A DNA stretch of 64,000 bases, taken from the NCBI RefSeq assembly GCF_001194135.2, contig NC_069002.1:36458074-36522073 (forward strand). The letters run 5' to 3'. The notes under the pieces were generated by a model. The model saw nothing but the letters and a program-made list of their open reading frames with translations. It was not told the origin of the DNA and searched no databases. Positions within the stretch are counted from its first letter, which is position 1. Every line of letters begins with the position of its first letter. Positions 1 to 64,000 of this stretch are shown piece after piece. Position numbers and translations under genes: made by a program. The DNA comes from Octopus bimaculoides (taxonomy: Eukaryota).

Positions 1-1007
1 GTATGTTCTCTTGTAAACATTCGTTCGAATGTATGTAAGTCGGTTTTAAACCGTTTTAATAACATGTTATCCTCTGAAACTTGGATTCACAAAGGACGAA
101 GGGTTAGAACATGCTTAGGTGTCTGTTTCCTTGCAGCGAATTTTATTAAATATTGTCAATCAGAAATTGGACGTCTCCTCTAAAATCATAATTTAATTTT
201 TTTTAAAAAGCATTATGTAATGCAGAATACATCATATATTACGCTAAACAAATCGTATGAGTATATTTGACAGAATACAGAAGGAGTCAGACCCAAAGAT
301 TATGCTAACGAAATGTCTTTAAAAAGTAACGATGTATATGTAATTATGACATAATGCGTGCTATTCAAAGAATTACTGTCGACCACTTTAGGCTTTTAAA
401 CCAAGCATTACACAATACTGATATTTATTTTAATAATATCCATTGAGAACGAGCTTTTCCTGGGAACCTAAAGCTTTACCTTTAGTAATAGAAAGCAAGG
501 TATTATTACTGAAAGGGGTTATTAAGTCGAAGACAATCAACCATGTAAAAGAAAACATTAAAAAAAATAATTAGAAAATGGGAAAACTGAGCGATAAAAA
601 AACAAAACAAATATTTGCCATTAACTAAATATTTTAATTAGAAATATTGCATTTCTAAATCTCTCGGAGAGACTTATACAGTAGCAGCATGATAAAGTGA
701 TGGTTTGTTGCCAACTTGAATTGTTTGACAAATACGGGAGATAACTCTGAGGATATTTTCGCTTAATTGAACCTCCTCAGCAAAACAGAACTCAACACAT
801 TTACCAAAGCCTATTGAGGGAATTACAAGAGTGTACAGTTGTTAAAATAGACAAATAGAAACGTTCTGATGAATACAAGTAAACGAGAACATCTTTGCAA
901 TCCTTCAATTTGTTTGAAATAGCATCCAAATTCCCTCAAATCGCAACATCATAAGTGTTACATTGGTACAAAGCTACAACAGAAAAGATAGTCAATTGAA
1001 TATTATT

Positions 1008-2140
1008 CCAAGAGTGGACTGAAAAGTTCATAGGCTGGCTATGAAGGAGTGATGCTAGAACTGTGAAATCTTGCATACATTAATTTCAATGTTTTCCACT
1101 GTTGAAAGCAGTCCTGAGGAACTCTTGTGAAGTGACACCTTTTAAGACCTCCATCATTTTTTCTTCACCTGTTCCACATCGGCAAAACGTTTTCCTTTAA
1201 GGACTGTTTTCATTTGGGGGGACAAAAAAAAGTCACAGGGAGCAAGATCAGGGGGGATGGGTAAGTAGGATCATGCTGTTATTGATCAAAAACTGTGCAG
1301 TGTGCACAGGCAAATTGTCATGAGGAAACCACTACTCTCTACTTTGCCACAGGTTGGGGCATTTTTGTCTCACCGTGTCTCGCAGATGCTTCAGAACTGT
1401 CAAGTAAAATGTCTGCTTAACAGTCTGACCAGAGGGAGCAAATTTTGTGGACAACTCCTTTTGCATCGATGAAACAAATCAGCATCATCTTCACATTGGA
1501 TTTCACTTAATGCACTTTTTTGGGGGTGTGGTGACATCAAATGTTTCCATTGACTTGATTGCAGCTTCATTTCTGGGTTGTAGCCATAGCACCAGCTTTT
1601 GTTACCAGTGATGACCTTTGGAAAAAGGTCGAGATTAACTTCGAAATGTTCTTTCAATTCATGATGTGCATTCATTTGTGATTGATGTTGATCTTCCGTG
1701 AGACACAAATTTTGCTGCAACTCTTTTCATTCACGATTTAAAATTCTTTGGCAGGAGCTCCAGAACACAGCAGTCAAATAAACAAATTCATCAATTGTTT
1801 GGTGACAGTCTTCCAAAAGCAGTTCGTGAATTTTTGAGATGTTTCTATTCATTTGGGAGGTCAGTGGTTGCCCTGAACGAGATCGGTCTTCAAGTGTCAA
1901 GTGACCATTCCTAAAGCATGAGAACCACTCGTAAACTTGGCAGCATCCCTGTAATCTGTTTGGGGCAATGGCACCTGTTTTGGCCACCATTTTTCCCTGG
2001 CAGAAAATAGAATTTCATGGAAGCACAATGTTCCTTTTATTTCAGCCATTTCGAAAATCAACAAACAGGGGAGAAGTACTGCAAAACAATGATGCACTAT
2101 ATGTCAGTATGACTGTACCCAACAATGCCTGAGGGTTACA
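1008..2140 (-). mobile_element. Degenerate mariner (Tc1/mariner) transposon
   Basis: Broken ORFs with VYEWFSCFRNGHLTLEDRSRSGQP (HTH region) and VITGNKSWCYGYNPEMKLQSSQWK (ITGDESW-type motif); frameshifts and stops; second TIR not seen. Confidence 0.88.
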
Positions 2141-3539
2141 TCAAGTGGCTTCTAGTGATGGAAACGTGAAGTACAACAGGAAACATTTGAGGTTACTTTT
2201 CGGTACCCGCTGTGTTTCCTGGATATTCTTTCTGCTTAATATTCCTGAGCATCAGTTTTATATGAAGGTCACTGTCACTTGCTAGTCTTCCTGTGATTCC
2301 AATATTCCTCGTGTCTTCTGTGTACACTTTATTGGATTCCTGTTCATATCTTTTTTGTATATGAAATATGATTATTTCCCAGACAGTGGTAGTCATGTAT
2401 TCTTTTCTTATTTAGCACATCTTCAGTCTTGACTAAGTTTACCTTAAGGCCATTCAATTTCAGGTTTTGTTTCAATGTCGGAAATTTATTCTTCAAATTT
2501 GATAGAGATTTTGCTATATCGCACTACTACACAATGGCTGTGTGAGCTACAAAATCCTCATTGCCACTGTTATATTGCATGTTCGGATGACCTCTACTCA
2601 ACTACTCCGACGTCTAGACTTCTCCCTCTATATCTACGTATTGGGCTAGCCTACTTCATTGTCTGGGGGTGGCAACACAACAGACTTTGTAAAAAGAATA
2701 AAGTCATCTACATTCAGGTGTTCCCAAAGACAACCTGTCTTAAACTCCTGGTGTTTTATACATTCATTAATGCAGTCCAAGATATACTATGGCTTTAAAA
2801 AGAAACGAGGATACACAGCCAGACACGACAGTGTCATCAGATGTAAACCCATGGAAAAAGCAAACATCAAAACAATGAAAATAATGATAATAGTAACAGC
2901 TGGAACACCATTGATTATAAATCTGCTTGGCCTTGGTTGACCTGGAGATGATCAACAGCATTAAATCAAATTTGAATCAATACAAGGTTGTTATACTTCG
3001 TTATTTAATCTGCTTCTGGAACAACAACAACAGTTCATTTAAACAATGGTGGGTTGGCACAATGAGGACTTTTTACTGCATTTTTTGACTTTGAGTAAAA
3101 ATACATCTTTTTACAAATGTTCTCTATGTTACAAAAACTATATCAGCTTTGCAAAGGACCTTCTCTAAATGCATCAAAAATACTATAACATATTCAGAAC
3201 ACAATTTCAGAAAATTATCTCTGTTTTCTTTGAGCATATAAAAGACAAATTTAGACGGGGCAAAATGAGTAAGTCAAGGTAAAATAAATTTGCTTCTTTA
3301 GTTCTCCAGAATTCCATTTGAAAAAGACTCACACAGATCAATATCCAACCTTAGGCATCAGAAAGATTTTTAAAAATGCCACAAAAATCTAAAATATCTT
3401 GGTCAAGTGAAAGAGGACAGTGGGCAAATTATACAAAATTAACAAAAGTCAACTAAATCTAAAAACTTTTTTGATATACCCAAAATCCTTTTGGGTATAT
3501 CAAACTTGAATGTGGCCCTTAAATACTGTCAGCCTCTGT

Positions 3540-4250
3540 CTAATTTTTCTTTCCACTGGGGATTACAGGTGAAAGTGATGAAGAAATTTGGTTTTCCTAA
3601 CTTTTGAACTGTTACCATTGAGTCTTGGTATAGTTTCTGCATCCATCATTGGCCTCCTTTGAATGTTGGAGGTATGATTACTTTTTTGCTAATATCTGAG
3701 CAATGAGAATACATGTGATCGTGAATATTTTGATAAATTTATGTGCTGATTTTTTTGTTGGATTATACTGAATCCACTGTAATGTTGCTTCTTCATTCTT
3801 GAAATATATATCACAGTAATATTCCTGAGCTAAACAACCTGAGTTGTGAAAGAAATGGAAATCATGTTCTCGAACTATGAGCCTGTATTTGTAAAAGTCC
3901 ATCTGTGATATTTTATGACTCTTAACTCCAACATCAAAAGTTGATTCTATTCCCCAATCACCAAATGGAAGTAGCAGAAATGGTACTGCAGTGGATCAGA
4001 AATTTGGATGCACCGAATCGATTGTTGGAAGGAGTGATTCACCAGGAACGCATCGTTTATGCAATGTCAGAAGTCTTTGTGGTTGTACTGTTTCCAAACA
4101 TCTGGCATAATTACTGCAACATCTTCTGAAATAACCATTGAGAACTCTTGTGCATTAATAGCACCTAAATATTCTACACTGTTATTTTGCTGAGGTGGTT
4201 GGGACTTTTTAAGAACCTCAAATTGCCAGAAGTTCCGGTCCTTTATCATT
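3540..4250 (-). mobile_element. Helitron Rep-domain fragment (degenerate)
   Basis: MDFYKYRLIVREHDF...AQEYYCDIYFKNEEATLQWI then KVIIPPTFKGG..MQKLYQDSMVTVQKLGKPNFFITFTCNPQWKE, matching Helitron VILPSSFxGGPR..YQDAM..GKPDLFITFTCNPxW. Confidence 0.88.
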
Positions 4251-4497
4251 TCTTAAGCCCAGAGTCCTAAGGTCAGCCTTCACTACATCATCCCAGGTCT
4301 TCCAGTAAGGTATGGTTTAAGAGAGATTTGGTGCCATTTCTAGCAGGTTGACCGACCATACAGAGGTCCTACTCGTTGACAATGTGTGTATGCTGGATCA
4401 GAACTGATGTACGCATTTGAAATTTTTAAAACTATGTTAATAGAACGTGCATTTATAAATCAATGAAAAAATTATGCCTAAATACTGCCGATAAATT

Positions 4498-4536
<39 letters not shown>

Positions 4537-4967
4537 TTGTTATTATATGTGTGTGTGTATGTGCATCTGTGTTTGTCCCCCCACCCCAGCATCGCTTGAC
4601 AACCGATGCTGGTGTGTTTACGTCCCCGTAATCTAGCGGTTCAGCAAAAGAGAGAACCGATAGAATAAGTACTAGGCTTACAAAGAATAAGTCCTGGAGG
4701 TCGATTTGCTCAACTAAAGGCGGTGCTACAGCATGGCCGCAGTCAAATGACTGAAATAAGTAAAAGAGTATAAGCTGTAATAATCGTTTCCAACGCAAGT
4801 ACAGAGATTTAATTCTTTATTAGGCAGAAAGGCCCGAATGCAAGTACAAACCCTAACCCTAACCATAAACTATTGTTTTTTTTATTTTCACTATTCTTTT
4901 ACAGGGACAAAATGAGGGGTGCTTAACCTAGTGGCTTATAGCAGACCCCCCAAAATAATGCTTGACA

Positions 4968-5308
4968 GGTTGTTGTTGTTGTTGGCACTCCGTCGCTTAC
5001 GACGACGAGGGTTCCATTCGATCCGATCAACGGAACAGCCTGCTCGTGAAATTAACGTGCAAGTGGCGGAGCACCCCACAGACACGTGTACCCTTAACGT
5101 AGTTTTAGGGGAGATTCAGCGTGACACATAGTGTGACAAGGCTGACCCTTTGAATTACAGGCACAACAGAAACAGGAAGAAAGAGTGAGAGAAAGTTGTG
5201 GTGAAATAGTACAGCAGGGTTCGCCACCATCCCCTGCCGGAGCCTCGTGGAGCCTTAGGTGTTTTCACTCAATAAACACTTCACAACGGCTTGTCTGGGA
5301 ATCGAAAC
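4968..5308 (-). mobile_element. tRNA-derived SINE (family C), head cut by gap
   Basis: Same sequence as 43432-43819; (CAA)n tail. Confidence 0.8.
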
Positions 5309-6059
5309 NNNNNNNNNNNNNNNNNNNNNNNNNNNNNNNNNNNNNNNNNNNNNNNNNNNNNNNNNNNNNNNNNNNNNNNNNNNNNNNNNNNNNNNNNNNN
5401 NNNNNNNNNNNNNNNNNNNNNNNNNNNNNNNNNNNNNNNNNNNNNNNNNNNNNNNNNNNNNNNNNNNNNNNNNNNNNNNNNNNNNNNNNNNNNNNNNNNN
5501 NNNNNNNNNNNNNNNNNNNNNNNNNNNNNNNNNNNNNNNNNNNNNNNNNNNNNNTATATATATATATATATATATTAGGGATAAAATCCAAAATTACAGG
5601 TAAAAACTCAATTAAAATCAATTTATTAAAACTTAAAATTTATATATATATATATTCCAGCTTTAAATAATAGGAATTTGTTGGTTCATTATTATTTATA
5701 CGAAAATAATAGTTGTGAATAACCAATCATACTGAATTTTGTTTTTCTTTTCATTTCCCAAATATATTTTCTTCGAAGAAGTCAACACTAAAAAGAAAGT
5801 CGTTTTCATTTGATTCTCTTATCAAATAATTTTCAGCAATCCAGAATTACATACGAATAATGTTCCATTGCAGTTGGACACGTCGATGTCGAAGATGTCA
5901 TTGTAATTAAGTAATTATTTGGTGTCTTTACTGCTTTGCTGGAAAAAGTAGGTTGTGTGGAATTAGAATTTGGTTTTGTGTGAGATGGTGGTGGCCGTGT
6001 TGACAGAATTCCTCCTACATGTAGCAGTCGACTTGATTTAAGAGTGACACGCATTGATT

Positions 6060-6190
6060 ATGGATCAGCAAGATAATAACATGAGCGGATTTAAAGAAAA
6101 CAACATTTATAAGAACCTCTGGAAGCTGCTGGTGTCTCCCAAAGTGTTGACTGGAGTCTTGCATTCTCAGAACAGGAATGCTTCAGACTG
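6060..6190 (+). CDS. WDR11: WDR11 exon 1
   Basis: ATG 6060 (alternative ATG 6081); MDQQDNNMSGFKENNIYKNLWKLLVSPKVLTGVLHSQNRNASD-TG|gtgggt; resembles human VSARTLTGALNAHNKAAVDW. Confidence 0.85.
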
Positions 6191-6939
6191 GTGGGTGTTT
6201 CTCGTCTGCTATACTTTGAAATTACCAACTAAAATAATATGTTTTCTCTTTTTATTCCTCTTGTCTATTCAAAAAGCATTATTTTGAGGAATTCACAAAA
6301 CCATTCTGTAATTTGTGTTGTGTTCCACTTGTTGTTTCGCTCCGTTCGAACAGGTATGTAATGAAAATCATTCCAGCTATGACCACCTCGTATTGTTTTC
6401 AAACAATAAATACATCCCAGGTTATATATTATTTCAACATGTTCTTCTTTTTGCAAGACGGTAGGGTGTGTAATTTGGTTACTATTTTTAACAGGTCGAG
6501 CAACCACTGTTGTTATGGCAAGAAGTGCAACGAAGTGGCAAACATGTTAGAAACGTAATTATGTCCTTCTGGAATTGCCAAAATAAGATCCTTGGTGTTG
6601 TTTAGCCCCAGGTCAATCCAGATCCTGCAAACCTATTATCAGAAACCCCCAAATCATCAAATCTTTTTAGGGTATTTTGGGACAACATATTACGTGTTCT
6701 CGTTTTCTTTCTGTTTACGTCTTGGATGCATTAAAGGAATCAACTCCAGTGCTTGACTGGTACTTTATTTTATCGACCCTCTGTTCTTTTAAAATAATAT
6801 GGTGTTATTTGAGTGAGATTTAACTGCTATTTCTAGCTGCTTTGTAACGTATTGCACCATATTCAATCGAGATCTGTCCATTTTTAAATTTATGGCCTTA
6901 TGCTAGTTTTAGAAATGATCGTTCTAATTATTATTATTA

Positions 6940-7640
6940 TTAAGCACACTGGACGAAGTGCTTATCGTTATTTCGCCCGTCGCTATGTTCTGAGTTCAAA
7001 TTCTGCCGAAGTCGACTTTGCCTTTCATCCATCCGGGGATCGATAGAATAAGTACCATTTGAACATTGGAATCGATGTAATCGATTTATCCCCTTCCCCC
7101 CAAATTTGCTGCCCTTGTGGCAAAATTTGAAACCATTATTATTATTATTATTAAGGCGGCGAGCTGGCAGAAGCGTTAGCGCGCAGGACGAAATGCTTAA
7201 CAGTATTTCGCCCGTCGCTGCGGTCTGAGTTCAAATTCTGCCAAGGTCGACTTTGCTTTTCATCCTTTCGGGGTCGATGAATTAAGTACCAGTGGAACAC
7301 TGAGATCGATGTAATCGACTATTCCCCTTCCCCCAAATTCCAGGCCTTGTGCCTATTGTAGAAAGGATTATTATTGTTGTTGTTGTTGTTGTTATTCTGT
7401 GCACCTCCTCTTTTTTTTTCTGTAATTTGTCCCTACAATGTCCCCCTCTCCTGTCACTCTTGTGGTAGGATTGGCAGAATTAGAGCGTTGAGAAAATGCT
7501 TTGCTATATTTGTTCCACTTCTTTACGATCTGGTTTCAAATCCTGTCGATGTCAACTTCTTCATTTTTTTCAGGGTCGATAAAATAAAGTACTAGTCAAC
7601 TACTTGGGATCGATGGTATCAAATAAACTCCTCCCCTCAG
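6940..7640 (+). mobile_element. Three adjacent copies of SINE family B (ggcggcgagctggcagaa...gagttcaaattc...)
   Basis: About 200-bp unit ending in (ATT)n; other copies at 28117-28556 (two), 33270-33475, 34080-34235, 54960-55165 (-) and 61035-61250. Confidence 0.85.
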
Positions 7641-8410
7641 GACTGCTTGGCTTTATTATTTCCGTGTGCCCCCCCCCCCTCTTCATTTTTTCTTCTTTTA
7701 TCAACCTTGTGATAGAGGTGGTGAAACGTTATATCACGTGGCTCTTTATGTTCTAAATTCAACACTTCTCAACTACATCGGGTGATATATGTTATGTTAC
7801 TAGTCAAGTACTAAGGTCAGCGGTATTGATTTATCTATTTCTCTCGAAATTGCTGGCTTTCTACATAAAATAGAAATAATTAAGGGCCACGGATGGACAG
7901 AATATAGAGCAGTGGGGAAAATACCTGTCTATTTGTTTCAGCTCTTTTAAGTTCTGAGTTCAAATCCTAGAGACTGGCTCTGCCTTTTATCCCTCCTGAG
8001 TTGATAAAATAAAGTCAAGGACAGGGGTTGACGGTATTAACAACCCCGCCTCAGAATGTTTGGCCTTATGCTTAAATTAGAAATCTTTATTAAGGTGGTG
8101 GAGCTGGTCGAACGAATAGAAGGCTGGAAAAATTGTCTTGCCGTATTTTGTTCTGGCTCTTTGTGATCTGTCCTCAATGCTGAGGTCAATTTTGTCTTTA
8201 TGGAGCTGTCAGCATCCTTCCACATCACATGACCAAACTATCTCTGTCTTCTCTCTTGCACACAGCAACTCATTCCTCCTCTTGTGCCTAATTTCTCTCA
8301 AAATACATTAACACTCTGTCAAACGTGCACACTCACATTTATATATTTGTAGTTTTTTCTTCTGCAGTGTTTTTGTAAGTAATTTTAATCTAACTTTGTT
8401 TGGTTTTCAG

Positions 8411-8480
8411 GGGTTGGCAAGGCTTCTTGGCACATGCCTGCCACAGTTTTATAACCATTATTGATCCCCGCACTGTGCAA
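8411..8480 (+). CDS. WDR11: WDR11 exon 2
   Basis: ttttcag|G (W)GWQGFLAHACHSFITIIDPRTVQ|gtaagt. Confidence 0.95.
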
Positions 8481-8839
8481 GTAAGTGAGTTCATTCTTTA
8501 CTGATATACATACATACATGCATACATACATACATGCATACATACATGCATACATGCATATATACATTCAATAAAATAGAAGTAAAATTTTAAAATTTAT
8601 TCTTTCTGTGCAGCTTAGGACCAAAAGATCCCTGCTTGGTACTGGTCCCTGACCTGATGATGCTTGCAATCTGCTTTACACGATATTTTGCTTTGAAGTT
8701 CTCATCAAAATTTTCCTATTCCATCTTCTTTTATATCCTTCATTTATTTGTCTCTTCTCAGCAAACTGTTACAAGTTGTAGGAAACGTTAAACCTTTGTT
8801 TTAGTTAATTCAATTAATATTTTTTTTTTTTGTTTTCAG

Positions 8840-8881
8840 GTTTTTCAAGTCTTAGAAAAACACAAGAGTAACGTGGTCAAG
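8840..8881 (+). CDS. WDR11: WDR11 exon 3
   Basis: ttttcag|VFQVLEKHKSNVVK|gtaaag. Confidence 0.95.
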
Positions 8882-9544
8882 GTAAAGATCTGTAATATTA
8901 TTACGCTTGTCATGACATGTACCTTAAACAACTTCACCAAATAAAATGAAACCCTTTTATATAAATTAGTCGTGTCCATAGTCCTTTTATTCATAGAAGG
9001 GCATCCAGCTGTAGAAACTCTGCCAAATCAGACTGGAGCCTGGTGTAGCCATCTGGTTTCACCAGTCCTCAGTCAAATCGTCCAACCCATGCTAGCATGG
9101 AAAGCGGACGTTAAACGATGATGATGATGATGATGATGTGTGTCTGCTATGAAGGGAGGGGGAAATTAAGCAACAACAATAATACAACAAGCAAAGGCAT
9201 ATATGGTTGTTCAAGTTGCTAGAAATTACAGTCAAACATCTCTCATGTCACACTTTATTGTATGTATTATAGATGATTCTTTTGATATGGATATCTGGTG
9301 TGAACAGATGACATACTTTGATAACAACAAAGTATCGTGAATTGTTTTGTGAGAATATCTGTGTTAGTTGACAGACTGAAGGGGCTGGAACGAAATACTC
9401 ATCACATTCTCTTTCCTAAAACAAAATGCATATCTTGAATGCATCTGTCAATGTGGATGTGCCAACATGTATACAAACTTGTACATAGTGATTCTTTCAT
9501 CACTCCAGTCATAAGGAAAGGTCATTTTTTTTTTTGTCAATACT

Positions 9545-9710
9545 ACTACACTCTCTGAGTGGTTGGCGTTAGGAAGGGCATCCAGCTGTAGAAACTCTGC
9601 CAAATTTAGATTGGAGCCTGGTGTTGCCATCCGGTTTCACCAGTCCTCAGTCAAATCGTCCAACCCATGCTAGCATGGAAAGTGGACGTTAAACGATGAT
9701 GATGATGATG
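9545..9710 (+). mobile_element. Young RTE-type 3'-end repeat with (GAT)n tail
   Basis: Near-identical copies at 8996-9137 (+), 18955-19075 (+), 15898-16320 (-) and 32468-32515 (-); older copies at 12360-12570, 15040-15300, 29655-29960 and 40640-40860. Confidence 0.75.
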
Positions 9711-9961
9711 ACTGCCAGAATAAGACCAAAATATGTCTGAGGTTTTTCTGTACTTACTTGAAAAATGAAAATAGTAATAGCCATTGGTTAATATGAACTT
9801 TTTCCAACCACATAATTTTTAGTTTGGTTTGCACCACTCTGAGTATTAACTGTATTAAGATTAATTTACTGGCTGCTACATGTTCTGCAGCCTTTTTCAA
9901 CCCCATGTGCTTGTCTGCTTTTATTGTTTGTGAAAAAAATAAAGTAAATATTTTTCTTTAG

Positions 9962-10115
9962 GTTAAATGGGCCCGACAGAACTATCACCATGACACTGCC
10001 AGCCCATATACTCTCCAACTCGCTTCTGCTGATGCATCAGGTACAATCATGCTGTGGGATGTTGTCACTGGTGAAGTTAAATCAGAGTTTTCAGATGGTA
10101 ACAAGACAATCCAAG
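9962..10115 (+). CDS. WDR11: WDR11 exon 4
   Basis: ctttag|VKWARQNYHHDTASPYTLQLASADASGTIMLWDVVTGEVKSEFSDGNKTIQ-G|gtgtga. Confidence 0.95.
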
Positions 10116-10161
10116 GTGTGACAATTTTGTTTTATTTGATTCTCTTTAAAATAAAAATGCT

Positions 10162-10390
10162 TTAACCCTTTCGTTACTGTATTTATTTTGAAATGCTCTG
10201 TGTATTTTTCAGTTACTTTAAATATAAGAAAGAATTTAGTAAAATAACTTCGTTATCATTAAGCTAGTGTTATGAACATAAATTGTGACTAAGGTTTGAT
10301 GGAAGATCTTAATTCAAAGCTTATAAAAACAAGACATTTGGACTACAGAGCCAGAAGCAGTTTCAGCTGGGTTGGTATCAAAAGGGTTAA
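10162..10390. mobile_element. piggyBac-like MITE (221 bp)
   Basis: TTAA|CCCTTTCGTTAC ... GTATCAAAAGGG|TTAA. Confidence 0.8.
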
Positions 10391-10799
10391 GACTATAGAA
10401 TTCTCATTTAATTGTCATTGTTTTTGATGTATACGTTTTTTCCTAAGACTTAAAAAAATCATTTGGATATTATTGACCATTTTTGACAAAAAGTTATTGT
10501 TGCAGGGCTGGCTGCTCATCTCTGCAACAACGTTTTCAGGGATGGCTGTTCATAGAAACAGACTTACATTTGAAGGAAAATTAATCCTATTAATGATTCA
10601 TTTTCTACTTGTGTGTGTGTGATGCTGATACAGTTAGCACAGACATTTGCCAGCCAAACTAAAGATGTTCTAGTACCTTGTTCCATGTCACACACACTTT
10701 TTAGGTTCAACTGTCTTTGTTGTGGCTGTTCTTTTGTAGTCAGTAGTAGTATTGGATATTTTGATATCTGAAGTAGATTGACTGTCCCGTTTCAGGTTT

Positions 10800-11150
10800 A
10801 ACTCATTAGAATGAATCTTTCAACGAGACTCTGCTTTGGTACAGGACACCATATGAAGATGCTGATTTTTTCCACTCCCTGACATATTCTGTATGCTGTG
10901 GTAGAAGTAGAGGCTACTGCATTCATATCGGAAGAGAATAAACTGTAGATGCCAATTGCAGGCAATGATATTTTCCAACCTGTGGCATTTGAGACATTTG
11001 GAAGAGCTGGGCTGCTAGCTACAAAATTTTTTACATCTTTGGTGTTATGTCCAATTGAAGCCGCCTGGTGAGGGCAGATGTTTGTTCCAGTATCTCATCT
11101 TCATGTTGGTTCAGGATTATACATCAGTTATCTTAGGTTGCTTCCGTTAA
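10800..11150 (+). mobile_element. Degenerate CRE-like non-LTR element, RLE-domain C-terminus
   Basis: IFQPVAFETFGRAG..KFF then CLFQYL...SVILG resemble the FxPxAxETxG...FQRLS...ILG end of CRE-type ORFs; contains stops and a frameshift. Confidence 0.45.
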
Positions 11151-11518
11151 TACAGCACAAGAACTCAGATGGATTTGAAAATGTTTACCGAATGTTTGGA
11201 TGCAAATATTGAAGCCCGTATGTAGAAGGTCCTTTGGGTATTGATTTGACCAGCTGTGACTCATATCAGTTTCTTAGCTTTGAAGAATTCTTCAAGAATA
11301 CAGATACTATATTAAGTAATATACACTTCTATATCAGGCAGTTTGAAATGTAAATTATACCATTTTAATGAACCTTATTTAAGGTTTAGCATTTAATTGT
11401 TTTTAACTGTTTTTAAATTCATGATTAAAAAAGACGGAAAGAATATTGAAGATTTGTTTAAGTTATTCAATGTCTGTGATTTGAATATTATTTTGATAGA
11501 AGAATTTAATCCTTGTAG

Positions 11519-11692
11519 ATATGGAGTGGCTATCATGTCAGGACACAAACCATAGTTACTTAGTGGCTCTACACCCTCCTTATTCTTTGGTGTTGTGGAA
11601 TGCAGAGACTGGAAATAAAATTTGGAAGAAATCGTACACAGAATCGCTTGTCTCATTTGTGTTTGATCCATTTGAAACGAAGAACATTACTT
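11519..11692 (+). CDS. WDR11: WDR11 exon 5
   Basis: ttgtag|(D)MEWLSCQDTNHSYLVALHPPYSLVLWNAETGNKIWKKSYTESLVSFVFDPFETKNIT-T|gtaagt. Confidence 0.95.
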
Positions 11693-12227
11693 GTAAGTTA
11701 TGCTTGTTGTTCCTGCTATTGTTATCCCTCATTCTGTTATTTGTGCCAAGTATTATTAATATTAATGCTTGTAACTGCTAACGTTTTGTGCCAAAATTTG
11801 AAACTGTTATTAAAGCAAAGATAAAAATTATTTGAATAACTTAAAAACCATTATAAGAAATACAGTTATTGTATTCCTTATTTTTATGAAACTCATTTTG
11901 CTTTTACGTTTGTTTTGCAAGATTCTTGATGTGATATCGTGTGTTGAAACAGATATCGTTATATTTCAGGATAGTCATATAGTGCCAATTAAACACATGT
12001 GCCATGTATTTGGTCTTCACTTCAGCTTTAGTAGTTTAGTCAAAGTTCTTTCAGCAAACACCCTGTGACCTCTTCAGCAACTTTCTATCCCACATGTCTC
12101 TTTTTGTTCTGTTTATTCCATTTCCTCTTTCTGTGGTGAATATTTTGCTTCTTTTTTTTTTCTCCTTTTTATAACATCCCTATTGCCACTTTTATTCAAT
12201 GTTGAAATGCTTTTCTCATATTTTCAG

Positions 12228-12329
12228 TTCTGGGTCAGGATTGTATCATATTTGTGGATGACTTCTCTGTGAATAAACTCCCATCTAGTAATGGGAAGAA
12301 GTTTTACATTTCCAGTCCTTCGGCACAAG
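12228..12329 (+). CDS. WDR11: WDR11 exon 6
   Basis: ttttcag|(F)LGQDCIIFVDDFSVNKLPSSNGKKFYISSPSAQ-G|gtaagc. Confidence 0.95.
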
Positions 12330-13005
12330 GTAAGCATCATTTACAAAACGGTTTCTTTTTCATCATCATCTTTTAATGCCTCTTCTCCATGCTGGCATGG
12401 GTTGGACAGTTTGACAGGAGTTGGCCAGCTCAAGGGATCTGTTTTGGCATGGTTTCTATGGCTGGATGCCCTTCCTAACACCAACCATTTTACAGAGTGT
12501 ATTGGGTGCTTCTACATGGCACCGGCTTTTACATGGCACCGGCACAGGTGCTTCTGTGTCACACCAGCACAAGCGCTTTTACAATAACAGCTATAAAATA
12601 ATGCTGGCAGTAGATTTCAAAGAAAAGCTTTGATCTGTATTCACTGAGTCATTTTGTTTCTACTATAAAGTAGATAGTAGTGTCATATTATCGTTGTGAA
12701 TGCTAATGGTGTCAGATATAGCCCTTTCTACTTTAGGCACAAGGCCTGAAAGAGAAAGGCTTTGGGAGTAAACCCTGAGGATAAATCTGGAGCAGGAGTC
12801 CCTAAGGCAGTTCAATACTATATCCAACTCAATTCTGGCAATTCCTGCTGCCCCACTAGTGCCAAGTTCTATTAGCACCTGCCCTTCCCTTGGATAACAC
12901 TGGTGGCAATGGAGAGAGGAGAGCAACTGTCGATCTCCTATAAAACCCTACCCAAGGGTACTTAGCTGCAAAAAAATAATATATATTTCATTGTTACATT
13001 TCCAG

Positions 13006-13105
13006 GTTCAAATCGATCATCAAATTCTGAATCTTTGGATAAAAAGTCATCCCGAAATCTTGCAAAAAGGGTCTCTAGAGTCCTTGTTGGTGAGAGCAAA
13101 TTAAA
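13006..13105 (+). CDS. WDR11: WDR11 exon 7
   Basis: tttccag|(G)SNRSSNSESLDKKSSRNLAKRVSRVLVGESKL-AA|gtgagt; phases fit both neighbours. Confidence 0.9.
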
Positions 13106-13523
13106 GTGAGTTATTTCAAAGCTTGAATTTGTTTTATATAATGATTTATTGTTGTTGATGTTATGCAGCTTCAAGTTACCTCTGAAATTTTGATGGAAGA
13201 TTTTAATTTGGATCCCTTTAAAACAAAATTTGTATCATAGAACCAAAGGGCTGTCTCAAGTGGCTTGATATGTAAAGGGTCAAGGATAGTATTAAGTTCT
13301 TTCTCAGTCGCCTCTCCAAACATCTGATTGACTTGGCAACTTTTGTCCTTTGTTGTGAACACTAAATTATTCAGTATGAGACAAAGCACTGGGGTTAATT
13401 CAATGGATTAAGATCTACCGAAGATAATACCCTAGCATGGCCAGTATCCAGTGACTGAAACCAGTAAAAACAAAAAACTTTCCACTTTGTTTAACAATTA
13501 TGTCTTTTATTTCTAATTTCTAG

Positions 13524-13704
13524 GTCAAATTTAAACGATGAAGAACCTTTCACTTTAAATGAATGTCTGCAGTTAGCTTACCATAATTGTTGTCGGCATC
13601 ACTTAATACTCGTTTATCCTCGAGAAGTTCTCATACTTGATCTGAAAATAAACCAAACTGTCGGTATTATACCCATGGAGAGGACTGGCTCACCTTTTAT
13701 GCAG
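13524..13704 (+). CDS. WDR11: WDR11 exon 8
   Basis: ttctag|(K)SNLNDEEPFTLNECLQLAYHNCCRHHLILVYPREVLILDLKINQTVGIIPMERTGSPFMQ|gtaaat. Confidence 0.96.
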
Positions 13705-13987
13705 GTAAATATCATAGATTTTATGATCAGTCCATTGAGGGCAGTGTGTTGGCAGCATTGTTATTGCACTGGACAAACTGCTTAGAGGAATTTCATCCAG
13801 CTCTTTATATTCTAGGTTCAAATGTCACCATGGTCAACATTGTTTTTCATCCTTGTGGGATCAATAAAATCAGTTTACCTATTTAGTCCCCCTAACATAG
13901 TTAAATTTAGTTAAGATTGAAAAATGGGTTGCAAGCTGAAGTCTACTTTAATAGCTTTATATGTTGGGTTATTTTCTGTTTTGGTAG

Positions 13988-14111
13988 GTGTTGTCGTGTC
14001 GACAGAGGGATGTACTAATGTGTCTTCATGAGAATGGAAGCATCACCGTACGTGTGCGCCGCAAAACAAACATAATCAGTACTCCAGCATCTGAGGGAAC
14101 TGGCGCATTCG
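13988..14111 (+). CDS. WDR11: WDR11 exon 9
   Basis: ggtag|VLSCRQRDVLMCLHENGSITVRVRRKTNIISTPASEGTGAF-G|gtaagg. Confidence 0.95.
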
Positions 14112-14489
14112 GTAAGGAACCATTTCATCATTTGTCATTTTAATTAATGTAGAAAGAATTTTCATCGGTAGATTTTATTTTTGAGTTACCCTTGTTCATT
14201 AATTTGATCCGAGATTGTGTTTTGGAGACTAAAATAATTACATCATGATAGTCATTTTAGACACTAACAGGCAAGTTGTTGGTTCCTTTATTCACTGTAC
14301 TTAAGCTTTATCTACTTAAAGTTGCAGCATTAAATACAATTTATAAACATGTGGAAGAGAGCTTTAAAAACATGAGCTATAAAAACTTCAGATAGTTGGG
14401 AAATCAATTTTCTCAAATGCCCTGGACTCTCTTTAGAGGAAGTGGATAATTTCTGCTACTTGAGGGACCAAATTAGTTGTGGGGGAGGA

Positions 14490-15010
14490 TGTATGGAAAG
14501 TGTAATTGCTAGAATAAGAATTGGACAGAGAAAATTCAAAGAGTTTTTACCTCTGTTGACAACCAAAGATCTCTCTCTTTCTCTCTCTGAGTGAAAGGAA
14601 GATTGTATGATGCATGTGTGTGAACTACCATGTAGAATTGCTATTCTACATGGTAGTGAGATATGGGCCCTAAATGCAGAGGACAAGCAAAAGCCAGAGA
14701 GGAATGAAGCTAGTTTGCTCTACATGTGGGACAGAGTGTTAGTGTATTGAGAGAGAAATTAGGCATAAGAGGAATTAGATGCAGTGCAAGAGAGAAGACT
14801 GCACTGGTTTGGTCATGTGATATGGATGGATGCCGACAGCTCCAGAAAGAAGTGCCATTCACTGAAAGTGGAAGGAACTTGTGGAAGAGGGGGACCCAAG
14901 AAGACATGGGACAAAGTACTGAGGTACAACCTCAGAACATTGACTCTTTCAGGTGAAATGACAGAGGACTAAGATATCTGACACCTTGCTGTATTCAAGA
15001 AGACCTGTAC
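14490..15010 (+). mobile_element. RTE-clade LINE 3' fragment
   Basis: LHGSEIWAL, REKLGIRGIRC, RRLHWFGHVIWM, GTCGRGGPKKTW. Confidence 0.85.
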
Positions 15011-15549
15011 TCCACAGCAGAAGTGTTGTTAAGGCTGCGTCCCGTGGTGAAGAGGGTTGGCCTGCATGAGTCCTGTACTGGAACCATGTAGAAGGCATTC
15101 ATGCTGGTGCCATGTAAAAGTACTTGTGCAGGTGCCACATTAAACGCACCCAACACACTGTAAAGTCGTTGGCATTAGGAAGGACATTTGGCCATAGAAA
15201 TCATGCCAAATCAGACTGGAACTTGGTGAAGCTCTCCAGCTTGACAGCCACGGTTAAACCAACCAAGCCAGACCGACATGGAAAATGAACATCAAAGGAT
15301 CACACACACACACACACACACACATCATAATCATCATCATTATTTTATGTCTGGTTTCCATGCAGGCATGGGTTAGATGGTTCATCACAGTTCAAATCAG
15401 TTCTTATTGGGAGTTGCTACTCTTATAGATTGGTGCTCATGCTTGGTTTCTTTGGTTAGATATCCTTCCTCTTACCAACTGCTTCACAGAATGTTCTTCA
15501 GTACATTTTTTCATGACACCAACACTCAATGTTTTTCTTTCTTTTGTAG

Positions 15550-15737
15550 ATGATGGCTTGTTGAATCCAGCTTTGGATATTTCCTATGACCTACGATGCC
15601 AATCAGATCCGTTACGAATAACTCGACATAGTAAAGTGTTTGGAGTCTCGCTATGTGCTGTATCAGAAAGGTTACTAGCTCTGGTAATGAGTGATAGCAG
15701 AGTGCTTTTTATTGAGTTAAAAGCTACTGAATATAAG
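15550..15737 (+). CDS. WDR11: WDR11 exon 10
   Basis: ttgtag|(D)DGLLNPALDISYDLRCQSDPLRITRHSKVFGVSLCAVSERLLALVMSDSRVLFIELKATEYK|gtaacc. Confidence 0.95.
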
Positions 15738-15800
15738 GTAACCTTCTCCTTCTCTTACTTGCTTCATATTTGTTGTATCTTATATTGCATTTTAATATAA

Positions 15801-15847
<47 letters not shown>

Positions 15848-16505
15848 AAGTTATGCCAGCATGGACAATAGACATTAAATGATGATGATATATCTATCAT
15901 CATCATCATCGTTTAACGTCCGCTTTCCATGCTAGCATGGGTTGGACGATTTGACTGAGGACTGGTGAAACCGGATGGCAACACCAGGCTCCAGTCTGAT
16001 TTGGCAGAGTTTCTACAGCTGGATGCCCTTCCTAACGCCAACCACTCAGAGAGTGTAGTGGGTGCTTTTACGTGTCACCCGCACGAAAACGGCCACGCTC
16101 GAAATGGTGTCTTTTATGTGCCACCCGCACAAGCCAGTCCAGGGGCACTGGCAACAATCTCGCTCGAAAATCCTACAGGAGCCAGTCAGGCGGTACTGGC
16201 AACGGCCACGCTCAAAATGGTGCATCTCATGTGCCACCCGCACAAGAACCAGTCCAGGGGCACTGGCAACGATCTTACTTGGCTTGCCGGGTCTTCTCAC
16301 GCACAGCCCATTTCCAAATATACATTAGACTATTTAGATAAATAAGAAGAATTGTATATCTGCAGTTCTTATATTACAGTCATTTATACAGCATGTTTGA
16401 TTTAAAACTCTGTCCCACATATGTTTCTGCTGCAGGAATATCTTATGTGGTGTTTATTTACATCCTCTTTGTTCATCTGATGAATTTATTCTCCTTATCT
16501 ATTCA

Positions 16506-16543
<38 letters not shown>

Positions 16544-17049
16544 GTACACAAGGTCTTATCAATAAGTATCCAGACTGTTGCCATAGTAACAAAGCTAAAG
16601 CACACATGGTTTCTATGGCTCGATGCCCTTCCTAATGCTAACTACTTTACAAAGTGTACTGGGTACTCCTGTGTAGCACCAGCATGGGTGCTTTTTCCAT
16701 GGCACCATAAATATTTTTTTTTAATTACTGAGAAATGTATCATTTTGAGTCGGGCAAATATTTTGTAGTCCCAGCAGACAGAATGGGTACCGAAAGAGCC
16801 ATTCTAACCTACTGAGCTTATTCTGGAAAATGGCATTGTCTATCCTGATGAAACCAGGGTACTGGTTCAAGAGCCTAAGATACTAGACATGTACCACCTC
16901 ATTAAGTTCAAAAGAAACCTATTGGTGTGCATCCAGTAATTCATTAACTTTAATTCGTTTGTTGGGTAATGAAACCTGGTTGCTGTTGAAAGTATTTTTC
17001 TCTTATTAATTATTATCGATTGATCTCTCATTTGTTTTTATTTCTTTAG

Positions 17050-17407
17050 GTTGGTTATAATTATCCAATACAGCTGACTTCTCCTTTGTACACACCTGGC
17101 TATTCTTTGGACCCTCTAGTCAGTTTTACCAACACTGTCTACTGCGATGGAACAAACCAGTTCCCGATAACCAGCGATATCCCATATCCTCGCAATACAC
17201 TCTATGACTTGATAGGTCAGCCTCAGTTGAGTGCTGGTGGAATGTATGAGTCCAGTTCTCCGTATCGTGTGTCAAACCATGGCGTTGCACTCAAGTTTAT
17301 GTTAACAGGACTCCTTAGTGGCGTTGCTTCCCCGGTGTCTGTGATTAGGATGTCACCACCACTAACCCAGAAAAATGCTTCCATGTACAAACCCCTTCTG
17401 GCAGTTG
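17050..17407 (+). CDS. WDR11: WDR11 exon 11
   Basis: ctttag|VGYNYPIQLTSPLYTPG...LKFMLTGLLSGVASPVSVIRMSPPLTQKNASMYKPLLAV-G|gtaagt. Confidence 0.95.
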
Positions 17408-18426
17408 GTAAGTCTGTTGAATGCCTCCTGTTTTACATTGCTACTGTTGTTGTTGTTGTTGTTGTTGTTGTTACTACTGCTCCTGCTTTTTAAACACCAG
17501 GTCAACCCCTGCTTTGACTATTCTACCTTTCTGTTTATCTAGGACTGCATTGTCCAATGTGTCCTTGATATATGTGACACTGCAGTCCTCGATGTAAATG
17601 AGTTAGACAAATGTATAACACTGTGTAACACGATTTTTGTCCTTGGGTAACAACTGTTATTTCCGGTTTGCTTATCCCTAGAAAGTATGAAAAAATGTCT
17701 AATATTTCCTTCAAACTTTGCATTTGTTACGTTTATTCAAACTCCTATGGCGCTCCACTACTACTCCTGCTCGTGATCAGGGATGCACATACTGTCAGCC
17801 ACTAAAGGACATGCTCAACTGGTTATGGTCAAGCAACTGACAAGCAAATCTGTGGTATTGAGCAGAATATTTGATATAATGATATTTCTGCATCAGCAAC
17901 CCAGTGCTGAATCTGTCTGAAATGTAATGGGGAAATAGGTCAGGTTAGAAAAGCAAAGTTTGAAGTGAATAGTAGTCAGTTTCCATTGATTTCTAGACAA
18001 AAGCAAATAGGAAATAACATTTACTGACCAAAGGCAAAAAAAAGGAAATATATAAATTTTGTTACAAAGTATTATTGAGGTTTTATTTTGCAGCCAAATG
18101 TCCTTCTTGTTACTAACCCTTACCTGTTTTTTAAGTAAAGAATATTTTATTCCATATGTATATATATATATATGTGTGTGTGTTTGTGAACCCGGAACCA
18201 TGTGGTTGGTAAGCAAACTACTTACCACACAGCCACCCCTACGCCTATGAAAAAATGAGCAAGTTAGTTACAGCTGTGTGTGTGTGTGTGTGTGTATTAA
18301 TCGTATCTCAACAGCTCAACTTAAAAGGTTAAACTTATAAAATCCCACCCCCACAGATTCTAACATGGATGAAGTAGGGATAAAAAAATGTTAAAAAGAA
18401 GTGTTGTGTGTCTTTTTTTTTTCCAG

Positions 18427-18511
18427 GTAACAATTCAGGATCTATACAGATTTTTAACCTATGTAGTGGGCAACTGGACAAAGAATTTTGTGTTCACTCA
18501 ACCATTGTCAG
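18427..18511 (+). CDS. WDR11: WDR11 exon 12
   Basis: ttccag|(G)NNSGSIQIFNLCSGQLDKEFCVHSTIV-AG|gtaaac. Confidence 0.95.
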
Positions 18512-19657
18512 GTAAACATTTTTATCTCTTTTGTTACTTTTTGTGAGATAAATGGTGACAATTCGATAGAATCAGTTGAGTAACTGATGAAATGCTTTGT
18601 AGTATTTAGTTAAAACCCTTTATGTCGAGAGTTCAAATCCTGTAGATGCCAGCCTTCATTTCATAATTCTGGGCTGATTAAATAATTAGGTTAAGTATTG
18701 CATTTGATTAATTGCTAGTAATCATCCCTCAGAAATATTGGAAAATGAAAAAGAGAGAGAAAGTATGAGGATCAGCTTGTTTCTTTGCTGATACCTCTTC
18801 ACCTTATCTAATCAACATAATTCATTTCATGCTTTTTTTTTTAGGACTAATCCAAGATTAGTCACAAAACAAGTTTACCTGTGCCCAGCGTCGCCTTTCT
18901 GGCACTTGTGCCCGTGGCATGTGTAAAGACATTCGAGCAAGTTCGTTGCCAGTGTTAGGAACAGCATCCAGCTGTAGAAACTCTGCTAAATCAGATTGGA
19001 ACCTGGTGTAGCCATCTGGTTTCACCAGTCCTCAGTCAAATCGTCCAACCCATGCTAGCATGGAAAGCGGTGATGATAGTATTAAGATAGTTAATATAAC
19101 TTTAAAAGTTAATTTTACAGTAAGGAAAAAACAATATTAATCAATGACTAGTATTATTTTAATTTTTTTTTTTCAACAAGTATTGGAGATAATTTTAGAC
19201 ACGTTTCAGCCTTATTACAGTTATAGTCTTATCAGCTAAGCTTAGCCTTCACCAATGTGCTGAAGTAAGGAAGGAAAATAATCACTAAGGAAATGTACAA
19301 TGATGCATTTTAGTTTGTGGAGGACAATAAAATCATTTAGAAGAGAAATAATGAAAAACATTACTTGGTTTTCTTAACGATCCTTATATTAAATATTTTC
19401 CTGACTTGAATATTTATCTTGACTAATCATTTTTTTATGAGGTTGGCATCTCTGGCATGCACATGCCCGTGTGCATGTGCACATACACACACACACACAC
19501 ATTTAAACTAAGCTTGTAGTGGGACACTAAGAAACAAAAATAAGCTTCTGATTAGATTCTCTTTCACATGTGTCATCCACATGTACATGTATTCTAAATT
19601 TAAACATATAACACATGTATTGCGTGATTGCTATTTATTTTTTTATTTTTATTACAG

Positions 19658-19764
19658 AGGGATTGAATGGGCTGGTCTACATTTCTTCATATCATTTGCA
19701 TATCCTGACCCTAGTGCTTCAGGACTTGTAAAGAATGAAATTCTGTTGGTTGACATCATTTCAG
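19658..19764 (+). CDS. WDR11: WDR11 exon 13
   Basis: ttacag|(R)GIEWAGLHFFISFAYPDPSASGLVKNEILLVDIIS-G|gtatgc. Confidence 0.95.
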
Positions 19765-19851
19765 GTATGCAAATTATATTTTCGTTGATATACACACAGT
19801 TCCTTGTAAGATCCAGCCTTTTGTATACAATGTGGATATATATATATACAC

Positions 19852-19895
<44 letters not shown>

Positions 19896-19989
19896 TACAT
19901 GCATATATCATCATCATCCTCCAGTGTTTAAATCCGGGTTTTTGTTTCTGTTAACAGGGGTGGCCAAATCTACCTCAATGCCATAGCAA

Positions 19990-20625
19990 CTGCCCTCGCA
20001 CCATCTTGCCCGGTTTGGGGCATCATCCCTTCTCAAGCCAACCCACCCAATCTCCTCCTCCACCTGTTCCCTCCACGTTTTCCTCAGTCTTCCTCACTTT
20101 TGCACTCCATTTACTTCATACTCAAGCACCCTCCTCAGAACATGCTCCTCATCCCTCCTCAACACATACCCATACCACCACACTCCATTTACCCTTGCCA
20201 TCCATTTTACCAATTCCTCCGACCCCAGCATCCCCATCAAGTCCTCAGTCCTCCTCTTATCAAACAGCTTCACCTCACACATTTCTCTCACCATTGCTCT
20301 CCCAGTCCTTTTCAAAATTGCCATCTCTCTCTCTCTCTCTCCCTCAAACACCATATCTCATTCCCATACAGCATTGCAGTTCTCACACAACTCCTACAGA
20401 CCTTTTTCCTTTCATCTTCAATGAGAACCTTTTCCCATATAACAATGCTCCACATTCCCTGAACTTCACCCAGCCAAGTCTCACTCTTACTGTCACAACT
20501 GCTTCACATCCACCCCTTATGTCCACCCTGTCTCCCAAATAACAAAACCCTCTCACCGTTTCCACCTCATCACATAAAGTTTCCACTGGTTCCACCAGCC
20601 CTACAGCTCTTTTCTCACATCTTCC
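19990..20625 (-). mobile_element. RTE-clade LINE fragment
   Basis: ETVRGFCYLGDRVDIRGGCEAVVTVRVRLGWVKFRECGALLYGKRFSLKMKGK; WYGYVLRR. Confidence 0.85.
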
Positions 20626-20787
20626 TCAAACAAACTCTCTTGCCAGTCTTTCATAACCATTTAATACATACACACTCACATATATCATTATGTATATTTG
20701 TTTTATTTTGTTAAACTATCAAATACTTTTGACATGTTTCTCGCGCTTTATTCCTTTGCATATAAACAATTACACTTTCTTTTACAG

Positions 20788-20860
20788 GGAATGAAACCCC
20801 AATCCGAATTCAACGTGATGAAGAATCCCCTATCCATGCATTACGTGTGTCACCAATGAG
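20788..20860 (+). CDS. WDR11: WDR11 exon 14
   Basis: ttacag|(G)NETPIRIQRDEESPIHALRVSPM-AG|gtaaat. Confidence 0.93.
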
Positions 20861-21962
20861 GTAAATTATTAACCAGATTATCTCAGGGTAAAGATATAAA
20901 ATAATCATGCAAAGAGCCGAGTCTGCTTTGCGGCATTTCTTCTGATGTTCTGCACTTCATGTTCAAATCAGGCCATAGTCAACTTTACCGTTTATATTTT
21001 CAGGGCTGATTAAAAAAAAAAGGGGTACTAATTCAAGGTGATGGATTAGTGGAATTGTAAGAATGTCAAGCTGGGTAACTTGTGATATTTTGTTCCAGCT
21101 CTATGTGCTCAGAGTTCAAATCTCACCATGGCCTATGTGGATGGTTGAGGCACCTTGGGTGCCTTTCATGGAAGTCTACTTTGTTGCATGTATTCAGGCC
21201 AGCTCACCTGTTTGAGGGTACCTCCCCTCCTCCTCCCATCCAATCTCAGAGGCTCTATAAAAAGTTATTTCCTAAAGAGATAAAAAAAAAACATTTTAAC
21301 CCTAGGTCAGCCTGATTGAGCAAACATTTGATCAAAGGTGTCCTACTTTAACTGTTCTATATTTTTCTAGCCATAGTGTATCTTGGAATATATTGTCTTG
21401 TATATCTTTTTTTTTTTCTTTAACAATGGTAGAGTGAGATTAGAGTGAAGTTTGGTTGAAGTTTCTACCAGGTTAAGTGACCACATAAAAGCCCACATGT
21501 GGTGCATTTTGAATCGTTTTATAGTTAACTTCAGTATGCTTGAAAGATTAAGCTGTTTTCTTTCACAATCACAAGATCCTGGTTTCAGATTTGTTGCATG
21601 GCATCATCAGACTATATTTTGTGGAAAATTATGATAAGAATGAAAGAGACACAAGTAATAAAACAAGGCAAGAATGTTTATGGATTTTAGAGAGAGAGAA
21701 TGAGGGATCGCTGAGGAAATCATGGCAAAGTATGGGATCACATGGGTCATGAAACAGGGAGAGAATATTGCAAGGATTTAAAGAATTATGAGTTTTGGAA
21801 GTTATTTGAAAACTTAAAGAATTACAAATTTCAAAGATTTTTTCTCCAAGATTATGGCAAAAAACACTGGCCCAATGGACCTCACTGTGGAAATGAACCT
21901 GAAATCATTTGGTTGCAAAGCAAAAATTTTAACCACACAGCCTTTACATCAGTATCTTTTCT

Positions 21963-22556
21963 NNNNNNNNNNNNNNNNNNNNNNNNNNNNNNNNNNNNNN
22001 NNNNNNNNNNNNNNNNNNNNNNNNNNNNNNNNNNNNNNNNNNNNNNNNNNNNNNNNNNNNNNNNNNNNNNNNNNNNNNNNNNNNNNNNNNNNNNNNNNNN
22101 NNNNNNNNNNNNNNNNNNNNNNNNNNNNNNNNNNNNNNNNNNNNNNNNNNNNNNNNNNNNNNNNNNNNNNNNNNNNNNNNNNNNNNNNNNNNNNNNNNNN
22201 NNNNNNNNNNNNNNNNNNNNNNNNNNNNNNNNNNNNNNNNNNNNNNNNNNNNNNNNNNNNNNNNNNNNNNNNNNNNNNNNNNNNNNNNNNNNNNNNNNNN
22301 NNNNNNNNNNNNNNNNNNNNNNNNNNNNNNNNNNNNNNNNNNNNNNNNNNNNNNNNNNNNNNNNNNNNNNNNNNNNNNNNNNNNNNNNNNNNNNNNNNNN
22401 NNNNNNNNNNNNNNNNNNNNNNNNNNNNNNNNNNNNNNNNNNNNNNNNNNNNNNNNNNNNNNNNNNNNNNNNNNNNNNNNNNNNNNNNNNNNNNNNNNNN
22501 NNNNNNNNNNNNNNNNNNNNNNNNNNNNNNNNNNNNNNNNNNNNNNNNNNNNNNNN
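21963..22556. other. Assembly gap (others: 5309-5554, 37524-37533, 51891-52325, 56693-56701)
   Basis: N runs. Confidence 1.
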
Positions 22557-22761
22557 ATATATATACATATATATATATATCTGTATATGCATGTATGTTT
22601 TTTTATAGAGAATTAACTTATTGATATTGCTATGTGATGTGTTATTTAATTGTATTTAGAACATGTTAATGTCATGATTGTTTAAAACCATCTGTTAATT
22701 ATTTTAAATTAAATTTTCTTCTTGACTCTGACGACTTTTGTATTTCGTTTGCCACATCTAG

Positions 22762-22898
22762 GAATGGTTTCCCGCCTCTAACATTCGGACATTGAAGAGG
22801 AAACTCAATACTGAATCTAAAGACTCTGATAGTTCTGTAAACATCAACACCGAAAGCCTTTCTTCCTCATCATTGTCTAATTTAGATAATTCCTCAAA
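22762..22898 (+). CDS. WDR11: WDR11 exon 16
   Basis: atctag|EWFPASNIRTLKRKLNTESKDSDSSVNINTESLSSSSLSNLDNSS-AA|gtaaga; resembles human EWSPSHNLKSLRKK. Confidence 0.92.
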
Positions 22899-23425
22899 GT
22901 AAGAATTTGATTGATTGATTGATTTACTATTCTTTTTTGTTTTTTAACAATTGGTTTTGTATTGTGTCATTCTCAGACCTGTGGCACACATTTAGGCAAA
23001 TAACAAAGTGTCGCCCATGAATTTATTCTTTTAGATAAAGCCTTGTTTCTGTGCCTAGCTAAGGACCATACTCTAACACGTAGTGGTTGATCATATGGAA
23101 TGCAGTGTGACAGTGGGGACGTGTCTTCTGTCCATTATCTGGACTGCTTCCATACACTGCACTCTGTCCACTGTCCAAACAACTACACCAACACCAAGTG
23201 TCTTTTTGTACACTTGGTGTTTGTGTTATCATTTTGATCTTGGTCGACCCTAATCTATTGATCAAAAGCTTTCCAACCATGCCTAACCCATCTGTTTTCA
23301 GAAACAGTATTCCCAGAACTATATTGTAATGTGTCTTTCTCTTTAAAATACTTTGGTGTGAGATGAGGGAGATCTGGCTGTCATTTTTAGCATTGTTCAT
23401 TCCATGTCTTCAGTTTGAGGATAAT

Positions 23426-23655
23426 TTAACCCTTTCGCATTCAGATTACTCTGTCTAAAAAATAATGCATATTTATTCACATTGTTTTGAATGAATCATG
23501 CCTTGCCTCAAACTTCTGAGATTTCAATGATGTTATGCATTATTTTTAGAATGACATTGTAAGATAGGTTTGAAAGGCCAGATCAGGCCAGTTTGAACAT
23601 AAAACAGGGAGAATATTTGGGCCAAATATGCCCTGTTTAAATTCTAAAGTGTTAA
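23426..23655. mobile_element. piggyBac-like MITE, second family
   Basis: TTAA|CCCTTT ... AAAGTG|TTAA; partial relatives near 35860-36000 (reverse) and 37852-37985. Confidence 0.7.
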
Positions 23656-24171
23656 TCCTTTCTTCCTTTCAGTTTCAGAGCCACTGAAAAGGGTCATTGG
23701 GCTTTGCTACCTCTGATTCAGCCATTTAAAGAAAAATAGTGTGTGTATATGTGGGGGGGGAGTGTCTATGTATTGGGCTTCGTTGTTTGCTCGTCCACAC
23801 ATTATTGTCGTTTAGTTCTGATTCAGGAGACTTGTGTTGATTTCTCCTCCTCTCACCCTACCCACACCAAACTCTCCGTTCACTGCTCCCAATTCCTCCC
23901 TCTGCGCAGGCTCTGCATTGACAATCATGACTTTGAGACTCAGACTCAACTCATGGCTCGCCACTTCATCCTTCGTGGATATCTCAAATATGTAATATAA
24001 TTTGATAAATCTAGATGGATAAGATTAGTACTGGACATAAATACTAAGGTTATGATAGTCATCAAAAGTCCATAAAGATGGTGCTCTAGCATGGCCACAG
24101 TAAAAAACTAAATAAATAGAAGTATTCTGATTGTTTTGTCTCATTGTTCCATTTTATCTTTGGTATTTTAG

Positions 24172-24298
24172 TGAGAACAAGCCAAGCGGTAAAGTAACTG
24201 GTAAGGAACATTTGGTATTTACAGACCAAGAAAGCACCTTGTACCATTTTGTTATTGAAGGAAGCACCATCACAGATGTCTCTAAACTTCCTGTGGAG
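24172..24298 (+). CDS. WDR11: WDR11 exon 17
   Basis: ttttag|(N)ENKPSGKVTGKEHLVFTDQESTLYHFVIEGSTITDVSKLPVE|gtaagc. Confidence 0.95.
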
Positions 24299-24923
24299 GT
24301 AAGCTAGCTTATTACATCTTCAGAATAATCTACCCAAAAACACCATCCATAAGCAACACTGTGGTTTAGTTTGTGTTAAGATGAACATCATTTAATGCAG
24401 GGTACGTTCAAAAGATAATTGGAAATAATTAAGTGGTGAGAAGTAAGCAATATTAGTCATTGGCTAAGTACAGAGAAATCTATGATTTGCTGATGAGGTC
24501 ATAATAAAACTGAAACATGTCCAGAGTTGTTTCCCTTACTGAAATGATGTACTAATATAATTCTCAGTGTTTCTCCTCTTGGTTTGTCCTTCCTTTTTGA
24601 CATGCATATCAAAGGCAATTAACTGCCAAGATGCTCTTACTATCTCTGTATGTTGTCATATATAATTGTATATTTTATTATTTATTAAATGATAAAGAGG
24701 GACATGTATTTTATTCATTTGATTCCTTTAAATACACAAGTAATTGAATATAAAACCAAATATTTATCACTGTGGATTTTCAAAATATCTGCTAGTTAAA
24801 ATAATATCTATCATCAACTGATATTGTTTTTCCCTCGTTGCATAAATACCTTTAGTTTATCTATTAATGCTCCGTGTATCAACTATGTTAACTATTACAT
24901 TTACACATGTTTTCATTCCTTTC

Positions 24924-25495
24924 AACTCAGGTTTTGTTGGAACTCCTGGAGTCTTGTATGTGTAGCAAGCTTGCTACCTGCAGCCTATGATACCATGCTA
25001 TCTGTTCTTTTCAACTGTCTGATATTTCCCTAATTATTCTGGCTGTGCCAAGGAAGCAAATATTTTATAACAGTTCTGCTGGGCACTCTATTCCAATTTC
25101 CTTTATATTCTTCTTGATGCCTTCTGATACTGTCCTGAAGGATCCAACACTATCTTCACCTTCTACATTTTCCATAGCTGGGCTGTTTCATACTTTAGAG
25201 AATTGAACATGTCTATATTTTTGCCTTCCTTCTTGACTATTCATTCGTCAAAGGGGCATGCAACATCAGTTCTATAGCATATGTGGTTCACGTTGTCCAC
25301 CACCACTAGGTCTGCCTTGTTGTGTTCAAGTACAAGATTTTGTAGGTCTCCAACTCCTCCACTCTCTGCAGTTTGTGCTCATACCATGTCTTGCCTTGCT
25401 CTAGACTCCACTTTTCACATAGGTAGCATTTTTGCTACCTCACCATGTTACCAAAACTTGTAGTAGTTTTGGGCAAGTCTAAGGCATTCGTTATC
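24924..25495 (-). mobile_element. Dong/R4-clade non-LTR retrotransposon 3' fragment (restriction-like endonuclease)
   Basis: LAQNYYK..H.EVAKML..LCEKW....WYEHK, HNKADLVVVD...CY..DVACPFD, CFLGTARIIREI then 3' UTR; several stops. Confidence 0.85.
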
Positions 25496-26099
25496 AATAT
25501 AAATATATTGATATGAATACATATAAATGTATTTCTATATTTTAGTTAGTTATGTTCCGTCCAACCTGTCTTAGTATTCATGTATTTTGGTGTGAATGAA
25601 TATGTTATCAAGTCGTTTCAAGAGAATTGGAATATTGACAAGTTTTACTAGATCAAAGTTTTTCTTTTTTGGATTATTTTGTTAACAGGGGACTTCAGAA
25701 TGTGTGGATGTCTCTCCCAATACCTGGGGTAGACAAAAGGTTTGTCTTTTAGACATTTTTTTTTCTGAAAAATTTTCTTGTGTTTACATTTTATTCAGTA
25801 TGGCTTCTGCTAATAGAGGCACAGCAAGAGGTACTAATGAGAAAAGAAGTGGCACTGAATATGCTCCAAATAACAAAATAACTTTTGAACACATGAAAGT
25901 GAATTTAAAAAAAGGTAACCAAAAAAAAAAGACAATGAAATAAATAAATTCAGTTATAAACATTATCTGGTACTCAAAAACACAAATTTGCATGACATAA
26001 ACAGAAGTACAAACAACGAATACAACAACAATAACAGTAATGCAAACTTGTATGAATTTAACAAAAGTACTAACAACTCCTTTGCTATCATAACAAATC

Positions 26100-27350
26100 A
26101 TAGGGAAGTTTTAGACACAGGTCAAGTTCAGTCAACGAAAGTGGCATGGCAATGATAAGTTACAAAGAAGTGTGCTTCTTTGCCTGAGGGATTTATCCAA
26201 GAACAAGCAAAGAGGAAAGCCCTTCAGCTTTTGTAAAGCTTTCTGTTTTACAAAAGCTGGAGGAGATGACCACAATGCCCACATATTACCATATGCCCTC
26301 AAAGGAACAATTAATGGAAGCCCTTGACAATTTGTGGTATGATGTGTATTCCATTGATAGATGTTGGGTATATAAGGTATGTACCAAGTCTTCAAAAGTG
26401 AGGATAAAGTAAAATCCAGGTGAGGCTGGTGTGCTACACACTTGCAACTTGCAAATGGATGCTCAGCAAGAGATGTTGGTGGTGATATTAACCCTTGGCT
26501 TATCTTCTTTGTGTTTCTGACATATTACAGGCAGGTGGTGGGCACACAGGTGAGCACAGAATGATGTAGTTTGCATGACCATGCAAGTTCTAATGACCCC
26601 TGAAGATTTCACGATAATCTTGGAGCTGAATCCCATTGTCAGAGCTGAGAGAAGGGTAATAAGGCTGGTGGTGCAAAGCAGAAAGCATAGCTGCTTCATG
26701 TGTAGTGGCAGTGTGAGTTACAGGAGCTGGAAAGACAGTGAGAATGGACAACAGCAACAATAATTACAGGTTGCTTCTAGAATAGTACCAATTGCATCAC
26801 TAGTTGCAGCCTCAAAGAGAGTGGAAAAAAATCTCTTCATTTTCAATGCCAGAAACTGCTCACAGGAGATCCTTTCCTCCAGCCATGACCAATGGTGTCA
26901 CCCCATCATCTTGTAATAATGAGGAGGTGATAGAAGAGAGCCAGGGGTGGATAAATTTTGGGGACATTGGAAAACAAAAGACTTCCCCTGCCAAAAAAAA
27001 AAAAGTAAGCTCAAGCAGAAAGAGTGAGTCACATCTCTCATTGGGTTTGTATGCAGTTGACAATCCTTAGAAAAAAAACCCACCAAAGGACTGTTGGAGG
27101 ATTTGAATGCAATGCAGGAAGACATAGAAGATTAAATTGTAAACTGAAGCAGTGATGAGCTTTGTCTATGTGGAACATGCAAGCGATTAACTATTTCAGG
27201 TACCAGGAGAGGTGGCACCTTTTTTTTATACACTCCGAATCTTGAGTTGCTCACTGGCACCTTCAGGACTGATCATTTTGAGGATATATATGGATGTAGG
27301 GTACATGAAAAGAGGAGGTGGTCAGTATAAATGGATGCCCTTATCAAGTT
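26100..27350 (+). mobile_element. Possible degenerate LINE ORF1 (gag-like) remnant
   Basis: VIRLVVQSRKHSCFMC resembles a decayed zinc-knuckle context, followed by a basic low-complexity stretch; many stops; weak. Confidence 0.3.
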
Positions 27351-27939
27351 CTGATGATTGCTTTTTGCATGTGTGTGGGTTGGTTGCTATTATTTGTTTT
27401 GTGTTTTTATTTATATTCTTTTATTTATATCTATTTATATTTTTATATATATTTGTGTAAAGTTTTAAAAAAATCTTAATATATCCCGATATATTGTATG
27501 ACATCCTTGCCCACTTCTTGTCATCATTTTACACATCTTTCTAACCTTTTCGTTATGTGTTAATGTATGAACGAGCCTTGATGGCCTTACAAAACAAACA
27601 ATTATTATTACTATTATTGGATTAGCATAATCATTAGTGTTGGACAAAAACCTTGCAATAACAAAAAAATAATGGTAAGAGTGAGCCTTCCATGAATATC
27701 TCCTCGTGTATTTTCACATTTCCTAATGGTTGTGTATATTTTTGAGAGATTTTTCAGCCAGAATCTCTGAATACCATCTGGCTGGTTTAGGAGTTTTCCA
27801 ATTTAAATATCTCTTGCACTTTCTTTGTTTTCGTCCATCTTCCATTTCACTTTCAAATTTCCATAACCGGTCTGCTTCTAAATCATACTGAACTTCTTTG
27901 CTGCTGCTACTGCTTATTATTATTATTATTATTATTTTT

Positions 27940-28048
27940 AACTCAGGTTTTGTTGGAACTCCTGGAGTCTTGCATGCGTAGCAGACTTGCTACCTGCAGC
28001 CTATAGTACCATGCTACCTGTTCTTTTTAACTATCTGAAAATACTTTC

Positions 28049-28054
<6 letters not shown>
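27940..28054 (-). mobile_element. 5'-truncated Dong/R4-like copy between (TAA)n runs
   Basis: Similar to 24924-25035; final codons MRKVFSDS*; (TAA)n on both sides. Confidence 0.8.
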
Positions 28055-28116
<62 letters not shown>

Positions 28117-28604
28117 GGCAGTGGTGAGCTGGCAGAATCATTTGCATGATGGGCAAAATGCTTGGTGGCATTTTGTCTGTCTTTACATTTTGAGTTCAAA
28201 TTCTGCCAAGGTTGATTTCGCCTTTCATCCTTTTGGGGTGGATAAATATGTACCAGTTGAAAACTGAGGTTGATTTAATTGACTGAGCTCCTCCCCCAAA
28301 ATTACTGACTTTGTACCAAAATTATTATTCGAGCTGGCCTAAGGTGGTGCGCTGGCAGAATCGTTAGCACGGCAGGTGAAATGCTTAACTGTATTTTGGC
28401 CGTCACTACGTTCTGGGTTCAAATTCCGCCCAGGTCGACTTTGCCTTTCACCCTTTCAGAGTCGATAAATTAAGTACCAGTTGAGTACTGGGGTCGATGT
28501 AATCAACTATCCCCTCCCCCAAAATTTCTGGCCTTGTGCCTATAGTAGAAAGGATTATTATTATTATTATTATTATCATCATTGTTATTTAAATTAATTT
28601 TCAG

Positions 28605-28711
28605 AGTGGACTTAGTATCATTACTTCATTAGCCTGGAAAAACGATCATTTGGCTTTTGGTGATGTTGATGGTGTCTTATCAATCTGGGACCTCAAAGGA
28701 AGAATATCAAG
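28605..28711 (+). CDS. WDR11: WDR11 exon 18
   Basis: tttcag|SGLSIITSLAWKNDHLAFGDVDGVLSIWDLKGRIS-AG|gtttgt. Confidence 0.96.
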
Positions 28712-30528
28712 GTTTGTTTCATGAAATTTGTACTCTATTTTATTATCAAGATCTTTTTCTCTCAGTAATCACCACAGACTTGTTGATGCTTACCCCTGAG
28801 GTCAACTCTAATCCAATAAAAAAAGTTATAGAAAGCATTTCTTTCATTTGTAACATACTTTCTGTTTTTTTGTTTTTGTTTTCTAAATGTAGTGTATGGG
28901 TGGGGGTGTTGCAAAGTTCCTGGCTTTAAGGGTATCGTGAAAGGCCTGGTTGGAAGCCCAACCTTCCAAGTTCTTTTACTGGGCTTAGAATAACTGAAGG
29001 AATGCTGCAATGAGTGAATTTGGGAGGGGAATATGTTGGATAAACTGATCCTCCTGTATTTTCTTTTACCCAAAGCCAGAAACCTTTCAGCACTCTCTTG
29101 TGTCTAACACTATATCAACTCTCCTGTTACTTTTCTCAAGATGATAATTTATGATTTGAGAGTGATTTAGCTGCTATTTTTTTGCAGATTGAGTGGCTAC
29201 ATATCTCCCTTCGGTCACATATCTGTTATTCACTGCATCCAACTTAATCCCTGTCTCTCACACTGTCTTCACTCTTGTACACTTACCCACTGTCCTGTCC
29301 TCTATCTCATATCCACTCGTATCTCTCTCTCTCTCTTTCCAGGTGAGCAAGCCATTATACTCACCACTTCAGCAAGACACTTGCTTCTGTCCCTCTATGT
29401 TACTTTCATATTCCTGAATGCTATACCCCACTCATTTAAGGGGGTCTTGTCTTGTGGGTACTTGGTGGCTTCACTCGTGTTGCCACCATGAAAAAAGCAC
29501 CCAGTAACACTCAGTGAAGTGGCTGACATTCTGGAGGGTATCTGACTGTAGAAACAATGCCAAAGCAGACATTGGAGCTTGGTGCAACCCTTGCTGATCT
29601 GTTTGTGTCAAACTGTCCAACTCATGCCACTAAACAAAAGAGGACATTAAATCATCACCATCGTTTTACATCCTCTTTCCATGCTGGCATGGGTTAGACA
29701 CTTTGACTGGAACTGGTAAGCCGAAGAGCTGCGCCAGGTTCCAGTCTGATCTGGCATGGTTTCTACAGCTGGATGCCTTCCCCAATGCCTACCACTCCAG
29801 GAATATAATGAGTGCTTTTTATGTGCCACTGGTATGGGTGCCATGTGCACGACACCGGCAGTGGCCACGATTACAATTTCACAGGTGCCATTTATGACAC
29901 TGGCAACGGCCATGACTACGACTCCACTTGGTTTGACAAGTCTCAAGCACAGCATATCTCCAAAGGTCTGATGATAATAATAGGACAAATAATGTATAAT
30001 GTTTGTCTGTTGTTGTTGACAATGACCAAGAACACCATGGGAGGAGAAGATGGGTCATGGTGTGTCTGGCTGTGGTCGATCTGGCCAATATGTGCTCAGA
30101 AGGTTCTGCCACAGGGTGGGCACTACCTGTGGTCTGCTGAGAATGGAGGGAAGGAGTTGGCTCAGGACTTGTGCAGCTTTTTTCTCTTTGTGCTCCTGCG
30201 ATTTTATTCTGTTTACAGGAGGTGGCCCCTCTTGATCTGCCAAGCATTTACATGCTGCTAAGGAGAGCACGAGAGCTCACATCTGACAGGCAGGTCATTT
30301 CATTCGTATGTCTGACACACACGGGGACCCAAAAGACTGTTTTACAATGAATTGGCAGAGTGTACTGGGTAGGTTTTACATGGCATCAGCACTGGTGAGG
30401 TCTGTTTCGGCATGGTTTTTACAGCTGGATGCCCTTCCTAATACCAACCACTTTACAGATGAATATTTATTGAGAATGTATACTCACACACAGGAAGAAT
30501 TTAAAATTTTTTGTGTACATCTTTCCAG

Positions 30529-30649
30529 AACCATATCCACCCACAGATCAGCAATTAAAAAGATACGCTTTGGACCAGGGAAAGCAAATTTGAAATTCTT
30601 CCTCAAGTATAATGATGGCTTAGATATATACGAGATAAAAAGTCAAAAG
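30529..30649 (+). CDS. WDR11: WDR11 exon 19
   Basis: ttccag|(R)TISTHRSAIKKIRFGPGKANLKFFLKYNDGLDIYEIKSQK|gtaaga. Confidence 0.96.
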
Positions 30650-30969
30650 GTAAGAGAAACAACTTTAACCCATTTTGTTAATGACAGTGTTTTTTTATAA
30701 TTATATATTGTTTCTGTAAATATGAATGAGTTAAGTGTCTTTAATGCTCACGGGTCCTATGACCTACAAATGTACAGCTGACTTACAAGCTATGCATGAC
30801 CTACATTTCTTAGAAATTAGAAATCTTCAGAGAAAGGGTACCCTACTTCACCAGTATGCACTAGTACAGTAGATGCACTACATCACACACACACATAAAT
30901 GTATATGTATATCTATCTGTCCATCCATCCATCCATCCATCCAATTTTTGGTGCCAGATGTTCTAGGCA

Positions 30970-31000
<31 letters not shown>

Positions 31001-31225
31001 GTATATGTATATATATACACACACACATATACATATATCTGCCAAATGAGCAAAAGGACTACTTTTACTTTTGCTGCCTTATGTGTCTCACAATGAAGGA
31101 AGACCCAAATCTACATCTAAGACCACACACACACACACACACTAAGAAAACCAACAAAGTTAAAATGAAAGAGTCTAGGTGATACTTTATTATCATTATT
31201 GTTGTAATTGTTGTTTCTGTTTCAG

Positions 31226-31394
31226 GAAGAACTGATCGTTTCTTATAAGTGTTCCAAAGATGTTCCCAAAATCATTGATGCTGAATGGGGTCAGTCTGAC
31301 AAGCCAGTTGTCTTGATGTCTGATGGCTATATCAGAGTGTTTGATCTTACTATGAAGAAGGCCTCCTCTCACATGATGGACTGGGATTTAGAAG
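31226..31394 (+). CDS. WDR11: WDR11 exon 20
   Basis: tttcag|EELIVSYKCSKDVPKIIDAEWGQSDKPVVLMSDGYIRVFDLTMKKASSHMMDWDLE-G|gtatcc. Confidence 0.95.
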
Positions 31395-31736
31395 GTATCC
31401 CTTTAGTCTTTCAATGTTTCCAGTCAGTGGTGGACTGTTGCACCACTTCATTATACTAGCCCTTGCACATATTACTGTATTGAACACACACACACACACA
31501 CACACATAACAAATCAGAGAAATGGCAAATGGAATTCACAAGAATCTTTATTCATCACAATGATTGTCTCAACCCATCGTGCATTACTTCCTTGCAATTT
31601 GGTTATGGTGCATTCTTCAGTGCAGATGTGTGTCTCATTAGGTTTCCTTTTCAGAAAGAAGATACCTTTGCTCAATATAATCAGTTTCACTTGATTCAGT
31701 TATACAGCATGTTGTTATTGCCAGTAGGTTCTCTCT

Positions 31737-31772
<36 letters not shown>

Positions 31773-32295
31773 ATTTAGCAGTATTGAAAGGTTGTATATG
31801 TTTTATATTACCAACCCTTATCTGGTTTCCAAGTAAGAGTTTTTTCTTTTATTCCACAAATGTTCAAAGTGCAAAAATGTAAGCATGAAGATGCATTATG
31901 AACACACATTCATTTTATGATTGTTTCTCCATGCTTGCATAGGTTGAACAAATGTCATTTGAGGCATTGTTTTGCAGCCAAATGTTTTTCCTAATGCTAA
32001 CCTTTGCCTCTTTTTCAAGTAAGGGATCTCTTATTCCACATTGCTTTAAAGCCATGAAGAAGCTTGACCATTTTGCTGACAGAAGAAACTGACAACAAAA
32101 CTGCCCACAAACAAATACACAAGGACACATGCAATGACACACACACACACACACATTCTCATTTAACATCCCTTTTTCCATGGTGGCATGTTTTATATAT
32201 ATATATATATATATGTGTGCGTGTGTATACACATGCACACATACATGCATGCACAAACACGCATACACATGATTAAAAATTTTTTTTTTTTTTAG

Positions 32296-32464
32296 AGAAA
32301 ATATTTTGCCCTTCCTTCCTACCTTCTCCTGGATCTTTATTGATGAAAACATTTCTACAACATCAACCGTGGAATGAAAAATATACGTTTGAGCTGTCTG
32401 GTATGAGGGATGAGGAGCAAGAAATTCAGACTGCTGTCAATAAACAACTAAAACTTATTAACAG
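32296..32464 (+). CDS. WDR11: WDR11 exon 21
   Basis: ttttag|(E)KIFCPSFLPSPGSLLMKTFLQHQPWNEKYTFELSGMRDEEQEIQTAVNKQLKLIN-AG|gtaatc. Confidence 0.95.
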
Positions 32465-32745
32465 GTAATCATCATCGTTTAACGTCCACTTTCCATGCTA
32501 GCATGGGTTGGACGAAATAATGTTCTTTCTTTCTCTTGTCTATAATTTTATAGGAGAGTAATGGGGTGATTGGTGATTTTCTTTCACCTCAGGTCAGCAT
32601 TGGTCAAACAGACATATGATTAAAGGCATTCTAAAAGTAATTGTAATGTTAATGATGGTGGTAATAATGAGATTAACAACAATAATAATGTTTAGAAAAT
32701 TACTATTTTTAAATCTCACAACGTGAGATATTCAGCGACAATATT

Positions 32746-33158
32746 TTGGAGTAAAGATTGTTTGCCAACATAACATGGCAGTCCTGGTTTAGGACGAATG
32801 TTACTGTAATTTAGCCCCAGGAAACATCATCTCCAACTGGCTATAAAGTAATTTTCTCATTTATTGATCAATGACTAGTTGTCACTTTGAAAACTATATT
32901 TTTTGAATGGGAATTTGGCAGCGCCACCTCTAGCTGAGCAATTATTCTGTGCCGATGAAGGGAAATAATCCAGAAGTTGTGATACACAGATATTGTTTTG
33001 AACTGAGTGGGGGTGCTAGATTCCCTTGTTTGAAAATATAAGGACACAAATCATGTCGTATAGCCAGCTGGAGACAATGTCTCCTGGGGCTAAATTACAG
33101 CAACATTCATCCTAAACCAGGACTGCCATGTTATATTGGCAAACAATCTTTACTCCAA
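32746..33158. mobile_element. Foldback/MITE with 100-bp terminal inverted repeats
   Basis: 32746-32845 and 33059-33158 are imperfect reverse complements; 213-bp spacer; no clear TSD. Confidence 0.85.
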
Positions 33159-33828
33159 TAATAATGATGATAATGATAGTGTGAGGGTGCATGGCTGTGG
33201 TTTGGGTGTTCGACTCATGAGTATAAGATTGTGGTTTCGATTCTTGGACTGAGCAATGTGTTGTGTTCTTGGAGGTGGCCAGCTGACAGAATCATGAGGA
33301 ACAAAAGGTTTAGTGGCATTTTGTCCATCTTCGCATTCTGAGTTCAAATTCTTCTGAGGTCGACTTTGCTTTCATCCCTTTGGGGTCGATGAAAAAAGTA
33401 CCAGTTGAACCCTGGAATCGATTTAATTGATTTGCCCCTCCCCCTAAATAGCTGGCCTTGTGCCAAAATTTGAAAGTAACGAAAGAATAATGAGAATGAT
33501 AATGAAGGATGTTAATGAGGTGAATAATGATGATGGTAATGACTGCTAATAATAATGGTAATAACTGGTAATAATTATGATAATGATAATGGTAATATTG
33601 GTAATGACTGCAACAACAATGGTAACAGTGGTGGTAGGGACAGTGGCAGTGGTGGTGATGACAGCGGCAGTGGTGGTGATGACAGCGTTAATAAAGGTGG
33701 TAACGATCCTGGTAATAAGGATGTTAATGAAGATGACAGTGATGATGATGATGATGATGATAATGACCATTGGTAATAATAATTATCAATTGTAAAGACA
33801 ATGTTCTTATTTTCTCTCCACCGTTCAG

Positions 33829-33894
33829 TGACTTGATGACTTACCTTCCTTCTTCAAAGTTCGGTGTAGCTCAACGTTGTCTTTTCGTTGCCAA
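33829..33894 (+). CDS. WDR11: WDR11 exon 22
   Basis: gttcag|(S)DLMTYLPSSKFGVAQRCLFVA-AA|gtaagt. Confidence 0.93.
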
Positions 33895-34373
33895 GTAAGT
33901 TACTTTTTCTCCTTTCACTTCTCTTCATTTCACTATATTGTATTTCCTTTATTGTAAATGAGAAAAAATATAGTATTTCAACCATTCATTCATCCATTCG
34001 ATATCAGGCAAATGCTAGTGCCAGTCATATTGGTTTACCTTATCTATATAAAAGGCCAAATCAAGCCAAAATCATGTGATCTGGTTGTCCGAGTGGCATA
34101 CGTCTTCATGTTCTGAGTTCAAATTCTGCCGAAATTGACTTTGCCTTTCATCCTTTCGGGGTCAATAAAATAAGTACCAGTAATCGATTTACACCTCACC
34201 TGAAATTGCAGGCCTTGTACCAAAATTTTAAATCAATATGTTGTATAAATTATTTATATAATATGTTATTGAAAGCATTTAAAGATTTTCATATGCTGTA
34301 TAAACTATTTAAATATTTATAATATGTTGTATAAACTATTTGGAAGTTATAATGTTTTATATATTATTTAAAG

Positions 34374-34458
34374 GTTATTTGGTGATGAAGCTGAACTTCA
34401 CTTTTGGACCGTTGCACTCCACTATATTAGATCTGAGAAAATATCTCCCATGAGTAAG
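34374..34458 (+). CDS. WDR11: WDR11 exon 23
   Basis: ttaaag|(K)LFGDEAELHFWTVALHYIRSEKISPMSK|gtaggt. Confidence 0.95.
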
Positions 34459-35277
34459 GTAGGTTACCAATGGGGCTTATTTGATGAACTAATCTTTTAC
34501 TCTACATCACTCAAATATTTACTTAATGTTACATATATGGTTACTCAATATATAAAACAAAGAGAGACGACAAAGAAATAAATGAACTTCATTATCTTAT
34601 AACTGTTTCTGCTATAAGATGTAGTTGACACCTTATAGCTTTATCAGAGCCTTGAGCTATAAGGTGTTATTCAGCAAACACTTCTTTCTGAAACATACAT
34701 GTATTGAGTTCTACATTGGGTTATTGGTATTGAAATACATATATATATTTATATATATATATGTAACAGAGTTAATAGTGAGGGGTTATCAATCTGGGCA
34801 AAATACTTCATACGATCTCTGTTGGCCCCCAGGCTAACAATATTGTTTAGATTCGTGAAGTACTCCGAGTATTCTTATGGCAGGATTCAAGGTTATGGTT
34901 CATCACCATTCTACATTATAAATCCATGGTTGGGCTCCAGTCAAACTGGTTTTTACACAAAGTGATATATAAGAAAAGATGTGTGTATATATATATATAT
35001 ATATACATGCACACACACACACACACACATATTAAGTCAGAAAAATTGATTGTAGGTATGACGTTTTAGTGATGTTCATCTCTACACACTCATTCACACT
35101 CATTCACACCTTACCATGCTAGCTTCTACTTTACTGTAACTTCTCTTCTTGTCTCCACATAAGTGACATTTCTCCTTCTCTATACTGATAAACCTTGTGT
35201 CGTTAGAGCTTACAAATGATTATCAGACGATTCAATTACTTGTTTAATTAATGTAAAAATATTTTTCTAAAATACAG

Positions 35278-35472
35278 AATGTTAGCCGCAGCATATCCGA
35301 GGGAATGATCGGAGATCTATTTGTTCCCTTGGGTCCTAACAACAAAGAGGTCCATGACTTGGTAGTCTTTGATAATCCAAAACAAAACAACAATAACATT
35401 TTGATTCAGCAATTCAGGGATGAACCCTTGGAGAAATGCTATGATGTCCTCCAAGACAGCGCTACGTTTCAG
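35278..35472 (+). CDS. WDR11: WDR11 exon 24
   Basis: atacag|NVSRSISEGMIGDLFVP...EPLEKCYDVLQDSATFQ|gtaagt; the end resembles human PLDICYDVLCENAYFQ. Confidence 0.92.
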
Positions 35473-36157
35473 GTAAGTTGACATGCAGGTGCTTTCTTCA
35501 TTGAAGTGGATACGTGTGTGTGGAGTGGATGTATGCACGTGTGTGTGCATGCACGTGTGTGTGCATGCACGTGTGTGTGTGTGTGTGTTGTCTCTGGATT
35601 ATTCGTAGTGTTTCGTAAATTGTCATATTTTATGGTAAGGGCAGTGGATTAACAGAATCAGTAGAGCATCCATTGAAATTCCTTTCCCTATGACCTCTTA
35701 CATTCCAGGGAAATAGACATTGCTTTTATTTTTCCAGTGCTTGACAAAATAATGTACCAGTGATGTACTGGGATCAGTTTAATTGGTTGTACACTGTCTT
35801 AACAAAATTTGTGTTTCAATGGCTGTGTTGGAAATCAATAATAATTACAGAAAATTTTGCTTAACCTGTCTGCATTTAAACTGGCCATATCTGGCCCAAA
35901 TATTCTACGTATTTCTCATTCAAAGTGGCCAGCTCCATCCAGCCTCTCACACCTACCCTACAATGTCATTCTAAAAATAAGCAGTCACATCATTGAAACC
36001 TTAAAACTACTTTTAACCTGGCTACTCTCACATGTACCTGGACTGGTTACATCTGGCTACTTCTGTCCAGGTTACCTCTGGTCTACTTAGACCAAACCTG
36101 ACAGGTTTTACTCATACATCATACAATTAAAATGATTTTTCTTTTTGTAATTTCCAG

Positions 36158-36324
36158 AAATACCAACTTGATCGAATTGCCCTGCATGATAGCAAGAGGG
36201 CCACATATGAAAATACCAAAAAATGTGCTGAGAACTACATGCTGTTGGGACAGACTGACCGTGCTGTCCAGTTGCTATTGGAAACTGAAGCTGATAATGA
36301 TAACTATTATGTGGATAGTCTAAG
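36158..36324 (+). CDS. WDR11: WDR11 exon 25
   Basis: ttccag|KYQLDRIALHDSKRATYENTKKCAENYMLLGQTDRAVQLLLETEADNDNYYVDSL-AG|gtaaca. Confidence 0.97.
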
Positions 36325-36865
36325 GTAACAGTTAACTCTTTTGCTGGTTTCAGCCATGCTGGGCATTGCTTTCAGCATTTCCAGTTGACCATATTGACCC
36401 CTATATTTCAGGCAGTTGTAAGCAGTGGACACACACACACACACACACACAATGGGCTTTTTTTAGCTTCCGTCTACCAAATCCACTTACAAGGATTTAA
36501 TCAGCCTAAGTCTATAGTAGAAGACTCTTGCTCAAGGTGCCACGCTGTGAAACTGAACCAGGAACCATGTGGTTGCACTGCAAACTTCTTACCACACAGC
36601 CACACCTGCACCAAAATTTCATTTCATTTTCATTTTATCTAGTGTCAGCTCATGAGCTGTGGCCATGCTAGGGCACCGCCATTTATGTCAACAATTCATT
36701 TAAATTAAAAAATTTTTTTTGCATCAAATTCTTTAGGGAGTAATCTCCAGATTGCTTCCTAACATTAGTACAAGACCACAGGCATTGTTGATTAAGTTGA
36801 TCCTCAACACTAAGCTGATACAATAAACACCATTATAATTCCTATGTTAACTTCTACTGTTGCAG

Positions 36866-36960
36866 AGCATGTCTTGTTGCCAGCATCCGGTCATCAGGAG
36901 CCAGTCAAAGTACCATCAAACTGGTGGCTACTAATTTGATTGCTAATGGAAAACTATCAG
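36866..36960 (+). CDS. WDR11: WDR11 exon 26
   Basis: ttgcag|(R)ACLVASIRSSGASQSTIKLVATNLIANGKLS-G|gttaat. Confidence 0.97.
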
Positions 36961-37667
36961 GTTAATTACATTTTTTGAACATTTTTTTAGTCAGTTTTAA
37001 TGTTAAATTTGATTATTTATTTTAAAATTTGTTTGTTTAATTAAAATCTGATTATTTAATCAAAATCTGATTATTTAATCAAAATTTGATTATTTAATTT
37101 TAAAAATTTGATTTAAAAAAAATAAAATCTGATATTTACTGAAATTTATTTGTATAAATATGCAATATAATAATTTCACTTGGAATTTCTGCAATCCATC
37201 CATTTTCTCATTTGTTCATAACTATTTTGTGGCCAGCAGCAGCAGTTTTGAACCTTTGGAATATATTAATTTTCTTGTTATGTATGAACTGAAGTGTTTA
37301 CTCTGCATTATCTCTGCAGCTTTTCTCTTAAGGTTTGAGCATTGAAGTGTCTGAACTCTAAAACCTCAAACATTAATTTCTTGTCCTCTGCAAATCTTGT
37401 TTTTTCTATCAACTTTTCAGTGACTTATATGACTGCTTTCACTATCTTTACCCTTCTTTTTATCCCCCTTTCCTCCACCACCATCCTGCGCAATCTTTCT
37501 CCCTTTTCTCCCCCCCCCCCCCCNNNNNNNNNNTTTTCCTTCTTTCTTTCTTTCTGTGTCTAGTTGGCCTTGAATATTTAAGGACCTGGGGCAAGTGATG
37601 GTTCAGGGTTGGAGTAATATTCGATCTGTGGCTGATAATTTGGAATTAATTGTCTGTTATTTTGCAG

Positions 37668-37765
37668 AGGGAATCCAACTGCTGTGTTTAATAGACAAAG
37701 GTCTTGATGCCTGCCGTTATTTGCAGACCTATGGTCACTGGGATGAAGCAGTGTGGTTAGCCAAG
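37668..37765 (+). CDS. WDR11: WDR11 exon 27
   Basis: ttgcag|(E)GIQLLCLIDKGLDACRYLQTYGHWDEAVWLAK|gtatct. Confidence 0.97.
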
Positions 37766-38039
37766 GTATCTTTTATGTTTATGTATTTTTATTCACTCAC
37801 AGGTCAACTCTGATCACCAGCATTCCAACCATGGCCATCCCTTTTTTTTGTTACCCCTTTAGCATTTAGATTACTCTTTCAAATGCTTATTTATTCACAT
37901 TGTTTTGAATTAATTATGGATTATGTTGTAGCCTCAAGATTTTGATGATGAGATTGTTTAATTTTAAAATGACATTGTAGAGTAGGTTATTTCTCTTCAT
38001 TGGCACCGGATGCATAAATGGCTAACTTTGATGCTTCCA

Positions 38040-38400
38040 GCTCAGGCTGGTGCTGGCTGCACACAGCGGCCAGATAGTCACATCCGTCTTTGCCCGATCT
38101 TCTTGCTAACTTTTAGCACGTCTCCATAAAGGCATTCGTTTGTCATATGTTGCTGCCATTTCACATTTAGGGTCATTCATCACATCCTTGTGTAGCAGAC
38201 ATCCAACCCAAATTAGACTTGTGGAGTCCACTTTATGGTGATGTAAGGAGAGAAAACATTGCCACACATCATCAACTTGATTGCAGACACTGGCCTGGAA
38301 TGTACCCAGGACCTCAAGGCAGTGATGTTGGACTGGGAGGTGTGATGGGTAGATTTTGTTGCTGTGGCCCAGGCTGGAACCCGGCCATAAGAAGAAGATA
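38040..38400 (+). mobile_element. RTE-clade LINE 3' end
   Basis: LDLWSP...INLIADTGLECTQDLKAVMLDWEV.W followed by an (AAG)n tail. Confidence 0.65.
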
Positions 38401-38643
38401 TATGATGAGCTTCTTTCAGTTTCTACTGACAAGTAGAAAATGTGTGCTCAAAGTGCCATACAGTGGGACTAAACTCAGAACGATGCTGTTGGCAAGCAAG
38501 CGTCCTACCACACATCCACACCTGTGTCATGTAAATGGAATTTAATAATTGAAATATGATTGTGAGACAAGGATAGGTGATGTTCTACATTCTGATTGTG
38601 TTATTGCTTCTGTTTTTAATCTTCTTTCTTGGTTTGAACCCAG

Positions 38644-38718
38644 GCAACCCTCAACTATTGTGAATACAGTGAAGTTGTGAAGAGATGGGCTGACCATTTA
38701 TCTCAGCAGGGCCAAAAA
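38644..38718 (+). CDS. WDR11: WDR11 exon 28
   Basis: acccag|ATLNYCEYSEVVKRWADHLSQQGQK|gtaagg. Confidence 0.95.
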
Positions 38719-38739
38719 GTAAGGGACACTTTTTTGTTT

Positions 38740-38953
38740 TATCTTTTATCTTTTTATTTTTAACTTGTTTTAGTCATTAGACTATGGCCATGCTGGGGCA
38801 GCGCCTTGAAGAATTTTAGTTGACTGAATTGACCCCAGGACTTATTTTTTAAAAAGTACTAGTACTTATACTATCAGTCTCTTTTGCTGAACCACTAAGT
38901 TAAAGGGACGTAAACACACCAACCCTGGTTATCATGTGGTGGTCAGGGAACAG

Positions 38954-38986
<33 letters not shown>

Positions 38987-39142
38987 ATGGGCTTCTTTCA
39001 GTTTCCGTCTACCAAATCCACTCACAAGGCTTTGGTTGGCCTGTGGCTATAGTAGAAGACACTTGCCCAAGGTGTTACACAGTGGGACTGAACCTGGAAC
39101 AATGTGGTTGGGAAGCAAACTTCTTACCACACCTGAACCTGC
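38740..39142 (-). mobile_element. Bipartite SINE family A (tRNA-like head, CORE-like segment, internal microsatellite, tail)
   Basis: Head and tail separated by (CA)n. Related pieces at 4560-4775, 36415-36610, 40205-40500, 45770-45940, 53655-54135, 61290-61480, 62015-62235, 63235-63375 and 63797-64000. Confidence 0.82.
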
Positions 39143-39943
39143 AAACAAACTTTTTCAATAATTTTGTTTTTCATCGTCAATTTTACATTTGCTTTTTCCA
39201 TGCTAACATGGGTTGGACAAGTCTTGTTTTGGCAGTATTCTTCAAGCATCTGTCCTTCCAGTTGCCAACATTACATTATTCCACTGCTGACCATTTTTTT
39301 TATGTGGAATATGCATGAATTGTTTTCACCTCAGAAGGATGACAGGCAAGCAATTATCTAACAAAGGAATTGATAAAGTTCTTGCTTTTCTCTTATTCAG
39401 ATATGTAATGTGTTACAGAAAACAAACACAAAAAATATAAATACCTCTTAAACCCTTAGGGGATTACAGGAACCGATATGTAGGTAAATGTTTCACGGCA
39501 TTAAGTTGTTGAAAGTTAAATACACCGCCTGGATAGGACGTCAGTCTATCATATGTAACTCACTTGTGATATTGGCATCTATTATCCATAGCTAAATGAG
39601 GAGATGAGAAATATGATAGTTGTTGTTGATGTTTAATCGCAGGTCAATCCTAAGTGAGAAGATTTATGGTAATAGCAAAAGTTGTGACTTTTGAGTGATA
39701 TCTAGAACTATATTATCCTTTTTTTTTTCTTCTTCAGAAATTAAGATATAATTTTCTGGAAATTTATCTTCTATTTCTAGCACGTCAGGTTACCATTTGC
39801 TTGGATGATGTTGATTTGGTGGTGGAGGCTGAGGTGGTGATTTGATAGTGGTAGAGGTGATGTGGGGGTGGTAATATAGTGTTGGTGGTGTGAAGGCTAT
39901 TTTTCTCTATACCACTGATTTTCTTTTTTGTTTTATTTTTCAG

Positions 39944-40088
39944 AGCAGAGCAATCCTTGCTATGCTGTCGCTTGGCCAGTTCCTCCGTGTCTCTGAAATG
40001 TTGTATGGCATGAGATACTTTGACAGGGCAGCCAGGTTTATAGAGGCATGTATGGAATTTGGTGTCATTGAGAAATCAGAAGAGAATG
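39944..40088 (+). CDS. WDR11: WDR11 exon 29
   Basis: tttcag|SRAILAMLSLGQFLRVSEMLYGMRYFDRAARFIEACMEFGVIEKSEEN-G|gtatcctt. Confidence 0.96.
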
Positions 40089-40401
40089 GTATCCTTTATA
40101 ACAATCAGCTTCTTTGTTTCCTTATTATTTTCTCTTTTCTTCCTTTGTTTTACTTTTTTTTTCGTAATTCATTTTATATTAATGAAATTGTCTTTAAGCT
40201 ATACTTTTTTACTTGTTTCAGTCATTTGACTGTGGGTCATGCTGGAGCACCGCCTTTAGTCGAGCAAATCGACCCCAGGACTTATTCTTTGTAAGCCTAG
40301 TACTTATTCTATCGGTCTCTTTTGCTGAACCGCTAAGTTACGGGGACACAAACACATCAGCATCGGTTGTCAAGCGATGTTGGGGGAACAAACACAGACA
40401 T

Positions 40402-40451
<50 letters not shown>

Positions 40452-41085
40452 GACGGGCTTCTTTGAGTTTCCGTCTACCAATACACGCACAAGGCTTTGG
40501 TCTACCATTATTAAATGTGGACGTGAATATTCAGTGTGTTGTGTAACAGTCTGACCCTGCTGTTTAAATGAAAGTAGTCAGAAGTGTAAGATGATCGTGA
40601 GAACTTACTATGTAACATCTTTGTGCCAGAGACACTTAAGACACTTGTCAGTGACATATAAAAGACACTCATGTCACTGTTGTGTAAAAGACACCCAGTA
40701 CACTCTGTAGAGTGGTTAGGGTTAGGGATGGCATCCAGCCATAGAAACCAAGCGAAGACAAATGACTGGAGCCTGGTGCAACTCTCTGGCTTACCATCTC
40801 TGGTCAAACTGTCTATTCCATGCCTGCCAGAATGGACAATGGACATTTAATGATGAAGATGATTCAGCTGTCCAGTTTCTTTATTTATGATTGAAGGCTC
40901 TGGAAAAAGATATGGCTAACTTGTGCAATGTGTGATCTTTAAATTCACAATGATATTGCAATGTTATGCAGACTTTGGATGGTTCTGACACTAATTCATA
41001 ATTTTAAATTTCATTTCCATAAAGTTTCATAAAGATTTTTAAAAATGCTTTTGAAGTTAAATTTTTCTTTAACAAAATTTTTCAG
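40089..41085 (+). promoter_or_regulatory. WDR11: U12-type (minor spliceosome) GT-AG intron, WDR11 intron 29
   Basis: 5' site GTATCCTTT; branch-like TTTTCTTTAAC at 41063-41073, about 13 nt before the AG; phase 1. Confidence 0.8.
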
Positions 41086-41228
41086 CACCATTGATTGAAG
41101 CTATATTCCTTGCATTTAGCCGGTATCTTATAAACATCGGTATGAAACAAGCGGCTCTTTATTATGGTCAAATGGCTGGAGAAAAAGGAGAACTACTGCT
41201 GAAAGAAGTGAACATATTATTCAGTTAA
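41086..41228 (+). CDS. WDR11: WDR11 exon 30 (terminal coding exon)
   Basis: tttcag|(A)PLIEAIFLAFSRYLINIGMKQAALYYGQMAGEKGELLLKEVNILFS* (TAA 41226-41228). Confidence 0.94.
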
Positions 41229-43431
41229 AGGGTACAGTTGGGTAGGAACAATGCAAAGTAAGACTTGGCAGAAATTACAGAGATTCTTCTGGTCTTACTG
41301 AACGATGCAGGTCCCTGGAAAAGTAAAAGTTAAACCATCAGAGTTTCCATTGGATTTTTAGCCAAAAATATGCAAAACCATTTCTATTATATTTAGCTAT
41401 CAAAGTTTAATAGTAATTAAAATTTTATAAATAACCCTTACTTGTTTCCCTGACTCAAATGAATGAAAAAAAATAATAATTAAATAAATTTTTAGAGAAT
41501 GAAAGGAAAACAAGGGGTTAAGTAATCCCAAGATAAAAAAAAGATGTGGTTGAGGGACACAGAAAACATTCTAGACTTAAATGTTAATTTTTATTGTGCC
41601 GCTGGTTAATAAGTTTATTATAATTATAAAGTATTTTAGCATCATGCTCAAAATGCAATTTGTTCAGTTATATCTAAACCTGTGATCTTCTGTTATATAA
41701 TAAAATATTTTGTACAGTCATCTGTGAAATTTGTTTTTTTTGTTTTTGTTGTTTTTTTGCTTATCTATTTATTTATTTGCAGCCATTTGATTTACGAAAC
41801 TGTTTTCACATCTTTTCATCCTAGAAAGAGTTTAAAAGACTTTTCCTTTGGGCTTTGGCTAATCTAGCTCTTTCTTTCTTTCCTTCCTTTTTCTTTCTCA
41901 TTCTTTCTTTTTTTTCTTCCTCTCTTCCTGCTTTCCTTTTTAAGATGAGATGTTTTTCGAAGGAGTATATGGTTGCTGTTTAACAGAACAAGAGACTGTG
42001 TAGAGCTGCTATCATCAGCTCATTCTTAAACTTGTTTTCCCAAAAGCTTCACTCTTTTTTTATATTATGGTTTGTCAGGAAGAAGGGGCTGTGTCTATTA
42101 CCTTCAAAGGACCCCTGAAACCAGTGAAAAAGTTATAAGCATTAAATGAATTATGGATTAAAATACAAAGAAAGAAAATGCCTGTACATATGTTTATTAG
42201 CTGTGAGCCAAACATGTTTGTTGCTCCATAACTTTTCTTGACAACAGAATTGAAGTCTTTTTAAATGAATAACTTTATCTTGACAATCAGACTTCTCACT
42301 GTCACATTATTTTGCCATTATATACCCAGTTTTCTGGGTCTTTAAACCACTTTTGATAAAAACAAAATAGTTTTGGAAATTTATGAATTTTTTTTCAACC
42401 CCACCTCTGAGTACAACATATGTAGTTTCTATGTAGTTTCTACCAACAACTTTTCTGCATACCAAGCATGGCCATTTCCCTGATGGTTGGAGGGTCCTGT
42501 TTTCTTCCTACTTATTCAAACCTTAGTCTCTGCTGCTAAGTTCACTTTGAAGGTTCTTGATTATCCTGCGTACATCAACATGGCTGTGTGGTTAAAAAGC
42601 TCTATTTACAACCTTATAGTTTTAAGTTTAATTACATTGTGTTGGATTTTGACCTTCACTGTGGTTAACCAATGCTTTGTGAATGGAATTTGGTTGGCTG
42701 AAGATAAACAAAAGCTCTTCTACATAAAAAAAAACCTTAAATCACTGATAAAACAAAAGCACTGGTGCTTTTGTACATATATCTTGTGTTGCATTTGTTC
42801 TGCTCAAGTTGCACAGAGACTCTCTTATTACTGGCACCATCAGAAAAGCAGTAAGCCATTGATTGACTAATTGGAAACTTATAACCAATGATGGTGTTGT
42901 GCACAAAAATGTGGTATAAAATATGTTTTTAAAACAGAGGAACAATGAACAATGAACTTATATTCGTCTCAGATATCAAATATATGTCAGTACATAAGTG
43001 AGATATATCTCTGTCAACAATTGTTTGATTAGATGACACGCTGATTATGAAGATAATGCTGGGGGTTTTTTGTGTGTTTTTGCTGTTGTTGTTTAGCACC
43101 AGATAATCCCAAATTGAGCAAACTTATTGATCAAAGGTGTTACAGTGAATTCTCAGGGTAATTAGTGCCGTGGGAAGAAATATCCCGTGGCATTTGTGCC
43201 AGTTCACTGAGCTTTGAATTCAAATTCTAACAAGTTTAAAATTGCCTTTCATCCTTTAGAGATTCAGGGCAGTGGATTAGTGATGCTGCTAGAATCACCC
43301 AGAAGTATTTGTTGTGGCTCTTGTGTTCTGTGGTAGGTATGGAATACATCAGGACATCTTCTGTAAGAAAACTAGGGTCAGTGCTATTATATTTAATGTA
43401 ATGAGACAAGAAGTTTCAATTAATTAAAATT

Positions 43432-43819
43432 GTTGTTGTTGGCACTCTGTTGCTTCTGACGTCAAGGGTTCCAGCTGATCTGATCAACAGAACAGCCTGC
43501 TCATGAAATTAACGTGCAAGTGGCTGAGCACTCCACAGACACGTGTACCCTTAACGTAGTTCTTGGGGATATTCAGCGTGACACAGTGTGACAAGGCTGA
43601 CTCTTTGAATTACAGGTACAACAGAAAGAGGAAGTAAGAGTGAGAGAAAGTTGTGGTGAAAGAGTACAGCAGGGTTTGCCACCATCCCCTGCCGGAGCCT
43701 CGTAGAGCTTTTAGGTGTTTTCGCTCAATAAACACTCACAACGGCCGGTCTGGGAATCGAAACCGCGATCCTATGACCGTGAGTCCACTGCCCTAACCAC
43801 TGGGCTATTGCACCTCCAC
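43432..43819 (-). mobile_element. Full-length tRNA-derived SINE (family C) with 11-bp TSD
   Basis: A box TAGCCCAGTGG, B box GGTTTCGATTCC, (CAA)n tail; TAATTAAAATT at 43421-43431 and 43820-43830. Confidence 0.88.
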
Positions 43820-46800
43820 TAATTAAAATTACTCTCATAATTAAAAAAAAAGACTCATTAATTAAGTAATTAATTATAATCAAGCTACAAAGGGAGACCC
43901 TGAAATTTGATTGTAGGTTTACTTGAATGAGTTTGACCTCGAGCTAAAGAACAAAAGGCACATTGTTTAATATGGCCCAAGGGAAGCTATAACTTAAAAA
44001 GAAAAGAGAAAACAGTTAGAGATGGAAACCGTTTGATCATGTCTGCTGACTCAGGGTCGTTCCAGATTTTAACATGTATGCAAACATATTTCAATAAATT
44101 TTGAATATTATATAAAAAAAGTTAGAGTTGGGGGTATTAGAATAACTGAATATAATTAAGTTGCAGTTTGGGTTGTATCTAAAGAAACAAATTCTTTGAT
44201 AAAATTATGAAAGAATATTAAAATTTAAGAAATAAAACTGTTAAAGGATGATTTTGTATCATGTTACCTCATTAAGACTTGGACAAGCTGAACTGAAAAG
44301 AGTTAAGCAATAATGAACATGCAAATAAAATTTATATTATTATCAAAAGTATATTATGAGAAATAACCTGGTTATTTTATTGTTATTTGATTAAGAATAC
44401 TGTGAACAAAAGAGTAATTGAGTACAGGTTTGTCATAGTCCCATCACTAGTTCAATGAGTTTATGGTGTAAGGGTGACTTACCACTATAAATGGGGTGTC
44501 TAGGGTATGTCTGTACAACTCAGGTGGAACAAATATCAAAAGGTATTTTTGTTTGAAAGCATCTGAATATAGGTTCCCTTGTCGATGTTTACCTCTTTTG
44601 CACCTGTGAGTGTGGAGGGGAGGGATGTGAACAAGTGTGTATGATAGTTTTTCATATAAGAGTTTTCTCTCTCCTAGATGGTTTGTCAGCCAAGACTAAA
44701 GAGCAATTATCTGCCTGTTGAGTAAGTTATCTTGCCCCAGACACCAGACTGCCCAAATGATTAAGAAATGTGCTTTGTAACCACAAGGTCCTGCTTTGAT
44801 TGCACTGCATGATATCATGGCCAAGTCTCATCAGATGGTTTGTACCTGTAATTCAAAATTACAGCCTTGTTGTAAACCATGTCAAGTTGATTCAACGTTA
44901 ATGGTACATGTAGCAATGGAACCCTCAGCCACTTATGTGTTAATTCAGTGTTAGGTAGATTAGTCGTTAGAACAACTTAATCCTCATTGTAAAAACCACT
45001 AGAAATCCATTCACTTACTATTAATATTTTAATGTTTGTCTTGCCTGGTTTGTACCCATGGCTACATCTTTTCCAGTCTCACTCTCACCAATCATTAATC
45101 ATCATTTCTAGTCTTTGGAAGACTAAGCAGCATCAGATCAGTCTTTATTAATGCATCCCACATTTTGCACAATTTCCATTTACTTTCTGCATTTAGCACT
45201 AAAAAGGTGCAACTATCCATCCAACTAAATATATACACCTGATTTCTCTCATATCTAGTTTCTCTTTCAGTCCATTTGTTCATTTGATTATACATGTTAA
45301 CATTACATCTCCAGCAGAGCATGTCTGCTTCATTTCATTTCATTTAATCTTTGCACTACTTACTTTCATTATTTCATTTTATTGGCCACAACGGCCTTAC
45401 GTAGAAGAAAAAGAATAAAGAAAGAAGCTGCGGGCTGGACAAAGACATAATGGTATGTGTAATGAAAGTGATAATAATGAATAAGTGGGGGGAAACAGCA
45501 ACGCCCGCCGATTGCTTGATCCCCTACTTACTTTCATGCGACATTACTGTTCTCACACAAACATCCTTACCATTTTCTCTGAATGAATAAACCTTTGTTA
45601 GCAGCAAAAGTAATTTCTACTTGAACTTCTTTCCTTCAGTTCCCACTCTATTTTTTTTATTATTGTTTTCTGGGTCCTGGGCGGGTGTGGTCTAGCTTCT
45701 CCAATGTTCTTCCCTGCCAGTGTGATGGTGGCTGGTCTTCCTTGTTCAGATCTGGTGAGAAAGACGATCTCACATGTGGGCTCCTTTCAGTTTCTGTTTA
45801 TCAGATCCATTCACAAGGCTTTGCTCAGCCCAAGACTACAGCAGAAGACACTTGCCCAATGTGCCACACAATGGGACTGAACATGGAACCATGCGGTTGG
45901 GAAGCAAGTTTCTTACCACACAGCCATGCCTGTACCTATTCATACACACACACACACACACACGCAATGTCAGGATGTAGAAGCATTAGGCAAATATTTT
46001 GTAATATTACCTGACCAATGCCTGCCTGAATATTAAGACATTATATAAATAATATTGATGATGTTGATCAGGAGGTGGAGGAGGAGGTTAATAATGAATA
46101 AATAATGAATAAATAATGAAGACAACAGGGCATTACAGCAGCATCATTTTTATTTCAAGGAATTTTGTTGCATAGAAAATACTTTAAATTCTATAATATG
46201 TCACCATGGAAGGACCTGATACAATACAATGTGAACAATTATATTTTTACAATGAATTTGAAAAAAAAAATGAAATAATATCGACACTTATTAATTATAT
46301 CTTTGTCAGAGGAGGGAGGGAAGCAGCAATGACGTTTGTTGTGTCTCAATGGTGGGTAGGAAGAACAAGAAGATGTGACCGTGATTTATTCTTAGAATGG
46401 AGTCCTGCTTGCAACAGAGTGGACTGCTTCTATAAAGTGATGTTAAATGGGGCAGCCGATTAAGCTTTATCTTTCAAGCACAACAGAATGGACCCTATAA
46501 ATAGCATCTGAGTATGATCTGGTTGTGTTAAACCAGCTGACAGATTAAGTCTACAACCAAGTGCTAAAAACATCCAAAGACCAACTGGTAAGGTGAAACA
46601 GGACTATAAATTCAGACTAATGTCTTTTTTTATAAATTAATTACTATCTATATAAGATCGACCATATTAAAACATAAATTGTTTATCAAATAATCTTTTA
46701 AAGAAATCTTGTAAAAACATATCCATAGCGATAATTTTCATAGAAGCTGAAATAAATATTTGGCATTGAAACACTATGTTAATAATGGTATTCACATCAA

Positions 46801-47849
46801 ATGTTCTTGTTGTATTATGAGGACTTGTTCTCTCCAAACACTGTGACACATTAATGCTACAACAGACATTTCTTTCTTAATCAACCTTTTATTTGGTAGA
46901 TTACATTAAATATGTTACATTTATGAATTTGTGTTACAAAATTCCTGATGTGAAACTGTCTGTTGAAACAGATATTGTTATATTTCAGGATGGTCATTTT
47001 TTTTTTTCTTTTTGAGAGAATGAACTAAGTGGAGCAGGAAGATACACATGGATGGAAAGGGTTGCTGAAGAGGTCATAAATGTGTGCTGAAAGATTTCCA
47101 GACAATGGACATAAGATAAAATAAGAACAGTAATAAACAAGTGAAGAACAAATATACAGTGTGTGTGTTTATTTGGCCCCAAAAAAAAAGAAAAAAGAAA
47201 AAAGAAAAAAAAAGAAAATGACCATCCCCTGAAACATAACAAAATTAAATATGTTAACTACCATTTAATAACATTTTTGTTTCTTTTTAAGGGAAATTTT
47301 CAAATGATATTTTAAATGATGTAATCAATGAATATTTATCTCACTCAAGAGTTATACATTATCTTAGTCATTCTGAGGTCTGATAAATACATGTAAGACC
47401 ATTCCTTGCTGAAGCAGTCTAACAACATGTCCAGAGTTGTCACAGTACTTACCCAAAATACCTACCCCTGACTCACATTCAATTTTTAATCAATTGGAAT
47501 TTGGGATTTGTTTGTTTTGCTTTTGGCAAGAATTATCATGAGCATCAATTTTGTTTGTCTTTTTATTATGGGTGTAAACTTTAATTGATAAAAAAATTTT
47601 TATTTGGTTCATTACATTACATTTGGTAAGACTCCATTTAATCATTTAATTATGTTCATATGTGAGGGTATGAGGTAAATATAACAGAAATGGAGGTGAA
47701 ATATGTTTTCTTTATCAATGCATCTGTGTTGATATGGATGTCCAATTGAAACTGGTAGAAATTCACAAATCTGAAGTGAAGGAGGAAATTTGTTTTTGTG
47801 TGTATGTATACAAAATACACACACACACACATTCATAAATATATATATT

Positions 47850-48215
47850 ATTAAACATTCCTTTAGTTATATATTTGGACAAACATACCCATACTTAATA
47901 AATAATTCCTTCAGTTATATATTTAAACAAACAAGTCTCTATTTGGTCAAACATGCATTTAGTTATATACTTGAGTAAACATACCATTATCTTGTCAAAC
48001 ATACAATTAATTATATATATTTTAGACAAATACACCCTTATTTCATCAAACAGTTAAATATTTGGACAACAAACTTCTGTTTGATCAAACAGGTATTTTG
48101 TTATATATTCAAACAGGTATACTTCTACTTGGTTAAAGGTACATTTAGTTTTGTATTTGGATGAGCATCCATTTGGTCAAACATACATTTAATTTATATA
48201 TATATATATATTTGT
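47850..48215. repeat. Degenerate AT-rich minisatellite (~45-50-bp period)
   Basis: Recurrent aaacat...tttagttatatatttggac / tatttggtc blocks. Confidence 0.6.
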
Positions 48216-49092
48216 TCAAAAATACATTAATTTATGTAATAAATATTTTTACATTGGCACAAGGCTATGAATCTGTAAGGGTGGGATATAGACAATCGGT
48301 ACTTGTTTTATCACCCATGGAGGGATGAGAGGCAAAAGTCAAATATAAACACAATGGTTTTGGTAATATTTGGTTTGACATTCCCTACTTCATACAATTA
48401 ATCTGTATATGTTACTTTACTGGCTGTGTAATATTTAAAATATTACATGGCCAGTAAAGTAACATATACAGATTTTGATACCATCTTTACATTTTAGTTA
48501 GTCACTCAGAAAAATCATAAGATATTTGGATATTGCACAGCTTGTAGCAAACATCAGTGATGAAGCTATGAAAATCTTTTCTCCTGCTCATGTAATATTT
48601 GATCAAACATATATGTATTTGTATAATATTAGGATACTACACCACAGCTATTTGTTTTAGAGAATAAATATACACAGAGATGTTATCCACGAAAAAACAA
48701 TAGTTGAGTTAAAAACTACCGAGTGATGTATTCTCTGAAATATACTAATCTTTTTACATGTACTCATGCACCATAATATATATATCTAGTGATTCTCCCA
48801 TCACTACTTTGGTAAGTACATGAAGTCTCAGCTTCACTGAGGAGGGCTTATAAGATCAAACCATATCTGGAGTTGTCTCTCATATTTACTGTGAATAAAA
48901 TTAACATGGTATTATTCATTAAATAATGTTGTATTTTCTTCACAGCATAAATACTTTTAATTAGCTTTTTAATTCCCACTGCATTAAATATGTTAACATT
49001 AACTTAATCAGATATTAAACATCAGTTCTGGTTATATGAAAACATTCACTTATTCATGTATATTTAATCAAAAATATACCCATTATATATAT

Positions 49093-49137
<45 letters not shown>

Positions 49138-49871
49138 ATATATACATTTACATTGCAGGTATAAGATGCAGTGTTGATATTTTTAGATTTACATATTTGA
49201 TGAAAACTCATTTTATTTTTTTTTAATGAATTTGTTCTTATTTAAGTAATATATGACCCAATATACACTCGTTTATATTCCTTATAATTTATACAGTGTA
49301 TAATATTTTCAAATTCATCTTTGGTGAAAATTTGCTTTCTTCATAAAATTTGTTTAAATATGAATTTGTTCTTATTCATATAATATCCATAATAATATTT
49401 GGTTAAATATGTATTTGGTATTGCACAGCCCATAGAATGTTACAGTGCTGTTATGTATAAATATCTAATATGTGTGTGTGTGTGTGTGTGTGTGTGCTGA
49501 AGAGTGTAATGGGTTCTTTCTGCTTTCATTACTGTACAGTTTCTCCATTGTGGATCATTCAAAAAGTATGTGATGGTCTACTCTATTTTTAAAGATGGCT
49601 ATGTACACACATGAATAGGTCATCACATGTCATTTGAACCATCCACAATGGTTAAACTGCAGAGATATGGCAGCATAACTAACACATAATACTACTTAAC
49701 ATTACAGCATATATACATATATATATATATGCATAAATACATATACATACATACATACATATATATCTATATATATGTGTGTGTGTGTGTGAGTGTGTAC
49801 ATGTGTGTGTGTGTGTGTGTGTGCTGTCAAACACTGACATTCAAAGAACACCTGCCATAAAATCAGACATA

Positions 49872-50039
49872 TCAGTCCACCTGTTTCATTGAACTATCAA
49901 GTTCTTTCTCAAGTTGTCTCATAACACGTTGACACCTAAATAATAACAAGCCATCTGGTATTAACTGCTGTAGAATCTGAATGATACAGTCGGCTTTGTT
50001 TAGAATCTCTGACGGTTGGCTAAACACCAGCAGATATTC
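49872..50039 (-). CDS. AP5S1: AP-5 complex subunit sigma-1, exon 2 (55 aa + stop; absent from the ORF track)
   Basis: tttctttcag|EYLLVFSQPSEILNKADCIIQILQQLIPDGLLLFRCQRVMRQLEKELDSSMKQVD*; resembles human LLLRADRIEGILTRFLPHGQLLFLNDQFVQGLEKEF. Confidence 0.92.
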   Translation of the reverse strand, partial: EYLLVFSQPSEILNKADCIIQILQQLIPDGLLLFRCQRVMRQLEKELDSSMKQVD

Positions 50040-50065
50040 CTGAAAGAAACAAACACATGATTATC

Positions 50066-50109
<44 letters not shown>

Positions 50110-51539
50110 TAATATGAATTTTGATCAGATAAGTGAAGCAAAGAGGTTCAATATGGCATGGAATCAGACTGGTTACGGAAATTTAAAAGTAAAATAAATA
50201 AAAGATCAAAGCAAGGGAATATAGATTACTAATTGGAAAGTCTCTGGATGGTAGAGGGGGAGTATTGTATGAAAGATATTTTGGAGGGATTTCTTTGCCC
50301 AGAATTGTCAGTAAGCAATTATACTCTATAATATACTTTGTGATGTCAAAAGGGACCAATTAAAAATGTTGAGTGTCTATGTGAAAGGCCACTCAGCTTA
50401 TTTTCACAAGTTAGTCAAAAAAAGAAAAGCAGCACCTTGATTATTTTTGAGGCATAGTCATTATAGATGTATTGGTGATCTTTCGATATTTATATCGAAG
50501 TTTAGCCGGTGTATTATAGCTATGCTATTTAGCTGCCTTTAGTTTGGGGCTGTAAACACAATTAGCCCTACGTAGGAGCCAGCTGAAAAGTCTGCATGGA
50601 GTGCGGATTTTAAGCTAGTATAAAAGGATCTAAACACTTCATAAAACATTAATGAAAAGCGTTGCCCGTCAAATCAGAAAGATCCAAGTTTAGTTAATAG
50701 TGGAAATAGTACAGAATCTTTTGATACCCCATACGTGAAAATCGACAAGTCGGTTTTGGAATGCATAAGGAATAGTTGCACCCTGAAAAAACCCAAAATT
50801 GATCCACACCCCCTCGGGTGCCCGCGCGAAACAATCTCTACGGCTCACAGACAATGAACGGCTAAAACAAGTGAAACAGTGTGTTGTATATACCTGTTGT
50901 ATACGTCGGTCTTGTTTTTTCGCTTTGAAGGTAAGCGATTCTCATAGAAGTGAACACGATATTGAATAATTCTCCGTCATACGTCTACTAAAAACTTTAA
51001 CATACTTCCAAAATGGGACTTCGTCTATGTTTATCTACGTGCGTCTATGTGTAGATATGTGTGTGTGTGTGTGTGAACCATCCCAACAGCAACAATCATC
51101 AACATCTTCTTCATAATATTTGTACCCTTTAAAAAGAAGCAGCTGTTGCTATTTTTCCGAATTTATTTAACATTGTGTACACCCAGATTGGAATTTTTAC
51201 TGTTACCTTGCACCAGAGAACATTATAGATTATCTGAAGACAAAACATATTGCCAATGAAAAAACCGTCTGCTTGCACATATTCGATGAATTTTCAAAAT
51301 TCTAGTCGTTCTATTGAAAGGGTTTGTCAATAGAAAGTACGCTAAATGTAAAAGAAAAAACTCATTCCATTAGGAAAGGTAGATTTACAGAAAACTCTAA
51401 GCTGTCATATGTAATTTTTCATTTAGTGTTTGAATTTATTTTCGGATTGGCTCTGACGATATCTGCAAGAATGAATTGCAATGATATAAAAGCTGCCGTT
51501 CAGTGGTACCAGTTCTGTAAATATGTTTGTTCGGCAAAA

Positions 51540-53969
51540 TTACTGCAGGACATTATAGGGAAAATCTTTTCCAAGAGGGTGGCGAGAGGACTTCGGAAAA
51601 TTTACAAGATATGAGCTTTTCCTTCGCAACTTTTTAGGATGTATGTATGCCGTTTGAAAGGTATTTCTATAAAATTTCATTGAAAAAGAACCCATTTTCC
51701 TAAAAGGAAAAGCTCGGATTTTGTGAATTTTACGAAGTCCTCTCCCTACCTCCTTGGAAAAGATTTCCCCCACAAATGTCATTATAATCGTAATGGTGGA
51801 GTTCGATGAAAGCTTGTTCTTCAATAGCAAGAACAATGTAGGACGAATGTGTCGCAAAACTTGGTTTGTCGGATGTTATGACACCACACCNNNNNNNNNN
51901 NNNNNNNNNNNNNNNNNNNNNNNNNNNNNNNNNNNNNNNNNNNNNNNNNNNNNNNNNNNNNNNNNNNNNNNNNNNNNNNNNNNNNNNNNNNNNNNNNNNN
52001 NNNNNNNNNNNNNNNNNNNNNNNNNNNNNNNNNNNNNNNNNNNNNNNNNNNNNNNNNNNNNNNNNNNNNNNNNNNNNNNNNNNNNNNNNNNNNNNNNNNN
52101 NNNNNNNNNNNNNNNNNNNNNNNNNNNNNNNNNNNNNNNNNNNNNNNNNNNNNNNNNNNNNNNNNNNNNNNNNNNNNNNNNNNNNNNNNNNNNNNNNNNN
52201 NNNNNNNNNNNNNNNNNNNNNNNNNNNNNNNNNNNNNNNNNNNNNNNNNNNNNNNNNNNNNNNNNNNNNNNNNNNNNNNNNNNNNNNNNNNNNNNNNNNN
52301 NNNNNNNNNNNNNNNNNNNNNNNNNTGTTACCTGCTTAAAATTTTGGCGCGAAAAATTACTAAAGGAAAATGGAAACACTTGATGCCATTTCAAAACTGT
52401 TTTGCAGCTTAAGGATTATATACCCTGGGATCTATATATCCAGTAATTTTAGCAGGTAGATAAAAGATATTGTTTTAATACACTTTCACTTGTTTCAAAC
52501 AAACACTAACATGGTTTCCTTTTTGTCCAGACATCGTTACCACTAATTTTTATAACCTCAGCATTCGTTTATTGTTCTTTTCAAACTTTGATTTTTCAAT
52601 CTAATGTAATTCCACACTCTAGAAAACGTATTTCTGCAAAATGTCATCTTAAAATATGGACCTCTTTCTAGCATATAGGATGTCCACTTAGTGGTCATCC
52701 CTTCTTATACACACACACACATATAGATAGATAGATAGAGAGAGAGAGAGAGAAGAAGAGAAAGTAATAACAAGTGAATGAGAATAACTACGGAAGGGTT
52801 AAAAAGAAAGAGTAAAAATAATTGAAGATAAAATGAAACAAAAATGAAGCCAAAACATTTCTATAAAAATTCATTGAAAAAAACTCCCATTTTCCTAAAA
52901 GTTACGAAGGAAAAGCTCAGAACTTGTGAATTTTCCGAAGTTCTCTTCCCACCCTCTTGGAAAAGATTTTCCACACAAATTACTTTATAATCTTAATGTA
53001 TGCCGTTTGAAAAGTATTTCTATAAAATTTCATTGAAAAAAACTCCATTTTCCTAAAAGTTACGAAGGAAAAGCTCGGATCTTTGGAATTTTCCGAAGTC
53101 CCCCCTTCCCGTTGCTTTGCGCACATTTATTTTTATATTCGTTTCCTAGACATTGTTTTACACCCATTCCAATATATTTTTTGGAGTTTCATTTCCGGGT
53201 CAAGATATAAACATTAACCATAATTTCTTCTAATGCAGATGTTTTAAGCATTGTAAATTCAGATTCTTTGAAAAATAAATATGAAATAGAATGTGTGGAG
53301 GGGGTAGATCTTTTGGCCCACTTTATGTAATTTTCGAGGTTTTACTTTCTTTTGAAAAAATTTTTTTTACATCTATGTTTCAAGAATCTGAAATTGTGAT
53401 TTTTTTCAAATTACATGTAACATAAATTTAAAAAGTATTCGAAAAGTAAAAACTTTTAAAAACATTACAGGAAAATGGAGAGAGACCCAACGAAACTCAT
53501 TTTTCTCCTTTTCTTGTTTTTGCCTGTTTGTTTTCTATGATTCTTCAAACATACATCTACGAAGAAAATAATTTTTGGTGCACAAATTTCCGATTCTATT
53601 CAAATGCGAATGCATGCATGTGATGGGGGTACCATGGTTTTTATGGTGGTGGGCATGGCTGTGTGGTTAGAATAATCTACTCACGTCCACCCCATTGCAC
53701 AGCTCTTGGCTAAGAGTCTTCTACTTATAGTCTCAGACCGATCAACGCTTTGTCAGTGAATTCGGTAAACGGAAACAAGAGTGGAAGTCCCTAAGTCTGT
53801 CTGTATGTATGCCGTTTGAAAGGTATTTCTATAAAATTTCATTGTAAAAGAACCCATTTTCCTAAAAGTTACGAAGGAAAAGCTCGGATTTTGTGAATTT
53901 TACGAAGTCCTCTCCCCAACCCCTTGGAAAAGATTTTCCTTACAAAAGTCTTTATAATCGTAATGGTGG
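51540..53969. repeat. Local ~165-bp dispersed repeat, 5 copies in the AP5S1 intron
   Basis: Core tcctaaaagttacgaaggaaaagctcggattttgtgaattttacgaagtcc; + copies at about 51640-51800, 52857-52995, 52996-53110 and 53802-53969; - copy at 51545-51639. Confidence 0.9.
51796..52430 (+). mobile_element. Merlin / IS1595(ISXO2)-like DDE transposase remnant spanning a gap
   Basis: VEFDESLFFNSKNNVGRMCRKTWFVGCYDTT before the gap; YLLK/FWREK...FKTVLQLKDYIP after it. Confidence 0.7.
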
Positions 53970-55475
53970 TTCTGTTCGTGTACGTCCTTGTAACATAGCA
54001 TTTAGGCAAAAGAGACCGACAGATTAAGGACCAGACGACGTGTAAATGCAGAGTCGATTTAATCGACTAGAGACTCCGACGTGTGCTATAGCATGGCCGT
54101 AGGTCAACTACTGAAACAAGTAAAAAGTTAAAAAGTAAAATAGTAACCCCACCACCACCACCACCACTATCTGCACTGTGACATGTTAAACTGGGTCTAT
54201 ACTGTAAAAACAGGCACACTGTATTTATCGAGTCACAAGATACACAACGATGTTACACCCATCTTTATAGTCACATGATAAACACAACTTATAACCAGTA
54301 AACATATCGACCATATATCCTCTGCGTTGACAAAACTATTACAGACATGACCAGTCTGTTTTTTAGTATAGATAAGATTTCATTAATTTAATTTGGCTGC
54401 TATTTCTGGAAGTCGTTCATCCAGCGACTCGCTATGCTAAATTTAAATTCTTCTATAGGGACAAATTATTCATAGAAAGATTTGTTTTGTCTGCTTAATG
54501 TCACAAGGTAAGGGAGAGAAAATGAGAGAAGAAAGGTAAGCAATAGGCAGACGACAGAAAGCAGACGATAGAAAGGAAACGAACGACAGAATGAAGAAAG
54601 TAAGAGGCAAACATAAGAATGAAATAATGTAAATGATAGAAGGAAGAGAGAAAAGTAGGAGAAAGAATGAAAAGTAACATTCGATGGAAGAAAGAATGGA
54701 ATGTAGAAAAAAGACAGGTGGGAGATAAACGAAAGGAAGAAAGCAGACGACAGGAGAAAGAATGAAATGTAGAAAAAGACAGAGAAAAATAAAATGAAAG
54801 GGAAATTTTGTTTGACTTCAGGTCAATCCTGGGAGACTAAACTGATGATGAAAGACATTCAAACCATGACTATTGCCAGTCTCTCCAGCAGACACCAATA
54901 TACCGTTTCCAATCGGTGTTCACCGTATATACCAGTATATTCAATCAATATTTTCTTTTTTCTCTAGGCACAAGGCCCGAAATTTTGGGGGAAGGGGGGC
55001 TAATCGATTAGATCGACCCAATACGCAAATGGTACTTAATTTATTAACCCCGAAAAGATGAAAGGCAAAGTCGACTTCGGCGGAATTTGAACTCAGAACG
55101 TCAAGACAGACGAAATACCGTTAAGCATTTCGCCCGGCGTGCTAACGTTTCTGCCAACTCGCCGATTCAATCAATGTGTACAAACTCTCTTGTCAATCTA
55201 CATGACAGTCAATGTTTATATTCGAGTTAACAGGTCACTTTACATGTTACAACATGCTAAAACATCGTGGATGCACTTCACCCCAGACAGATAGGAGAAT
55301 CTCCATGTGATTACACGGCCTACAAGAAATGGCAACCAAATTTTCATCAAATCAATACACCACATCGTATTAAAAAAAAAAAAGACAGTTGATTTGATAA
55401 TGCAGTTCAGTAGTGCAGAGGTTGACTAGTTCTTAAGTAAGAGGAGGTCGTCATGGCAAGAATGCTCCCCCCCCC

Positions 55476-55523
<48 letters not shown>

Positions 55524-55636
55524 TAGACAGACAGATAGATATGTATATATTTATGTATACACACACACACACACATTGTAACCCTATTGTACATATTGAT
55601 TCTACACCCATTCAGTGCACATACATGTCTAAACTG

Positions 55637-55675
<39 letters not shown>

Positions 55676-55983
55676 TCACCAATTCTAGACCCACACATAA
55701 CTTTATATGCGCCCTTTCGACTTTTCGACGGAAAGAACCAACGAAGGACCCTACTAGAAAGAGCGGCGGAATCTGTCCCTACCAAATCTCATCGTCTTAA
55801 AAAAAGGGGCGGAGTCAATGGATTATATAGCAGTCCGAGAGGGATAATGCACGATGATAATAAAAGAAAAAGACCTGGATGGTCATGGCTGGAACGTCAT
55901 CATACATCTGTGTAGCTAAACAACAATAACAAGAATGAGGGTATTGGAAGTGGGGAAGAAAAATGAAGCGAACCTGCACCCAC

Positions 55984-56412
55984 CTGGAGATAGCGAACTA
56001 TGTGTTTGAGAATAACTTCGGCGATGAGTCGGTTCTCGGTTTTATCGCAGACCAAACTGAAAGCCAGGGTGCCAGCTCCGTACCAAACGATGACCTTCTC
56101 GTCGGCATAGGGAGCGTGTTCGGATAACCTGAGGACACCACACTCCAGTTCGGGTAGCCCCAAGCCATTGTCGATGTTGGTGGCTCTGGCTAGATCTTCG
56201 TCCAATGATCGTCCCGATACGGTTCTTCGGAACTGGTATTCGCCATGAACCACATCTGCGACATACTGCCACTGGGCCTGCCGGACGCAATGCCATCGGC
56301 TTCCCGATTCCTTGATCTCATACGAAGTTAAAGGATCCTGGCGGAATGTCGACGAATGCAGCACAAGACTCGAACCTGGAAGAAGTGTGTGGATGATGAA
56401 GGCGTGAACCAT
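55984..56412 (-). CDS. AP5S1: AP-5 complex subunit sigma-1, exon 1 (143 aa)
   Basis: MVHAFIIHTL...VWYGAGTLAFSLVCDKTENRLIAEVILKHIVRYLQ|gtgggt; resembles human MVHAFLIHTL...VWLGVLSLGFALVLDAHENLLLAE. Confidence 0.93.
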
Positions 56413-56565
56413 GACCGTCTGCTCGAAATTATTTTTTAAAACCGGTGAACAATAAACTTAGTCCCTTTTTATATTTGTTCCAATCGTGTGATCTCTGACG
56501 CAGCAGTAAATAACATAGAATCGATATAAGCCAGGGAGAGATCCTCAACTTTTGGTTGCTTCATC

Positions 56566-57077
56566 TGCTAGAAATAATAGCTATAGTCCGAGTGATCTGA
56601 TACTTCAATGCTTTTAAGGATGAAACAGCGGTGTAAGTATGGAATCGATGCGAGCTAATGAAGAATCTATCACTTGTTTGTGGTTGCTTAAANNNNNNNN
56701 NNGAGTGATCTGATACTTCAATGCTTTTAAGGATGAAACAGCGGTGTAAGTATGGAATCGATGCGAGCTAATGAAGAATCTATCACTTGTTTGTGGTTGC
56801 TTAAATTGCTAGAAATAATAGCTATAGTCGAGTGATCTGATATTTCAATGCTTTTAAGGATGACACAGCGGTGTAAGTATGGAATCGATGCGAGCTGATG
56901 AAGAATCTATCACTTGTTTGTGGTTGCTTAAATTGCTAGAAATAATAGCTATAGTCCGAGCGATCTGATGCTTCAATGCTTTTAAGGATGACACACAGCG
57001 GTGTAAGTATGGAATCGATGCGAGCTAATGAAGAATCTATCACTTGTTTATGGTTGCTTAAACTGCTAGAAATAGCA
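56566..57077. repeat. ~128-bp tandem repeat (4 or more copies, internal 9-N gap)
   Basis: Unit starts tgctagaaataatagc at 56566, 56807, 56934 and 57064; near-identical copies. Confidence 0.95.
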
Positions 57078-57229
57078 GCCATATCTTTCACTATGTGCAC
57101 CGGGTGTTCTTATTTATTATTTTTTTTTTTTTTTGAAAGAAAGAATGTATTTGATAATGTAGTCTTAGATACAACTATTGTACGAATTCTCAATAATAAT
57201 GTTATCTATGTCAGAAGTGAAAGAACGTA

Positions 57230-57338
<109 letters not shown>

Positions 57339-57639
57339 GTTGTATGGAATTTCAACCAACACACTTGTTACATATTGAACAGGGCCATTTTCTTGAAGGG
57401 ATTAACATACTGTCTTTTTCCCCTACTAACTAAGACTTTGGTTTTGCTAAGTTAACTTTAAGGCCCTCTAATTCCAGGATTTGCTTCCATACCAGGAATT
57501 TCTTTTCTAATTTTATTACAGATTCAGTTATGAAAATAAGGTCATCAGCCTAGGGAAACTCCCACAGATAACCAGTCAGAAACTCCTTTGCTATGGCTTG
57601 TAGATGGGTGGACTATGATAAATAGGAGAGGACTGAACT

Positions 57640-57960
57640 CTGATGAACTTTAACCTGCCTATTGTATCCTTTGTGAACTCTCACCTGTACATGACTTGGA
57701 TAGCTCTTGTTAGCCATATGTCTACTTCTAACTTGCAGAGTGACCACCAGATTAGGGAGTGAGGGATTCTGCCAAAGGCTTTCTCCACGTTCATAAATGT
57801 TAAGTACAGTGGTTTACTTTTAGCTAAATACTTCTCCTGTAGTTGCCTTACTAGAGAGAGAGCATCAGTAGTGCTTCTTCTTGTCCCAAAACCATTCTGC
57901 ATCTCCTCTTAAGCCTTTTTCTAATTAGGTGAGCCATAACCCTTTCTGTAATTTTCATAT
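57640..57960 (-). mobile_element. RTE-clade RT fragment
   Basis: GFGTRRSTTDALSLVRQLQEKYLAKSKPLYLTFMNVEKAFGRIP. Confidence 0.88.
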
Positions 57961-59860
57961 CCTGACCCAGCAATTTGATAACCTCTGTAATTACTTTTCT
58001 CTAAGGCTCCCTCTTTTCCTTCATAATAGTAAAATAAAGTAATATAGTTTTATATACACTTTGCCTGAGAAGGTGAGATGGTCATAGGTGGAATGTCTTT
58101 GAACATAGGTTGGCTCAATCAGGGTTGAAATGAGGTGAAAAACAGCAACAATTACGCATTCTCTCGCCTTTATACATACGCTTGTAAAAAAGACATGCAC
58201 ATACTCTTACATGTTTGGAGTTGGTAAATTCTGCTTTGGTTGTAAAAACACAACAGTATTCTATGAAAGGCACAAAAGTTGTGATGTTCATGCCTTTCTC
58301 TGAGAAATATCAGCAAAATGAAGTGAGATGTTTAAAACTAGGAATTAAAACTGAATGCCAGCCACTGATAATTCTAAATCCATTCACTCCGTGTCAGAGG
58401 TGAGGGTCACTTGACACGTTCAGTTTATTATGCCTTTTTTATGCTGAACTGGCAAAGTCATCGAAGTGTTGGACACAAAGCCTTGAGATACTTGTTCCAA
58501 CTCTCTGCATTCTGAGTTCAAATTCTGCTGAGGTCAACTTTACCTTTTATTGTTCTTTTGTCGTTGTTAAAAATAAAGCAGCAATCTAAACCAGAATTGT
58601 TGGAGAAGTGGTTCCAGACACAAGGTCTATAGACACTTGGGTAGTGCTTGGAGATTCTGAGCTGAATTTAAAATTCATTTGAGTAGACAGATCTTAAAAG
58701 CCTGGAGTCTGTGGGAAAATTCATTCAGTTGAAAGACATCCCTCAAATTGGAAATCATTGCACCTGAGCATTGGGTGAGATACCTTGCAGTATCAGGTCT
58801 GACTCTGGTGCCAAGTTGTGTCATCCTTGCTATTTTCTTGGACATCATCAGTGACATGGAGAGAGAAGAAATTTGAATGTATGGACAATTAGTCTTCCAC
58901 AAAAATCTCCTTCAAAAGGGGTCCTTGATTGGTATTTATTTTATTAATGAGAGAAAGAAGAAAAGCTGAATTTGAACTAAAAACAGTGAGGAACCAACTT
59001 AGTTACTGTATAGCATCTAACTTGGCATTTTACCGTCGCAGTTATCAACACTATATTTTTTTGTAATGATGAAAAGCAAGAGAGTGACAAAAGTAAAGTT
59101 TGCTATGACAAAAATCGTGGACAATTCTATCATATAAAAGATAAGCATTTTATTTTCAAACACTACTTGATACATTTTATGGTCAGCTACCAATTTTTTA
59201 GTTTGGCTTGTTACACTGTTTAGTTCTAAATAAATAAAGTGAGAAGGTAGCTGTCTGACCCATGTCAAATCTACCTTCTCGCTGTGTTACATACACATGA
59301 CAGTCAGGTTATCTTCTCATTAGTGTGGATGCTTTGATGGTTTCTTGTTGTTAATTGCTGCTGATACTGTGCTTGATCTGTTGTAGTAGTGACGGTGATA
59401 CAGGCAGGTTTGTCCTTCAACTGGAGTCAAAGTAAAACATATTATTGTCTCTGCCGATTTGCTTCTCTACCAAAAGGCAGGCAAGCAATTAGTTTGATGG
59501 GTTACTTGATAAATAGGTCAAAGTTCACAAAATGGAATAAATTTTGTTGTGAAGAAAAGTTCAACATTTAAGGAGGAATCTTTTGTTGAAAGTGTTTATA
59601 ATTTAGGTGTGCTGGTTATTGTGTTGGTGGTGCTGTGGTGGTATTGGTGGTGGTGATGATGAAATTTGTGATGTAGTGTTGATGATGTTGGTGGTGTTGT
59701 ATGATGTTGGTACCTGCAAAGTTGTAGGTGTGCTGGTAAAGATGGTGTTATGATAGTGCCAATGATATTAGTGTTGTGGTGCTAGAGAAGGTGGTATTTT
59801 GGTAGTGTTGTGGTGGTGGTATAATGCTGGTAATGGAAAACTCAAAAATATAGAAAAGCA

Positions 59861-60890
59861 TCAATCTTCTTCTTTGCCGTTTCTATCAAATGCAAAGTTG
59901 GTAAAACCAAACTTAGTCGGAACTTGGTAGCTGTTAGATAAGTAACTGTCATTTCCTACATATTCTCCTCCTCCCCCTCCTTGTTCATACCCTTCTGCAT
60001 CTTTTCTCCCTCCAAGAAATGACCCAGACCAATCACCAAAAGGTCCATTATGATCAACATTGGCTCCATCTTGAAGAATATGTGATCTAGGCTGATCGAT
60101 ATATGAACTAGGCTGATCGATATATGAACCAGGCTGATCGATATATGAACTAGGCTGATCAATATACGATTCAGGGTGACTGGTATTTGATCCAGGCTTA
60201 CCAATATATGATCTAGGTTGATCAAAATATGATCTCATTGGATCAATCTCTGATCTGTTCTGATCAATAATGAATTTTGACTGATCAGAATTTGATCCTG
60301 GTTTATGAAAATATGATTTTGTCATATCAATATCTGATCTGTTCTGATCAATATAGGATTCAGACTGATCAATATTTGATCCAGCTTGATCACTATATGA
60401 TTCAGCTTGTTCAAAATATGATCTGGCTGGATCAATTTCTGGTCTAGTTTGATCAACGTGTGATTTGTGCTGATCTATATTTGATTCAAACTGATGATCC
60501 ACATGGGATTTCGGTCTGTTGCTGCTGCCACCACTATAGCCGACAGGTTTTCTCTTTGTTAACATTGCTCTGCTTCGCTTTCTCAAACGGTCAGTTGGCC
60601 TTCTGGTACCACTGTTTGCAGTCCGACCAAAGTTACTTTCAGATGAAGATGAGGCAACAGCATTGACTGCCATTTCAGTGATGCTTCCATTACTTTCGGA
60701 ACGATTATTTCTCTGTTGTAAAGAATGGTGAAGTGAGGAATCAAACTGTCCATCTTCGGTAGGGATCTCATCACTTGAATTGACCGTCCATTGTAAGATT
60801 TCATTTTCAACATGTCGGATTTCTCTGTTCAGTTGAAACTTCTTCAGCTTGGCCAACTTGATCTCATCTAAATGCGTCTCATACTTGAGT
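59861..60890 (-). CDS. Terminal exon of an unrecognised gene (342 aa; coiled-coil-like start, heptad-repeat tail)
   Basis: ctcttttttcag|A-LKYETHLDEIKLAKLKKFQLNREIRHVENEILQW...GFTNFAFDRNGKEED*; 1030 nt open in AT-rich DNA; phase matches the upstream exon. Confidence 0.85.
60047..60487 (-). repeat. Coding 21-bp tandem repeat (21 heptads, consensus xSxIDQx)
   Basis: Plus-strand unit like ctaggctgatcgatatatgaa; no indels across 147 codons. Confidence 0.9.
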
Positions 60891-61489
60891 CTGAAAAAAG
60901 AGAGAAAGCAGAATTCTTTTTGTATCTATGAAAAATTGGCAATATATATATATATAAATAAATAACGAACCAAGACTCCTGTCTTAGGGTATCAATATCT
61001 TCCCCTCTCTCTCTCTCTCTCTCTCTTTTCTAAGGCAGTGAGTTGGTAGAATCATTAGCAGACAAGGCTAAATGCTTAGCATCAGTTTATCCATTCTTAC
61101 ATGCTGAGTTTAGATTCCACTGGGGTTGACTTTGCCTTTCATCCCTTTCAAGGATTGATAAGATAAGTACCAGTTGAGTGCTGGGGGTTGATGTAATCAA
61201 CTCAGCTCCTCTCCACATAACTGCTGACCTTGTGCCAAAATTTGAAACCAATATTTTCCTCCTTACCACTAGAGTGAGATACCCTGCAAAAATACATCGC
61301 TTGACAACTGATGCTGGTGCATCTATGTCCCCATAGCTTAGCGGTTCGGCAAAAGAGACCGATAGAATAAGTACTAGGCTTACAAAGAATAAGTCCTGGG
61401 GTCGATTTAATTCGACTAAAGGTGGTGCTCCAGCATGGCCACAGTCAAATGACTAAAACAAGTAAAAGAGTAAAAGAGTTATAATATAC

Positions 61490-61772
61490 CGTTGTGCTTC
61501 TCTGTCAGCATGGAGCATTGAAGTATATTTACTGCTGAAGCCTCTTCCATGGTTGACCTTCTTGTTCAGAACACTGGGCAATGATGGTGGTTTCTTAGAA
61601 ATGATGCTGGATCCCATTTTTGTGTTAGCTGTTGGTGGATTCAGTGTTTTGGCTCTGGCAGTTGGTGATCTGGCTGTGGGTGAAACTAATGTTGAAGCTG
61701 AGGTTGGTGATAGGACAAGAGGTGCAGGGGATTTACCTTTAGGTGCCCACCTCTGCTTTCGTTTGGTATCAC
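61490..61772 (-). CDS. Penultimate exon of an unrecognised gene (S/T/P/K-rich)
   Basis: atttcaacag|GT-DTKRKQRWAPKGKSPAPLVLSPTS...MLHADREAQ-CG|gtatat; the phase-2 end joins the next exon in frame. Confidence 0.75.
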
Positions 61773-61881
61773 CTGTTGAAATAGAAATACTGAACATGAG
61801 AAAAAGATCTCATATTTGTTTTAGAATATATATATAGACTTGTAAGTGTTTAGTCTGGCTGTCTGTCAGTATTTTAATGTG

Positions 61882-61949
<68 letters not shown>

Positions 61950-62269
61950 ATATATTTATGTATATATATATGTATGTATATACATGTATATGTATATCTA
62001 TACATGCGTGTCTTTGTGTTAGTGTTTGTCCCCCTTCCCCACCACTGCTTTACAACTCGTGTTGGTGTGTTTACATCCCCTTAACTTAGTGGTTCCACAA
62101 AAAGAGATTGATAAAATAAGTATCAGGTTTTTAAAAAAATGTACTGGGGGTTGATTCATTCGACTAAAATTTCTTCAAGGCAGTGCCCCAGTATGGCTGC
62201 AGTCTAATGACTGAAACAAGTAAAAGGTAAAAGATGAAAAAAATATACCTGCAAATATCAGCAATCAAT

Positions 62270-63100
62270 TTTACACCTACTGATTGATATTAATACCTCT
62301 TCCATAACAGTTGCACGAGTCAATCCAGTCCATAAAAATTAAGAAAAGGTGATCCTTACCAAATTCCAACACCCACGTTGAAAGGTTTAAACTTAAACCA
62401 TTTACCTGAATACAAACACCTGGGCGTTCATATAGTGACTTCACAGCAAATAGAAATTGTCCATTAATTGCAAATTCTTGCAAAAAACCTCCACATTTAT
62501 ATCTCATGGCACAAGGTTGTTTGTATTTTTGGGGTCTACAGAGCATGTGTACATCTAACAATATTCCCACAATTTCTCAAAGACCTGCCACAGAGTGAAT
62601 ATCTAATCGGTTGCACTGCATCCCAGAGAGAGCCACACTGTGCCTCAGTCAGCTTGGATCAATGTTTTCCCTACATCTCTTTCTCAGACATTTAGTGTAG
62701 ACTTTACTGGGGACGCTCAACAATGGGATTTCTCTGTAATTAGAGCATTCCCTTCTCACCCTTTTTAAAAAATTGGTATTATCACCTTGGATAGCCATTG
62801 CTTTGGTGTCTTTCCAGAAGTCCACATCACCTGACATACATCATTCAGCCAGAGAATATCTTCCTTTATTTAAGACTTTTAACATCTCTAACAGAATTCA
62901 TCCTCTCCAATAGCCTTGTCCCATTTGTGCACCTTAATTACCTCTGTGAGGTTAGTTTTCACCCCTAGATGCATCTGATGTCCACCAGAAGATTTTTTTT
63001 ATTGTGACTGGATTTAGGAGAATAGCAAGGTATTCTATCCACCTTCCAAAAATACTCTCTCTTCCTCCTGCTGTCACATCCTGGCTGTGGTGTTGGGTCA
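62270..63100 (-). mobile_element. RTE-clade RT fragment in an intron of the unrecognised gene
   Basis: RWIEYLAILLNPV, ECSNYREIPLLSVPSKVY, AVKSLYE..VCIQVNG, LFLIFMDWI. Confidence 0.85.
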
Positions 63101-63958
63101 AAAGGTGGGATACTTAAGGGGCTGCCTTTGTTTGCTTGCAACTAACTAGGTACCTAAACCAGTTAATGAAAGCATAGCACATATTACCAAGCTATACTCA
63201 TTCAGTATATATAAACGGTAGTTTCTTTCAGTGTCCACCAACCAAATCTACTCACAAGGCTTTGTGCCAGCTCAGGGGTATAGCAGAAGACACTTGGCCA
63301 AGGTGTCATGCTTTAGGATTGAACTCAGAACCATGCAGTTGGGAAGCAAACTTCTTACGATATAGCCAGGTCTGCTATGATATGTACACATACATACATA
63401 CATACATACATGTCTATGTATATACACATGCACACACATATATATGTGTGTGTGTGTGTGTGTGAAACTATTTATACTGTGAAACTTAATTTAATTTTAA
63501 TTTTTGATAAATTGAATTTAATTGAGTTTTTATCTGTAAATTTGGATTTTTATCCCTAATATCATTATATATATATATATATATAATCTCTGTTCAGATA
63601 TGTATGTATTTGTTTGTGAGTGTGTGTGTGTGTGTGGGAAGAATACAGGAATGTCATCAAACATCCGGTTACTGGAGATATTTTCAAAATAAGGAGTGTT
63701 AGTATCACAAAGAGCAGTCACAGGCACTTTTATTTTATAATAGTACAATATATGTGTGTGTGTGTGTGTCTATAATGAGTGTGTGGTAAGAAACTAGGCA
63801 CAGGAGTGGCTGTGTGGTAAGAAGGTTGCTTCCCAACTATGTGGTTCTGGGTTCAGTCCCACTGCATGGCACCTTGGGCAAGTGTCCTCTACTATAGTCT
63901 CAGGCTGACCAAAGCCTTGCAAGTGGATTTGGTAGACAGAACCTGAAAGAAGCCCGTC

Positions 63959-64000
<42 letters not shown>

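Follow-up and report, generated by a model that had tools for sequence, protein, structure and literature searches.

The DNA analysed here, hereafter the window, is a 64,000-nucleotide stretch of the Octopus bimaculoides genome (contig NC_069002.1, positions 36,458,074 to 36,522,073). Near one end, its minus strand encodes a long run of seven-residue repeats, which raises the question of which protein carries this array, how it arose, and whether it has a structure or role of its own.

A tandem array of heptads built from 21-bp units

Translation of the minus strand from 60487 to 60047 recovered exactly the 21 in-register xSxIDQx heptads listed in the first-pass annotation, a run of 147 codons with zero indels. 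The per-position consensus is [R/G/E/K]-S-Y-I-D-Q-P, with Ser present in 18 of 21 units, Tyr in 10, Ile in 13, Asp in 16, Gln in 14 and Pro in 8. At period 7 the column identity reaches 0.40, compared with ~0.07 for other periods (z = 46 relative to shuffled sequences), and in the DNA Tandem Repeats Finder (TRF) detects a 21-bp period over 60077-60485 as well as higher-order ones of 63 and 84 bp. One further copy, degenerate and out of register, was identified directly upstream and is also found in O. sinensis. Reading the array on the plus strand or in other frames gave only ORFs of <=89 aa, none of them conserved. The 18-bp core of the unit has zero further occurrences within the 64-kb window, and the array is therefore not a dispersed satellite. 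The features of the repeat are as follows.

60047..60487, minus strand: heptad array, 21 units xSxIDQx (translation; period-7 z = 46; 21-bp TRF unit)
60488..60511, minus strand: 22nd degenerate copy, KSHVDHQ plus an extra F, directly upstream, with the register off by one residue
60341..60445, minus strand: super-unit 1, heptads 2-6 (RPEIDPA, RSYFEQA, ESYSDQA, GSNIDQS, ESYIDQN), with lag-9 identity of 77% to super-unit 3
60257..60340, minus strand: super-unit 2, heptads 7-10, without the third heptad of the 5-unit pattern (unit matrix; 84-bp period)
60152..60256, minus strand: super-unit 3, heptads 11-15 (unit matrix)
60089..60172, minus strand: four SYIDQP heptads, 15-18 (unit matrix and orthologue comparison)

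When all units were compared with one another in DNA, heptads 2-6, 7-10 and 11-15 were found to correspond mutually in a 5+4+5 pattern. The matching pairs include heptads 3 and 12 (19/21 bases), 5 and 9 (18/21), 6 and 10, 8 and 12, and 6 and 15 (17/21 each), and 2 and 11 (16/21), and units nine apart are 77% identical, linking super-units 1 and 3. The threefold recurrence of a super-unit of 4-5 heptads, proposed from the translation, is thus also visible in the DNA. Within the SYIDQP zone, heptads 16 and 18 have the same DNA sequence, from which heptad 17 departs at 1 base. The array thereby displays the marks of a coding minisatellite: head-to-tail 21-bp units, higher-order periods, copy-number change, and converted units 16-17.

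The array lies in the cytosolic tail of a TMC channel

The O. sinensis protein XP_036368146.1, annotated as ‘transmembrane channel-like protein 2-A’, aligns to the window by tblastn in two blocks, residues 876-970 to 61773..61489 (94% identity) and residues 970-1306 to 60892..59864 (86% identity), and the splice junction ADREAQ-R-LKYETH is identical in the two sequences. A profile search retrieved O. vulgaris CAI9738747.1 (E 3e-171), whose cluster mate is the same O. sinensis protein, and the two-exon layout recurs at the O. vulgaris and Argonauta loci. The gene elements and the other parts of the encoded tail are listed here.

61490..61772, minus strand: penultimate coding exon, Ser/Pro-rich, ending in ADREAQ plus the first two bases of a split Arg codon (splice sites cag/GT...CG/gtat)
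60891..61489, minus strand: last intron, 599 bp, composed of two dispersed repeat families
59861..60890, minus strand: terminal coding exon of the TMC gene (acceptor ttttttcag; the first base completes the split Arg codon; stop TGA at 59863..59861)
60779..60889, minus strand: conserved amphipathic helix LKYETHLDEIKLAKLKKFQLNREIRHVENEILQW..., continued from the end of the previous exon (AF2 helix)
60545..60604, minus strand: basic patch RRPTDRLRKRSRAMLTKRKP, upstream of the array, identical in O. sinensis
59999..60046, minus strand: post-array segment GPFGDWSGSFLGGRKD, heptad-derived
59879..59926, minus strand: aromatic C-terminal motif QVPTKFGFTNFAFDRN, conserved, 62% identity to Argonauta

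Since the window ends before the corresponding exons, the TMC domain and the ten-TM core were established on orthologous gene models. Pfam TMC (PF07810) was detected in XP_036368146.1 (P0106; E 2.6e-32) and in a second of these models (P0005; E 5.6e-10), and the Argonauta model P0006 runs continuously from TM10 into the tail. XP_036368146.1 also matches C. elegans TMC-1 (7usw; E 4e-143) and TMC-2 (8tkp; E 4e-133), as well as the TMC1 peptide of PDB entry 6wud (6wud_B; E 4.7e-12), the CIB-binding region. The nearest named relatives are arthropod ‘TMC 3’ and ‘TMC 2-A’; judged by these and by the 6wud match, the host gene belongs to the TMC1/2/3 subfamily rather than to TMC4-8. By these sequence comparisons, the array is coding sequence in the last exon of an octopus TMC1/2/3-type orthologue, related to C. 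elegans TMC-1/2 and vertebrate TMC1/2. It lies ~350 residues past the last transmembrane helix, within a long cytosolic C-terminal tail. Transduction in hearing and touch depends on the TMC family, whose TMC1/2-type members make up the pore of the mechanotransduction channel in hair cells. The gene is already present in public gene models, and its membership of a channel family was overlooked in the first-pass annotation.

That the repeat is coding, as had been assumed, is supported by this orthologous TMC exon and by a reading frame that stays open for 342 codons in DNA of 37% GC. The first-pass annotation had named frameshifts in orthologues as evidence that would count against it, and neither frameshift nor stop was found among the five sequences compared, which represent four or five species. 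Relative to the Logan species, the 1 kb exon contains one in-frame indel, as against ~15 gap events in ~300 bp of 3'UTR. No transcript-derived ORF crossing the exon junction was found in the protein collections searched; a published O. vulgaris ‘tmc-1-like’ transcript is, by that paper's BLAST table, a TMC7-like paralog, and so is not transcript evidence for the host gene. An exact look-up of the window ORF returned no record, and a word-indexed protein search matched one Logan cluster and nothing else. Elsewhere in the window, RT-like ORF fragments at ~62.3-63.3 kb had zero Pfam matches after stop masking.

The tail is clearly modular. AlphaFold 2 (AF2) predicts a helix at residues 2-37 (pLDDT 78-95), and this amphipathic segment is 100% identical in O. 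sinensis and 63% identical in Argonauta, with dN/dS of 0.10-0.18. The post-array segment GPFGDWSGSFLGGRKD reads RSYTDWS GPLLEWR in Argonauta, with an invariant DWSG core, and by its sequence descends from the heptads; in the aromatic C-terminal motif, K.GF.N.AF.RN is invariant. The array is thus flanked by the conserved helix and then the basic patch on one side, and by the aromatic C-terminal motif (GDWSG...KFGFTNFAFDRN) on the other.

A long tail at this position is not peculiar to octopods. In the native C. elegans TMC-1 complex, the cytosolic C-terminus of ~400 residues is intact yet unseen by cryo-EM because of conformational heterogeneity (PMC9605866). This worm tail (residues 886-1285; 7usw/7usx/7usy) belongs to the same family and occupies the same place after TM10 (~400 vs ~480 residues in octopus), and the two proteins have in common a juxtamembrane segment, ERTE(E/G)KKK(I/V)(F/Y). 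Past worm residue 906, however, there is no detectable similarity to octopus, and no heptad array has been reported; the conserved helix, basic patch, heptad array and aromatic C-terminal motif are what the octopod tail has beyond that of the worm.

An old array under weak constraint

Across Octopus species the array has 21, 21 and 20 units, O. vulgaris and O. sinensis having 20, and 20 of the 21 units have one-to-one orthologues. Orthologous units are 89% identical in DNA, as against 59% for paralogous units. In Argonauta, at dS ~0.8-2, 13 heptads are still recognisable, and the array has undergone deletions and 3-4 register breaks. These comparisons show that the array is old, a 21-bp coding unit having been amplified in tandem, including duplication of a 4-5-unit block, before the split between Octopus and Argonauta. 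They show too that the units have since mostly evolved singly, save in the SYIDQP zone, where local gene conversion took place or units were gained and lost. It is there that the unit missing from O. vulgaris and O. sinensis was lost, and there that the Logan species has GSHNDQS, and O. vulgaris and O. sinensis have GSNTDQ[P/L], as the orthologous sequence. Units 16-17 of the window are closer to unit 18 of another Octopus species than their own orthologues are. Recent homogenisation of the SYIDQP copies, as had been suggested, is therefore apparent for units 16-18 in the window lineage, by gene conversion or re-duplication. In its 21-bp head-to-tail units, higher-order blocks, copy-number change, gene conversion and relaxed constraint, the array resembles other lineage-specific coding minisatellites; it differs from typical ones in being unusually stable, with one-to-one units across Octopus and many still recognisable in Argonauta.

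The dN/dS of the array is 0.98 between the window and O. vulgaris, 0.87 between O. vulgaris and the Logan species, and 0.51 between the window and the Logan species, and is indistinguishable from 1 in two of these three Octopus pairs, whereas the 134 codons preceding the array have values of 0.1-0.3 among Octopus species. Against Argonauta, where dS is near-saturated, the array has a dN/dS of ~0.48 and the neighbouring linker 0.77, and the array is 44% identical compared with 35-39% for flanking disordered segments. The changes in Argonauta are unevenly spread over the heptad, affecting 11/33 cells at Ser2 and Asp5 as against 54/83 at other positions (Fisher p = 0.003). As far as these sequences go, constraint on the array is weak, and only Ser2 and Asp5 are preferentially kept. 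Selection on register, which the first-pass annotation had read from high substitution without indels, is not borne out, given the missing unit in O. vulgaris and O. sinensis, the breaks in Argonauta, and the Octopus dN/dS of 0.5-1.0.

A profile search that included Argonauta and was aimed at squid and other molluscs returned no relatives outside octopods; the TMC fragments from molluscs, annelids and arthropods are not long enough for their tails to be seen. The array is known from octopods alone (Octopus and Argonauta), so that the suggested cephalopod novelty is unproven. Literature searches for the motif strings found no papers.

Structural predictions and relation to other repeats

Pfam searches with the exon, the two joined exons and their relatives assigned no family to the array, the only matches being sub-threshold (DUF6818, 16 bits vs a cut-off of 27; KIF21A_4th, 12.8 vs 33.1). 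A known family, another outcome named as counting against the first-pass annotation, was thus not found, and searching the PDB with the tail sequence brought up zero significant matches. The 147 residues comprise 11 Pro, 6 Gly and 14 Ile, with D+E = 25 and K+R = 12, and position 4 (I/V/F in 18/21 units) is the sole strongly hydrophobic position of the heptad. With a mean hydropathy of 0.355, the array falls below the Uversky boundary (0.445) and hence in the disordered range. In agreement with this, AF2 run with an alignment of 6 rows gave pLDDT <50 over the array, with values of 35-45 in its Pro-poor first half, and no helix. FET-type prion-like domains (FUS/EWS) are dominated by Ser, Tyr, Gly and Gln and are almost without charged residues. 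This SYGQ-rich class was rejected for the array on the basis of its charge, its few Gly and its many Ile.

The period invites comparison with the RNA polymerase II CTD, whose YSPTSPS heptads are disordered, become degenerate in the distal repeats, and have a function set by multisite phosphorylation. Both are C-terminal tandem heptads rich in Ser, Tyr and Pro. As the first-pass annotation had noted, however, the sequence is unrelated: octopus heptads follow xSYIDQP and contain 0 [ST]P sites, and the array is acidic, belongs to a membrane channel, and is under much weaker constraint (dN/dS 0.5-1.0). Closer in wording are helical x-S-x-[IL]-D-Q-x arrays (P0014 NSELDQK, P0020 KASIADQ and P0016 KSELDQT), which share the period of the octopus array and resemble it in their S..(I/L)DQ core; unlike that array, most of them are without Pro or Gly and lie within coiled-coil proteins. 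The RGSYADQ array of P0008, from a eukaryote, aligns to the octopus array with 38% identity over 155 residues and no gap inside heptads. P0008 was nevertheless rejected as a homologous TMC tail, as the repeats alone match and a tblastn search of its locus with the TMC protein gave no further hit. To judge from these alignments, the likeness of P0008 and the x-S-x-[IL]-D-Q-x arrays to the octopus array is probably convergence of periodic low-complexity sequence rather than homology.

Competing explanations

Could the array nonetheless be folded? Run on the single sequence, AF2 placed a helix over heptads -1 to ~12 (fragment residues 8-74 and 81-109, pLDDT 66-79), which conflicts with full disorder of the array. 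The Pro-poor heptads 0-8, in which position 4 is I/V/F and position 7 a small residue, might accordingly form an alpha-helix that pairs the two tails of a TMC dimer and extends the conserved upstream helix. A stretch of 41 residues without proline (60302-60424) is consistent with such a helix, as are the nearest non-homologous profile matches, P0014, P0016 and P0020, which are Pro-free arrays in proteins with coiled-coil Pfam domains. We nevertheless think it unlikely: the helix disappears in the alignment-based run, and single-sequence AF2 is prone to over-predict helices in periodic sequences. Pro occurs in heptads 2, 8 and 11-18 and Gly in heptads 5, 9, 14, 17 and 20, each heptad offers one strongly hydrophobic position, and the Argonauta register is broken. 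The array is not a classical coiled coil from end to end, in line with what the first-pass annotation had argued from Pro and Gly content, and the Pro-rich heptads 12-18 lack the pattern of hydrophobic a and d positions with few Pro or Gly. The beta-solenoid or amyloid-like fold proposed at first reading has in its favour a strict period, a single hydrophobic position per unit, and Pro/Gly at unit boundaries. Neither AF2 run contains any beta strand, however (the alignment being shallow), nor is there a PDB or Pfam match; the sequence is polar, carries much charge and has the hydropathy of disordered proteins, and the register breaks in Argonauta and unit loss in O. vulgaris and O. sinensis would disrupt a solenoid. 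We therefore rejected this class of repeat and regard such a fold as very improbable.

The array might instead be a nearly neutral coding minisatellite, a tolerated filler in a disordered tail whose heptads have no specific function and whose frame is kept only because the conserved C-terminal motif downstream needs translating. This fits the elevated Octopus dN/dS relative to the preceding 134 codons, the loss of one unit in O. vulgaris and O. sinensis, the gene conversion in units 16-18, the deletions and 3-4 register shifts in Argonauta, and the failure of profile searches to find a relative outside octopods. It sits less well with unit-for-unit orthology to Argonauta at near-saturated dS, where array dN/dS falls below that of the linker, with the preferential conservation of Ser2 and Asp5, and with an array conserved as well as or better than the flanking disordered segments; taken together, we see pure neutrality as possible but doubtful. 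A role in the RNA would shift the explanation away from the protein: the Asp-Gln codon palindromes (UGAUCA, AUCGAU) could pair neighbouring units in the mRNA, and the double-stranded region could recruit ADAR editing or alter translation or localisation of the transcript. Folding energy of the array RNA is -113.9 kcal/mol, whereas dinucleotide-shuffled sequences give -88.0 +/- 5.2 (z = -4.9). Synonymous divergence in three species pairs is 0.07, 0.16 and 0.21 in the array versus 0.23, 0.25 and 0.28 in the preceding 134 codons, the difference between the window and O. vulgaris having p = 0.014. Yet the palindromes are an automatic by-product of tandem D-Q codons, the dS contrast comes from few sites and non-independent species pairs, and the minimum-energy structure has negligible ensemble frequency, with the centroid retaining it in part only. 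A function of this kind appears improbable.

A disordered acidic spacer as a possible role

The reading we favour, with middling confidence, is that the array serves as a disordered acidic spacer in the TMC C-terminal tail, possibly phosphorylated at Ser-x-x-Asp, and that it originated when a 21-bp coding repeat expanded. The array contains 16 S-x-x-[D/E] sites, compared with 4.7 +/- 1.8 in shuffles. For CK2 and other acidophilic kinases the minimal consensus site is S-x-x-D, which gives up to 16 candidate phosphorylation sites; R or K at position -1 of Ser is unfavourable for CK2, and many array Ser residues are preceded in this way. The multisite-phosphorylation proposal of the first-pass annotation is thus compatible with this count, the low pLDDT and the hydropathy, for what are predicted sites only. 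Under the spacer reading, an intrinsically disordered, net-acidic (-13) segment rich in Ser, Tyr and Asp would be under selection for its bulk properties and for the Ser2/Asp5 pair, not for exact sequence or register. Phosphorylation at up to 16 predicted sites could tune the charge of the tail and alter how it interacts with the basic patch next to the array, with the membrane or with tail-binding partners, and by these routes might affect channel trafficking, anchoring or gating. The Pro-poor first half of the array might also form a transient helix.

A bolder version, which we regard as a long shot, would treat the helix, the basic patch, the ~150-residue Ser-x-x-Asp array and the aromatic C-terminal anchor motif as a regulated tail module of octopod TMC channels. 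The array would then act as a phosphorylation-tunable entropic tether or a multivalent docking strip, through which, in the mechanosensory cells of the octopus (statocyst hair cells and the receptors of sucker and arm), the channel would be linked to the cytoskeleton or to trafficking machinery, and ADAR recoding of the self-pairing mRNA may add diversity.

The array itself, a low-complexity region restricted to one lineage and under weak constraint, belongs to an annotated TMC gene and is neither a new fold nor a new system, and to call it the best candidate for new biology in the window was an overstatement. It does provide a tidy case of a coding minisatellite with unit-by-unit orthology kept across octopods. 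If the tether or docking reading were true, it would amount to octopod-specific tuning of a conserved force-gated channel. In any case, the modular octopod tail offers testable handles on the roles of the long invertebrate TMC tails, which structures do not show, whether in anchoring, trafficking or phospho-regulation.

Results

Minus-strand translation of 60487..60047 yielded 21 in-register heptads without an indel, exactly those read by the first-pass annotation, with the consensus [R/G/E/K]-S-Y-I-D-Q-P. Conserved positions were S (18/21), I/V/F (18/21), D (16/21) and Q (14/21), and column identity was 0.40 at period 7 versus ~0.07 for the remaining periods (z = 46 relative to shuffles). The array's 147 residues include S 25, D 18, I 14, Q 14, P 11 and Y 10, with a net charge of -13. 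Tandem Repeats Finder recovered the 21-bp unit together with higher-order periods of 63 bp and 84 bp, and the super-units proposed earlier were borne out by a 21x21 DNA identity matrix, which placed them at heptads 2-6, 7-10 and 11-15 (units numbered 0-20). Examples of matching pairs were 3 and 12 (19/21), 5 and 9 (18/21) and 6 and 10 (17/21), lag-9 identity among units was 77%, and units 16 and 18 were identical in DNA, with unit 17 one base off. Apart from a copy directly upstream, the heptad unit had no further occurrence in the window.

Features of the array-bearing gene and its neighbour (window positions)
61772..61490, minus: upstream (penultimate) exon, phase-compatible, cag/GT...CG/gtat
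60891-61489: last intron, 599 bp, almost entirely two dispersed repeat families
60511..60488, minus: 22nd copy, KSHVDHQ with one additional F, directly upstream of the array, register off by one residue
60487..60047, minus: heptad array, 21 units (translation)
59863..59861, minus: stop TGA of the array-bearing frame
55900-56412, minus: AP-5 sigma subunit exon (Pfam PF15001, E 1.5e-29)

A polypyrimidine/AG acceptor at 60890 immediately precedes the 342-codon open frame that contains the array, and a split Arg codon joins this frame to the penultimate exon. When the array exon was used as the query of an exhaustive profile search across 1.8 billion representative proteins, two relatives covering the exon in full were found: Octopus vulgaris CAI9738747.1 (E 3e-171), whose 90% cluster mate is XP_036368146.1 of Octopus sinensis, a 1306-aa entry named "transmembrane channel-like protein 2-A", and an incomplete Argonauta hians protein (E 4e-25). 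In a tblastn search of the window, residues 876-970 and 970-1306 of XP_036368146.1 mapped to the two exons and nothing else did; therefore the final two coding exons are all that the window contains of the gene, which continues past its right end. XP_036368146.1 carries a Pfam TMC domain (E 2.6e-32) and matches C. elegans TMC-1 (7usw, E 4e-143) and TMC-2 (8tkp, E 4e-133), as well as the 6wud TMC1 peptide (E 4.7e-12). Together with exon orthology, these matches identify the host as the octopus TMC1/2/3-type channel, a gene already present in RefSeq and ENA gene models. The exon layout is the same at the O. vulgaris and Argonauta loci, with the array in one uninterrupted exon in both. Downstream, the gene's neighbour on the same strand encodes the N-terminal 144 residues of the AP-5 complex sigma-1 subunit.

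The heptads lie in the cytosolic C-terminal tail, ~350 residues past TM10, the last transmembrane helix. The window's tail is ~10% diverged from that of O. sinensis; its order is given here starting at the penultimate exon.

Order of the tail (N- to C-terminal)
Ser/Pro-rich segment
Helix ADREAQRLKYETHLDEIKLAKLKKFQLNREIRHVENEILQW (AlphaFold 2 pLDDT 78-95), 100% identical in O. sinensis, 63% in Argonauta
Acidic, Ser-rich linker
Basic patch RRPTDRLRKRSRAMLTKRKP
Heptad array
Post-array segment GPFGDWSGSFLGGRKD, itself heptad-derived (Argonauta counterpart RSYTDWS GPLLEWR)
Gly-rich stretch
Conserved aromatic end motif QVPTKFGFTNFAFDRN

The Argonauta hians tail has a second, unrelated tandem array, in which the 15-residue unit PSLKPPKGKFSENLA is repeated ~7 times (Argonauta locus L005, 9346-10191; gene model P0006, residues ~210-345). 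This array precedes the conserved Ser/Pro-rich segment and is missing from the Octopus orthologs. The tail seems prone to repeat expansion.

Turning to the evolution of the array, the frame was open, with no ortholog frameshifts, in all five sequences compared, which represent four or five octopod species. In a comparison with Logan genomic contigs of another Octopus (dS ~0.24), orthologous units shared 89% DNA identity and paralogous units 59%. Every unit matched its own ortholog best except the window's 16 and 17, which matched unit 18; this indicates lineage-specific gene conversion or re-duplication and agrees with the earlier description of these copies as recently homogenised. The count is 20 in O. 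vulgaris and O. sinensis, which lack one whole unit in the zone of units 16-18. In Argonauta 13 heptads can still be recognised, within a single exon, alongside deletions and three or four shifts in register (spacers of +2, +20, +13 and +11 residues).

Pairwise Nei-Gojobori dN/dS (values rest on few substitutions)
Window vs Logan species: array 0.51; preceding 134 codons 0.21
O. vulgaris vs Logan species: array 0.87; preceding 134 codons 0.27
Window vs O. vulgaris: array 0.98; preceding 134 codons 0.11
Window vs Argonauta (dS near saturation): array 0.48; linker 0.77; helix 0.18; C-terminus 0.22

Unit-by-unit orthology and these ratios show an old, unit-stable array under only weak constraint. 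The selection on register suggested by the first-pass annotation found no support, given the Argonauta shifts, the 20-unit arrays and dN/dS of 0.51-0.98 among Octopus. Ser2 and Asp5 were the positions best kept in Argonauta, with 11/33 cells changed versus 54/83 elsewhere (p = 0.003).

In all three Octopus pairs (window, comparison loci L002 and L006), dS was lower in the array (0.07, 0.16, 0.21) than in the preceding 134 codons (0.23, 0.25, 0.28; p = 0.014 for window vs O. vulgaris), which could reflect RNA structure, gene conversion or chance. The array mRNA folds at -113.9 kcal/mol, versus -88.0 +/- 5.2 for dinucleotide shuffles (z = -4.9), because almost all units carry UGAUCA and AUCGAU palindromes created by the Asp-Gln codon pair. 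On this folding model, it could act as a double-stranded ADAR substrate in the cephalopod.

In AlphaFold 2 predictions from a 6-row alignment, the upstream helix was confident, pLDDT was < 50 everywhere else and there were no strands. With the array alone as a single sequence, a helix was modelled over heptads -1 to ~12 (pLDDT 66-79), and coil over the proline-rich second half (pLDDT ~40). Mean hydropathy (0.355) falls below the Uversky boundary (0.445), and together with the composition and net charge this is typical of disordered sequence. We found no relative of the array in the PDB (sequence search) or Pfam.

The two repeat families of the last intron look SINE-like, and further copies of each, several per family, occur elsewhere in the window at 70-91% identity. 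The O. vulgaris counterpart of this intron is ~1150 bp long. In the second-to-last intron (~62300-63300, minus), ORF fragments full of stops look, by eye, like a decayed non-LTR retrotransposon reverse transcriptase; with stops masked, Pfam gave zero matches at E <= 0.01. The window has 36.6% GC and abundant microsatellites of the (TA)n, (CA)n and (ATAT)n types, as is typical for draft octopus scaffolds.

Repeats and gaps in the window
40202-40380, 4590-4784, 38749-38921, 62047-62234: last-intron repeat copies
28124-28559, 6990-7140, 33304-33475, 54967-55160: last-intron repeat copies
5309-5554, 21963-22556, 37524-37533, 51891-52325, 56693-56702: runs of N (assembly gaps)

Discussion

These data show the array to be an expanded coding minisatellite within a TMC channel's disordered tail. 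We propose that it would serve as a flexible acidic spacer, with the helix and basic patch to one side of it and the aromatic C-terminal motif to the other, with selection probably acting mainly on length, composition and the Ser-x-x-Asp pair. That it is instead nearly neutral filler is possible, if on balance unlikely. In its favour, the array was indistinguishable from neutral in 2/3 Octopus pairs (on few substitutions); against it, Ser2 and Asp5 are preferentially kept in Argonauta. A first half that forms a helix or coiled coil seems improbable; the single-sequence prediction has a helix there, the alignment-based run none. An RNA-level role, on which the mRNA fold and low dS would bear, we consider quite improbable. 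The beta-solenoid or amyloid raised by the first-pass annotation is extremely improbable, the solenoid being absent from both AlphaFold 2 runs.

The remaining profile-search matches were heptad arrays that share a similar S..(I/L)DQ core but are unrelated to the octopus array and look convergent with it. A striking one among them is the RGSYADQ array of the eukaryotic ORF P0008 (L003 8001-9317, L004 891-2207; assemblies GCA_022702875.1, GCA_022702835.1), which has ~20 RGS(Y/H)(A/I/V)DQ heptads in a 3-heptad super-unit and aligns with the octopus array at 38% identity over 155 residues, heptads ungapped. There is no TMC-like sequence elsewhere in its locus, and either convergence or a second location of the octopus repeat may explain the P0008 array.

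Within the searched literature, we found no papers with the array motif strings or on this gene's tail. The single octopus 'tmc-1-like' transcript met in that literature, O. vulgaris c31137_g8_i2 (PV164552), whose best BLAST matches in that study's own table are TMC7 proteins (PMC12919962, supplement file 3), was rejected as the window's gene, being TMC7-like and a different paralog from the TMC1/2/3 type. The closest precedent is the C. elegans TMC-1 C-terminus, ~400 residues that are present in the native complex, invisible to cryo-EM and have no assigned function (PMC9605866).

We class the array as a tandem repeat that is restricted to one lineage and lies in a channel's disordered tail. 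The minimal recognition site of acidophilic kinases, CK2 among them, is S-x-x-D/E, and with 16 such sites versus 4.7 expected, putative multisite phosphorylation is the most concrete mechanism for the proposed spacer; basic residues at position -1 call for caution with a CK2-type reading. Such phosphorylation would alter the charge and contacts of the channel's tail.
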